NCBI RefSeq assembly: GCF_004010195.1
Contig: NC_057739.1
Coordinates: forward strand, 19,146,153 to 19,210,152
Length of the DNA stretch: 64,000 nt
Source of the DNA: Chiloscyllium plagiosum
Taxonomy: Eukaryota
Reading direction: 5' to 3'
This document shows positions 1-64,000 of the stretch, one piece after another; position 1 is the first letter of the stretch; each line of letters begins with the position of its first letter. The notes under the pieces were generated by a model. It ran no database searches and was not told the origin of the DNA. It saw only the letters and a list, made by a program, of their open reading frames with translations. The position numbers and the translations under genes are program-made.

Positions 1-895
1 ACAAGATAGAATTTTGGCATTTAAATATGATCAAACAATTGTACATAAATATTTCACAAAAGACCTGGGCATATCTCAAGTTCGCTGTGACGTTTCAAAC
101 TTTCAGCATGAATCTCACTTCAGAAAACACTTTGCTTAAAAATGTGAAAATTGAGTCCATAGGCCTTAAATAAAAATTACTTTGCCCCAAAGCTTTCATA
201 TTAAAAGGAAGTTGATTCTTGCACTGAATACATGATATGTCAATTCATTAAACGCATGAATTCTTTGTTGAAAAAAAAACCTGTTCCAGGGCATTACCTC
301 ATGAGAACAGCTCATCTCATTTTATTTCAAGAAAAAGCAGTTTTTGGCAGTTTTCACTGCCAATGCATTAGCAAGACACAAGCCATAATGATTGAGATCA
401 TTAGAGATGGAGATCACCAAAGTTTTGGAAGAATTACAACACAGCTAAGTCCAGCATAAAACATTACGGAATGTTAACTGCAAATGATCTCTAACAGAAA
501 GTAAGCTTCAATGATCTTTAACCTCAGTTTATAAGTGTGGAAGTCTAGTCTTATCAATAAAATGGCCATGCTATCAGATCAAAATAATAAGCTGGGTAAG
601 CTTCCAACAAATGTGCCATTCTGAGGAAACTTGTCCAATTAAGCTTTTCGCCTTTTAGGCACAAAGGCACGGTTAAAAAGGTTTTACAAGTTATTATTTA
701 TCGAATTCACGAAGCATCTACATACAGTACCACAAGATAACTTGTAAATAGTGCAGCTATTTTTATTTATTTAAAAATCACTGACCAGTCACTTTTATTA
801 AATATGGGTTTTTTTGTGACGAATCGTTTAAAATCTTAAATTCTTAAATATATCAAGGAATATTATCTAGCAAAGAAAATGAAAAGCTTTTTTTT

Positions 896-1022
896 TTCTA
901 TTGCATTGTCCAATTCTGCTGATCCATGAAAGATTCTAACTCAGCAGACCCACCTTGGTACAATCAGCCCCATCAGATGCAATCTTTGCTTTGGAAGGCA
1001 GGGGGCAGAATCTAGTCAAGTT
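896..1022 (+). repeat. Direct duplication, copy 1 (~125 bp; copy 2 at 2232-2356)
   Basis: TTCTATTGCATTGTCCAATTCTGCTGATCCATGAA...CAGACCCACCTTGGTACAA...GGGGCAGAATCTAGTCAAGT occurs at both sites with scattered mismatches. Confidence 0.9.
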
Positions 1023-2231
1023 CACCAGCACCAGAAACAGAATTGCAGGAGAGAGAAAGATGGGAGTGCACTGAGGTGGCTGGTTAGAACTCTCGCCTCA
1101 ATTTCATGGAATATAAGCCCTCTAGCCCCTGTCTCACTCACAATTTCACACCCAATCACTCCTCAATCACCTCCATTCCCACCTATGCTTGCATTCAGGC
1201 TCATGTCCCTGCTTACTCTCCTTGTCATCTCCATGCCAACTCACATTCCACCCCACCTCTTTGTCAATTCATAAACCCTATGTCACCTCCATATCCACTT
1301 ACGCAGCATCCATTATGGATAGACCTCTCAGGAGTCATGTCAAGATAAAAATAAAGGACTTCGATTGAATAGATTCATACAGAAAAGCTCTTACTCATGA
1401 AACCCATTCAAAGATTTTAGATCGCAAGTCTGTTATTAGGACAAATGGACTTCTATTTAGAAACCATATCAAAGCTAATCTATTAATGGCATTTTTAGAT
1501 TGTCAATCAAAATGTGAACCAAGCCATACTGCTGACACAAATGGAACTGCACGTGGATGATGATAGTCTTGTCTAAGCTGCACCAGATGGTCCATTATAC
1601 AAATAATTTTAGCACTTTTTAATTTTTGTAGACAGCTGCATTATAATTTTTTTAACTTTAAAGGACTGGGAGATAAATAACTTCAGATAATTGGCAATAA
1701 ACTGACCTTATCCATACTTCAAGAGCACTTACATCTAGTCCATAAAATTGTGAGTACCACACAGTAATTTTATGCCTTGCAACAGTAAAAATAAGGTCTA
1801 TTTGAACTCAGTCCTAGTTTTAATTCAGGTGTCCAACTATGAGATACTTACCCTGGTTCCTCAGCCCTGCTAGCAAAAATAGGATCTTTTGAAATGTGGT
1901 CAGATCTTCTGCCTCTGGGATACATCGCCATTTTTAAAAGTCTCCAGTGTCAATCCAACTTCACAAATATCTGGCCTCATGTTTGTGAACATGCAAATGA
2001 GTTAGGAGTAAAATTGAGGCATATGTTCACTTCGATGAACCAATGGATTTTCCAAGCACAATTCACACTACATTGCTATTGTGGCCAAATTCACTGATTC
2101 TTTACACAACTTCCCTTTCAATCCCTTGTTCTCTAACTTGAGGGAAAAAATAACACTTTTTATTTACAAATCTTAACTGTGGTAGGATTAAGCTAAAAAT
2201 GCTCAAACTAAAATTATGATCTTAAATATTG

Positions 2232-2356
2232 TTCTATTGCATTGTCCAATTCTGCTGATCCATGAACAATCCTGACTCAACAGACCCACCTTGGTACAAA
2301 CAGCCCCATCACATGCAATCTTTGCTTTGATAGGCAGGGGCAGAATCTAGTCAAGT
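2232..2356 (+). repeat. Direct duplication, copy 2
   Basis: Colinear match to 896-1022. Confidence 0.9.
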
Positions 2357-2518
2357 GCATCAAATGGTGACTAAAAGCCATTTGGACAGTAACACTGACT
2401 TCATTTATTTGAGTCCTATGTCTCAAAACAACTGAATACAAGTCAAAAGAAGTCTTCTGAGTTATAGTACATACTGAGGTCAAGTGCACTTCAAGTATTC
2501 CCCATCAGTTCTGTCTTC

Positions 2519-2838
2519 TTTCATTCATTCATGGGATGAGGGTGTCACTGACTAGGCCAGCATTTATTGCTCAGAGAGCAGTTAAGAGTCAACCACATTG
2601 CTGGGGGTCTGGAGTCACATGTAGGCCAGACCACATGTTTCCTTCCAAAGGACGTTAGTGAACCAGATGGGTTTTTCCCCAATAATCAACAATATACTCG
2701 TGGTCATCATTAGTCTCTTTCCCATTGAATTCAAATTCCACCATCTGCCGTGGTGGGTTTCAAACACAGGTCCCCAGAAAATTATCTAAGTCTCTGGATT
2801 AACAGTCTCATGAAATTATTACTAGGCCATCACCTCCC
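2519..2838 (-). mobile_element. tRNA-derived SINE, family B (3' tail shared with the L2/CR1-group LINE at 53785)
   Basis: Minus strand has a tRNA-like head GGGAGGTGATGGCCTAGT, a core CCCATCTGGTTCACTAA...ACATGTGACTCCAGACC and a tail AATAAATGCTGGCCTAGTCAGTGACACCCTCATCCCATGAATGAAT; homologous to 17877-18226 and 48597-48930. Confidence 0.8.
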
Positions 2839-3027
2839 TATTGATTCTTGACAATAAAGGAAGATATTTCAGGTCCTAAAGGCAATGCAGATAAATAATG
2901 GATCTGATGTCTAATGCTGGTATCCGATATCATGAGGGTTTTCAATGTTCATTAAAGCATTTGAGAAGATGCAATCATCATAGAAAAGATAAATATAGAA
3001 AAGTACTTCAAACTAATTTGTCCGACT

Positions 3028-4159
3028 AATTTTTGTCCAATGTGTACAGGAAGGTTTCCTGACACAGTATGTCGAAGAGCCGACAAGAGGGGAGGCCACA
3101 TTGGATCTGGTNNNNNNNNNNNNNNNNNNNNNNNNNNNNNNNNNNNNNNNNNNNNNNNNNNNNNNNNNNNNNNNNNNNNNNNNNNNNNNNNNNNNNNNNN
3201 NNNNNNNNNNNNNNNNNNNNNNNNNNNNNNNNNNNNNNNNNNNNNNNNNNNNNNNNNNNNNNNNNNNNNNNNNNNNNNNNNNNNNNNNNNNNNNNNNNNN
3301 NNNNNNNNNNNNNNNNNNNNNNNNNNNNNNNNNNNNNNNNNNNNNNNNNNNNNNNNNNNNNNNNNNNNNNNNNNNNNNNNNNNNNNNNNNNNNNNNNNNN
3401 NNNNNNNNNNNNNNNNNNNNNNNNNNNNNNNNNNNNNNNNNNNNNNNNNNNNNNNNNNNNNNNNNNNNNNNNNNNNNNNNNNNNNNNNNNNNNNNNNNNN
3501 NNNNNNNNNNNNNNNNNNNNNNNNNNNNNNNNNNNNNNNNNNNNNNNNNNNNNNNNNNNNNNNNNNNNNNNNNNNNNNNNNNNNNNNNNNNNNNNNNNNN
3601 NNNNNNNNNNNAACCCTGATGCGGCCACACTTGGAATGTTGTGTGCAGTTCTGGTCCCCATATTTCGGGAAGGATGTGAAAGCATTGGAAAAGGTGCAAA
3701 GGAGATTTACCAGAATGTTGCCTGGTGTGGAGGGAAGGTCTTCTGAGGAAAGGCTGAGAGACTTGGGTCTGTTCTTATTGGAAAGAAGATGGCTAAGAGG
3801 GGATTTGATAGAGACATACAAGATGATCAGAGGATTAGATAGGGTAGACAGTGAAAGTCTCTTTCCTAGGATGATGCTGTCAGCTTGTACTAGGGGGCAT
3901 AACTACAAATTGAGGGGTGATAGATTTAAGACAGATGTCAGAGGCAGGTTCTTTATGCAGAGAGTGGTAAGGGTGTGGAATGCCTTTCCTGCTAATGTAG
4001 TCAACTCAGCCACACTAGGGAGATTTAAACAATCCTTAGATAAGCACATGGATGATGATGGGATAGTGTAGGGGGATAGCTGAGAATAGTTCACAGGTCG
4101 GCGCAACATTGAGGGCCGAAGGACCTGTTCTGTGCTGTATTTCTATGTTCTATGTTCTA
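3028..4159 (+). mobile_element. CR1 LINE fragment spanning an assembly gap
   Basis: Before the gap: endonuclease-region peptide FLTQYVEEPTRGEATLDLV. After the gap: ORF2 C-terminus RPHLECCVQFWSP...TRGHNYKLRG...VWNAFP, then 3'UTR GGGCCGAAGGACCTGTTCTGTGCTGT and a (CTATGTT)n tail. Confidence 0.9.
3112..3611. other. Assembly gap (500 N)
   Basis: Run of N. Confidence 1.
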
Positions 4160-4429
4160 ATTTGTGGGAGAACAAGACAGCGCTTATTCCAACTCGTAAA
4201 GGACAAATTTAGGGTGGATGTCAGGATATTGTTTTTACACAAAGTGAGCAAAACATTCAACTGACTCGTAGATAAAGCATGAACAGTACAAGTTCAACAT
4301 TAAGTTAAATGTCCCAATAACTTGGAGATCATGTGGATGAATATCATCATTCTCTTGTAATGTTATGAATCATATTTTATTGCATTTACATGCTTGTCAC
4401 TGACAAGGCCTGCTTTTGTGACTGACCTC

Positions 4430-4705
4430 ACTGAGGTGAGTGATGTTTTAGGCTATTTCAGAGGAAGGTTAAGAATCAAATATATTGACATGGAGCTGGT
4501 GTCATACATTTTCACACTGGTGAAGCAGTTGTGCTTTTACAGAAGCCAATGGCTCGTGGTCATCATTACTTCAAACAACTTTCAATTTCAGAATTGAATT
4601 CAAATTCCACCAACTGCCATTGTGGGATTTGAATCCAAGTACAAAGGGTAGTAATCTGGACTCTGGATTACTCACCCAGTCTCTACCACTACACCACTGA
4701 CTCTC
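4430..4705 (-). mobile_element. Degenerate family-B SINE
   Basis: GTGGTCATCATTA...TTGAATTCAAATTCCACCA...GGGATTTGAATCC...CTCTGGATTA matches 2701-2838. Confidence 0.6.
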
Positions 4706-4745
4706 TTTAGAAGTATATAGGTTTAAGATGAAAAATCAATTGAAT

Positions 4746-4908
4746 TTTTTTCATATGCATTCATGGGTGTTGCTAGCTGGGCCAGCATTAATTTCATTCC
4801 TGGTTGCCCATTAGGAGCTAGTGTTGAGCTGCCTTCTTGAGCCAGCCCGTATGTTGTAGGTAGAACCATAATGCTGCTAGGGAGGAAATTCCAGGATTTT
4901 AACACAGT
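4746..4908 (-). mobile_element. 3' end of L2/CR1-group LINE (family B)
   Basis: Reverse-complement similarity to 54010-54187. Confidence 0.65.
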
Positions 4909-6980
4909 GAATTCACTTTGAATGTTTTAGCCATGTTTAGCAATTCACCACATTTGATGCCGTCTACTCTATAAACTGATGTATAAACTACTCTCTAAGC
5001 ATAAAACATTGTGCCTTAATCTCATCACACTGCAGATTTCAGTTAATTAGACAGGTGTTCACAAGTGCAGGCTCAATTCCCATGTTACGGAATCACCCTG
5101 TATGGCCTGCAGTAAGAAGAACAGACACAGGTTATCCAGCCTTGTGCTACACCAATATATTTATGCTGATTACTAGACGATCAGCAATGGCTCTGCTTCT
5201 TTCTCTGAGCCAAGATAATAACAATCATTTATTATATTTGATCCAAATCAGAATGCCACATATTTGCTGTGCCATTAGGCTGCCCTTTACAGCTTAAATA
5301 TAATTACACTGAACAAATTTCTACTGCCATTGGAAAATCTAAATCAATTTAGAAAACAAGTTAAAATTATCAGTTGGTATCTGAAATTATTAATTGAGAT
5401 ACATTAAGGTTTCCTTACATGAACATTCAAGTATGTAGCAACATCCCCAATGCCTGCATAAAAGATTCAAAAAAGTACTGCTTCAATATCCTATTCACCC
5501 ATCCTCTGTGTATATGTCTGTTTGCCTGTAGAATTTGAGCAAGGATAAGGTAGTCTCTGAGGTGATGCCTATGCAGGTGACTAGTATAGTGACTGTATCA
5601 CTATGTGTAACAACATTCAATGTGGATTCAAAACAAATATTTATTATTTTATTATAAATAGCAATCAAATATATGTTTCTCAGTCTCAGCACCTTCTCTT
5701 GTTGTGCCTAAATGCTTTCCCTGATTATAGCCATCATGTTAATAGGCTGATAGCTCTGAATGTGTGCCTGACATTTCTTTGTCTAGACTGCAATAACATT
5801 AGCTATTTTCCAATCCTCTGGCAGCATGGGGGTCAATGACTTGTGAAACATTTCTGTCATAGCTCTCTTGATTTAACCTCTTTGCTTTCAGTATTCTTGG
5901 ATACATTCTGATGAAAATACTGATTATTTAAACTATAAGTGTTTTAAGTGATCATCACATTTCCAATCTCCAGTTTCAACAGTAGTGCAAAAATATTGAC
6001 CCAGAAGTTTGGTGTAGACTCAAATTAACAAAAAGCCCCATATAAAGCCAATTATATCTTTCATAACAATATAACAGGGGTGCACATGCATAGACGTCCA
6101 ATACCATGGGTATGCTGTGAAATTGTTTGTCTCATTGACGAGTGCCTTGACACTAAAAAGGTTGAGAACGAGTGCCCTGGTATATCTAAGAATACATATC
6201 TTGATGTGGGATTCAGAACTATATTGAAAATGGAACTATATACTTAACTGTGAAGACTAGGAATGTCTAACTCTATTTTATTTTATCTTATTTTTCTTTT
6301 CCTTTCCTAGCTTTCACTTTCCCTTTTCCAAAATTATAGCTTCTTTAGGTACAGTTCCCTCTCACAATACTCTGTTAACATTGTCATTTTTTTCTTTGGA
6401 GTGCCATGTGCGATATGTATCAATATGAGAAGGAACACAAGCATCTGGCAATGATAGATATGGCCTCAATTTTATAAGCCTTATTCTAATCTTTGTTTCC
6501 ACTTCCTGTAAAATTGTACCCCACCATCAGTTGCCATTTTCTGGTCGGGGTGTGCTTATTTGGGACAGAGCTATAAAAGGTTTGATGATTATCCCAAACT
6601 ATTGTGCAAAGTACAGTACAGATTGTTGAAAATAAAACAGACAAGAAACAATCTTCTTCTTAGAGAGGAATTAATAGAACAGCTTACAACAACAATGATT
6701 ATTAAACCATTCCTAACTAATTGTCTCTTTTTGAGAAACGCAGTTAGTCATCAGGTTTCATCATCAGTTCTCAAACCCAAACTCAAATCCAGCCACAGAT
6801 AGTGCAATAAAGTTCTTATGTCCCAACAGCGTATAAAGGATTTAATGCTTGAAATGTTTTTGGTTAGTCTCGGGTCTGAAAGATCTGCAGCAGATCCACT
6901 GGTCAACAAGAATTGGCAATCTTACTTGTCTAGACTACAAGTGTACAAACTGGAAAATTTCATACTTGTGTAATTTTGTT

Positions 6981-7757
6981 TAGAGTCATAGAGATGTACA
7001 GCATGGAAACAGACCCTTAGGTTCAACCCGTCCATGCCGACTAGATATCCCAACCCAATCTAGTCCCACCTGCCAGCACCCGGCCCATTTCCCCCCAAAT
7101 CCTTCCTATTCATATACCCATCCAAATGCCTTTTAAATGTTGCAATTGTACCAGCCTCCACCACTTCCTCTGGCAGCTCATTCCACTTTTGCACCACCCT
7201 CTGTGTGAAAAAGTTGCCCCTTAGGTGTCTTTTATATCTTTCCCCTCTCACTCTAAACCTATGCCCTCTAGTTCTTGACTCACCCACCTCACAGAAAAGA
7301 CTATCTATTTATCCTATCCATGCCCCTCATGATTTTGTAAAGCTGCATAAGGTCACCCCTCAATCTCCAACACTCCAGGGAAAACAGCCCCAGCCTGTTC
7401 AGCCTCTCCCTATAGCTCAAATCCTCCAACCCTGGCAACATCTTTGTAAATCTTTTCTTAACCCTTTCCAGTTTCACAACATCTTTCCGATAGGAAGAGA
7501 CCAGAGTTGCACGCAATATTCCAACAGTGGCCTAACCAATGTCCTGTACAGCTGTAACATGACCACCCAACTCCTGTACTCAATGCTCTGACCAATAAAA
7601 GAAAACATACCAAATGCCTTCTTTGCTATCCTATCTACCTGTGACTCCATTTTCAAGGAGCTATGAACCTGCACTCCAAGGTCTCTTTGTTCAGCAACAC
7701 TTCCTAGAATCTTACCATTACATGTATAAGCCCTGCTAAGATTTATTTTCCAAAATG
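6981..7757 (-). mobile_element. 5'-truncated CR1 (HER1-like) LINE
   Basis: ORF pieces RDLGVQVHSSLK, LYRTLVRPLLEYCVQLWS, TRGHRFRVRG...WNELP; tail CTCTATGACTCTA. Confidence 0.95.
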
Positions 7758-8116
7758 TTGTGGGATCACCTTTACAGATTGGGATCAAGGCACATCACTA
7801 GGGAAGCAAGTAGGATATTCTTGTGATGTGGATTAATTTAGTACTGACACAGGATGGCAAAAATGAAATAAATAATGAGCAAGCATGAATTAGTATTGCA
7901 CCTCACATTACCCCAGGATGCCTCACAGCTAATGAGCTAAAAACTGTTGCATTCACAAGGACCAGTAGTTGTCACTGAGTAGAAAAATTCATGATCCAGC
8001 TGAAAAAATGGACTAGAATTTATTGGACCCAGAGCAAATTTAAAAGAAAATTTAACTGGCAGACATAGATTTATCACATTTTCATCACTCTGATATAACC
8101 AGGCATGTTTGTTGTG

Positions 8117-9918
8117 ATATAGAATATAGAACATAGAACAGTACAACACAGGTAATTTATAAAAACTACAAAGAGCAAGGCCTAAGAACAGAACCCTTTG
8201 GGACACCACTGGTCACCGACCTCCAGGCAGAATACTTTCCATCCACTACCACTTGTCTTCTTTCAGCCAGCTAATTCTGTATCCAGACAGCTAAATTTCC
8301 CTGTGTCCCATACCTCCTAACTTTCTGAATGAGCCTACCATGGGGAACTTTATCAAATGTCTTACTGAAATCCATATCCACCACATGCACCGCTTGACCT
8401 TTGTCAACTTGTCTCATCACATCCTCGAAGAACTCAGTAAGGCTTGTGAAGCATGACCTCCCCTCAGAAAGCCATGCTGACTATCTTTAATCAAACTCTG
8501 TTTTTCCAAGTAGTCATAAATCCTATCTCTCAGAATTCTTTCTAGTAGCTTGCTTACCACAGACAGAAGACTGACTGGTCTGTAATTCCCAGGGATTTCC
8601 CTTTTCCCTTTCTTGAACAGAGGAACAACTTTCGCCTTCCTCCAATCATCCGGTACTCCTCCCATGGAAAGTGAGGATGCAAGGATCATCGTCAGAGGCA
8701 CAGCAATCTCATTCGTCGCTTCCTATAGTAACTTTGGATATATTAGGTGATATATTCCTGGGGCCTTAACTATCTGGATGCTTCCCAGAATTTCCAGCTT
8801 ATCTACTTTCTTAATATCAATCTGTTCAAACCTATTAACCTGGACCATAGTGTTCTCATTATCAACAAGGTGCCTCTCTCTATTGAATACTGAAGCTAAA
8901 ACCTCATTTAGGGCCTCCCCTTCCTCTTCAGACTCCAGGCACAAGTTCCCTCTATTTTCCCTGATCATCCTACTCTCTCTTTGATCATTTTCTTATTCTT
9001 CATGTGTAGAACACCTTTGGTTTTTCCCTAATCCTTCCTGCCAAGGCTTTTTCATGCCCCCTCCTAGCTCTCCTCGGTCCATTCTCGAGTTCTTTCCTAG
9101 CTATCCTGTAACCCTCTAAAGCTGTGTCAGATCCTTGCTTTCTCAACCTTAAGTTTCCTTCTTCCTTTTGATGAGAAGCTCCTCTGCTCTTGTCGTCCAA
9201 GTCTCCTTCATCTTACCATTCCTTGCCTGTCTCAGTGAGACAAAGTTATCCAACACTTGCAACAAGAGTTCCTTAAATAGCCTCCACATTTCTGTTGTGC
9301 CTTTCCCATAGAACAATTCTTCCCAATTTATACTCCGCAGTTCCTGTCTAATAGCAGTATGATTTCCCCTCAATACCTTCCTATACTGTCTGATCCTATC
9401 CCTTCCCATGGCTATGGTAAAGATGAGGTCACTGTGGTCACTGTCATCGAAATGCTCTCCCTCCGAGAGTTCTGAAACCTGGTCTGACTCGTTGCTTAAT
9501 ACCAAATCCAATATGGCCTCCCCTAGTCGGCCTATCTACATGTTGAGTCAGGAATCCTACCTGGACACAGCTGACAAAATCAGCTCCATACAGACCATCT
9601 GCACGAAGGAGGTTCCAATCAATATTGGGGAAGTTGAAATCACCCATAACAACAACCCTGTTATATCTGCACCTTTCCAAGATCTGCTGTTCAATCTGTT
9701 CTTCCATCTCTCTGCTGCTATTAGGGGGTCTATAGAAAACATCTAATAAAGTGACTGCTCCTTTCCTGTTTCTGACTTCCACTCAAACTAACTCAGTAGA
9801 CAAACCCTCCTCAACAGGAGCTGTGCAGCTGTGTTGCACTCTCTAATTAACAATGCTACTCCCCCTCCTCTTTTAACTCCCCTCCCTGTTACTTTTAAAA
9901 GATCTAACCCTCGAACAT
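8117..9918 (-). mobile_element. CR1 LINE, internally deleted (tail joined to APE and N-terminal RT region)
   Basis: (TATGTTC)n tail at 8117-8152; peptides VVVMGDFNFPNIDW, VFYRPPN, SDHS, VPDDWRKAKVVPLFKKG...PGNYRPVSL. Confidence 0.9.
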
Positions 9919-12900
9919 TCTGTTATTTTGGTATGTAATAATTTTCAGAACTAAAATGGAAGTTGGTGATAAATGCTGGATCAGCACCAACATCCAGATG
10001 TCCATAACAGGCTGATTTCCAAAAATTGCAGAGGATTTGTCTCAAAAATATAAAAACACTTTCAGTTCAAATATAGATGTAGAGAGGTTCTTCTTGAGAT
10101 ATATTGTATAAAATAAGATATACTTAACTGAAAGCTATGAGTGGAACAGGGCAGGTAAGGTATCTGATAGGAGCATTGTGACAGTTCAGCAATCCTGTAT
10201 GAATCAGATTACACTTTCTATAGCAGCTCACAGCTCACTGTCAGAAGACTGGCAGTCTTATAGCTAAGATTGACAATGTATTCTCACTAACTTAAACACA
10301 TTATTTTTAAAAATGAATGTCTCATCAAAATTCAGAATAAGTAAGATTTGATATTTGCTAATAAATAGCATTGCAACAGAATATTAAGACTTTGACATAT
10401 TGCATCCCATTGAACAAAAACAAAATGAGACAATAATCGTCAAAAAATTTACCATGACTGTTGTGAAATTGAAAAAAAAACAAGGGTACTACTACCTCTA
10501 CTATGTCTGATTTAGATGATTCTAGTTCTGCACTACATAAAATCAACTTAAAATGCTCTCAGGCCAACAATGCATGGACAATATATATAGCCTCGTCAGT
10601 AATTCAACCGCATCCCAGGGTCAAGTAATTTTCTTTTTAAATTACATCTTACAAAGCTCCCTTCTGAAAGCACCTCAGAACAGTTTTCCACACAAAACAA
10701 CACATTTTCATGAACCACATTTGGACCAGAAGTTATATAAAAATATCAGCAAAATTCTTTGTTATTATTTCAGCATGCTACACTGTGTTAGGCAGCCCTT
10801 CATTGACAGGTGTACAGTCTTTCTATGTCAGATATTTTTGATGATTTCTCACAAGCAGGTCTCCCTGCAGTCTTAGTATTTATTCAGCGTGCCCGTCATT
10901 TATTGCCTCATCAACTTGGCAGCTTAACTTATAATTATTTCTGGTTGAGTATGAGGTGGCATAGCAACAGGGTGCATCTGAGGATGAAGACAGATGTTTC
11001 ATAAAACTGACCCTGTTAGTTGCTAGGAGCACGTAAGCTCTTCAATAGATTGTACCAGTATAACAACAACTGAATGAATGCACTAGCAACCAGAATGCTA
11101 TGCTTCATTATCTTCAGTTTGTGGACACAGCATGAGATTATGTTTCTGTTTGATAAAGGATGGGTAGGAGCCTTGCTACTCGTAGTCAGTGGGGAGTTCT
11201 TGGTTGAATTACACAAGTTAAGTTTCAGCTACTCTGAGGGATGAGAAGTTGGCAATTCATGGCCATATCTTATTAGTATAGCATATTTTATGACAACTGT
11301 CCATGCATACGATTTGGTTTGTCTTGTCCTTTAAGCCAATAATGCTACCTTCACATTGAGATGATCTCAGGCTTTGGATGTTGATGAATACCCCACTGTT
11401 GAGGCTGCTTGCTCCTTATCTGTGAGAAAGGTTCTTCCTCCACCTATGTGCTGGAACATTCCTTTGTTTACATCAGTACACTATAGATTATCAAATACAT
11501 TTATCTCGTGTGGTTTCATAGACTACTCCCTTCCCATGCTCATTCTCAACTGTTGTCTTCTCTTTCACTGTTGTCAGAAGCATGTGACTCATGATTTATA
11601 CAAATCAGCAAGGGATCATCCAGCCCATTGTATCATCGCTAGTGGAATAAATTCTGAAGTTTCTCTTCACTTCATCTGCATTATTCCAGTAATTTACCCC
11701 AAGCCTTTGTAATCGTTAACATTGTTGCTGTAATTACAGTTATTGGCATTTTCACCATCTTCCCCTGCCACAATCCCAATCTGCAGCTGGAACTGAGTGC
11801 CGGTGCTGATCTGGTTCATTAAAGTTCGATGCTAGGGCAATGCCTTTGTATGGTCCCTGAGATAGTTTTACCACTTGGTATACTGTCTGCTGTACTGTAG
11901 GTATGATTGTTCCACTTCCTGTAATAGGTAGCAGAATTGTCATGGAGAAAGCTACAATTAATGATGACTGACCAGTGACCTCTAACAATCAGAATCTGTT
12001 TGCCAGTCAGTCAGCACCTCATTTCATACCCCTTAAATTAGTAATCTTGCAAATTGTCCGATGATCACAAGACAAAAAGCTTCAAAGAAACAAAGGTGCT
12101 TTTTCCATCATACTGAAGTTCTGTACGAAAAGACAGTAAGATTGACAATGAATGTACCCTCAGGTAATCTGACAATATAAGATCTTGGTTGATCTGTCTC
12201 TCTGATGACCATGCCTTTTGGCTTCTCTTAAACAGATTTCTGCCTGAGCTTTAAGGTTGACAGAGTCTTCGCTCTGTTGCTCGAGTTGTATCACCTCAGT
12301 GGCCTTTTGCTGTGGCTTCCTCCAGTCACTTTATCTTCTTGTGCACTTGAGAGGTTATGTTTAGCTTGAGGTTGTGTTCTGACCCTGATATATGAGTTTA
12401 TAACCTCATCCCCATCAACAATTCTACTGGAATTTCACTCATTATTCAATGGTGCTGCTCTGCAACTGAGCAGAACTAATTCACAATCTGGATTCTGATG
12501 CATTACTGACATCAGAGTCGTAACTGCTTTTTTCTGCCTTTCCATTTGATTTGAGGGTGAAATGAAGTATTTATCACCTGACTGATGCCAGCTTCTAAAT
12601 TGAACTTCATGAAATCCTCATTGAAGAACTGAGTCCACTGTCTGATATTAATTTGCAAAACCACATACTGTAAATTTTTTTTTGGTGCTCAAACCATTGA
12701 GTCTGCTGTTGTTAAATGAAGTTTTGCCACTTTAATACAACATCATTACAATACTTAACAAGGACTAAGTCCATCTTTCCATTAAAACTAAACTAATTCT
12801 TTGCTAGCCTTTCTAAAACTCTTGATTGAATCCTAGGCTCTGTAGGCACTTAGCTATATGTGGCACACAATTGGCATGAAGAAGAGTAATCCTGTATGAA

Positions 12901-13239
12901 TTCCTGTTGAGAATGAGGCATGCTTGTTTGGAAGCTCCTGTAGGGATCCCTCAGGCACTCAAGAGGGGCCAAATAAGGAAATTCCCTTGTCCTTACCTCA
13001 AACATCACTCACCTGGGATCCAGCACCAATCCTCAACATCCATGTGTGTTGGACTGCCACAAGCCACTGCCTCGCCAATGCCACAGTGCACAGTAGAGCT
13101 GCCAGCCTCTATTTGGGCAAGCAGGACTTCACCATCCCCCTGGGGTGCCCAACTGGCACATAGAGTAGCAAGCCTTCCCTAAAACAGACTGTACAGGATT
13201 TTCTGTCTGTCCCATTTTAATTTAATCAAGGATAGATTA

Positions 13240-14345
13240 CTAGAAATCATCAGATCTCGAGCACATGGATAAGAATCAACTCATCAATGAGAGTGATGGG
13301 CATTTTGTGATGGGTAGGTCATATCTGACTATTCCAATTGAATTTACTGAAGATGTCAATAGCACTGCACATAGTAGAGTCTCTATATGGATGCCCAGAG
13401 GTGTATGTTAAGATTACTTTCCAAAGATAAGCAGGAAAGAGAGTCCATGGGCTTGGAGGTATCCTTGAGCCATTGTCAGTAAATGGTTGGGAGACAGCAA
13501 GCAGGGATAAAAGGATTTTTTTTCTGATTAGCAGTCCCTGACAAATGGTGACTACAATGATCTGTACTAAGGCCTCAGCTATTCTTCATTATACTAATGA
13601 AGAAAGACTGAATTCTATATCCACATTTGCAAATGACACTGAGTTAAGAGGCAAAGTTAGCTGTTTGAAAAGCAGTTGGTTATGACAGATGGGGGTCAAG
13701 TTGAAAAGTATAAAGTGATCTACTTCAGGTCTAAGAAAGGAAACCTGATTTTTCTTTTAAATGGTGGAGGAATTGAAACTGTTGAGATGCAAAGAGATTT
13801 AGATGCACAAATTTCTTAAAGATAGAGCGCAGATACAAAGGATTATCAAAGGGCCAATCAAATGGTGAACTTTATCTCATGGAGTTTAGAATTTCAAAAC
13901 TGAAAAAATGATGCTTCCTCAATTCTCCAGAGCTTTTATAGCTGAAAGACTCCACTCAGTGTTAGACAATGCTAACAGGTTGCGCAAACTTGGTTTGCAA
14001 TCCTTTGACTTTTAGGGAAATCTGATTTAGTTGTTAAAAAGGATAAAGAGATTAGATAAGGTGGATAAAGAGGAACTATTATCTCTGTGGGGAAATTCAG
14101 AACCAAAATAAGGGAATAGTTTTACAATTATTTCATACAAGGTATATTTAAAATGAGGAACTTAGCATTTACAGCCTTTTGTGGAGTGACTGCAACAAAA
14201 AAATTAAAAGCTGAGATTGGTAGATTTTTACTGGAAACAGGTAGCAAAACATACAGAGAAATGGTCAGTAAATGGAGCTGAGGAATGTTCTAAGTGCAAG
14301 GTGGAACAGACCAAAAGGGCTGAATGGCCTTCTTTGGTACTAAAT
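13240..14345 (+). mobile_element. Old, heavily decayed CR1 LINE
   Basis: Remnant RT motifs (TTTGCAAATGACACT = FADDT-like), GGATTAGATAAGGTGGAT and 3'UTR AAGGGCTGAATGGCCT. Confidence 0.7.
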
Positions 14346-14526
14346 CGTATGAACCATGAAGGCTCTAAGTTCAATTCCCAAACAGAGGCAGGTTAGCCCA
14401 CTTCACCCAAACCAATAGCAGTACCAGAACAATCATAGTTTGTGGGGTACGGTTCAGTTGCAAGCACCATCTAACAACTACCATCAAATAACAGGTGTTA
14501 ATACAATTGTGAAATATCCAATCTCT

Positions 14527-14645
14527 GGGGCCTTGTGGTGAAGTAGTAATGTCCTACCACTGAGCCAGGATGCCCAGGTTCAAGTCCCACCTGCTCCAGA
14601 AGTATGTGTATTGTAACATCTCTGAACAAGTTAAAAATACCTACA
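14527..14645 (+). mobile_element. Short tRNA-derived SINE (family C)
   Basis: A-box-like TGGTGAAGTAGTAA and B-box GGTTCAAGTCC; a related copy lies on the minus strand at 19615-19702. Confidence 0.6.
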
Positions 14646-15895
14646 TCCTCAATCTCAAAAAACCTCCTGGCACTGAATAGCTATGCTTGCACGTGAATGC
14701 AACTAATGGGCCAGGTACCAGCTGCCTGCAACTATGGGATTATATCCAGCTCAAGATAACACCTTCAAAAAGAGGAGAAGGCATTAGGGAAAATATATTA
14801 TAATTGTGAAATTTAATTTGAAAATCTACAACAGTGTCCCAAAGAAAAATGACAAAATATATTAAATATAATCAGAATTAACAGCTTCTGGCCAATCATA
14901 AACTCCTTGTATCATTTATTCAGCATTTGGAGTCAATTATTACCTCAGCAGCTGAGTAATTCAGACATGTCTAACTTAAATACCAATAAAGAAAAAACAT
15001 CAGTCCAATGGGACCAGTATAAACAATGCATTTTAATGTAATATTTGTAATATAGTTCTGCAGTGTCATATCAAGGCAGTTAAAGCATACAGTTAACACC
15101 TTAATCCTCTAAATATTTGGTCTATAAAAGAAAAACTACTTCATAAAACCTTTGCACATTGCAATTTCCAATTGCTGAATACAAGCTCTAAAAGAAATCA
15201 GCTGGAATTTTAATTAAATATTCTGTAATGCACAATCTTACTTTGGGACTCTGCTGCCTAAGGGTACTTTAGTTTGCTTAATATGAAGAGCAAATGGCAG
15301 AGGGGAGAAAAGACTCTAACGATGAGTTATCTCCCTTTCCAGCTAACCCCAGCAGTGCAGGTAGCTACCCAGAATCACCTCACATCAGTCCTTGGTATTA
15401 AGGTCAGGCTCCCTCCATTCAGAGGTCACCAACAAGAACTGAATTCACACTTCCTTAGATATGGGAAATAGGCACATCTAAGAAACTGATAACGATCTAA
15501 ACCTAGCTGTCATGGCAGACAGATAATTAGAGCAAACGTAGTAGGCAATCATTGATTATTATCCATTACCAAGCATTTACATGCTCTCAACCAACTGAAA
15601 ACTATATGGAGCATCATTCTCTATGGAAAAGTGACTGTCTCCCAATATGTACATGAAGCATTGCAAACCTTTAACAAACTTATAATTTGTATCATGAGAC
15701 CTATCCAATGCTTTAACACTGTAAAAATAAAAAAGAGGCTCATTGCAGCCTGTAATTCCAGAAACGATGATGGTCAGGCCCACTGAATCCTGGGAAAGAC
15801 TCTATGTTAGCTACCCTAGAGTGGGAGAGCCTATCAGAAGGCAGAAGGAATTAATATATAGTTTCTATCCCCTTGCAGCATCATGTCACCCTGGC

Positions 15896-16170
15896 TCATT
15901 AAGTGTTACAACAATATTACTTGAAGTCTTACACCTTATTATTATTACAGTTATCTGTTTTTGCAATTTTGCACTTTTTGCATGATCAGAGCTAAACTTC
16001 AAGAATTGTACAAAAAATATTTAAATCACTGAAACTAGATGTAGCAACTTTAGAAAGTGTAGTCTCCTCAGCAGGTGGAAAGCTATGTATTATCGAATGT
16101 AAACCTTGTCCTTATTGTATCATTTTGGTTTATTCTGGCTACTTGCTTTGGGGCCTTTCATCACCTGGTT
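15896..16170 (+). repeat. Inverted repeat, left arm (275 bp)
   Basis: Reverse complement of 17133-17407 with 5 substitutions counted by eye. Confidence 0.97.
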
Positions 16171-17132
16171 CCAACGTAGCATCCATGAGCCGAGTCCACT
16201 GCAACTTAATGTCGATCAGATTGGATCCATATAGCTTTCTAACAAGATTGGAAGGATATACAACAAATTCTGCTCACACCTTCTAGGTCAGGGAAAGGTG
16301 TACTCACTATCAGGCATTCTGTCCGATGGGATACCGAATATTAGGCAGGGGGAGGACCAGAACCTTTGCCATTGCCTCCAATTTCCCTGCCACCTCACCC
16401 ATGGGCCCCACATCATGACCCCAAACCTGCCCTCACTCACTCTGGTTTGTGATCTCATGACATTGCTGGGCTCCTGGTGAGTGCTGTGCAGTCAGCAGCC
16501 ATTATTCTGACAGACACCAAGAACAACATCATTACAACAGTGAATCCATTACTTTTGGAATATTTTGGTTGAAAAAGGTGCTACATAAATATAAGTTCCT
16601 TTCTATCTTTTATGCAAGCACTTCTGGGAACAGCATGTCTTAAAAATACCAGGGAAATGGCAGCCATATATTATCAGGCCCAAAATTTAACATTAGAACA
16701 CTACTCTGAAGCAGGAAACATGTGTACACAAACTTGACTCTCAAAATGGCTGAACTCAAAACTACATCCTGAATGTCAAGGGATCTGCTCACATTATCAT
16801 GGAAAACAAATCTAGATGTTTTTAAGATTGAATGTTAAAGTGCAGCATTCTTAGTCCTCACTTCCCCATAGAATACCAAGCTCATAAGGGATTAAATGAT
16901 CCAAACACTGGTTGTCTACTAATCATCTCAAGGCAGCGAAATGGCTATAGTGCACAACAACCAGCTTCTCAATGTGCTAGAAACAATCATCCCTGCAAAA
17001 GGCGACTGGTCAATTTGAATGAAAGCACAAGCAGTACGTGGGCTGAGAGCAATATTTAATGCCTCTTCCTCTTATAGAAGGTACACTGACCATGCTGAAG
17101 ATCATTGCTGTGGCCACCCCTTCTGTACAGCT

Positions 17133-17407
17133 AACCAGGTGATGAAAGGCCCCAAAGCAAGTAGCCAGAATAAACCAAAATGATACAATAAGGACAGGGT
17201 TTACATTCGATAATGCATAGCTTTCCACCTGCTGAGGAGACTACACTTTCTAAAGTTGCTACATCTAGTTTCAGAGATTTAAATATTTTTTGTACAATTC
17301 TTGAAGTTTAGCTCTGATCATGCAAAAAGTGCAAAATTGCAAAAACAGACAACTGTAATAATAATAAGGTATAAGACTTCAAGTAATATTGTTGTAACAC
17401 TTAATGA
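17133..17407 (-). repeat. Inverted repeat, right arm (275 bp)
   Basis: Reverse complement of 15896-16170. Confidence 0.97.
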
Positions 17408-17876
17408 TTAACACTTGCCATCAATTAATACACGTTAGAGGTTAAACTCAATGAAGCAGATCGCAATTAATTATCAAATTGGATGTTCCCAATAGGAAGC
17501 AGCATCTTTAAGGAGGGTTAAGTCAGAAACCAATACATTTCAAACATTTAAATTCAGAGGCTGTGGGCCGGTCTTTTTCCCTCACAGCCTCCGTGGGAGC
17601 CCTGCTCCACACTAACATCATCACTACAAAATCTCTCAAAACAGTCAAAGTCTTACGGGACAGTGAGTTGGGAGGGGGTTAGTGGTGAGTTAGAGTTATT
17701 ATCTCATAAAAAATGAAGGGAAAAGTTAGATACTTTTTATTATTAGCCCATGGATGTTTTGCTGCATTTGGATTTAGAAGCAAAAATTATCACTTAACTG
17801 TGAATTGGTTAAGTACTTGGAAAGGAAGAATACAAAAAGTTTGTGGAGAGTAAAGAACTGCTACTGTTATAGACCT

Positions 17877-18226
17877 TTTTTTTTTAATTCATTCGCAGGA
17901 TGTGGGTGTCATTGGCTAGGCAGCATTTATTGTCCATCCCTAATTGCTCAGAGGGCAATTAAGAGTGCTTTGGGTCTGAAGTCACATGTCAGCCAGACTG
18001 GCTAAGGATGGCAGATTTCCGTCCCTGAAGAACATTGATGAACAAATTAACATTAGTGAGCCAATGACAATTGACACTGGCTTCATGGTCATCATTAAGT
18101 TCTTAGTTCCAGATATTTTAATTTAATTCAAATTCCACCATGGCAGGATTTGAACCCAGACCCCTGTATCATTACCATTGTCTCTGGATTAATAGTCTCG
18201 TGATAATACAACTTGGCCATTGCCTG
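17877..18226 (-). mobile_element. Family-B tRNA SINE
   Basis: Poly-T then ATTCATTCGCAGGATGTGGGTGTCATTGGCTAGGCAGCATTTATTG...AATTCAAATTCCACCATGGCAGGATTTGAACCC. Confidence 0.8.
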
Positions 18227-19614
18227 CCTTATCATTAGCACAATGCACAATGTTTGAAATATTTTACTTTACTTCCCTACAATAACTATGACTTGTCATT
18301 GAATTACCAATACATTCAAAATGTATTATTACATTTGTGTTGTTTACAACTAAAAAAAAGGCAAAATAAAAGAAATGACTTGAACAAGCATCTTGATCTA
18401 TATTAACGGTTCTTGCCAATTTTAAACTCCAAGAAGGTGAGAAACAAAAATGTCTCTATAAAAAAGAAAGAACAGGTTGGAAATGGAATTGTAATTGCCT
18501 CCGTCAGGTCTCTACAGAAACACATTCTCATGATGCAGCACTAAAATGGAGCTACAATTCAACTTCTAAGATATCCATTATATTCTGCATATTAATATAC
18601 TGTTTCATTAAATTCCCCTTATATTCAGGTAGCTTGCATCCAAAATAGTTTTCTAAAAACTTCTGTGAACGTGTCAAATACATTTAAATGAAAGGACTTC
18701 AAGTTACAGTGAATAGGAGGCCATATTTACACTCATCAGGCAATTGACTCGGGTGAAATATACCCTTATATTTCACTCACTTGAATCAATATTTGTATGC
18801 TGACGAATCCCATCAACAGACTGTAAAATAAGCAAACAGCAAGTGGTGTTATAACAACATTGCACACTGCAGGTTTCAACAACACTTCAGCAAAGTATTT
18901 CTTCTTTGACAGACCACAATCCTTTTGTTTATAACAGAAAATTTAAGCAAGTTATTGGTGTTCATCACAATATGACTTATCACACTTTTGTCCATGTATC
19001 AAAAAAAATAGTTTTCATTATCTAGTGACATGTTTCTGGTTGATCAATTCAGATGTTAAAAAAGCACAGAATATATTCAAATCTTCTGTTACTCAGTCTG
19101 TCATTTCAACAAGCCTCAATTCAGCAGAATTCCGATGATCTGATTGGGGATGAGGAAAACATGTTACTTTGATGAGAAACATTTCTGGTGCCAGACTTCC
19201 AGTAACCTACAAAAATGTAGCTCCGATAACCAAGATCCCAGTCACTTAAAGGTTATTGTGCATGAATCAGACTGTTGAACAGGCTGGTGTCCATATGCTA
19301 AGTTGAGCAACAAAAGACTTTCAGAAATCCAGGACAGTCTTATTGTAAACTTGTGATTTAGCACAAACACCAGTTTCCACGTTTCCCTTTTGAACTCTTT
19401 CTTGTCCAGAAAGCCACTCTCAATGGGGGAAGACCACAGTTCTTTCTTTCTTTTCTCAGCATTTTTTCATGAACCCACTGCATAATTACAAAACACCCAA
19501 TTAACCAAAACACATAAACTGTCCACCAGAGGCAATGTGTCAAGTGTTGTTACCAGAGGTGATGATGACTCTCCCTGACCCCGGTCCCTTGGGAAACCCT
19601 CCATCCAGTTAGTC

Positions 19615-19702
19615 TTTAAACAATCTGCTCAAACATGTGACTACATACCTGTGAGGCTGAACCCAGAGATGGGGACAGTACCACTGTGCCACAAAAGCCC
19701 TT
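19615..19702 (-). mobile_element. Short tRNA SINE (family C) relic
   Basis: Minus strand AGGGCTTTTGTGGCACAGTGGTACTGTCCCC resembles the head at 14527. Confidence 0.45.
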
Positions 19703-19969
19703 AAGAATCCAGCACTTTTTATTTAAATACATCTACCATCAAACTGAACAAAACACCCAATTAATCAAATAACAAATGTTGTCCACTACTAGGGACAATG
19801 TGAAACAACCTAGTTCTTTTTATTTATTTTTGAAATTCACTATTAGATTAACCAATCAACTGGTCACTTAATGACAAGTGCTGCCCACTGGAAGCAGTGT
19901 AACAATAACAAATAATCAATGTCAAGGGAGGTTGGAATAATTCAAAATGGTCTTAGTGGGGGAGATTGT

Positions 19970-20310
19970 GGGCGGCACGGTGGCACAGTGGTTAGCACTG
20001 CTGCCTCACAGCGCCAGACACCCGGGTTTAATTCCCACCTCAGGCGACTGACTGTGTGGGGTTTGCACGTTCTCCCCATGTCTGCGTGGGTTTCCTCCGG
20101 GTGCTCCAGGTGCTCCGGTTTCCTCCCACAGTCCAAAGATGTGCAGGTCAGGTGAATTGGCCATGCTAAATTGCCCGTAGTGTTAGGTAAGGGGTAAATG
20201 TAGGGGTATGGGTGGGTTGCGCTTCGGCGGGTTGGTGTGGACTTGCTGGGCCGAAGGGCCTGTTTCAACACTGTAATGTAATGTAATCTAAAATGTAATC
20301 TAATCTAATC
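19970..20310 (+). mobile_element. HE1-type V-SINE, full length and young
   Basis: tRNA head GGGCGGCACGGTGGCACAGTGGTTAGCAC, V-domain TTTGCACGTTCTCCCC...GGGTTTCCTCCGGGTGCTCC...CCCACAGTCCAAAGA, CR1-type tail GGGCCGAAGGGCCTGTTT and (TAATC)n end; CpGs retained. Confidence 0.92.
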
Positions 20311-22756
20311 ATAACGTACTTCAGCTCCTGTGGTATCCTGCTTTCTCTAAAGGATGTGAGGCTCCCTCTCCAAAGATACCACAGTGCAGACATAGAAAGG
20401 CAGGCAATTGGGAATTATGACCCCTTCCATGGTCCACTCCCTGGATCTGTTGATGGTCATTTCAACCAGAAACATGCCTATAAGGAGGTCCTCCAAACCG
20501 CTTGCAGCAGGTAAAGAACCCGTCTCTTTATAAATAAACCACCACCAAATTAACAAAACAACCAATGCATCAAATACAGCACTGCCCATGGGGGTCAGCA
20601 AGATCCCAGTTCCCATTTTTCTTTGTAAGCTCACTACCAAATTAATGAATTATCTCAAAGAGAAATAACAAAGTACAAACACTGCCCATCAGGGGCAGTG
20701 TAACAATAACAAAAACCAGAAAGGTGGGGAAACAAGAGAAGGAACTAAATCAAAATGGAGTAGTTCAGGGAAGTAACAGACCCCAGCCTCTGTGGCAGGT
20801 TATGAACCCACCATCTAAACACCAAATTGAACAAATAACTAACACTGCTCACCAGGGGAGCTATAACAATAATAAACAGCTAAAAGATGTGGAAACGAGG
20901 GAGGGGGAGATAATGCACTCTGACTCACACTGTATTCATCTCACTCAAATACCTTTGAGGCACTAGCAGGTATACCATACATCCCTCTCCAAGGTCACCT
21001 GAGCATGAATGTATCTGTGGAAGAGGGAGAGGCAGTCAGGAATTACAACACTCGACACAGTCCACTGCCTCAACTTATGGATGGCATTTTAGCCAGGTCC
21101 AGGAGCAGACCCATGTTGAGGTCCTCCACCCCTGCACTGGTTGACCAAAGAGCAGGAGCAGGCGGCTGAAGTGTAACCAAAAGATCTATAAGAGGCTTTA
21201 TTGTTAAAACTACAAACAGAGGGAGCGATCTCTTACAACCTACATAAATATGGTCCATGGTCTCCACAGCACTGCAGAATAAACAGTTGGCCTGGAATTC
21301 AGTGAAACACCTTAGTCTATACAGTCTGTTCTGATGCAACACGATAAAACTACTTGAAAATGTATCTTACTCTTGTATATTGATGAATTATTCATTGCTT
21401 CAAGTTTGACTGACTGCATTCCAGATCACAGGCAGGTAACTCAAATATCTTTCTAAAAATTTAGGGTCCAGGTCATAAACACCTTGAAGCAAATTCATAA
21501 CAAAATCATCTAAAAGAATGTACAGTGTACTCTGTCTTCAATTGCAGATGGGGGCTAAGGGTCAGTTTGAATGCTATGAGTCTCGACAAGCACCCTGCAG
21601 CCTTTGTACATGGATCTCCATGGTTCAAACCATTACCATTGTTGAAGGCCACTCAACAATTGAAAATATTTTCCCTCAATCTTATTCATACACCACCCTT
21701 GCATCTAGAAAATTTGAGAGATCAAGTTCTCTGCAAAAGAGGCAAAATGCTATTGTAAAACAAAAGGTGAATAAGAACAAATCATTGCTGCTTTTTCTTC
21801 AATGTCAATGAGTGACTGCTGATAGTAGCTAATTTAAGATTATATACAGAATATTCTTTATCCCTTTGTCCAGCCAGTCAGTTAAAATTACTTTTCAGCA
21901 ATGTGTTCATGCTCTGGGGGAAGGATAAAATTCCTGCATCCATTTATGAGGAGATGAGGAATGGTGGCTGGGGAAACTAATTTGGGGAATTTTTCACCCT
22001 TGTTTAAGTCATCAAATCAACAAGCTCCGCAAGTAAACTTATAAGCATGTTTCCATTTCCAAAGGCTCAAATTGCTTGATTTCAAAAAATTGCAGTTTAA
22101 CTTTAAGTAAGATATATTCAGCTCTCAATGTGATAATCATGGCACTTAGTTACAGAAAAAAGGAATGAATTAGTTTCAATTCCCATAACAAAAAATGTCT
22201 TCCCTTTTGTTATGTATATTGCAATTTTAAAGTCCAATGAACAAATTTGTTCTTTTTCAGTAATGTTTAAGCTTCTGGCCATGCAAGATGGTCACATGTT
22301 TATTTGAGGGAGATACATTAACTACAATGGCAAGCTCTCAAATATCTTACATTTGCTTCCTTATTTCATAAACTGATTTTACACAAACCGTGCACAGAAC
22401 ATATGTTTGATCCAGAATAAGTAAATAAATTGATGTTGTTATAAAGATCATCTTATGCAGTAATTCTTGTTTCTCCAAGGGACAGCTTCCCACACAATTT
22501 CTTTTTTAATTACATTGTCAGAGTACATTTATATTTTATGAAACTATTATACATATAGTGTATGTTCATATATAACGTAAGAACCTATTATACTCAAAAG
22601 ATGTACATTGTCATACATTCTAGGAAGCCATTGTATGATAAGAGATATGTTTGTATATACTTTATCAAGTCATATTTTAAATGTATACTCTCACTCACAG
22701 TTTATGATGTAACATTACTTCCTCACTCCACTATGCCCTGTGGATGGAATGCATTG

Positions 22757-22937
22757 CTGAAAAATGTGTTGTTGGAAAAGCGCAGCAGGTCAGGCAGCAT
22801 CAAAGGAGCAGGAGAATCAACGTTTCGGGCATAAGCCCTTCTTCAGGAATGCTTTGATGCTGCCTGACCTGCTGCGCTTTTCCAGCAACACATTTTTCAG
22901 CTCTGATCTCCAGCATCTGCAGTCCTCACTTTCTCCC
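22757..22937. mobile_element. Short Penelope-like insertion (inverted terminal pieces) with 14-bp TSD
   Basis: 50-bp inverted arms at 22756-22805 and 22852-22901; GGATGGAATGCATT at 22742-22755 and 22938-22951; sequence matches the PLE 3' end at 32020-32148. Confidence 0.9.
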
Positions 22938-24375
22938 GGATGGAATGCATTACCAATTTGGACTGTTTCTCCTGGGAGCAATGCAGGTTGGGAGTGATGG
23001 GTGATAAAACAAGGTAACCAGTCTGCTGCAGTTTTTCAGCTTTGAACTATTAATAGAAATCATAATCTGTCATAGTTGGGTTGGTTGATCCTCAGGACTG
23101 GAGTAAGAAATTGACACATTGAGGGGCAGTTTGTGTTAAGTGAGCCTCTGAGAACAGGCAGGCAAAGTCTTTGATATCTCATGTTCTACACCCCCAACAG
23201 TGCTGTGTGGAACCACCCTCTACAAAAAAGGAGAATTATGCCTTCTTATAGGTAGTAAGTGGAGTCAAATTAGGTGGACTTTTCTAAGGTCCATAAGCAA
23301 AACAAACAATGTGCTGTGTCTCCATTATGATCAGAATGGGATCACAAAGTAATTCAAATTCATAATAATCTTCCAAGATTGGAAAATCTGGACCATGCTT
23401 CAGTCCAAAGAACCTTACAGCAGTTATATGACAGGGAGAGATAAATTAAGTGGATTATGTGGATCAATGGATGTATGCAATTTGGATTTCAAACTGGCCT
23501 TCATATATTCGCTGCAGATTGTGTGTTCAGGTTTGATGTCATGCTATTTGTCATTCCTTTTCTCTTAATGTCAACCGAGGTGTCATTCCCAAGAAGGATT
23601 TGTATTTCATCCTCGGGTAATAGGAGAGAAAACAGCATACAGGGTGGCAATATACCTACAACAAATGACTGAGAACTGAGGACTGCAAACAATCAAGGAT
23701 TCAAGAGACGATAGTTCATTTGGAGACAGCATGAGTAGATATATTGGGCAGGAGTAAAATTTATTTCTGACTCACCATTGGCCACTTGTAAAGATGAATG
23801 ATGGGTATGAAGGAAAAGGGGTCGAATTGGGATTCCATAGATCATGGAACCATAGAATGCAATTTCTCAGATTACTGAATAGCCAGGCTCATGACCTTAC
23901 CAGACACGAACCTTTGATCCATGTTTATTAATGAGGTAGTTAGGTTGTTTGCAACCGGCAACAGATAATCAAAACATAGGATACGTTCTGGTCAATCATT
24001 CATACCTGGAGTCAGTAGATACCGATGTTCACTTTGATGCTGGTCATTGAGGTTCTAGAAACTGCACAAATTAGGCCTGGAGACCAGAATATTTTTGTGA
24101 TGCATTGTGAATATGGGGTGTAAATATTGGATGGCACATCATCTCCCAAACGTGTCATGAAGGACAACTCTCACGTGTCGTGAGGAATGCTATTTGAATG
24201 GCCCAGATATTAATTACAGAGTGCTTTGTCCACTTTACATCATTCTCCCCTCCCTGACTGTGTATCCTCCATTCCATGATCCACTGCAGTTCTTAATGTG
24301 ATTGCATAGGATGCTCTCATTATTTGATGTTGCACTACGTGATAGGACTGACATACTGCCTGTCCAACTACAATG

Positions 24376-24622
24376 GATGGCACAGTGGGTAGCATGCTTC
24401 CTTATGATGCCAGGTATCCAGGTTCAATTCCAGCTTTGGGTGACTGTGTGGAGTTTGCATGTTCACCCTGGGTGCTCCAGTTTCCTCCCACATTCCAAAG
24501 ATGTACAGGTTCAGTGAATTGGCCATGGCAAATGTAGAGCTTCAAGTCTGCTGCAGAGATGTGCTTTGGAGGGTCAGTTCAATTGGCCAAATCACCGCTT
24601 TCCGCACTGTAGGAATTCTGTA
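24376..24622 (+). mobile_element. Degenerate HE1-type V-SINE
   Basis: TGGCACAGTGG...GGTTCAATTCC...GTGTGGAGTTTGCATGTT...TTTCCTCCCACATTCCAAAGATG. Confidence 0.8.
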
Positions 24623-24815
24623 ATTTTGCTTGTGTGGTTAAAGATGCAGAGGTGGGGTGTTGGCCTGACATTTTTTTGTTTTCAGTAGAATGTCATTTTT
24701 CTGGTGGTCATTCTCCCTGCTCCAAATGACCTTTGTACAGACAGCAGGGGCTTCTGCCTTGCAGCTACTATATATCGTGGGAAAGTAACCTTAATTCCAG
24801 TTCTGAAGAAGATTC

Positions 24816-24910
24816 ATACCATACTCGAAAGGTTAACTCTGTTTTGCTCTCTACAGAGGCTGCCAGTTCTGCTGAGTATCACCAGCTTCCTTTGTGTTTG
24901 GTTTTAATTT
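24816..24910 (+). mobile_element. Old PLE 3'-terminal relic
   Basis: CAGTTCTGAAGAAG...CGAAAGGTTAACTCTGTT...ACAGAGGCTGCCAG.TCTGCTGAGT is homologous to 39757-39890 and 51935-52065. Confidence 0.6.
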
Positions 24911-25618
24911 TACTTCATTCTGCAGCCTCTTCATTGTATTGATTTTGACATGTTTTGTTCTGTCTTTTCTTTCCTAATTTCTTTTTTGCCTCCTTTTCCT
25001 TCAACATCTGCATGTTTGAGCTGCTCAAGGTTGTTGGTATGTGATGCTGGTCATGTTCTAGGAAGGGGAATTTGAACCACAGGGTGATGTGCATAAGTGT
25101 AAGAGAGAAGATGAAGGAATAGGACATTGAGGTCTGAAATACAATACTCTGCCATGTGATCGTGGACTAACGGAGACATCAGATAAGTCACTTTTTTTTC
25201 AAAAAATATATTTGTTCCATTGCCACTGAGATTAATTGAGGATCAGAATTGACAAGTTTGGTACAACATAATGACTGGAGGATGACCAGAAGTTTTCACA
25301 TTAGAAATGCCATCAAAAAAAAAGATTGGCAGCCTTTTCTACTTTCAAATACCAATACATTACTTACATGGCTGAGAAAGTGCATCACTCATTGTTAAAA
25401 GGTTGGATATTGCTCTCAAAATCCAGGGAAATTAGAAGCTTTCATTAAACCACGCAAGATTTAATTTGAAATTATTCATTTCTTCCTTGCCACATGCCAA
25501 TATTCAATCAATCAGTCTTGTCCATTTAGTGATTAGTGAACTTATTCAACGTTACACCAAAACACAACATGAGTCATTTAAAAGGCACAATTGCTATGAA
25601 GTAGTCATTGTGACAGAT

Positions 25619-28105
25619 GTCATAGAGTCATAGAGATGCACAGCATTAAAACAAACCCTTCGGTCCAACCCGTCCATGCCGACCAGATACCCTAACCCAA
25701 TCTAGTCTGACATGCCAGCACCCGACCCATATCCCTCCAAACCCTTCCTATTCATTTGCCCATCCAAATGCCTCTTAAATGTTGCAATTGTACCAGCCTC
25801 CATCACATCCTCTGGGAGATCATTCCATACACGTACCACCCTCTGCGTGAAAAGGTTGCCCCTTAGGTCTCTTTTATATCTTTCCCCTCTCACCATAAAC
25901 CTATGCCCTCTAGTTCTGGACTCCCCAACCCCAGGGAAAAGACTTTGCCTATGTACCTTATCCATGCCCTTCATGATTTTATAAACCTCTATAAGGTCAC
26001 CCCCTCAGCCTCCGACGCTCCAGGGAAAACAGCCCCAGCCTGTTCAGCCTCTCCCTATAGCTCAAATCCTCCAACCCTGGCAACATCCTTGTAAATCTTT
26101 TCTGAACCCTTTCATGTTCCACAACATCTTTCCGATAGGAAGGAGACCAGAATTGCATGCAATATTCCAAAAGTGGCCTAACCAATGTCCTACACAGCCC
26201 CAACTCCTGTACTCAACACTCTGACCAATAAAGGAAAGCATACCAAATGCCTGCTTCACTATCCTATCTACCTGCGACTCCACTTTCAATACTAACTTTA
26301 CCTCTTATGCTCGCATCCAAATCATTTATGTAAATGACAAAAAGTAGAGGACCTAGCACCAATCCTTGTGGCACTTCACTGGTCACAGGCCTCCAGTCTG
26401 AAAAACAACCCTCCACCACCACCCTCTGTCTTCTACCTTTGAGCCAGTTCTGTATCCAAATGGCTAGTTCTCTCTGTATTCCGTGAGATCTAACCTTGCT
26501 AATCAGTCTCCCATGGGGAATCTTGTTGAACGCCTTACTGAAGTCCATATAGATCACATCTACTGCTCTGCCCTCACCAATCCTCTTTGTTACTTCCTCA
26601 AAAAAACTCAATCAAGTTTGTGAGACATGATTTCCCACGCACAAAGCCATGTTGACTATCCCTAAACAGTGCTGGAAATGTGTTGCTGGAAAAGCGCAGC
26701 AGGTCAGGCAGCATCCATGGAACAGGAGAATCGACATTTCGGGCATAAGCCCTTCTTCAGGAATTCTCATAAACCTTCTCTGCACCATCTCCAAAGCATC
26801 CACATCCTTTTGGTAGTGTAGCGACCAGAAGGTATCCTATGTTTTGATTGTCTGTTTCCGGTTGCAAACAACCTAACTACCTCTAACTACTTATGCCCGA
26901 AACGTCGATTCTCCTGTTCCCTGGATGCTGCCTGAACTGCTGCGCTTTTCCAGCAACACATTTCCAGCTCTGATCTCCAGCATCTGCAGACCTCACTTTA
27001 TCCCTAAACAGTCCTTGCCTTTCCAAATACATGTACATCCTGTCCGTCAGGATTCCCTCCAACAACTTGCCCACCACCAACAGGTCTATAGTTTCCTGGC
27101 TTGTCCTTACCACCCTTCTTAAACAGTGGCACCACGTTAGCCAACCTCCAGTCTTCCGGCACCTCACCTCTGACTATCAATGATACAAATATCTCAGCAA
27201 GAAGCCCAGAAATCACTTCTCTAGCTTCTCACAGAGTTCTCGGGTACACCTGATCAGGTCCCGGGGATTTGTCCACCTTTACCTGTTTCAAGACATCCAG
27301 CACATCCTCTTCTGTAAAATGAACATTTTGCAAGATATCACCATCTATTTCCCTGCAGTCTATATCTTTCATATCCTTTTCCACACTAAATACTGATGCA
27401 AGAAATTCATTTAGTATCTCCCCCATTTTCTGCGGCTCCACACAAAGGCCGCCTTGCTGATCTTTGAGGGGCCCTATTCTCTCCCTAGTTAACCTTTTGT
27501 CCTTAATGTATTTGTAAAAACTCTTTGGGTTCTCCTTAATTCTATTTGCCAAAGTTATTTCATATCCCCTTTTTTCCCTCCTGATTTCCCTTTTAAGTAT
27601 ACTCCTACTGCCTTTATACTCTTCTAAGGATTCACTCGATCTATCCTGTCTCTACCTGATATATGCTTCCTTCTTTTTCTAAACCAAACCTTCAATTTCT
27701 TTCGTCGTCCAGCATTCCCTATACCTACCAGCCTTTCCTTTCACTCTGACACGAATATACTTTTTCTGGACTCTCGTTATCTCGTTTCTGAAGACTTCCC
27801 ATTTTCTAGCTGTCCCTTTACCTGCGAACATCTGCCCCCAATCAGCTTTTGAAAGTTCTTGCCTAATACCATAAAAATTGGCTTTTCTCCGATTTAGAAC
27901 TTCAACTTTTAGATCTGGTCTATTCTTTTCCATCATTATTTTAAATCTAATAGAATTATGGTTGCTGGTCCCAAAGTGCTCCCCCACTGACACTTCAGTC
28001 ACCTGCCCTGCCTTATTTCCCAAGAGTAGGTCAAGTTTTGCACCTTCTCCAGTAGGTACATCCACATACTGAATCAGAAAAATGTCTTGAACACACTTAA
28101 CAAAT
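25619..28105 (-). mobile_element. CR1 (HER1-like) LINE, ~2.2 kb, with internal deletion and nested PLE
   Basis: Peptides [61 protein letters not shown]...WNDLP; abrupt jump near 26288. Confidence 0.95.
26671..26998. mobile_element. Composite PLE insertion with 14-bp TSD and captured filler
   Basis: TATCCCTAAACAGT at 26657-26670 and 26999-27012; inverted PLE ends at 26671-26764 and 26890-26998. Confidence 0.9.
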
Positions 28106-30371
28106 GTCCATTGTGGTTTGGTTTTATTATGTGCTTATGAGTGGTTACTGTTAACCCATTGGGTATAACTGACTAAGTAGAGACAAAGAAAATGGAACTG
28201 GAGCATTACAATGTCTGCAGAGTTGCAATAGGCGGTTCCTTTACTTCTAGGGGCCCAAATTAATTGCCATCCACTTCTGAATCTGGTATAAATGAACAGA
28301 CTAGAAAACATTGCACTGAAATATGCCTGAAGATCATCTTCAGAGGTAATGCTCAAGAGTGGTTCCTTCTCCTTTCTTGAAAAAAGTGGAAGGTTTGTCT
28401 TGAAAAATAGAGTCAAGATTCTGGCTTCAGAGAAGCAAAATCCAAATATGTTTTTCTCACACAAGATTTTTGCTACCAGAAATCGAGTCACAATTGTATT
28501 GATTCCATTCTTTTTCAGGCAGGTTAGGTTACAAGATTGAAGAACAGTTTTTTTTTAAGCAAAAAATAATCCCATTTACAATCAAACTGAAAAGGTGTAA
28601 TCACTATCTAAGTATCCAATTCTGCCAATAAGCAACCAAATCTTGAGACAGAATCCTAGTACTAAGTTGCATATAAAAAAGCTGGATTTAATCAGTCTGT
28701 CCATAATAAGATGCTCAGAATTATCTAATATCTGGGACAATAAATATAGCATAAATAATGAATGATGCAGCCTGAATATCTGGACAATATTAGAAAACTG
28801 GGAATTATTTACACAGGTAGAGTCATCAGCCCGTGATGTAGTATTGTACAAACCAAACGTGAAAAGTTAATATCTAGTCAACACAGCAGATATTATTGAC
28901 AGCTGTGTTTGTGCTGGTTATTATCTAGAAAATGAAATGTCTTTTATAGCAGAAACCAGTTTGAGCTCATGCAAAGATTCAAAATAAAAAGTCACTGCTT
29001 ACAATGAGACACATGGATCAAGATTTTCTGAGTAATATTTAACACTAGCAATGAAAAACCAGAACCCAAAATTCTCAGATTGTATTTCCTACTGTAATGA
29101 TGCCATATTGTGTTAACAGCAATAATCAATTCTGGATTGTGCATTTTGTCATCCTATGTAACTACATCCAGATGCTGTTTTAACTTTTCAAATAACATTC
29201 ATAACAAGATTTCACTTCTCTGCATTTTCCCGACATAAGTCTTTTGTGCAATAGTATATTTTTAATGGTAAACCAGCTTCAAAATCCATTATAGTAAACT
29301 TACTATATATCAGTTTACTGAATATCAGTTACCTTACAGCTATTGTTTCTAATAACTGTTGAAAGTCTGCTGGTATTTAAAACTCATCTATTCTTAGAAA
29401 ATTACCTTCTGGCTCCAACATAATCTCCCTGGAATTATACAGAAAAATGGAGCACTCCTGGAGTTATTAGTCACAATGCTTGAATTAAGAACTTGGATTA
29501 CAACTGGTCTCAGCACCCTGATCTTGGAAAGTACGTCAGCCTTTTGATTCCTTTTCCTATATCCAGTGGCTCCTGCTGAAAATGTGGAAGCATTCGCACA
29601 AACAGAATGAGTTCAGCATATACCAGTAAGTTTGGCATCAGTGGTGGGTACGTTGTTGGGAGGGGATTCTGAGAGATAGGATTTACATGCATTTGGAGAG
29701 GCAAGAACTGATTAGGGGTAATCAGTCTGGCTTTGTGCGTGGGAAATTGTGTCTCACAAACTTAATTGAGTTTTTTGAGGACATAACTAAAAAGACTGAT
29801 GAGGGCAGAGTGGCTGACATTGTTTACATGGACTTCAGTAAAGCCTTTGACAAGGTTCCACATGTTAGACTAATGAGTAAAGTTAGATCACATGGGATCA
29901 GGCACAGCTTTCCAATTGGATACAAAATTGTCTTGACAGTAAGAGACAGAGGGTGGTAGTAGAGGGTTGGTTTTCAGACTGGTGACCTGTGACCAGAGGT
30001 GCTCCACAGGGATCAGTGCAGGGTCCACTTTTATTTGTCATTTATATAAACAATTCCGATGGGAATTCAAGAGACATGGTGAGTACTTTTGCAGATGATA
30101 TCAAGTTTGGTGGTATAGTTGACAGTGAAGAAGGTTACAAAGGGATCCTGATCAACTGGGCCAATAAGCTGAGGAGTTGCAGCTGATGTTTAATGGATAA
30201 ATGTAAGATATTGCATTTTGATAAAACAAACAAGGGCAGGACTTATGCAGTTAATAATAGGTCCTGAGTAGTATTGAGAAACAAAGAGACCGAGGGGTTC
30301 AGGTTCATTGTTCTTTGCAAGTTGCGTTACCAGTAGACAGGGTGGTTAAGAAGGCATTTAGCATGCTTGTC

Positions 30372-32148
30372 GAAGACTCTACATCCTATCAAAGATTCAC
30401 AAACCTGACTTCCCCAGTCGAACCATTGTCTCAGCCTGCACCTGTCCCACTGAACTCATCTTCACATACCTTGACACCATCCTGCCCCTCTTAGTGCAGG
30501 AACTCCCCACTTACATTCGGGACACTACCCACACCCTTCACCTCCTCCAAGACTTTTGTTTCCCCAACCCCCAACACCTCATCTTCACAGTGGACATCCA
30601 GTCCCTGTACATATCCATCTGCCACAATGAAGGCCTCCAAGTCCTCCATTTCTTGCTCTCACGCCATCCCAACCAGTACCCTTCCACTGACACTCTCATT
30701 CGCCTAGCTCAACTGGTCCTCATCCTTAACAGCTTCTCCTTCCAATCCTCCCACTTCCACCAAACCAAAGGGGTAGCCATGGGCACCCATATGTGCCCCA
30801 GCTATGCCTGCCTCTTTTTCGAGTACATGGAACAGTCCATCTTCCGCAGTTACACCGGGACCACCCCCCACCTGTTCCTCCCGTACATCGATGACCGCAT
30901 CTGTGCTACCTCATGCTCCCATGAGGAGGTTGATTTGTTCAGCAATTCACTGACACCTTTCACCCCGACCTCAAATTCACTTCGACCATCTCAGATAACT
31001 CCCTCCCTTTCCTGGACCTCTCCATCTCCAGAGATCAACTAACCACAGACATCTACTACAAGCCCACTAACTCCCACAGCTACCTAAACTACACCTCCTC
31101 CTACTCTGCCTCCTGTAAAACACCAACCCTCATTCCCAATTCCTCCACCTCCACTGCATCTGTTCCCAGGATGACCAATTCCACCTTAGAAAATTCCAGG
31201 TGGCCTCCTTTTTCAAAGATCGCAATATCCCCTCCCACGTGCTCGATGATGCCCTCCAGCGCATCTCATCCACTTCCTGCACCTCCGCCCTTGAACCCCA
31301 CCATCTGAGATAAATTTCCCTCCCCACCCTTATCAGCATTCCACAGAGACCATTCCCTCTCCGACTCCCTTGCCAGGTCCATGCCCCTCACCAGCCCACA
31401 CCCCAATCCTGGCACTACCTCCTGCCACCGCAGGAAATGCAAAACCTTCTCCCACACCTACCCCCTCACCTCCATCCAAGGCCCCCAAGGATCCTTCCAC
31501 ATCTGACAGAAATTTACCTGTTCCTCCACCAATGTCATCTACTAAATCCGTTACACCCGATGTGGTCTCTTGTGCATCAGGGAGACAGGATGTCAACATG
31601 TGGATCATTTCAGAGCACTTCACCCGTACCAACCAACCCCACTGCCCTGTGGCAGAACACTTCAACTCCCCCTTCTCCTCCAACGAGGACATGCAGGTCC
31701 AGGGCTTCCTCCATCGCCAAACCCTTACCACCTGATGCCTGGAGGAAGAACACCTCATATTACGCCTTGAGACCCTGCAATCACACGGGATCAATGTGGA
31801 TTTCACCAGTTTCCTCATTTCCCCTCACCCCACATTATCCCAGTCCCAAGCCTCCAACACAGCACTGCCCTCTTCACCTGTCCATCACCTTTCCCATCTA
31901 CCCGCTCCACCTTACTCTCTGACCTATCACCTTCTCCTTCACCTTCATCTACCTTATTGTTTCCTCAGCTTCCTTTTCCCAAACCCCAACCCCCCCCCCC
32001 CCCCCCAGTCCACAAGCCTCATTCCTGATGAAGGGCTTATGCCCAAAACGTCAATTCTCTTGTTCCTCGGATGCTACCTGACTTGCTGTGCTTTTCCAGT
32101 GCCACACTCTTGACTCTGATGTCCAGCTTCTGCAGTCCTCACTTTTTC
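30372..32148 (+). mobile_element. Penelope-like retroelement (Poseidon-type RT plus GIY-YIG endonuclease), 5'-truncated and frameshifted
   Basis: RT motifs FTVDIQSLY, QTKGVAMGTHMCPSYA, YIDD; Cys-rich linker and GIY-YIG remnants with PVAEHFN; 15-bp TSD CATTTAGCATGCTTG at 30355-30369 and 32149-32163. Confidence 0.92.
32021..32056 (+). ncRNA. Minimal hammerhead-ribozyme-like motif in the PLE terminus (GAAA mutated to AAAA in this copy)
   Basis: ATTC-CTGATGA-A-GGGC TTAT GCCC-aAAAC-GTC; sister copies keep GCCCGAAACGTCG (26890-26910). Confidence 0.6.
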
Positions 32149-32745
32149 CATTTAGCATGCTTGCCTTCATTGCTCAGACCATTGAGTTTAGGAGTTGGGA
32201 TATCGTTTTGAGTATGTACAGGATGTTGATGAGGCCACTTTTGGAGTACTGTGTGCAGTTCTGGTCACCTGCTAATAGGAAGGATATTATTAAATTGGAG
32301 AGGATTCAGAAAAGATTTACAGGATGTTGCTGGGACTGGAAGGTTTGAGTTATAAGGACAGGCTGGATGGGCCAGAACTTCTTTCACTGGAGTATAGAAT
32401 GTTGAGGACTGATCTTATAGGAAGTTTATAAAGTCATGAGGAGCATAGATAGGGGGAATAGCAAAGATCTTTTCCCTATGATGGAGAGTACAAAAATAGG
32501 AGCATTTTTTTAACATGAGAGGAGAAAGATTTAAAAGGGACCTGAGGGGCAATCTTTTCATACAGAGGATGTGAAATGAACTGCCAGAGGAAATTTTAGA
32601 TGAAGATGCAGTGACAACACTTAAAAGACATTTAGACAGGTACATAATCAGGAAAGGTTTTGAGGGACATGGGCAAAACGCAGGAGAGCGGAACTAATTT
32701 AGTTTGAGAAACTTAATCGGCATGGATGAGTTGGACTGAAGGGTG

Positions 32746-33305
32746 TGGCCCCTTGAGCATGTTCTGCTATTCAATAGACTTGTGGCTGATTCAACACTCC
32801 TCACATCCACTTTCCTACCCTTTTCCATAATCCTTGATTTCTCTATAGAGCAAGAATCTATCTCACCCTTAAATATACACAAAGATTCCGCCCTACAGCC
32901 CTCTGTGGCAAGGTGTTCCAAAGATTGATAATTCTCTGTGAGAAGAAAGACCTCCTCATCTCAGTCTTAAATGGGCACCCCTTTATTCTGAACTCTGCCC
33001 TCTGGTCCCAAACTCTCCCATGAGAGGAAATATCCTCTCAGCATTTGCCCTATCAGCCCCTTAAGATGATCACTCATTCTTCTAAATTCCAATGAACAGA
33101 GTCCCAACCTTTATTCATAAGACATTCCCTCTACATCAGGGATCATTCTATTAAACGTTCCTCGAACTGCCTCCAGTGAAATCTAATCTTGCCTTAAAGA
33201 AGGAGACCAAAACTGCTCATAGTGCTCCAGGTGTGGTGTCACCAGCACCTAGTACAGTTGCTGTAAGACTTCCCTACTATTACAGTCCAACCCCCTCGAA
33301 ATAAG
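32746..33305 (-). mobile_element. Older CR1 3' fragment, tail-to-tail with the previous CR1
   Basis: CTCCTCATCTCAGTCTTAAATGGG...CCCTCTGGTCC...GGAGACCAAAACTG (antisense of QFWSP, TRG and FKTEMRR). Confidence 0.8.
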
Positions 33306-35149
33306 AGCTTGCACTAAATTACACAGCAATACAGCAGTACTGTGAGCCTGGTACCTCTGGTTAATGGTGTAAAAGCAAACAAAGTGAGGCATAGGCAAGG
33401 CAATACAAGGCAGGATTGATGTCAGCATGCAGGTAGGCTCAGAGTAAGCAAGTGCACTGAAGCCAGCAGACAGGTCAGTGAAGCAGCCTGATCCAGTCTA
33501 TGAGTTGGATGTAGGTCTTTGAGTGCACAGTGTCTCCAAGAGCTTTGAAAGGTCTGTCCAGGCAAGCTAAATTACCTTCACTGGCCTGTGCTGATTTGTA
33601 AGATGCCCCCTGCTTGTGAGCAGTTCCTGGTCCATTTTGCCCTCTCCATTTATTAAGTTTCTTCAAGTAATATTGTTAGTAAGTTGATGTAGTCATCAGA
33701 AATATGAGTCAAACTCATGTATTTTGATAGTGCATACTAGCCTTCATATCATGAAATATAATTTTGTTTTCATCTCATAATTTCAAAATATTTGTAGTTT
33801 GAAGCATGTCACAAATCTAAGTGAGCTCTTAGGTTTACTCTCGCTCTCTGGCCTACAGATCTAATGAATAATTCTTTTCCGAATGTAATGTGAAAATTAC
33901 ATTTTCTGTAGCAGCTCCACTCAGAATTAAACTTAGCAAGCAGCACTGTAACAGCAGAGAAGAATAAAATCCCACTGCTAGTTAAAGTTAGATCCTGCAA
34001 AATACCCAAACTTTTAAAATAATGCAAAAGAAAAAAACACCTGACCACACTACCACTACAACAGGAAGAGAGAACCAGCTAGAAACATACCAGCTCAGTG
34101 TAACATACCCAATGAGCTTCAGGTTTACAGCCAAGCTGAATTATAAGGCTTGTTGCACATTTTAACAGGCAGGCATTATGTTACTTCCTTGTGATTGTCT
34201 TTCTCACCTGATCATGCAGGAAAATCGACAGAATCCAAAATAAATTTGATTTCCCATCTTCTGAGAAGTCTAGTTTCATTTTCTTTTGTGAATTTTGTAT
34301 TGCATCAAGATGTTTAATTTTATACACCCATTATTAGCAGAAGGCACTCATAGATCAAGCAGTATACATTTAATAAGAGTAAATTTCCATTACTGTCTCT
34401 ACTCACACTTGAGAAGGAACTCCACAGACCAGTCTCTGATCCTTCAATTCTACAGACTCAGTTTGTAGATTCACTTCAGACTACTGCAAGACAATCTGTC
34501 TACTGGATATTAACTTTCTAAGAGTGTAGCCACACTCCAATCATTCAAAGCAGGTCCCTTCATGCAAGTACTATAATGAGGTTGTACTAAAATAGAATGA
34601 AGGAAATTATTCGATTGCTCTGCATGTAACAAGCTAGATCGGATTTGGAATGTCGACATTAAGTATTCAGACTGGAATCTTAACATTTCCAAATCTTTGA
34701 CAGACACAGATTTCAAAACAGAAGTGAAAACTAATGATGGTTATTAATTTGATTGTACATAACTTTCCAGAACAACTTGCTTGGGGATAACCATGGTATT
34801 TTTGGTTCATTTAAACTGTACTCATTTTTAAAATGGTGATTTTCAAAAGATGTTGCTTTGTAATTATGTTGGCAAGAAGTGAGGGGGGGTGTAATTCTCA
34901 TAATTATGCTCAGTGCATTTATAGAAGGAGTGCAGCAAGTTCATCAGCCTCAGTGGACAGAGAAACAGTGTTAACTCTTCCAGTGATGACCTTTCATCAG
35001 AATAGTGTGACCCATGTACGGTTCTCAAATTATGATCTGAGCAATACATACAATATAATTTAAGAGTAGGGAGGTAAAGCTGGAAATGTATAACATGTCG
35101 GTTAGGCCTCAGCTGAAATATATGCATTTCTGGAATCCTCATTATAGGA

Positions 35150-35850
35150 GGGATGTGACTGCACTGGAGAAGGTGCACAGGAGATGTACCAGATATTGAC
35201 TCTGCCGGAGAGTTTCAGTTATGAAGAGAGATTGGACTGAATGGGGTTGTTTTCATTAATGCAGAGGAGATTGAGAGGGGACATGATTGAAATGTATAGC
35301 TTTGTAAGGGGCACAGATAGAATAGACAAGAAACGTTTCCCCCAATGGAGGAAGAGTGGGAGCATAGATTTAAGGGAAGGGCAGAAGCTTGAGAGGATGT
35401 GAGGAAAACCATTCAGGTAATGGGGATTTGGAACTCTGCCTGTATGGGTGGTAGACAGGCAGGAGGCTGGAAGAACACAGCAAGCCAGGCAGCATCAGGA
35501 GGTGGAGAAGTCAACGTTTCAGATGTAACCCTTCTTCAGCACTGGCAGTGGGTGTCAGGGGAGCTGCAGATAAAGGCAGGAGTGAGAGAGGATTTTGGAT
35601 AGGAAGAGGGGCTGAGTGGTGAGGTAGTGATAGGCGAACACAGGTAATGGGTACAGCCTGGTTAGCAGAAACCCTTACAGCATCTAAAAGTATTTTGATG
35701 TGGACGCGTGATGCTAAGGAATACAAGGTTATGGGCCAAGTGCTGGAAAGTGGCATTGGAATACTTAGGTGTTTGTTTTTGATTGGCTCAGACTCAGTGG
35801 GCAGAAGGACCTTTTTCGGTGCTGTAGACGTCTATGGCTCTATGACAGTA
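35150..35850 (+). mobile_element. CR1 3' fragment interrupted at 35456-35663
   Basis: GCACTGGAGAAGGTGCACAGGAGA...AGTTATGAAGAGAGATTGG...GGGCAGAAGGACCT...CTATGGCTCTATGAC. Confidence 0.8.
35456..35663 (-). mobile_element. PLE 3'-terminal piece, second subfamily, no TSD
   Basis: Minus strand CTGAAGAAGGGTTACATCTGAAACGTTGAC...GATGCTGCCTGGCTTGCTGTGTTCTTCCAGC; host CR1 rejoins as GGTGGTAGA|AGCAGAAACC. Confidence 0.75.
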
Positions 35851-36079
35851 TAACAGTTTGAATATGAAAGCCATGTTAAAATCAAATTAGAAACAGCAGA
35901 AAAGTTTGCTACCACAATTTCATTTTTATTCTGGGAGCCAAGATGGTTTTAAATGTTGTTGTAATACTTGGAGACAATTTCTTTTCCAATGGGAATAGTT
36001 GGGTGAGTAAAGAGTATCGAACTGGAATCATTGACAACTTGCTGTTTATAGCTGAAACATACATCAGTACTACAACAAT

Positions 36080-36248
36080 CGACAGAACGAGCCTCAATTC
36101 AATATCTCATCTCATGGATGGCAAATTCAAAAATGCAGGATTCCCCTGAACCTCGATCAGCCTAGATTGTACATTCAACTTCTAAAAGAGACTTGAACCT
36201 ACAACTTTCTGACATAGTGGCAAATGTACAACCATTGATCTAAGCCAA
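36080..36248 (-). mobile_element. DeuSINE (SacSINE1-like) relic
   Basis: CTCATC...TCAGCCTAGATTGT...GACTTGAACCTACAACTTTCTGAC (antisense B-box region); a similar relic lies at 55490-55790. Confidence 0.5.
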
Positions 36249-36865
36249 CACAATTAAATTGAGCTGTAATTTCTTGGAAGGTGCTTATGTGGATGCAAGT
36301 GAGTTATGTTCACAGAAACAGTAGTCAAAATGTAACTTAAAGGGGTAGTATTCAAATGCATAACATTATCAATTAAATGGAGCCAATTTTTGAAATTTAA
36401 CTAGAATTTGTGAATAAGTAACATGATAAATATGTCTTTTTCACTAGCTGTAAATACTTGGCTATTTTGTTCATAATAAAACATTTGTTCAGTGTTTAGG
36501 ATTCAAATTATTGTACAAGAGGAGTATTCATTGCTTCCACATCAGTTAAGAATACCATATGGGCAATAGTTCACACCAGGAGATAGGAGATGTTTTGGGA
36601 AGCGTATCCATTCTACCATACATGTGGATGGAAAGCAATGGAGAACACCGAGAGTAAGGTGGTGAAACAAAATGACTGGTGAATGGAAACACAAGGTCAA
36701 ACTTGCCACCTGAATTGAAGTTTTCATAAAACATTGTAGAGGAGGCCACTTAGTGAACAGTGAACACAGTATAATAGATTGAAAGAAGTACATGTAAATC
36801 ACTGTTTGGGATTTTGGATGGTGCAAAGGGATGTTGTGAATGAACAGGCATTGCCTTCCTCCTTA

Positions 36866-37160
36866 CGAATTAGAACAGGAGTAAGTCATTCAGCCCCTCA
36901 AGTCTGCTCCACCATTCAATAGAATCATGGCAGATTTGACATCCCGCACACCCACTTTCCTACATTTTCCCCGTAACCCTTGATTCTGCTACTAATCAAG
37001 AATCTATCGATCTATCTTTCTATCCCAGCCTTAAATATACCCAAGGACTCCACCCAATAGCTCTCTGTGGCATGGAATTCTAAAAATTAAGAAACTCCTC
37101 CACATTCTCTTTTATTTAGAGACTGTGCCCTCTGGTCTTAGACCCTCCAGAAAGGGAAAC
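36866..37160 (-). mobile_element. Old CR1 3' end
   Basis: CATTCAGCCCCTCAAGTCTGCTCCACCATTCAATAG...AAGAATCTATC...GCCCTCTGGTC is homologous to 32746-33020. Confidence 0.75.
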
Positions 37161-37169
37161 ACTATCTAA

Positions 37170-37330
37170 ATATGGAAACATCATGACTTGCAAGTTCCTC
37201 TCCAAGCCACTCACCATTCTGACTTGGAAATCTATCACCATTCCTTCAGTGTCACAAGGTCAAAATTCTCAGACACCGTCCCTAATGGCATTGTCGGTCT
37301 AACTGCAGTACATGGACTGCAGTAGTTCAA
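37170..37330 (+). mobile_element. Family-B LINE fragment
   Basis: CAAGTTCCTCTCCAAGCCACTCACCATTCTGAC...CCCTAATGGCATTGT...GGACTGCAGTAGTTCAA matches 53930-54085. Confidence 0.8.
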
Positions 37331-37346
37331 CTTATAAAGAAAGGTG

Positions 37347-37562
37347 TTGAGAGTGTGGTGCTGGAAAAGCACAGCAGGTCAAGCGGCATCCGAGGAGCAG
37401 GAGAATCAACATTTTGAGCAAGAGCCCTTCATCCTTCCTGATGAAGAGCTCTTGTCTGAAATGCGATTCTCCTACTCCTCAGATGCTGTCTGATCTGCTG
37501 TGCTTTTCCAGCACCACACTGTTGACTCTGATCTACAGCATCTGCAGTCCTCACTTTCTCCT
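37347..37562. mobile_element. Short inverted PLE insertion
   Basis: Near-palindrome centred at ~37433; diverged TSD-like flanks TTATAAAGAAAGGTG / TTATAAGGAGAGATG. Confidence 0.85.
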
Positions 37563-37569
37563 CGTTGTT

Positions 37570-37870
37570 TATAAGGAGAGATGCCATAGGCAAGGAAAGG
37601 TTTGTTCAGGACAACTAAGGAGTTGATCAGGGTGTAATGGAGAGAATATATCCATTCAGAATGCTGAAAGAGATGTGCCAGGAGGAGGCATCTTGCTAGA
37701 GATGGTGGAAACGATGGAAGGTGATCTCTTGGATTCAGAGGATGGATGAGGTGGAAAGTGAGGATAACGGGAACCTTATCGTTATTCTGGGAGGGATGGG
37801 AAGGTATGAAAAGTATGTGTGAATTGGAATGACATGATGGAGGCCTCTGCTGAACAACATTTTCCCTGCT
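37570..37870 (-). mobile_element. Decayed PLE coding remnant
   Basis: Purine-rich antisense resemblance to 31240-31400 of the long PLE. Confidence 0.45.
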
Positions 37871-38735
37871 GGAGGCCCAAAGGGGAAAATCAATTGTCTC
37901 AGCAAAAATGAGAAAATAATTTCCAATTCAGAACAGTGGTGCGGCAGAAGGATAGCCTTTAGTTCTTAGTGTGCCAGTCAGTTAAGGTGTGGGATCCCCT
38001 TTGAAAGTGAAGCGGTTGGCTAGCAATTCTGCTGCTAAATCTTTGGAGTACAATTTCTGAGTTCTGTATCAAACTCAGACAGCGATTGTCAGGTTAGCTT
38101 CTGAGTACAGTGGAAGTTTGATATAATGCATGAGTTAGAGTCTGAGAAATAAAACCACATCATCATCTGATTGTGTTACTGCTGAAAGCGTTGGACAATC
38201 AAATTAAATTAAAATCAGCCTTATCTCTTGTTAGGTGGGTACAATGATATTATTGCAGCTTCTATCTAATTTATGTGACACCTGAATTTGACTATTTTTT
38301 TAAAAGTTGCTGTTACAAATAGAAGCTTCAGCTGTTTCAGTCATGATGCATCATCCCAAAATTGTAGCTCGGGGGGAGGATGGCAGAGAGATGACACGTA
38401 GAAGGCTGTCTACTAATCTGTGGTTATTGTACACTGTTAATAGTTTGCCTGGCATTATAATTCTATGAACAAGAGGCCAAAACAGAAGGATTAGGGTGAA
38501 AAGGGATGAGATGCTGCAAACATCCAGATAGGTTCAAGGTGAGTGGGTGCTAAAAGAACAGTGAGCAGCCCTGAGGGGTGGCTGGGTCCAGTCCATGAGC
38601 TGGATGCCTGTCCCTGAGCACACAGTGTCCTTCCAAGCAGTACTGCAACAATAGCTCCAGTTCATTTTGAGGTGCAGCATGGCCATACAGCAGCATGGTT
38701 CAATTGGATCAGAAGTGTGCCACGTTAATGCAGAA

Positions 38736-39241
38736 TTGTGAAACTTGAAAGGGTTCAGAAAAGATTTACAAGGATGTTGCCAGGGTTGGAGGATTTGAGC
38801 TATAGGGAGAGGTTGAATAGGCTAGGGCTGTTTTCCCTGGAGCGTTGGAAGTTGAGGGGTGACCTTATAGAGATTTATAAAATCATGAGGGGCATGGATA
38901 GGATAAATAGACAAAGTCTTTTCCCTGGGGTGAGAGAGTCCAGAACTAGAGGGCATAGGTTTAAGGTGAGAAGGGAAAGACATAAAAGAGACCTAAGGGG
39001 CAACTTTTTCACGCAGAGGTGGTACATATGTGGAATGAGCTGCCAGAGGAAGTGGCTGACATTGGTACAATTGCAACATTTAAAAGGTATCCAGATGGGT
39101 ATATGAATAGGAAGGGTTTGGAGGGATATGGGCCAGCTGCTGGCTTGTGGGACTAGATTGGGTTGGGATATCTGGTCGACATGGGTGAGTTGGACAAAAG
39201 GGTCTGTTTCCATGCTGTACATCTAATCGACTCCATGACTG
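38736..39241 (+). mobile_element. CR1 (HER1-like) 3' end
   Basis: KLERVQKRFTRMLPGL...TRGHRFKVR; 3'UTR GGGTCTGTTTCCATGCTGTACATCT. Confidence 0.95.
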
Positions 39242-39569
39242 TCTGATCACAGTGACATAGAGCATGTGGACATGTGGTGTGTGTACCCGCTGCCCAAGGA
39301 GCATGCCCCGAGATGCTGGTACTGGGTGTCCAAGGTGACGATCTGAAGGTGGTAGTGGCAAACTGCAGTCACCAAGTGTCCACTCAGACGTCCATGCTGG
39401 GCACCTAGTTTCTTCATGGGAGGGGAGATGATAGGAAGCTGCATATTAATAAATGCGTAGGTAATAAAGATGACAACAAGCAACAATCCCCATTAATAGG
39501 CATTTCGGTACGCCCAGATGTGAATCACATCTCAAACCCACCATCCGGATTGGCTGTAAAGGACTTTTC

Positions 39570-39890
39570 ACATGATTTACCCACATCACCATAGCCTGCA
39601 TTGTTCAGCCCATACCTTCACCCACATCAATCCTCTGATTCTGCCCCATGAAACCTTTTGCCAGTCAATCTCTCCAGCCCTCCATCCTGTCCAAGTTTCC
39701 CTTCTTTCTCATTGTCCCATGCTACCTCCCCCTTTCACTTGGAAAGTTTGATTTTCCCAGTTCTGATGAAAGGTCACAAACCTGCAATGTTAACTTTGTT
39801 GCTCCCAGCACAGATACTGCCCAATCTGCTGAGTATATCCAACATTTTCTGTTTTCATTTCAGATTTCCAGCTCCTGTGATATTCTGCTT
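39570..39890 (+). mobile_element. Old PLE 3' region relic
   Basis: Pyrimidine-rich stretch then CCCAGTTCTGATGAAAGGTCAC...CAGATACTGCC...CTGCTGAGTAT...TTTCAGATTTCCAGC. Confidence 0.6.
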
Positions 39891-40896
39891 GATTTTACTG
39901 CTCATGTTTTCACCCATAACTTCCCTTATCAGCACGTCATGTGAAATACAACATCCTGTGCTGCATCTATATATCTTATTGATGCAGAAAGTCAAGGGGG
40001 AAAGAAAAGATTGTTTACGTCCAATATATTTCCCATTTTACCAGGAAACTTTCAACTTTCATTGAATTTTCAACGACTTTTGTTTTCAATTGATTAATTG
40101 CCCCCTGCCCCTCCCCCAGTTCAGTCTGGTATTGTTCTCCCATCCTGAGTCTATATTAAAACCCATTTCTTCAGGACCAGTGCTGCTCTTGGGTTTATTT
40201 CCCTCTCCACTCAAGGGCTGTCCTGCTGCTGAATAAATGTTGCAAAAGGCAGGCAGCATAGAGGCAAGTCTGCAGCCAAAACCCCTGAACATTCAAATGT
40301 CAATTAACAGCAACCCAGGTACTGTAGTTACTCTAATTTTAATTATCAATCACTGCCAGTGACTATGCTTTCAGTTGCTAAGACCCTGAACTCTTGAATT
40401 CCCTCCCTAAATTTCTGCACCTTCATTTCCCTCTTTATGCATTCCTCTGTGGCCAGTCTTTCAGTTTTCTGCCCAAGCACAGTATTTTATCATCTTAAAG
40501 GTGCTCTACATATGCAAGTTCTCGTCATCATTGAAAATGCACAGTTGGATTGCAGTCAACCCCATAACAGCACAGTGTCAACAGCGGATGCCACCTGCAT
40601 GGGTCTCTACACACAGAAAGCACATAATCAATTCATACCATTCCCCCAGTCTCACTCTTTGAGTTAGACCACTTGAGATTGACATTTAAATTTTAAAAAG
40701 AAATTAATCAGGATAGTGAATAAATATCATCACGCTTCAATGCAATGAAGGATTGGACAATGTCTTCCGCTCCAATTACCAGCGAAATTTGTGATATTCT
40801 GGCACTTCACTGCACAAATGCAACAAACTAACAGCAGCACTTCACTCTGTACAGCAGCCAAAGTCACATTGAGCACAGCCACACGTATTTAACACA

Positions 40897-43725
40897 CATA
40901 GAGTCACAGAGTCATACAGCACGGAAACAGACCTTTCAGTCCAACTCATCCACGCAGACCAGAGGTTTCATTCTGACCTAACCTCATTTGCCAGGATCTG
41001 GCCCATATTCCCTCTAAACCCTTCCTATTCATATACCCATGCAGATGTCTTTTCAATGTTGTAATTGCACCAGTCTCCACCACTTTTTCTGGCAGCTTAT
41101 TCCATACACACACCACCCTCTGCATGAAAAAAGTTACCTCTTTGATCTTTTTTTAAACCTTTCCCCTCTCACATCAAATCTATGTCCACTAGTTGTGGGC
41201 TCCCTCAGCCTAGGAAAAAGATGTTATCTATTTACCCTATCCTTGTCCCTCATGATTTTATAAACCTCTATAAGGTCACGTCTCAGTTTCTGATGCCCCA
41301 GGGAAAAATGCCCCAGCCTATTCAGCCTCTCCCTATAACTCTAACTTTTCAGTCCTGGCAACATCCTTGTAAATCTTTTCTGAACCTTCTCACATTTAAT
41401 AATTTTCTTCCTGTAGAAGGGCAACGAGAATTGTACACAGTATTCTAAAAGTGGCTTCATCAACGTCTTGTACAGCCCTAACATGACATCCCAATGCCTA
41501 TACTCAGTGCACTGGCCAATAAAGGCAAGTGTGTCAAACGCTATCCTCACCACATTGTTTACCTGCAACACCATGTTCAAAGAACTATGCACACCCTAGG
41601 TCTCTTTGTTCGGCAACACTCCCAAGAGCCCTACCATTAATTCCTGCCCTGGTTTGCCTAACCAAAATGCAACACCTCATATTTATCTAAATTAAACTCC
41701 AACTGTCACTCCTCGGCCCATTGACCCATCTGATCAAGGTCCCTTTGTACTCTGAGATAATCTTCTTCCTAGTCCACTACACCACCTATTTTGATGTTAT
41801 TTACAAACTTACTAACTATACTTCCTATATTCACATCCAAATCATTTATTTCAATGACGAAAAGCAGTGGACACAGCACCGATCCTTGCAGCCCGTTGCG
41901 GGGTACAGTCCTCCAGTCCATAAAGCAACTGTCTCTCAACCTTCAAGCCAATTTTTATCCAGTTGGTTAGCTCCCCTGGGCCTCATGCCATCTAACTTGA
42001 CTAACCAGCCTACCATCTGGAACCTTGTCGAATGCTTTATTGAAATCCATATAGACAATATCTACTATTCAATTTTCTTTAGCACCTCTTCAAAAAACTC
42101 AATCAAGTTAGTGAGACACAATTTCCCACACGTAAACCATATTGACTATCCCTAATCGGTCCTTGCCTTTCCAAATACATGTAAATCCTGTCCCTCAGAA
42201 TCCCCTCCAGCAGTTTACTCACCACTGACATAAGGTTTACCAGGCTATAGTTTTCTGGCTTTATCCTTACAGCTTTTCTTAAATAATAGGATTACATTAG
42301 CCAACCTCCTGTCTTCTGGAATGTCTGGTCAGCATAGATGAGTTGGACCAAACTGTCTGTTTCCATGCTGTATGACGCTATGACTCTATGATTTACCCAT
42401 GGCTGTCGATAATACAACATCTCAACAAGGGGCCCAGCAATCACCTCCCTAGCTTCCCACAAAAGTTCTGGGAAACACCTGATCAGGTCTCGGGATTTTA
42501 AGATCTTTCATGCATTTTACGATCTCCAGCACCTCCTCTTCTTAATATGAACTCTTTTCAAGACATCACTATTTATTCCCCTAAGTTCCATAGTTTCGAT
42601 GTCCTTCTCCACAATAAATTCTGACATGAAATATTCAATTAGTATATCACACATCTCCTGTTAAGGAGATCTATTCTCTCCCCAGTTATTCTTTTGCCCT
42701 TAATACACTTATAGAATCTCTTTAGATTTTCCACAACTCTATTTGCCAAAACTATCTCATGTACCCTTTTTGCCTTCCTAATAACCCTGTTAAGTATACT
42801 CCAACTGCCCTTCTATTCCTCTAGGGATTCATTTAATCCCAGCTGTCTATACCTGATATATGCCTCCTTCCTTTTCTTGACCACTGCCTCAATTACTTTA
42901 ATCATCCAGCATTCCCTACACCTACCAGCCTTGCCCTTCATGCAAACAGGAAAATACTGACTCTGAACTATTATTATTGCATTTTTAAAGGCTTTCCACT
43001 TCTCAACCATCTCCTTACCTGCAAATAGCCTCTCCCAATCAATTTTGAAAATACCTGTCTAATACCATTTAAATTGGCCTTACTTCAATATAGAACAATA
43101 AATTTTTGATCAGTTCTATCCTTTTCCATAATTATTTTAAAACTAATAGAATTATGATCATTTGCTCCAAAGTGCTCCCCCACTGACACCTCATTCACTT
43201 GACTTACCTTATTTCCCAAATGAAGGTCAATACCAGTAAGTACATCCACATATTGAATCTGAAAATTTTCTTGTACACACTTAACAAATTCCTCCCCACC
43301 TAAGCCTTTAACACTATGATGGTCTATGTTTGGAAAGTTAAAATCCCCTACCATTACAACCCTATTTTTCTTATAAATACCTGAGATATCCTTACATATT
43401 TGCTTCTCAATTTCCTGCTAACCATTGGCAGGGCCTATAATACAATCCCAACAAGGTGATCATCCCTTTCTTATTTCTCAGTTCCATCTATTTAACTTCA
43501 TTGGACAATCTCCCAGGAATATCCTTACTAAGTACAGCCATAATGTTTTCCCTAACCAAAGATGACTCTCCTCTCCTCTCTTCCCCCTATATCTACCTTT
43601 CCTATAGCCTCTATGTCCCGGAACATGAAGCTACCAGTCCTGACCATCCCTGAGTTATGTTTCTATAATAGCTATGATATCCCAGACCCACATTCACAAC
43701 CATGCCCTAAGTCCATCTCCCTTCT
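40897..43725 (-). mobile_element. Longest CR1 copy (~2.8 kb, most of ORF2), decayed
   Basis: VGDFNFPNID, NDHNSISF, RT region, LYKTLMKPLLEYCVQF and 3' tail. Confidence 0.93.
42323..42391 (+). mobile_element. Tiny CR1 3' tail inserted antisense into the CR1
   Basis: GTCTGGTCAGCATAGATGAGTTGGACC...TCTGTTTCCATGCTGTATGACGCTATGACTCTATGA. Confidence 0.85.
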
Positions 43726-45700
43726 ATAAAGTGATCATATTCAAAATGAGACCCATTTCTATTCACTGTCAGAGCAAGAAGCAACTCCAATGATACAATG
43801 GAACTATTTCAAAGCATTCAGAATTTGCATTCCAAAAAAACATATGGCAGGCAGAAAAGAGTCATCTCAACAAAATCACCTGTTACAAGATGTAAAACAA
43901 ACCATAATCCAACATCCAATCCATTTGTGATGAGTACTTCATAATAACCTGACTCGAACAAAATAAGATACTGTGAAGTACCTTGCAGTTTACCATTAAA
44001 GTGAATCTGCAGCAGTTGTGTAGCTATTTGAGAAGACATGCTCATCCAGGAAAGTCAGTAATGTTCAGACAGAGGTTTCTCTCAACCAATAGTTTATTTG
44101 TTTAGTCTCCTGAGAGAGTGGTTGAATGATGGAGTCCAGAGAAGATTCAATGTTCAGTTTGTGTTCAGTTAACAGATGGGTGCCCAGACAGTATTACAAT
44201 TGACCTCAGCAAAGTTTGGAGATGGGGGTGATTGAGCACAGGAATATCAGCTATACATTCAACTCCTAAAAGATATAGAGCAACATATGCTGAAAGTCAA
44301 ACTTGGTGAACACTGATCATAAACATTATTTCCTTCACTCATGAGACTCCCCTTGCTCAAATAAAAAGCCAAACAACACTCAATGTTTGGGATCATGGTT
44401 GACCATTTTTAGCAATTTACCTGATGGGATAGGGTCAATACTTGCATGAAATGAAGGAATAAAGTAGAAGGAGCATGAATATTTATGTAGCAAATTGACC
44501 ACACAGTCTCATTAAGCAAATAAATATTTGCATTACAATGGTAATTTAGATAGATTTGTTGCTAAATAAGGATAATTATTCCTCTTCATTATTCTGGTCA
44601 AGTACTGAAGTCCTTCAGTGGGTTAACAAACCTGTTGTGTTTTTCCCACACTTGCTAAATTTGAAACTGAAGCAACCCAGAAAAGCCTACAATTAAATCT
44701 ATGGTTAATTATTAAACCATCAGCTGAGTAATTTGTGTTAATAAAATTTTTGTTGATGTTAGGAGCAAATTTTGTTGCAGAATTATTTCATTATTTTTTT
44801 CAAGCACAGACACAGCTTGTTTGAATAATACTGCCTGTGGTACAAGCATTGACAATTCATCTGTTGGGAAATAACCGAATCACTGAAGGCTGCTCCATGG
44901 AACATCTCCATAGAAACTAAACCAGTCAGCACTGATACACCACTCCACAGCTAATTTAAATATGACAGTAAACAGCGAAGCCCATCTAACTGAAAAAAAA
45001 CTGCATCAAGCAAGAGGACGTATAAAGTATAATTAGATATATACTAAATTATTAATGTATCTTTGCCAAATCAAATGAGACCATACAGCATATAATTATT
45101 TGAGAATATTAAATTTCAGTCTCGGCATTTGGATTTTATTTTGTAGGTAATTGAAGAGTGTAAAGATGTTTATTTTTTTCCAATACAGAATCCCCAATTA
45201 ATGCAATGCTTAAATAATATCACAATAAAACATTAGGGATTCCCAAAGAATTTTCTTCATGCAGGTTCTCCCTGCAGATGTCCTTATTTTCAGAACAATC
45301 AATGTGTGTAAAATAAATTGGATTAACCAAATGTCCCAGCTCTGGTTGCACCTTCTCCAAATTCCTTCTTCCTTTCACTTTCACCAACAAGATACAATTT
45401 CAGTCCTATTGTTTGTTTGTTGATATTCCAGTTCATTGCCATCGTCGGCCTCTTTTCCACTAAGGGAGGGCTATCCTGATTCTGGGACTTGCAATGAGGG
45501 CACAATGCGCTGCTGGGAAAATATTTCAAAGAGCCACAAGGAGCATGAACAGGTGAAGAGGAAAAAGCCAAGAAATTAACTTATAGCAGGAACCCTCCAA
45601 TCTCCAGTGTCACTACATTACTCTGTAACCATCACTTCCCCAATCCTTCTATACTTTTCCTTTGCAAATATTTATCCCCTTCCTTTCCAAATGTTACTCT

Positions 45701-46097
45701 TGTTGCAATGGTACAACTTGGAAAAAAGAACTCAGACGACCACAACTACACTGCTTTGTATGAGCTAGCTGGACTCTTGTCACTATCCTCTTTTTAAGTT
45801 TGGGATTGACAAGGCCTGCTTTGTCCACCGTGGCAGTGGATACGACCAGGTGGTTCAACATGAAGAGGCTCTGGATTTGAACAAGATGCATTTTATTGCA
45901 TGCTTATAACCAACTACATAACATTGGTATGACAGACATTATTATTAACAAAACGAGGAAGCCTCGATCGTGAATATGCCTCCCTTGAGTTCCAGAGTTG
46001 CTCTGCTGTTCTTCACCCAAGTCCTTATGATCTCATTGGATTGGATAGAGCTTATATAGTCTTCACCATTAACCTTTTCAGAAACATTCACTTAACA
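45701..46097 (-). mobile_element. Probable solo LTR (~397 bp)
   Basis: Ends TGTT...AACA; flanks ACTCT/ATTCT (5-bp TSD, 1 mismatch); minus-strand CTATATAAG near 46055 and AATAAA near 45895. Confidence 0.5.
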
Positions 46098-47314
46098 ATT
46101 CTCTACCTCAATAGCCACTTGGAATAAAGGATCCCAGAGTCTAACAACCCTCAGTTTAGGAATCGTCCAACTCAGTTCTTCCACTTTACTGACTGTTCCT
46201 CTCTCAGTATTGTCCCCACTTCATGTTCTGCCTTGCTGCTCTTATGTCTGCAGAGAATGTTAGTGTCCATACTCAGCTCCACTGATAGGAACCCTGATCT
46301 CCCGACTGCTAGTTCCAACGCTCACCTTATTGTTCTGCAGTCCCCTTCACTTCCCTTTCTCTTTTGATCCTTATCCCTTATTCTCCGCCTCTTCCTGAAC
46401 CCATTTTTAGAGACCACCACAGAATTTAGTCTACCTCCATCCACCACAAATGCTGAGGCACATCTCGCATGTTAAACCCTCTTTCCAAATAACATGATCC
46501 ACTCTCCAGCCCACATTTATGGTTAGATATGATTGCATGATTGTGGTTGTGGTTATATGTGGAGGTGGTTGGGTGAGGTCAAGGAGTCGCTGCAGCAGGA
46601 AATTTAATGCAAAGATTGCTGTGTAATCTAGATGCAATATTCTAGTGGCTGCCATTTTGTAAAAGTACAGTGCAGTCTTTCTCCAGTATCTATAATGAGT
46701 GGATACCAGTGCTTTTATTGTTCTCTGATGAATTAAGTCCCTGGATTCACACACTGCATCTTCACTATGCCACGCACAATGATGTACAAAACACCTGAAT
46801 GGAATTGGAATGAGCAATTAACTTGAATAAATATGTATGTATGAATCCTGTGGGCAGGAAAAGACCAGCTGTTCTAATGAAAGTGCCCATACAATTGTGC
46901 TGCAACTAAGCACCAGGACCCCTGATCCTCACACCCACCAGCTGTCAAGTAACCCTGAGAAGCAATTAAAAACCCAGGATGATCCAAGAGGAATAACAAC
47001 TTTAACGATCCCTCTCTGGACCCAGAGGATGCCCACTCACTAATTAAAGGCGTTGAAACTTCAAAGGAGTTTATGATGAAGCCTGAATCGATATTAGCAT
47101 TTTCACAAGCACATTAACCTAACCATCATGTATGTAATATGGACCTAGCATTCAGAGAGACCATCACTTTCCATGTTTGCTTAAGTACAATACAAAACCA
47201 CTTTAACTTAACAGCTACTTCAGAAACCAAAGTAAGAGAGGTTTGTCAGTAAACAGCACACCAGCTCACCGAGAACAAATGCTTTCGAGACTTCTCCCGT
47301 CAACATTGATGAAA

Positions 47315-47360
47315 TGGACTAAAGGGTCTGTTTCCGTGCTTTACATTTCTATGACTCTGT
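47315..47360 (+). mobile_element. Minimal CR1 3' tail
   Basis: TGGACTAAAGGGTCTGTTTCCGTGCT...CTATGACTCT. Confidence 0.75.
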
Positions 47361-47785
47361 AACCCATTGCAAAAAGCCACATGGCCATTCTTCATTTTAA
47401 ACTATTTTAAAATGCTCAAAGTCATAACTGACAGGTTCGCAGTCTGTTAAGAACTTTTAAAGCAAGTTTTGACTTCGGCTTTTATTTTATTCCAGCAGCC
47501 AGATTTCAACATGAGAAAATGAATAATCCCTTGCTGAAGGAGGACACATATCTTGAAAAAAATTAGTTTTGACAAAAGACTGTGAAAAAAATGCAAAAAA
47601 TAGACGCCTCCTCTGCATTTTGAAGTAAGCACAAAAGGGAGATGTTCTAGTGGCTAACTAGTTTTCTGTCTTGCCTAATTGTGTCCCTGTCAGTGCTCAA
47701 CAGTTTCCAAAGAATCCTACTGTAAATAGAAACATGAGATGGAGATGAAGTGGTTTGACACCCTATTACCCCATGTCCATGCATC

Positions 47786-48238
47786 CAGAAAAGATTTACA
47801 AGGATGTTGCCAGGATTGGAGGATTTGAGTTATAGGGCGAGGTTGAATAGACTAGGGCTGTTTTCCCTGGAGCACCAGCGGCTGAGGTTATAGAGGTTTA
47901 TAAAATGATGAGGGGCATGGATAGGATAAACAGACAAAGTCTTTTCCCTGGGGTGGGGGGAGTCCAGAACAAGATTTAGGGTGAGAGGGGAAAGATATAA
48001 AAGGGATCTAAGGTGCAATTTTTTCACGCAGAGAGAGGTGCATGTATGGAATGAGCTGCCAAAAGAAGTGGTGGAGGCTGGTACAATTGCACCATTTAAA
48101 ATGCATCTGAATGGGTATATGAATAGGAAGAGTTTAGAGGGATATAGGCCAAGTGCTGGCAAGTGGACTAGATTGGGTTGGGATGTCTGGTCAGCGTGAA
48201 CAGGTTGGACTAAAGGGTCTGTTTCCATGCTGTACATC
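47786..48238 (+). mobile_element. CR1 (HER1-like) 3' end
   Basis: RGERYKRDLRCNFFTQREVHVWNELP and 3'UTR. Confidence 0.93.
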
Positions 48239-48251
48239 AACTAACTGCATT

Positions 48252-48582
48252 AGAATCATAGAATCCCTACACTGTGGAAGCAGCCCATCAAGTCCATACG
48301 GACCCACTGAGGAGCATCCCACCCAGACCCACACCCCCATCTCTGTACCTCTACAGTTCCAATGGCTAATCCACCTAGTCTGCACATCCCTGGACACAAG
48401 GGCAATGTAACCTGGCCAATCCACCTAACCTGTATATGTTTGGATTGAGGGAGGAAACCAGAGCACCCATAGGAAACCCACACAGACACAGCGAGAATGT
48501 GCAAACTCCATATAGACAGTTGCCTGAGGCTGGAATCGAACCCAGATGTCTGGTGCTGTAAGGCAGCAATGTGAACCACTGA
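48252..48582 (-). mobile_element. HE1-type V-SINE
   Basis: Antisense head, GGGTTCGATTCC B-box, V-domain and (ATTCTATG) tail. Confidence 0.88.
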
Positions 48583-48596
48583 CCTATTATATTGTC

Positions 48597-48930
48597 TGGT
48601 GGCAGAGTGATAATGTTACTGGATTTATCAACCAGACCCCGAGGGTAAAGTAGTGGAGCATGGGTCCAAATGCCAATAGCAGTTTCTGAAATTTTCTTCA
48701 ATAAAATAAAAATGTGGAATCAAAAGTTAACTTAATGATGAACCCATGCCAATTGCTGAAATACCATCTGGTTCATTAATATCCTCTTTTTGGGAATAAA
48801 ATCTGCCATCCTTACCTGATCCAGCCTACATGTAACTTCAGACACACAGCAATGTGGTTAATTTTTAACTACTCTCTGAGTATTTAGGGAGAAGCAGTAA
48901 ATGTTGACATAGCCAATGCCAACCACATCT
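48597..48930 (+). mobile_element. Family-B tRNA SINE
   Basis: CCATCTGGTTCATTAAT...AATCTGCCATCCTTACCTG...CTACATGTAACTTCAGACACACAGCAATGTGGTT. Confidence 0.75.
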
Positions 48931-48946
48931 CCAAATTATTTTTTTT

Positions 48947-50569
48947 TAAATGAATATTTTGCATCAGTATTTACTGTGGAAAAGGATATGGAAGATATAG
49001 ACTGTAGGGAAATAGATGGTGACATCTTGTAAAATGTCCAGATTACAGAGGAGGAAGTGCTGTATTTCTTGAAATGCATAAAAGTGGATAAATCCCTAGG
49101 ACCTGATCAGGTGTACCCGAGAACTCTGTGGGAAGCTAGAGAAGTGATTGCTGGGCCTCTTGCTGAGATATTTGTATCATCGATAGTCACAGGTGAGGTG
49201 CTGGAAGACTGAAGGTTGGCAAACGTGGTGCCACTGTTTAAAAAGGGCAGTAAAGACGAGCCAGGGAACTATAGACCAGTGAGCCTGGCTCGGTGGTGGG
49301 CAGGTTGTTGGAGGGAATCCTGAGGGACAGGATATACATGTATTTGGAAAGGCAAGGACTGATTCGGGATAGTCAACCTGGCGTTGTGCATGGGAAATCA
49401 TGTCTCACAAACTTCAAAGTTTTTTGAAGAAGTAACAAAGAGGATTGATGAGGGCAGAGTGGTAGATGTGATTTATATGGAGAGAAAATGAGGTCTGCAG
49501 ATGCTGGAGATCAGAGATGGAAATGTGTTGCTGGAAAAGCGCAGCAGGTCAGGCAGCATCCAGGGAACAGGAGAATCGACGTTTTGGGCATAAGCCCTTC
49601 TTCAGGAGATCTCACGGAATACAGAACTAGCCATTTGGATACAGAACTGGCTCAAAGGTAGAAGACAGAGGATGGTGGTGGAGGGTTGTTTTTCAGACTG
49701 GAGGCCTGTGACCAGTGGAGTGCCACAAGGATCGGTGCTGGGCCCTCTACTTTTTGTCATTTACATAAATGATTTGGATGCGAGCATAAGAGGTACAGTT
49801 AGTAAGTTTGCAGATGACACCAAAATTGGAGGCTAGGGCGTGTTGCTGAACAAAGAGACCTTGGAGTGCAGGTTCATAGCTCCTTGAAAGTGGAGTTGCC
49901 GGTAGATAGGATAGTGAAGGAGGTGTTGGTATGCTTTCCTTTATTGGTCAGAGTATTGAGTACAGGGGTTGGAAGGTCATGTTGCAGCTGTACAGGACAT
50001 TGGTTAGGCCACTGTTGAAATATTGCGTGCAATTCTGGTCTCGTTCCTATCAGAAAGATGTTGTGAAACTTGAAAGGGTTCAGAAAAGATTTACAAGGAT
50101 GTTGCCAGGGTTGGAGGATCTGAGCTACAGGGAGAGGCTGAACAGGCTGGGGCTGTTTTCCCTGGAGCGTCGGAGGCTGAGGGTTGACCTTATAGAGGTT
50201 TACAAAATTATGAGGGGCATGGACAGGATAAATAGGCAAAAGTTTTTTCCTGGGGTTGGTGAGTCCAGAACTAGAGGGCATAGATTTAGGGTGAGAGAGG
50301 AAAGATATAAAAGAGACCTAAGGGGCAACTCTTTCACGCAGAGGGTGGTACGTGTATGGAATGAGCTGCCAGAGGATGTGGTGTATGTGCTGGTACAATT
50401 GCAACATTTAAAAAGGCATTTGGATGGGTATATGAATTGGAAGGGTTTGGAGGGATATGGGCCGAGCGCTGGCAGGTGGGACTCGATTGGGTTTGGATAT
50501 CTGGTTGGCCTGGACGGGTTGGACCGAAGGGTCTGTTTCCATGCTGTACATCTCTATGACTCTATGACT
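48947..50569 (+). mobile_element. CR1 (HER1-like) LINE with nested PLE piece and internal deletion
   Basis: RT motifs including [20 protein letters not shown] and FADDTK; ORF 49931-50599 is the ORF2 C-terminus; tail CTCTATGACTCTATGAC. Confidence 0.95.
49481..49606 (-). mobile_element. Short PLE terminal insertion replacing ~55 bp of CR1
   Basis: Antisense of TCCTGAAGAAGGGCTTATGCCC...GCATCTGCAGACCTCA; the host DFSKAFDKVPHGRL segment is missing. Confidence 0.88.
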
Positions 50570-51934
50570 TTAATGTCGAATCTGGCTTGGACATTCTAAG
50601 ACATATTTCCTCATCAAGCACATTATTTCTGTAAAATGTGCCAGTCATTCAATTGGTAAAAAGAATGCAAGAATGTGACATGCTCAATGAGATGAGGGAT
50701 GTTCATGCTGGATAATGAAAGACTTCTCATTCTAAGCCCCAGCATTGCATGAAAGATATCCAAGTCATGCAAGGTAACACCACCTGCAGTTCACCTGACT
50801 CCAACCTCAAATCTGCATTCTGCGATATTATTTTAACTTTTCTCACATTAACTGTCGTGATCCCATCATAAACCTACCAATTAATGCCAGATTATGAGTA
50901 GTTGTGTGCTATAGACATCATTATTTGTTGCTGTTATTATCCTGAGTGATAGGGTTAGGGTAAGATGGAATGGTGTGTGATCAGAGGGCAAGGAAGCAAT
51001 GAAGGGAGAGAGAAAGAGAGCAAGTGACTGACTGTCCAGTTCTCATGCGGGGGTAGCATCTAGTTCAGCTGTGATGCTTGCACAACATGCATAATAAAAC
51101 TCTTTTCTATTTCGATTGTTCTCCACCCATACATCCTGTTTTCTTCTGTAGCTGTCCCTGGAAAACCTCTCCCCACCAACAACTCCAAACCTTCAACATT
51201 TGACTCTTACTTCACTGAGATTTCTGCAGCTACCAATCTGCGCAACCACACCCATAACACCACTACCAATGCCCAAGTCATCATTGCAATTGTTACTGAA
51301 CCATATGCAACTTTGGGGGCACAACCAGGGCTGGGGTGTATTATCACCCCTGGAATTATATTTCCTTTACAATTTTTGTTGCAGTTCAGTTCCCCTTTTA
51401 AGCTTTATTACTGGCAAATTCTGTTTAAATTGTTAATTTGACTATTAAATTTTGATTGGTTAATTAAATGGTTATAAAAACTCCATTTTGATTTAGCCTC
51501 TCACTCCCTCTCCTCACCTTTGCTGTCTGCATGGCCCTTACTGAGGGCATTGCACATAATTTGATTAGTTGGAAACACGGGTGGTTTAGTAACGGTGGAT
51601 AATAAATTAAAATGGCCATGGGGCATTTGGTGTTACCATCCTGTTGGGATTAAAGAAAGGTGGTCCTTGAATACTTTGGGAAGTAGACAGTACAGTGAGC
51701 TCTGCAAGACTGCATCTCTGAGTAAACTTACCATCCAGGAAAATATATGCTCTGTATGCAGTTTCTACTTTACCAGGTGGCTTGGATGAATTTTACAACG
51801 TTGTCTCTCATTGAAACCCTTCCCTGTTGTGGCTCAGTGTCACATTTTTGTTTTAGAATGTCTCTGTGGAGTGCCTTGGGATGTTTTCTTATGTTTTAGG
51901 TGCTATACTAATACAAGTTGCTGCTGTTGTTTTC

Positions 51935-52065
51935 CCAGTTCTAATGCAAGGTTATTGAGCCAAAAGGTTCATTGTGTTTATCTTTCTCCACAGATGCTGC
52001 CTGGCTTGCTGGATGTTTCCAGTATTTTCTGCCTTTATTTCAGATTTCCAACATTCACAGTAGTT
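51935..52065 (+). mobile_element. Old PLE terminal relic, preceded by an L2/DeuSINE-type tail
   Basis: CCACAGATGCTGCCTGGCTTGCTGGATGTTTCCAGTATTTTCTG...TTTCAGATTTCCAAC. Confidence 0.6.
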
Positions 52066-53784
52066 TAGTTTCATATTGTTGCTGCAATAGTATATTTATT
52101 GTAAATCTTGGGGGGGGAGGGGGCGTGGGGGTAGGGTTCAGTTAGCTCAGTTGGCTGGACAGCTGGTTTGCTGCCTATCAAGCTGTTTCAAGGTGTCTGC
52201 CTTGTGTTACAAAATATCTGACAAGCTCGATGTTGGAATCTACCACACTTTAGCAATATCAGTTTGTTGCTTCATGCCTTTTTCCACTTATGAATCAACT
52301 TTACCTTTTCTCTAATCAACAACAGTTTTCGCTTTCACACAGGTTTAGTCATATTCACAGACTTTGTACTTTTTCTGACAGGAAGATCTCAATGTTAAAT
52401 GAAAGCTCCCTCACAGTTCCTTGACTTCACACTCTTGTGTGGCCGAACTACATTCCAATTGGTGACACAACCATATGAAAAAGTTAAATAAATTAAACTA
52501 ATATGGAGTAATCCAGAGTTATCAGTTTAGAATTTCAATTTGTTGCTGACATCATTCTATTAGATTTGTTATTCTATCTATGGAATAGGCTGATTATTTT
52601 AACACAACTGGGACTGACCAAATTTGCGATTTCACTGAAGTTATAGATCTTGGTGTCAACAAATTTTCAACTGTTGTGAGAAACTTGCTTCACCCTCCTG
52701 ACAAATATTGTTCAGAGCAAAAATCCCAGGGCTGCTGTATAATTCAGCTGACAACACCACTTCTGCCAGCTAGTTACCTCCTGGGTAAGCCCTACCTACT
52801 TAGTTGGTCGCCTTCCTACCTTTAAGCTGCTAAACCCCAGGTTCAAATCTTACACCAGGACTTGTTGGCCATGGAAAGAATGTTTTCAATGGTTCAAAGT
52901 AATCAGCCCACAAATCTATTCTCTCAAAAGGAGAAAAATATAGAAAGGTATAACAGTCTGTCTTGTCTTTTATTCTCAAAGCTATCCAGCCATTTCACAT
53001 AAACTTTTTCTGTTTAAAGAAGCAGCCTGCGTTTAATGATTCTATCACCTTTTCAAAGATTTTGAACTGTTTATTGCTTTCAATATTGGTTAGTTGGTAT
53101 GTTCCAATACTTGATGTGTGGGAAAATCTTGCAGGACTGTTTTAAAAATATATATTTAGAAAGCACTTTATGAAATAACACCAACAAGAATAAAAGCCAG
53201 CCAACAGTTCACTCTGATTGCTACGCCTATCTTTCGGGTTCCTGCAGCTGTAGGTCAAATATGTGGAGATAAGTATGACCAAAGGTTCCGATCTGACAGC
53301 AGCTTCTGGCACTGCTGGTTCCCACAATGATAATGGACAGCTTTTACATCACGTTATACAAATAACTTAAGCAAAATGAGACACCATAATTTTCAAGTCA
53401 TGATTATTTCATGTACTCCTTTCACAATTAATCTTCAAATTACAGGGTATTGTACATTAGTGTGCACAGATTGATGCTTTGGACAAATGCCTTATCGCCC
53501 CACAGGATCTGACCACTTTCAGTATGAAACACAAAGCTGTATCTCAGTAAAATCCAGTGCATTAGATTATATAAAATTGTGGAACACTCTTTTTGCTATA
53601 AACCTAGTGTTACTGAATTGGATCATAACAGCTTGTACAAATAAGAGCAACACATTACCAAAGGATAATTCAGGCTGGTGTATATAGATTGCAAAATCTA
53701 ATAGTTTAGGATAAAGTGAAATAGAAAAAGAGAGTTGTTGGGAATCTCCAAAAAGGATTTCATATTTAAAGTCTGAAATACAGC

Positions 53785-54187
53785 ATCCACTCCCTCCACC
53801 ACTGACACCCAGTTGCAGCAGTGTGTACTATCTACCAGATGCACCATAGAAATTCACCAAAGATCTTCAGATTGCACCTTCCAAACCCACAACCACTTCC
53901 ATCTAGAAGGAGCAGGGTAGCAGATACATGGGAACACCACCACCTTCAAGTTCCCCTCCAAGCCACACACCATCCTGATTCAGAAATTTATGGCTGTTCC
54001 TTCAATGTCAATGGATCAAAATCCGGGAATTCCCTCCCTAATGGCATTGTGGGTTGACTCCCAGCAGGTGGACTGCAGCAGTTCAAGAAGCAACTCACCA
54101 CCACCTTTTCAAGAGCAATTAGGGTCAGGCATAAATGCTGGCCTGCCAGCGACACCCACATCCCACAAATGAATAAAGGAAAAAAAG
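53785..54187 (+). mobile_element. 3' end of L2/CR1-group LINE (family B, partner of SINE B)
   Basis: Peptide CTIYQMH...SFNVNGSKSGNSLP; tail GCAATTAGGG...ATAAATGCTGGCCTGCCAGCGACACCCACATCCCA...AATAAA plus A-run. Confidence 0.8.
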
Positions 54188-54902
54188 CAATGCAAGTCCT
54201 GTATTTTAAAACATAGGTAGCTGCTAATTGCTATATTGATATAATATTAAGACTATTATAATATTATGACTATATAATAAAGTAATATATTTTCCATTGC
54301 AAATAATATCAATAACTCCCTAAAACATTCAATTGGCAATAATGTTGTCACTTCTTTGAATTTGTGTACACTTAATTAACAGCTCTATGTTTGCAAGGAG
54401 AGCTGAAAGCAGTCCATAGTCCCTGATCACAGTAGCGCAGAGGATGCAAAATATGATACTTCAGCTTCTACAATCAGAGTAGACTCACTGTGAAACATCC
54501 AAGTCCCTGAGAGAAGGCAGCCGGCCAATGCTTTGATTGGCCACATGCAGAATGCAATAGACAGTGTTTGTTTTCCCTAGGGAAATGTACGTTTTTAAAA
54601 ATGAAATGGTGGATTTAACTAATAGAAACTGCACGTAAACCAGAAAATCAGCTTCCAACACCAAAACTGTCCATATTCAACAATACAAATTAAAATTTGG
54701 TGACATAATACATAAACTTGTTACAAGAGAAAATTTGTTTTACAAATTCAAATTGAAAACACAACAGCATTCCTTGATTAATTTCATGATGTAAACTGAC
54801 TATTTTCAGAAAGATTCTTTGTCCAATGCAGGTAGTTACTCAAATGGTTATTTTTTAACACAGGATTCGCATAGGTGTTGAGAAGAAAGGCAACAACTGA
54901 AT

Positions 54903-55213
54903 AGTGGCTCAGTGGTTAGTGCTGCTGTCACACAGCGCCAGAGACCCAGGTTTGATTCCAGCCTTGAGTGACTATCTGTGTGGAGTTTGCACATTCTCAT
55001 GTCTCTGTGGGTTTCCTCTGGGTGCTCCAGTTGCCTCCTGCAGACCGAAGATGTGCTGGTTAAGTGGATTGGCAATGCTAAACTGCCCATAGTGTCCAGG
55101 GATGTGCAGCCAAGGAAATGCATAGTTACAGTGTTTGAGTCGGATGCTGTTTGGAGGGTGGTGTGAATTTCTATTGGCTGAATAACCTGCTCCTACACTG
55201 TAGGGATTCTATG
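54903..55213 (+). mobile_element. HE1-type V-SINE
   Basis: GTGGCTCAGTGGTTAG...CACAGCGCCAGAGACCCAGGTTTGATTCC, V-domain, tail ACACTGTAGGGATTCTATG. Confidence 0.88.
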
Positions 55214-55489
55214 CTGTTCACTACACTGTCTGGAACCTTTTCACAACAAATTCTTCAATGCCCCGCCACCTAAAATGTGATAGACCTGCACAGTATTGCT
55301 GCTTAAGAGGTTCATCTTAGTTCGTGAAGATACCAAAGCCGCAATTGTTTCAGGCTTTTTGACTCCCATAGTTTAACTAGAAGTTTATCCCACACTGTAA
55401 TCACTTTATGCACAAAGCAATTTCCTGATTTCCATCCTACAACTGGTATTTAACTTTTTAATTTTACGTTATACTTTTCATTGGCCTCA

Positions 55490-55790
55490 TGATATCCTAA
55501 AGCACTGAACAGCCATTTCAGTGCATCTTTTAATGTAGCTACAATTGTAATGTAGGCAAATGCAACAATCACTTTGTAGGCACAGATTATTGATGGCTAG
55601 AACACCAGGATAGCACTACTGCTCTACTCTAAATAGTGTGATAGGATTTTTCAAGTCCAGTGGTCAGGGCACATTACAAGCTCTCATCCAAAAGATAGCA
55701 TTACTGTCAATGTATGTTCAAGTGCCTGAAAGAAAGTTTGAAGCCATGACCTACGAACTCAAATATTATCACTGAAGCAAGACCACCACT
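55490..55790 (-). mobile_element. DeuSINE-like relic
   Basis: CTAAAGCACT..ACAGCCA...TTGTAATGTAGG...AACACCAGG...AATAGTG...CTCATCCAAAAGA. Confidence 0.45.
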
Positions 55791-56935
55791 TTATTTTTGA
55801 CTACTTAAACCTGACCCCTTAGACCTACTATTTCAGTCTAAATAGGTTATGTTCCAGATTAACACCGAGCATGTCGTGTGTGTACACGATTACCATCTAG
55901 GCAGCTTTCCAGGCTTGGGGTCCCAGTCTTTCCTTACAATGTTGACCTTTGACTCATGTCTCTTCACTGCATTGGCTTCAAAGAGTTGAGTTTACCTTGC
56001 ATTGCATGATCGTCGCTAAGTGACATATTCAAGATACAAGCTGATGAAGCCATTACACAGTTTGTTCATGACTGTCTCTGATGTACATTCTTAAAATGAT
56101 CATCTTAACCATGCAGGAGACATTTCAGTTCAACATTTTGCTGAACTATCTATCTATCAAAGTGATCAGGCACCTTTCTTCGGTGACCACCCGTGCATAA
56201 GTGTACTATTTCTTACTTGTATAATCTTCTTGTCACTTCTTGAGTGTGTCTACAGAAAAACAGTACATATATTTCAAAATGCCTGTGAGGTTTTGACTTT
56301 TCTTGAGGATCTAGAAAGCAAGATGAGTGAAACTTCTCTCAAAGTAAAAGCTACCCATTAATTTTTAAAAATTAAGCATTCAGGAAAAGAAGCTATAAAT
56401 TTGGTTTGCTGATTCATTGATAGGCTAACATTGTCTGTAGTCATGGCCAATTTCACAAAATTGTAAACAGCATAACATCACCTGAACGACCCAATATGGA
56501 TTTCTTTGTTTTGTGAAAGATGGGGGTTATTGTTGCAGTGGGTCAAAATGACATTTGCCCTTTTGGAACCATTTAACTTTATTCTGTGCTTCATGGGTCT
56601 CTGCTTTAATAGAAGCAGTTAGATATCCATCAAACTCCCTCTGCACGTCAGGCAACTAACCCTCGGAAGAGAAGGCAAATTAGGCAACAACTTCAGAGCA
56701 ATCAGCTGAGATCATAAAATAATAAAGCAAGAAAATTGAAATAAAAACAGGTGATGACGCGAATACAAAGCAAGCTCTGAAAATGCCATTAGTTCTGTCA
56801 AGAGGTTGTAACCAGAAACACTAACTAGTCCTTTCTCTGTTGTGATGCTCATTCTCTTCTTGAAATGAAAGATTAACTGAATTTTTTAGCAACCTTTTCT
56901 AGTAAGGCTTTTTGCATCACATTATAGAAATTTAT

Positions 56936-56976
56936 GTATTTTATGTACATAACATCAGTATTTTATGTACATAACA
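56936..56976 (+). repeat. 19-bp near-tandem duplication (period 22)
   Basis: GTATTTTATGTACATAACA twice. Confidence 0.9.
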
Positions 56977-57509
56977 ATATCAAGGCTTTGTGCATGTACA
57001 GTTTAGTAAATAATGCATCACAGTTGAAGAGAAGGCGACAGAATATTATATCACCAGAGAGGATCTTTGGAAAATTTGATGGAGGAGGCATTAACAGTTG
57101 CAAAAATGCAGCAGAATATATTAAACAGTTTGCATTCCTGCTAAATGAATTCTGGTCATTTTTTTCGAAGAAGTTTGACAGCTAAAGCAAATAATTTTAT
57201 AATTGTACAACAGCTACAAAGATGGTGTCACAAACCAGAAGCTTTTTTTATATATCGCGCTCTCCTAATCATTTCACCTGATGGTGACCTTAGATATCCC
57301 GTTTTTTTTTAAGAGGAGTGAAAGAAGATGAAGCAAAAGTACTTGGCATTCTAAAGAAAAAGCCAAGAAAATTCAGAACAAATGCGAAAAGGAAGGCTGG
57401 ACAGCAGTATAAGGATAAAGGTAAAACAGAAAGGTTAGTCTTGATAACAGGACCAGCGTCTCCACTGCTTCACCTGGCCTGCAGTTCAAGATTGTCAGCA
57501 AGAGAGCGA

Positions 57510-57765
57510 GGAGTGAGGTGAAGAGAATCCTCCTTACTCAGAGCATTGTTTGGATTTGGAAAGCACTTTCTGGGAGAACAGTGGAGATAGGTTCCATAGG
57601 AGGTTTCAAAAGAGAGCAGGAAACATATTTGAAAGAGATGAAGTTAGAGGGCTATGGAGATAGAGCTGCAGAGTGGGATGAGCTGGGTAGCTGTTTCAGG
57701 TGCCATAACAAACAAAATGGGTCAAATGGCCTCCTTGTTTTTGTAAAATGCTATGACTCCATGAT
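57510..57765 (+). mobile_element. Old CR1 3' end
   Basis: TQSIVWIWKAL...GGFKRE...LEGYG; GGGTCAAATGGCCTCCT...CTATGACTCCATGA. Confidence 0.75.
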
Positions 57766-59835
57766 TATCTCAGATCTGTCAATGCTGGACAACAAGAGAA
57801 ATGAGACTTTTTATATCATTATCTCACTGACTGTCGGATACTTATAACTAAAAATAGGTTTTCATGGACAAATGTCTTCTAATGTTAGGAAACCTTCAAT
57901 GCAACTGTTTTTATAAATGCAACATCCTTTCCTCAATTTTCCTCCATCTTTAGCTGTTCAAAATTGAGAATGTTAAAACCTTCCTGAATTTATAGTCAAA
58001 TCCATTGAGTTCAGTTACCCTTATCCATTAACTCAGGCACAATAGCCTACCTGCAGCAAGTACAAATACTTTCCAGAATACAACACAACAATACAGCTGG
58101 GAGTGTCCCCAGGGTTAAATATCAGGGTCAACAAACATGAGCTCAGGTAACAAGGTTCACCTGAAATCCTGCCTGTTTGTTTTAGACTCCTGCATTCAAA
58201 TGTTTACCTTCTATACTACTGACTGAACACGAAAACATTATTTAGATTATTAAATAGGTCTCAAGGCTCAACATTCAGCAGAAAAAAGATTATATTACAA
58301 TTTGAAGCAAAATTATTACGAATGTCTGAAAGGAAAATATGTCTTTTTTTTGCTATTTCCTGTTTTCCAATCTAATGTTCCTCCCACAACCGCGCCCCCT
58401 CCCCACGAAGTTGGCTTTTGTTAGAGTCTAGCTCAATGAGTACAGCAACCCTCGTACCTTGGCGAAATGTTCATTCCTTTTGCGTGCAGCTAGACAGTGA
58501 AATTTAGTAAGCAGTTTTGCCATAATTACCTCATGGCTGAGCCTGAGGATTCAGCTTCTTATCATCCATCAGAATTCATTTTTAGGATCCCTCTCTCGGG
58601 GCATTGCAATCAATTGTAGAGTCCTGAGTATAGGATGACTTGAGAAGGGCTTCTTTCAAGCCTAAAATGTCTACTGTGCCCTATCATTGAGTTACTAATC
58701 CCTATTTCGGGACAATGTTTAACTTCAACTTTAGTACAGGCATTTCTAACTAGATATTAGCTTTTCATCATTTTTAAGTAGATTAACAACGTTATTAAAT
58801 TAACAATTTTTAAAAAAAATCATACAACAGTGAGTGTATGTGGGGTGATGACATCCCTCAAACAAAATCATTAGATATCCAGTGAGAAAATTTAAGGTCA
58901 AATTTTAGTTTCGATTAATATTCAAACTGGATATGATGAATGCAGCTTCCTGATTTTGGCCCAGAGAAATGTCCGACCTGAAAAGTCCTGACATTTCTTG
59001 TCCAGGTTGTCAGTTCAGAATTTCTTTCAGTGTCAGGCCAACAATTGCCCAAGCATTTTGCTTCAACTGAGCAATCGGCAGTATCAGTGGTGCCACTCAC
59101 TCTGTCTGAGCAAGTGCAGAATTCCCAGTACGTCACTTAGCCAGTTAACCAGACTCTAGATCTAAGCATGTGGGTGCAGTCAAAATTATTTGCTTGACAT
59201 TTGCAGCAAATTATTACCAGCTGCCATGAATGGAGGAAGTAAAACAAAAAGGGACTATTTCCAAGGCAAGCAGTTCAACCACAGCCTCAGAGCATTGACA
59301 GAAATTCCTTCAGAATTGCACACTTCTCCAAACAGTGAAAGCAATTCATTTTTCTCGATTTTCTTCTCACCTTCTCTTCTCCTGAATCCAGTGACTATTT
59401 GCTGGTTGCCCTGTTGTACCTCAGCCAAGTATTCTCATGCAAGAGCTTGACCAGTTCGTGTCCACAGTTCACAGGAATAGTTGTAACATGCATTATTCTG
59501 TGCAGGCCGGATATCCACATGCATTACTAGCAAGTTTTACACATTAGCCATCAGAAGTGAAGCCCTGAGACAATTTCCTTCTCTCGCCCCCAATGGTTGT
59601 CAGTGTTACGTAACTCATAATCTCCAGTCTGGCTGAGGTCAGCTAATTTATTGGAGCTGTAGATCCCAGCTCAGTTTCCACAGTGTTCAATATAAGAACC
59701 GGTGAATGGAACTGTAAGTTCTTCAGTTTCTTCTATATGAGGACCAGGGTGTGTAGAATTATAGTTATTTCTTTGTAATGTTCAGGATAACATTTTGTAT
59801 CTCTCAAAATTACTTGCATATCTGACAGTCAGTTG

Positions 59836-60592
59836 GAGTTATAGAATCATAAAGATGTACAACACAGAAACAGACCCTTCGATCCAAACACGTCCATTCT
59901 GACCAGATATCCTAAATTAATCTAGGCCTATTTGCCAGCACTTGGCCCAGATCCCTCTAAATCCTTCCTATTCATAGACCCATCCAGGTGCCTCTTAAAT
60001 GTAACAATTGTACCAGCCTCCAACACTTCCTCTGGCATTTCATTCCATACACATACCACCCCCGAGTGAAAACGTTGCCCCTTAGGTCCTTTTTAAATCT
60101 TTCCCCTCTTACCTTAAACCTATGTATGCTAGTTTTGGACTCCCCCACTCCAGTGAAAAGACCTTATCTATTTACCCTTTCCATACACTTCATGATTTTG
60201 TAAACCTCTATAAGGTCACCCCTCAGCTTCTGACCCTCCAGGGAAAACAGTCCCGCCCAATTCAGCCTCTCCCAATAGCCCAAACCCTTAAACCTTGGCA
60301 ACCTCCTTGTAAATCTTTTCAAATTTTTCTGAACCCTTTCAAGTTTCACAACACCCTTCCAATAGGAAGGAGAGCAGAACTGCATGCAATATTCCAATAT
60401 TGCAATATTCCAAAAGTCCTGCAGAGCCACAATATGACCTCCCGACTCCTATACTCAATGCACTGACCAATAAAGACAAGTATACCAAACACTTCTTCAC
60501 TATCCTATCTAACTACAATTCCACCTTCAAGGAAATATGAACCTGCACCCCAAGGTCTCTTTGTTCAGCAACACTTCCCAGGAACTTACCAT
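59836..60592 (-). mobile_element. CR1 (HER1-like) 3' fragment
   Basis: LEYCMQFCSPSYWKGVVKLERVQK...LRGDLIEVYKIM and 3' tail. Confidence 0.93.
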
Positions 60593-61428
60593 TTGTCCTC
60601 CAGTTGTTAATGGAAATTCTATAGCAGTGTTACAGTACTCAAAAAATGTCAAAATTGTTCCATATTCTGCCTCCTCAGTGACCAGAATTTTAGTCTCACA
60701 TTTCATAAAATTACAGCACAAAAAGACACAATTTTCCCCAATTGGTCAAGGTTGATGGTATAAAAGTTAAAATCCATAACTTCCTGATTCGAGGCAAAAC
60801 TGCTACCAACTGACACTGTCAACCTTTTTTTCTTTATGTAATCTTTTCTCTCAGTAACTCAACATTTTTTAAAATTGGCTTCTTTGTTTCTTGTTTTAAA
60901 TGCAACTTATCGGAACTGCAGAAAAATGATAGAAATGGTCAGCACAGTTTGGCGATAAGTTCACTAAAAAGTTGCAGTTCCATGTTATTTTCATCATCTT
61001 GATGAAAACCTATTCCATATGAAGTTCACTGCGTTTTTTCTATTTTCTGCTCAAATTCTTATATCATTTACAATTAAATATTCTATTTTTCCTCCTTTAT
61101 TTTGTAAGATACTATAACACAACTCCAAATAGAATTTAAATATTCAATTAATCTTGAAAGCCACTAAGACTGAAAATTAAATAAGTGAAAGTCAACTAAG
61201 AGAACCTTGTGTCTGTCATTCCTAAAATATATTCTATTTGTCTGGGACTGGCTGGTGACATAAATATGGAGAGTTTGATTAATTTCAGGGCCAAGATAAT
61301 TTGACAGTGACACATTATATTAAAATCCTTTCCGATGCAATGTATTGTAACATTGGCTCAGCTTTTGACATCAAATTCTCTTGTATAATTGATAGGGTAT
61401 GGCACTCTCTAATGATTGCCATAGAAAT

Positions 61429-62333
61429 GGGACAGCAATGTGGTTCAGTGGTTAGCCCTGCTACCTCACAGTGCCAGACACTTCTCGGGAAACTCACTGT
61501 GTGGAATTTCCCTGTTCTCCTGTGTCTGCATGGGTTTCCTCCCACAGTCCAAAGATGCACAGATTAGTGGATTGGCCATGCTAAATTATCCATTTTTTTT
61601 TATTTGTGGGACGTGGGCATCACTGGGTAGCCAACGTTTACTGACCATCCCTAGTTGCTCTTCAGAAGCTGGTGGTGAGCTGCCCTCTTGAACATTGCAG
61701 TCCACGTGTTGTGGGTTGACCCACAATGCCATTTGGGATGGAATTCCAAGATTTTGACCCAACAACAGAGAAGGAACAGTGATATATTTCCAAATCAGGA
61801 TGTTTAGTGGCTTGTAGGGGAACTTGCAGGTGGTGGTGTTCCCATATATTTGCTGCCCTTGTCTTTCTAGATGGAAGTGGTCGTAGGTTTGGAAGGTGCT
61901 GTCTGAGGATCTTTTGTAAATTTCTGCATCTTGTAGTTAGAACACACTGCTGCTACTGAGCATCAGTCGTGGAGGGAGTGGATGCATGTGGATGTAGTGC
62001 CATTCAAGCAGGCTGTTTTGTCATGGATGGTGTCAAGCTTCTTGAGTGTTGTTGGGGCTGTACTTATCCAAGCAAGTGGAGAGTATTCTGTTACACTCCT
62101 GACTTGTGCCTTGTAGACGGTGGACAGGCTTTGGGGAGTCGGGAATGTGTTATTCAGCCACAGTATTCTTAACCTCTGACCTGCTCTTGTAGCTACTAAA
62201 GTGCAGGCTAGGCCAGTAGCCTTAGGAAATACAGGGATAGGGTAGGTGGATGGGTCTGGGTGGGAAGATCTTCAAAGGTCGGTGTAGACTTGATGGGCTG
62301 ATGGTCTGTTTCCACACTGTAGGGATTCTGTGA
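61429..62333 (+). mobile_element. HE1-type SINE split in two (61429-61592 and 62198-62333)
   Basis: Head and V-domain end at GGCCATGCTAAATTATCCA; the tail resumes GTGCAGGCTAGG...GGTCTGGGTGGG...ACACTGTAGGGATTCT. Confidence 0.8.
61593..62196 (-). mobile_element. Family-B LINE 3' fragment nested in the HE1 SINE
   Basis: Poly-T followed by the reverse complement of 53785-54187, extending further 5'. Confidence 0.85.
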
Positions 62334-62575
62334 AATAAGGTATTGATGTAACTGTTCTCATTCTGCAGTTTGCACATAATCCAAAAGCTCTGTTAACAAC
62401 TTTTGTATTCACAGACTTTTATGATCATTAATAAATCATCCTAAATTTTTAAGAAGCATTTGGCCAAAAGGCCAGTTTATTTAATACTCAAATTGAAAGA
62501 GCTGCAAGTACAAGATGTGGTTTGGTTTATTATGTATGGCAAAAGAAACCAGACCCATGCTTGCAAAGACATCAA

Positions 62576-62852
62576 GGGCAGCATGGTGGCTCAGGGCTGC
62601 TGTCTGTGTGGAGTTTGCACATTCCCCATGTGTGTCTGCGTGGGTTTCCTCCGGGTGCTCCGGTTTCCTCCCACAATCCAAAGATGTGCAGGTCAGGTGA
62701 ATTGGCCATGCTAAATTGCCCATAACCTTAGGTGCATTAGTCAGGGGTAAATATAGGGTGGGGAAATGGGTCTGGATGGGTAACTCTTCGGAGGGTCGGT
62801 GTGGACTTCTTGGGCTGAAGGGCCAGTTTCCATTCTGTAGGGAATCTAACCT
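62576..62852 (+). mobile_element. HE1-type V-SINE with deletion in the tRNA head
   Basis: GGGCAGCATGGTGGCTCAG joined directly to an intact V-domain; tail present. Confidence 0.88.
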
Positions 62853-62929
62853 AAAAAAAAACTGATTGCAAGTTCAATGCAGTTAGATTCAGTAAGATAG
62901 TGATCATGTTATGACGCTAAAAATCTAAA

Positions 62930-63170
62930 GGCCAGGATCTGAAGATTTGTGATTCATGTCCTACTCAGTGCAATTTCTGAATTTGACTTCATTCAGTTAA
63001 ATAGATTTGGAATAAATTGCCATTAGCAGTAATGACAACTATGAGGTTATTGGATTGTCGTAGAAGTCCAACAGGTTAATGTCTTTTCTGGAAGTGACCT
63101 TGCTGCCCTTCCCTGATTTCCAAGCATGTGACAACTGTTGGTTTTTTTAACCACTGTCTGAAATGACTAA
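62930..63170 (+). mobile_element. Very decayed family-B SINE
   Basis: GAATTTGACTTCA...GTAATGACAACTATGA...GGATTGTCGTA...TAATGTCTTT. Confidence 0.45.
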
Positions 63171-63489
63171 GCATATTAAACATAATTTTCAAACTGCTGC
63201 ACCAAAAAGTCCAATATTAAACCAGGGTGGAACAGATTTGACATTTGATTTGGGCAAAGTATACACAGAAATGACCTCCTCACCGATATCTGGGTCACTT
63301 GGCCAAGGAATCTGGGAGAAAAGAAGTCAATGGGGATTAGGGGAATATTTACCACTGGTTGGAGTCAAACCAAATACAAAGGAAAGTGATGGAGATTCTT
63401 GCAGGTCAATTATCTCAGACATTGTTGCAGGAATTTATTACAGTAGAGGGATAGGCCCAACCATCTCACATGGAATTAAATAATATGCA

Positions 63490-63860
63490 CAGGATAGAAA
63501 ACGTCATTCAGTACAGCCATTCCTGATTAACGGCTTTTGCCCGAAATGTTGATTTTCCTGCTCCTTGGATGCTGCCTGACCTGCTGTGCTTTTCCAGCAC
63601 CACTCTAATCTTGATTCAGTACAACCCGTCCATGCCAGCATTTCTGCTTCTCTTAAAACTGGATTTTCCTTTTATAACTCTATTGGCATAACCCTCTATT
63701 CTCCTCTTCATCATATGCTTATCTAACCTCCCTTATATGCATTTATTCCATTCCCTTGAACCACTCATATGGTAAGTAATGAGCTCCACATTCTCACCAC
63801 TGGGTAAAGCAGATTTTTTCCAAATACCCTGTCTTATTTATTGGTGACTAGCTTCTGTTG
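63490..63860 (-). mobile_element. Old CR1 3' end hosting a PLE piece
   Basis: TTGAACCACTCATATGGTA...CCACATTCTCACCAC (antisense of VVRMWN-like segment). Confidence 0.55.
63519..63613 (+). mobile_element. 95-bp PLE terminal insertion with 13-bp TSD
   Basis: ATTCAGTACAGCC (63506-63518) and ATTCAGTACAACC (63614-63626) flank ATTCCTGAT...GCCCGAAATGTTG...CTTTTCCAGCACCAC. Confidence 0.85.
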
Positions 63861-63874
63861 ATGAGCCATAGTGC

Positions 63875-64000
63875 TGGGGTGGCACAGTGGCTCAGTGATT
63901 AGCACTGCTGCCTCACAGCACCAGAGAACTCAGGAAACTGTCTGTGTGGAGTTTGCCTGTTCTCCCTGTGTCTGTGCCAGATGCTCTGCTTTTCTCCCAT
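63875..64000 (+). mobile_element. HE1-type V-SINE 5' part (runs off the window)
   Basis: GGCACAGTGGCTCAGTGATTAGCACTGCTGCCTCACAGC...GTGTGGAGTTTGC. Confidence 0.85.

What the first reader, a model, noticed from the sequence alone, without database searches (positions are those of the whole stretch)
26657..27012. Penelope insertion that captured a foreign CR1 piece and an inverted copy of neighbouring genomic DNA
Seen, between 14-bp TSDs: an inverted PLE end (26671-26764); ~65 bp of a CR1 subfamily differing from the host (26765-26830); 26823-26883, which is the reverse complement of 23933-23993 with 3 mismatches in 61 bp; a TAACTAC stutter; and a forward PLE end. The CR1 piece and the local piece overlap by the microhomology GACCAGAA. 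Inference: serial template switching during one integration event, using nearby DNA or a nascent local transcript. This would be a PLE-mediated route for shuffling host sequence.
Basis: partly seen in the sequence, partly recalled or inferred. Interest (0 to 1): 0.7.

Follow-up and report, generated by a model that had tools for sequence, protein, structure and literature searches.

The report
Penelope seam patched from two loci
A small jumping-gene insertion in an intron of a shark-like genome carries, between its two mirror-image halves, a stretch matching an older copy of the same element 2.4 million bases away plus a reversed copy of DNA 2.7 kb away, likely patched in by a loose DNA end that borrowed both places as templates while the insertion was being sealed, a kind of accident already known from other jumping genes.

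Summary
The 'inverted Penelope end' and the 'foreign CR1 piece' are one 160-bp block (151/160 identical) matching an older Penelope-in-CR1 junction 2.385 Mb away on the same contig, in MEGF9 intron 1. One other locus has this junction; the block is closer to the near one and shares two minority alleles with it. Next come an inverted 61-bp copy of single-copy DNA 2.7 kb to the left (8-9-nt microhomology), a 7-nt stutter and the tailed forward arm, inside a perfect 14-bp duplication in CACNA1B intron 3. Head-to-head arms are the normal form of this family (35 pairs in 1.66 Mb); only this one of 26 gap-free pairs holds unique host DNA. Most likely (0.5) both break ends were primed on Penelope RNA, then the left end copied the donor by homology, folded back on its own resected strand and was end-joined. 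Switching onto MEGF9 pre-mRNA is the main rival. It resembles templated insertions of L1 and host capture by rotifer Penelopes, and this scan noted similar seams elsewhere in this genome. It moved junk DNA: a well-traced case of modest interest.

The parts
26657..26670 (+). left target-site duplication (14 bp)
   Evidence: identical to 26999-27012; carries a base private to this host CR1 copy
26671..26764 (-). inverted, tailless Penelope-like arm; first part of the 160-bp donor-matching block
   Evidence: 89 of 94 identical to the donor element; starts where the donor element ends, which is also a common end point of the family
26765..26830 (-). CR1 flank of the donor insertion, including a copy of the donor's own 10-bp duplication (26763-26772)
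   Evidence: contiguous with the arm in L014:1406-1565; shares minority alleles at 26787 and 26820 with the donor
26823..26830 (+). microhomology between donor flank and local source (8 nt; probably 9 before a later change at 26831)
26823..26883 (-). inverted copy of local single-copy DNA 23933-23993
   Evidence: 58 of 61; 2 hits genome-wide
26884..26890 (+). 7-nt repeat of 26874-26880; its last base is shared with the forward arm
26890..26998 (+). forward, tailed Penelope-like arm, starting in the loop of a short hairpin
26999..27012 (+). right target-site duplication
23933..23993 (+). local source of the inverted copy; unique intron DNA 2.68 kb left of the insert
   Evidence: no repeat cover on either side; the only plus-strand site of the 8-mer in the 10 kb left of the insert
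25620..28130 (-). host CR1-type LINE copy that received the insertion (ends approximate)

Best explanation
This is one head-to-head Penelope-like insertion whose seam holds a 160-bp block matching an older Penelope-in-CR1 junction 2.385 Mb away and an inverted 61-bp copy of DNA 2.7 kb away, likely copied from DNA by the unjoined left end during integration. Shown: the pieces, their sources, the 14-bp duplication and the junctions. Inferred steps: (1) the element's endonuclease made a staggered cut; (2) both 3' ends were extended on Penelope RNA, the right from the tailed start and the left from the tailless start; (3) joining stalled and the left end was resected; (4) its cDNA tail paired by up to about 90 nt of homology with the donor copy on the same chromosome and was extended 66 nt through the donor's junction; (5) it was released and folded back at the 8-9-nt match on its own exposed strand for about 53 nt; (6) it re-primed once (the 7-nt stutter) and was end-joined to the right cDNA through 1 nt; (7) gap filling left no deletion.
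For: Donor: contiguous match 151/160. Only 2 other loci carry this junction within 3 mismatches of the donor's 28-mer; a fourth hit is not CR1. The block has 9 differences to the near locus and 11 to the C10 locus, and shares 26769 A, 26787 A and 26820 A with the near one. None of 29 other CR1 copies has both 26787 A and 26820 A. A random locus lies within 2.385 Mb with chance 0.13%, and on this 47.6-Mb contig with 1.3% (arithmetic; double for two candidates). Two-ended origin: 35 of 35 arm pairs have one long and one short 3' end; a purified Penelope protein cuts and extends both strands and starts at two internal sites (PMC11167929, main text read). Homology switch: at 26675/26964 both window arms carry the rarer base and the donor does not; other pairs are 13 TT and 1 TC. 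Fold-back: the source is left of the insert and inverted, as a fold-back of the left end requires, at the only plus-strand site of the 8-mer in 10 kb; the host transcript has the wrong polarity for this step. Same age: copy versus sources 5.6% and 4.9% different, arm versus arm 4.8%. Short inserts or 0-1 nt overlaps are common at seams, 15 of 26.
Against: The donor lies in sense in MEGF9 intron 1, as an RNA template requires; the base rate of sense single arms there is high, 10 of 15, so this weighs little. The homology-switch argument rests on one site. About 90 nt is short for strand invasion (recalled). At about 52 young arms per Mb many copies lie nearer than the donor. The junction exists independently on C10, so it looks like a favoured site and the junction alone does not prove the donor. 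Local copies are not enriched beside Penelope 5' ends in this sample: 3 of 187 windows against 18 of 1460 random ones. No empty site and no junction-spanning read was seen. One seam in 26 had an 8-nt overlap without any filler.
Confidence: 0.5

Rival explanations
1. The Penelope reverse transcriptase at the left end moved by homology from element RNA onto unspliced MEGF9 intron-1 RNA still tethered near its gene, copying 66 nt of flank (a 5' transduction); only the local piece was then copied from DNA by fold-back.
For: Donor is sense in MEGF9 intron 1; nearness in cis fits tethered RNA; Penelope elements mobilise intron-containing host sequence in trans (PMC3846280, passages); L1 insertions from two RNAs are described (PMC11702581, section 7).
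Against: Sense orientation is common among single arms in these genes, 10 of 15 and 12 of 19. It needs two different copying systems. The donor lacks all element sequence beyond the tailless start, and the anole protein needed RNA beyond its first start site (PMC11167929), so only a switch, not a start, on donor RNA is plausible.
Confidence: 0.25
2. All RNA, two-ended: the left cDNA ran onto MEGF9 pre-mRNA, the right cDNA jumped with a stutter onto CACNA1B pre-mRNA, and the two cDNAs annealed at the 8-9-nt match.
For: Both templates would be sense RNA of minus-strand genes; realignment stutters suit a telomerase-related enzyme (recalled).
Against: The 8-9-nt match would be chance: about 2-6% for tails of 61 and 66 nt (arithmetic), and 1 of 26 seams shows an overlap that long. 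A search for a priming site over about 3 kb of exposed strand finds one easily.
Confidence: 0.11
3. Two events: an ordinary head-to-head insertion came first; its palindrome later broke at the centre and host repair patched it from the donor and the local DNA, with no role for the element's enzyme in the capture.
For: It gives the same final structure; a 275-bp inverted copy of unique DNA without any Penelope arm exists in this window, so host copying happens on its own.
Against: The filler is no younger than the arms by divergence, although the counts are small (3 of 61, 9 of 160, 4 of 83).
Confidence: 0.1
4. One reading: the enzyme jumped from Penelope RNA to an unrelated CR1 mRNA and made the junction anew.
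For: The junction has 2 nt of microhomology, and the CR1 piece is in the polarity of a cDNA; the site looks favoured.
Against: A locus with the same junction lies 2.385 Mb away and shares two minority alleles with the copy.
Confidence: 0.03
5. Assembly chimera.
For: The assembly is fragmented (101,977 contigs) and no spanning read was seen.
Against: The copy differs from both sources by about 5% and is bounded by a perfect duplication with a private base.
Confidence: 0.01

Closest known systems
Head-to-head insertion unit of endonuclease-bearing Penelope-like elements (PMC3846280, passages; PMC11167929, parts 1-2 of 4 with the whole main text)
   Same: Inverted terminal repeats, a 30-40-nt tail on one arm only, one target-site duplication.
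   Different: The seam holds foreign sequence from two traceable loci. Self-priming on one template, proposed in PMC3846280 for palindromic seams, cannot give this copy.
Host DNA captured between Penelope terminal repeats in Adineta vaga (PMC3846280, passages)
   Same: Non-element DNA inside one duplication, framed by element ends.
   Different: There a whole gene lies between direct repeats; here 127 bp from two loci lie between inverted arms, and one piece is the flank of an older copy.
Templated insertions in somatic L1 integration (10.1101/2024.08.27.596794, passages: 22 cases, under 250 bp, SDSA-like model cited; PMC11702581, section 7 and passages: 3 cases templated near the site, 9 from two RNAs)
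   Same: Short genomic copy built into a retrotransposon insertion; ends extended separately and joined by microhomology.
   Different: Other element class, no poly(A), germline fossil. The local template is 2.7 kb away (the preprint's text says typically within 15 bp; its supplementary figure was not seen) and a second template is 2.4 Mb away.
5' transductions and antisense twin-primed chimeras of LINE-1 (PMC13174262, part 1 of 11 and passages; PMC2912911, passages on twin priming)
   Same: Upstream flank carried in line with an intronic, sense source copy; opposite orientations from two primed ends.
   Different: No splice junction or other RNA mark here, and the donor is a 94-bp dead stub.
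Polymerase-theta templated inserts and microhomology-mediated template switching in break repair (recalled; search listing only)
   Same: Repeated short priming, stutter, 1-nt final joint, fold-back copying.
   Different: Templates here lie kilobases to megabases away, farther than usual for polymerase theta alone (recalled).

Membership tests
Endonuclease-bearing Penelope-like elements (the arms) | One ORF with reverse transcriptase and C-terminal GIY-YIG endonuclease | tested here: inconclusive
   The window copy has no ORF. A longer copy ending in the same terminal sequence matches proteins at 89% and 79% that hit GIY-YIG (E 0.0046, 0.00025) and RVT_1 (E 0.0077), all below Pfam cut-offs; 5 element fragments had no such hit themselves.
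Endonuclease-bearing Penelope-like elements (the arms) | Inverted terminal repeat at the 5' side with a tail on one arm | tested here: met
   Here and in 35 of 35 pairs.
Endonuclease-bearing Penelope-like elements (the arms) | Target-site duplication | tested here: met
   14 bp; family range 12-18 among the 35 pairs.
Endonuclease-bearing Penelope-like elements (the arms) | Hammerhead ribozyme motif in the terminal repeat | tested here: inconclusive
   Core-like motif recognised from memory and a short hairpin folds; Rfam gave no hammerhead match at E up to 10.
Templated insertion during retrotransposon integration | Non-element genomic copy under 250 bp inside one duplication | tested here: met
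Templated insertion during retrotransposon integration | Template immediately beside the site (L1 cases) | tested here: not met
   2.68 kb and 2.385 Mb away.
Templated insertion during retrotransposon integration | Copy made in the same event as the insertion | tested here: inconclusive
   Equal divergence of filler and arms, small counts; no orthologue seen.
5' transduction | Source copy with the same upstream flank, in sense to an outside promoter | tested here: met
   L014 in MEGF9 intron 1, sense.
5' transduction | RNA intermediate | not testable with these tools
   No splice junction or editing mark lies in the 160 bp.
Polymerase-theta end joining | Dependence on POLQ | not testable with these tools
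   Sequence scar only.

The most novel reading that the evidence does not exclude
Penelope cDNA ends transfer by homology onto chromatin-tethered pre-mRNAs or DNA of older copies in the same nuclear neighbourhood, so the roughly 100,000 dead stubs act as handles for in-cis capture of their flanks, and donor-seam pairs record megabase germline contacts. Such seams would also show that the inverted arms are two separately primed cDNAs and not a self-primed hairpin.
Probability: 0.2. Interest if true: 0.6.

Novelty: new variant of a known kind. Interest (0 to 1): 0.32.

Why it matters
How Penelope elements make their head-to-head inverted ends is unsettled: self-priming was proposed from genomes (PMC3846280), while a purified protein extends both strands (PMC11167929). 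A seam interrupted by two foreign templates, one traced to another locus, favours two separately made halves that can stay unjoined long enough to copy other DNA. Fillers with traceable sources make this testable genome-wide: distance, side, orientation and host-gene polarity separate DNA repair from RNA switching. The event itself moved 127 bp of repeat and intron DNA, with no sign of function.

Tried and rejected
Public contigs (4 runs, 2 species labels): swamped by repeat copies and no listed piece spans the junctions. The unique middle has depth 9-20 in all four runs, but contigs of the source locus would also lie there, so this is no confirmation. The empty-site-like joints come from other CR1 copies. 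No RNA holder was listed. Rfam found nothing relevant. Pfam scans of 370 stop-to-stop frames found 1 exon and missed CACNA1B; a rough splice-site scan found it (one search was too strict). A BRINP search placed that gene 7 Mb away. Base skew was negative over the window region but near zero over MEGF9, so it was not used as proof. A pair with 185 bp of another repeat between its arms had no donor junction among 40 scored of 281 and of 208 candidates; it is more likely a later nested insertion. Two single arms without a duplication had no second locus. Three apparent local copies beside arms lay outside the duplications. The C10 locus was rejected as donor and as a sister copy: the donor's CR1 flank is no closer to it (91.6%) than to element-free copies (up to 92.1%). 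My first idea, that the exact start at the donor's end proves a start on donor RNA, was dropped because that end is common in the family. Literature searches for Penelope plus templated or filler capture and for L1 cDNA invasion showed no report of a seam like this in the held library; PMC9977147 (passages) was not relevant; Gilbert et al. 2005 is not held and is known only by citation. Supplements of the two L1 papers were not seen and may hold distant templates.

Full report
Setting. The window is G000:C30:19146153-19210152 of a 3.56-Gb, 101,977-contig genome; the nearest named proteins are from sharks. It lies in intron 3 of a CACNA1B orthologue on the minus strand: exons 1-3 at about C30:19.221-19.229 Mb and exon 4 at 19.007 Mb, named from an exon that best matches the N-type channel alpha-1B. 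The insertion sits in a CR1-type LINE copy.

Observation. The two 14-bp duplications are identical, the 61-mer matches the reverse complement of 23933-23993 at 58 of 61, and the arms are 79 of 83 alike. The 61-mer has two hits in the genome, its source is unique DNA with unique flanks, and the CR1/local junction occurs only here. The rebuilt empty site is an unbroken CR1 matching 35 copies, and a base private to this copy is in both duplications.

What the CR1 piece is. A search with the arm/CR1 junction found one other locus covering both sides among 40 scored of 256 candidates. This locus, L014 (C30:21557717-21557876), matches 26671-26830 at 151 of 160 without gaps. It is a 94-bp tailless Penelope arm inserted in a CR1 with its own 10-bp duplication; with it removed, the CR1 is continuous (41 spanning copies). 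So it is the source side and the window is the copy. It lies 2.385 Mb away, in the 100-kb first intron of MEGF9, in sense. Pattern searches found this junction at one further locus, on C10 (a fourth hit is not CR1). That locus has the same 10-bp duplication and an arm one base shorter, and the donor's CR1 is no closer to it than to element-free copies, so the site looks favoured and the junction alone is not proof. The assignment rests on position (0.13% within this distance, 1.3% on this contig, doubled for two candidates) and alleles: 9 differences against 11, and three bases shared with L014 but not with C10, two of which are rare and never together in 29 other copies that were chosen for likeness to the window. 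The distance depends on the scaffolding of C30.

What is normal for this family. In 1.664 Mb of C30, 92 candidate arm pairs gave 35 with duplications of 12-18 bp; one or two may be chance pairs of older copies. All 35 have one long and one short 3' end. Nine hold assembly gaps and were dropped. Of the 26 left, 11 join with 0-8 nt of overlap, 8 have 1-8 inserted bases, 6 have longer element-derived inserts, and only the window's has unique host DNA. Public contigs show other copies joined directly at the same two points, 26764 to 26890 (25, 9, 11 and 6 contigs). The two arms of a pair share subfamily bases: 22 of 22, 21 of 22, 19 of 26 and 14 of 15 at four sites. At the fourth site both window arms have the rarer base and the donor has the common one. 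This one site suggests that the left arm began on the same RNA as the right arm and moved to the donor by homology. The pair finder missed at least two events, one with copies of both flanks at 98-100% and one with a nested repeat. Against a strong enrichment: 3 of 187 windows 5' of arms had a unique match 0.3-20 kb away (two are this event, one lies outside its duplication) against 18 of 1460 random windows, 4 of which overlap arm events.

Mechanism. Shown: one duplication around three templated segments. From the literature: a purified anole Penelope protein cuts and extends both strands and starts at two internal RNA sites that define the tail (PMC11167929, parts 1-2 of 4). Inferred: both ends were primed; the left end then copied the donor for 66 nt past its junction; it primed at an 8-9-nt match on the plus strand 2.7 kb to its left, the only such site in 10 kb; it stuttered once and was joined through 1 nt. 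Left-side, inverted geometry is what a fold-back on a resected end gives, and CACNA1B RNA has the wrong polarity for that step. Resection makes DNA invasion of the donor the simplest account of the earlier step too (0.5). A switch onto MEGF9 pre-mRNA remains (0.25): the donor is in sense, but so are 10 of 15 single arms in that gene. An all-RNA two-ended route (0.11) needs the long microhomology by chance. A later repair of a broken palindrome (0.10) gives the same structure, but the filler is as diverged as the arms.

Comparison. It works like templated insertions in L1 integration (10.1101/2024.08.27.596794, passages; PMC11702581, section 7 and passages) and like L1 5' transductions and twin-primed chimeras (PMC13174262, part 1 and passages; PMC2912911, passages), but it is not an L1 product. 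Host DNA between Penelope repeats is described in Adineta vaga (PMC3846280, passages). Searches of the held library showed no report of a Penelope seam traced to both a distant older copy and a local fold-back; subscription papers and the supplements of the L1 papers were not seen. Unchecked notes of this scan describe many local and some donor-flank captures at Penelope seams in this genome; I did not test them, and they make this one case of a recurring class.

Verdict. Real, and better explained than first read. It is a well-traced fossil that bears on how Penelope halves are joined. It is a single event that moved non-coding DNA, and the enzyme responsible is not identified. Interest 0.32.

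Noticed in passing
L048:9715-10000 and L049:1-129 (G000:C30 about 19,219,870-19,220,280): Young Penelope arm with a small hairpin, followed by a direct copy of 101 bp of downstream flank (100%) and 59 bp of upstream flank (98%), joined at about 12 nt of microhomology: a second, younger seam patched from local DNA.
   Followed up: partly
L209 (G000:C10 about 13,017,500): Probably independent Penelope insertion at the same CR1 position with the same 10-bp duplication as the donor; suggests a favoured target site.
   Followed up: partly
window 15896-16170 and 17133-17407: 275-bp inverted copy (98%) of otherwise unique DNA about 1 kb apart, with no Penelope arm seen.
   Followed up: partly
window 22755-22937: Ordinary head-to-head Penelope pair with a 14-bp duplication and no filler.
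   Followed up: yes
window 49482-49607: Single tailed Penelope arm in another copy of the host CR1 family, with no duplication found and apparently a short target deletion.
   Followed up: partly
L141:1600-2023: Arm pair with a 14-bp duplication and 185 bp of another repeat between the arms, likely nested later.
   Followed up: partly
L115:6968-9252 (minus strand): Retrovirus-like remnant: envelope (E 8e-8) and integrase (E 7e-5) Pfam hits. Observed only.
   Followed up: no
L065:5780-6050: Penelope arm whose 5' junction holds a short palindrome that matches the flanking DNA.
   Followed up: no
G000:C30 18.85-21.64 Mb: Gene order CACNA1B (-), EHMT-type methyltransferase (-), then MEGF9 (-) about 2 Mb further; introns of 100-214 kb.
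   Followed up: partly
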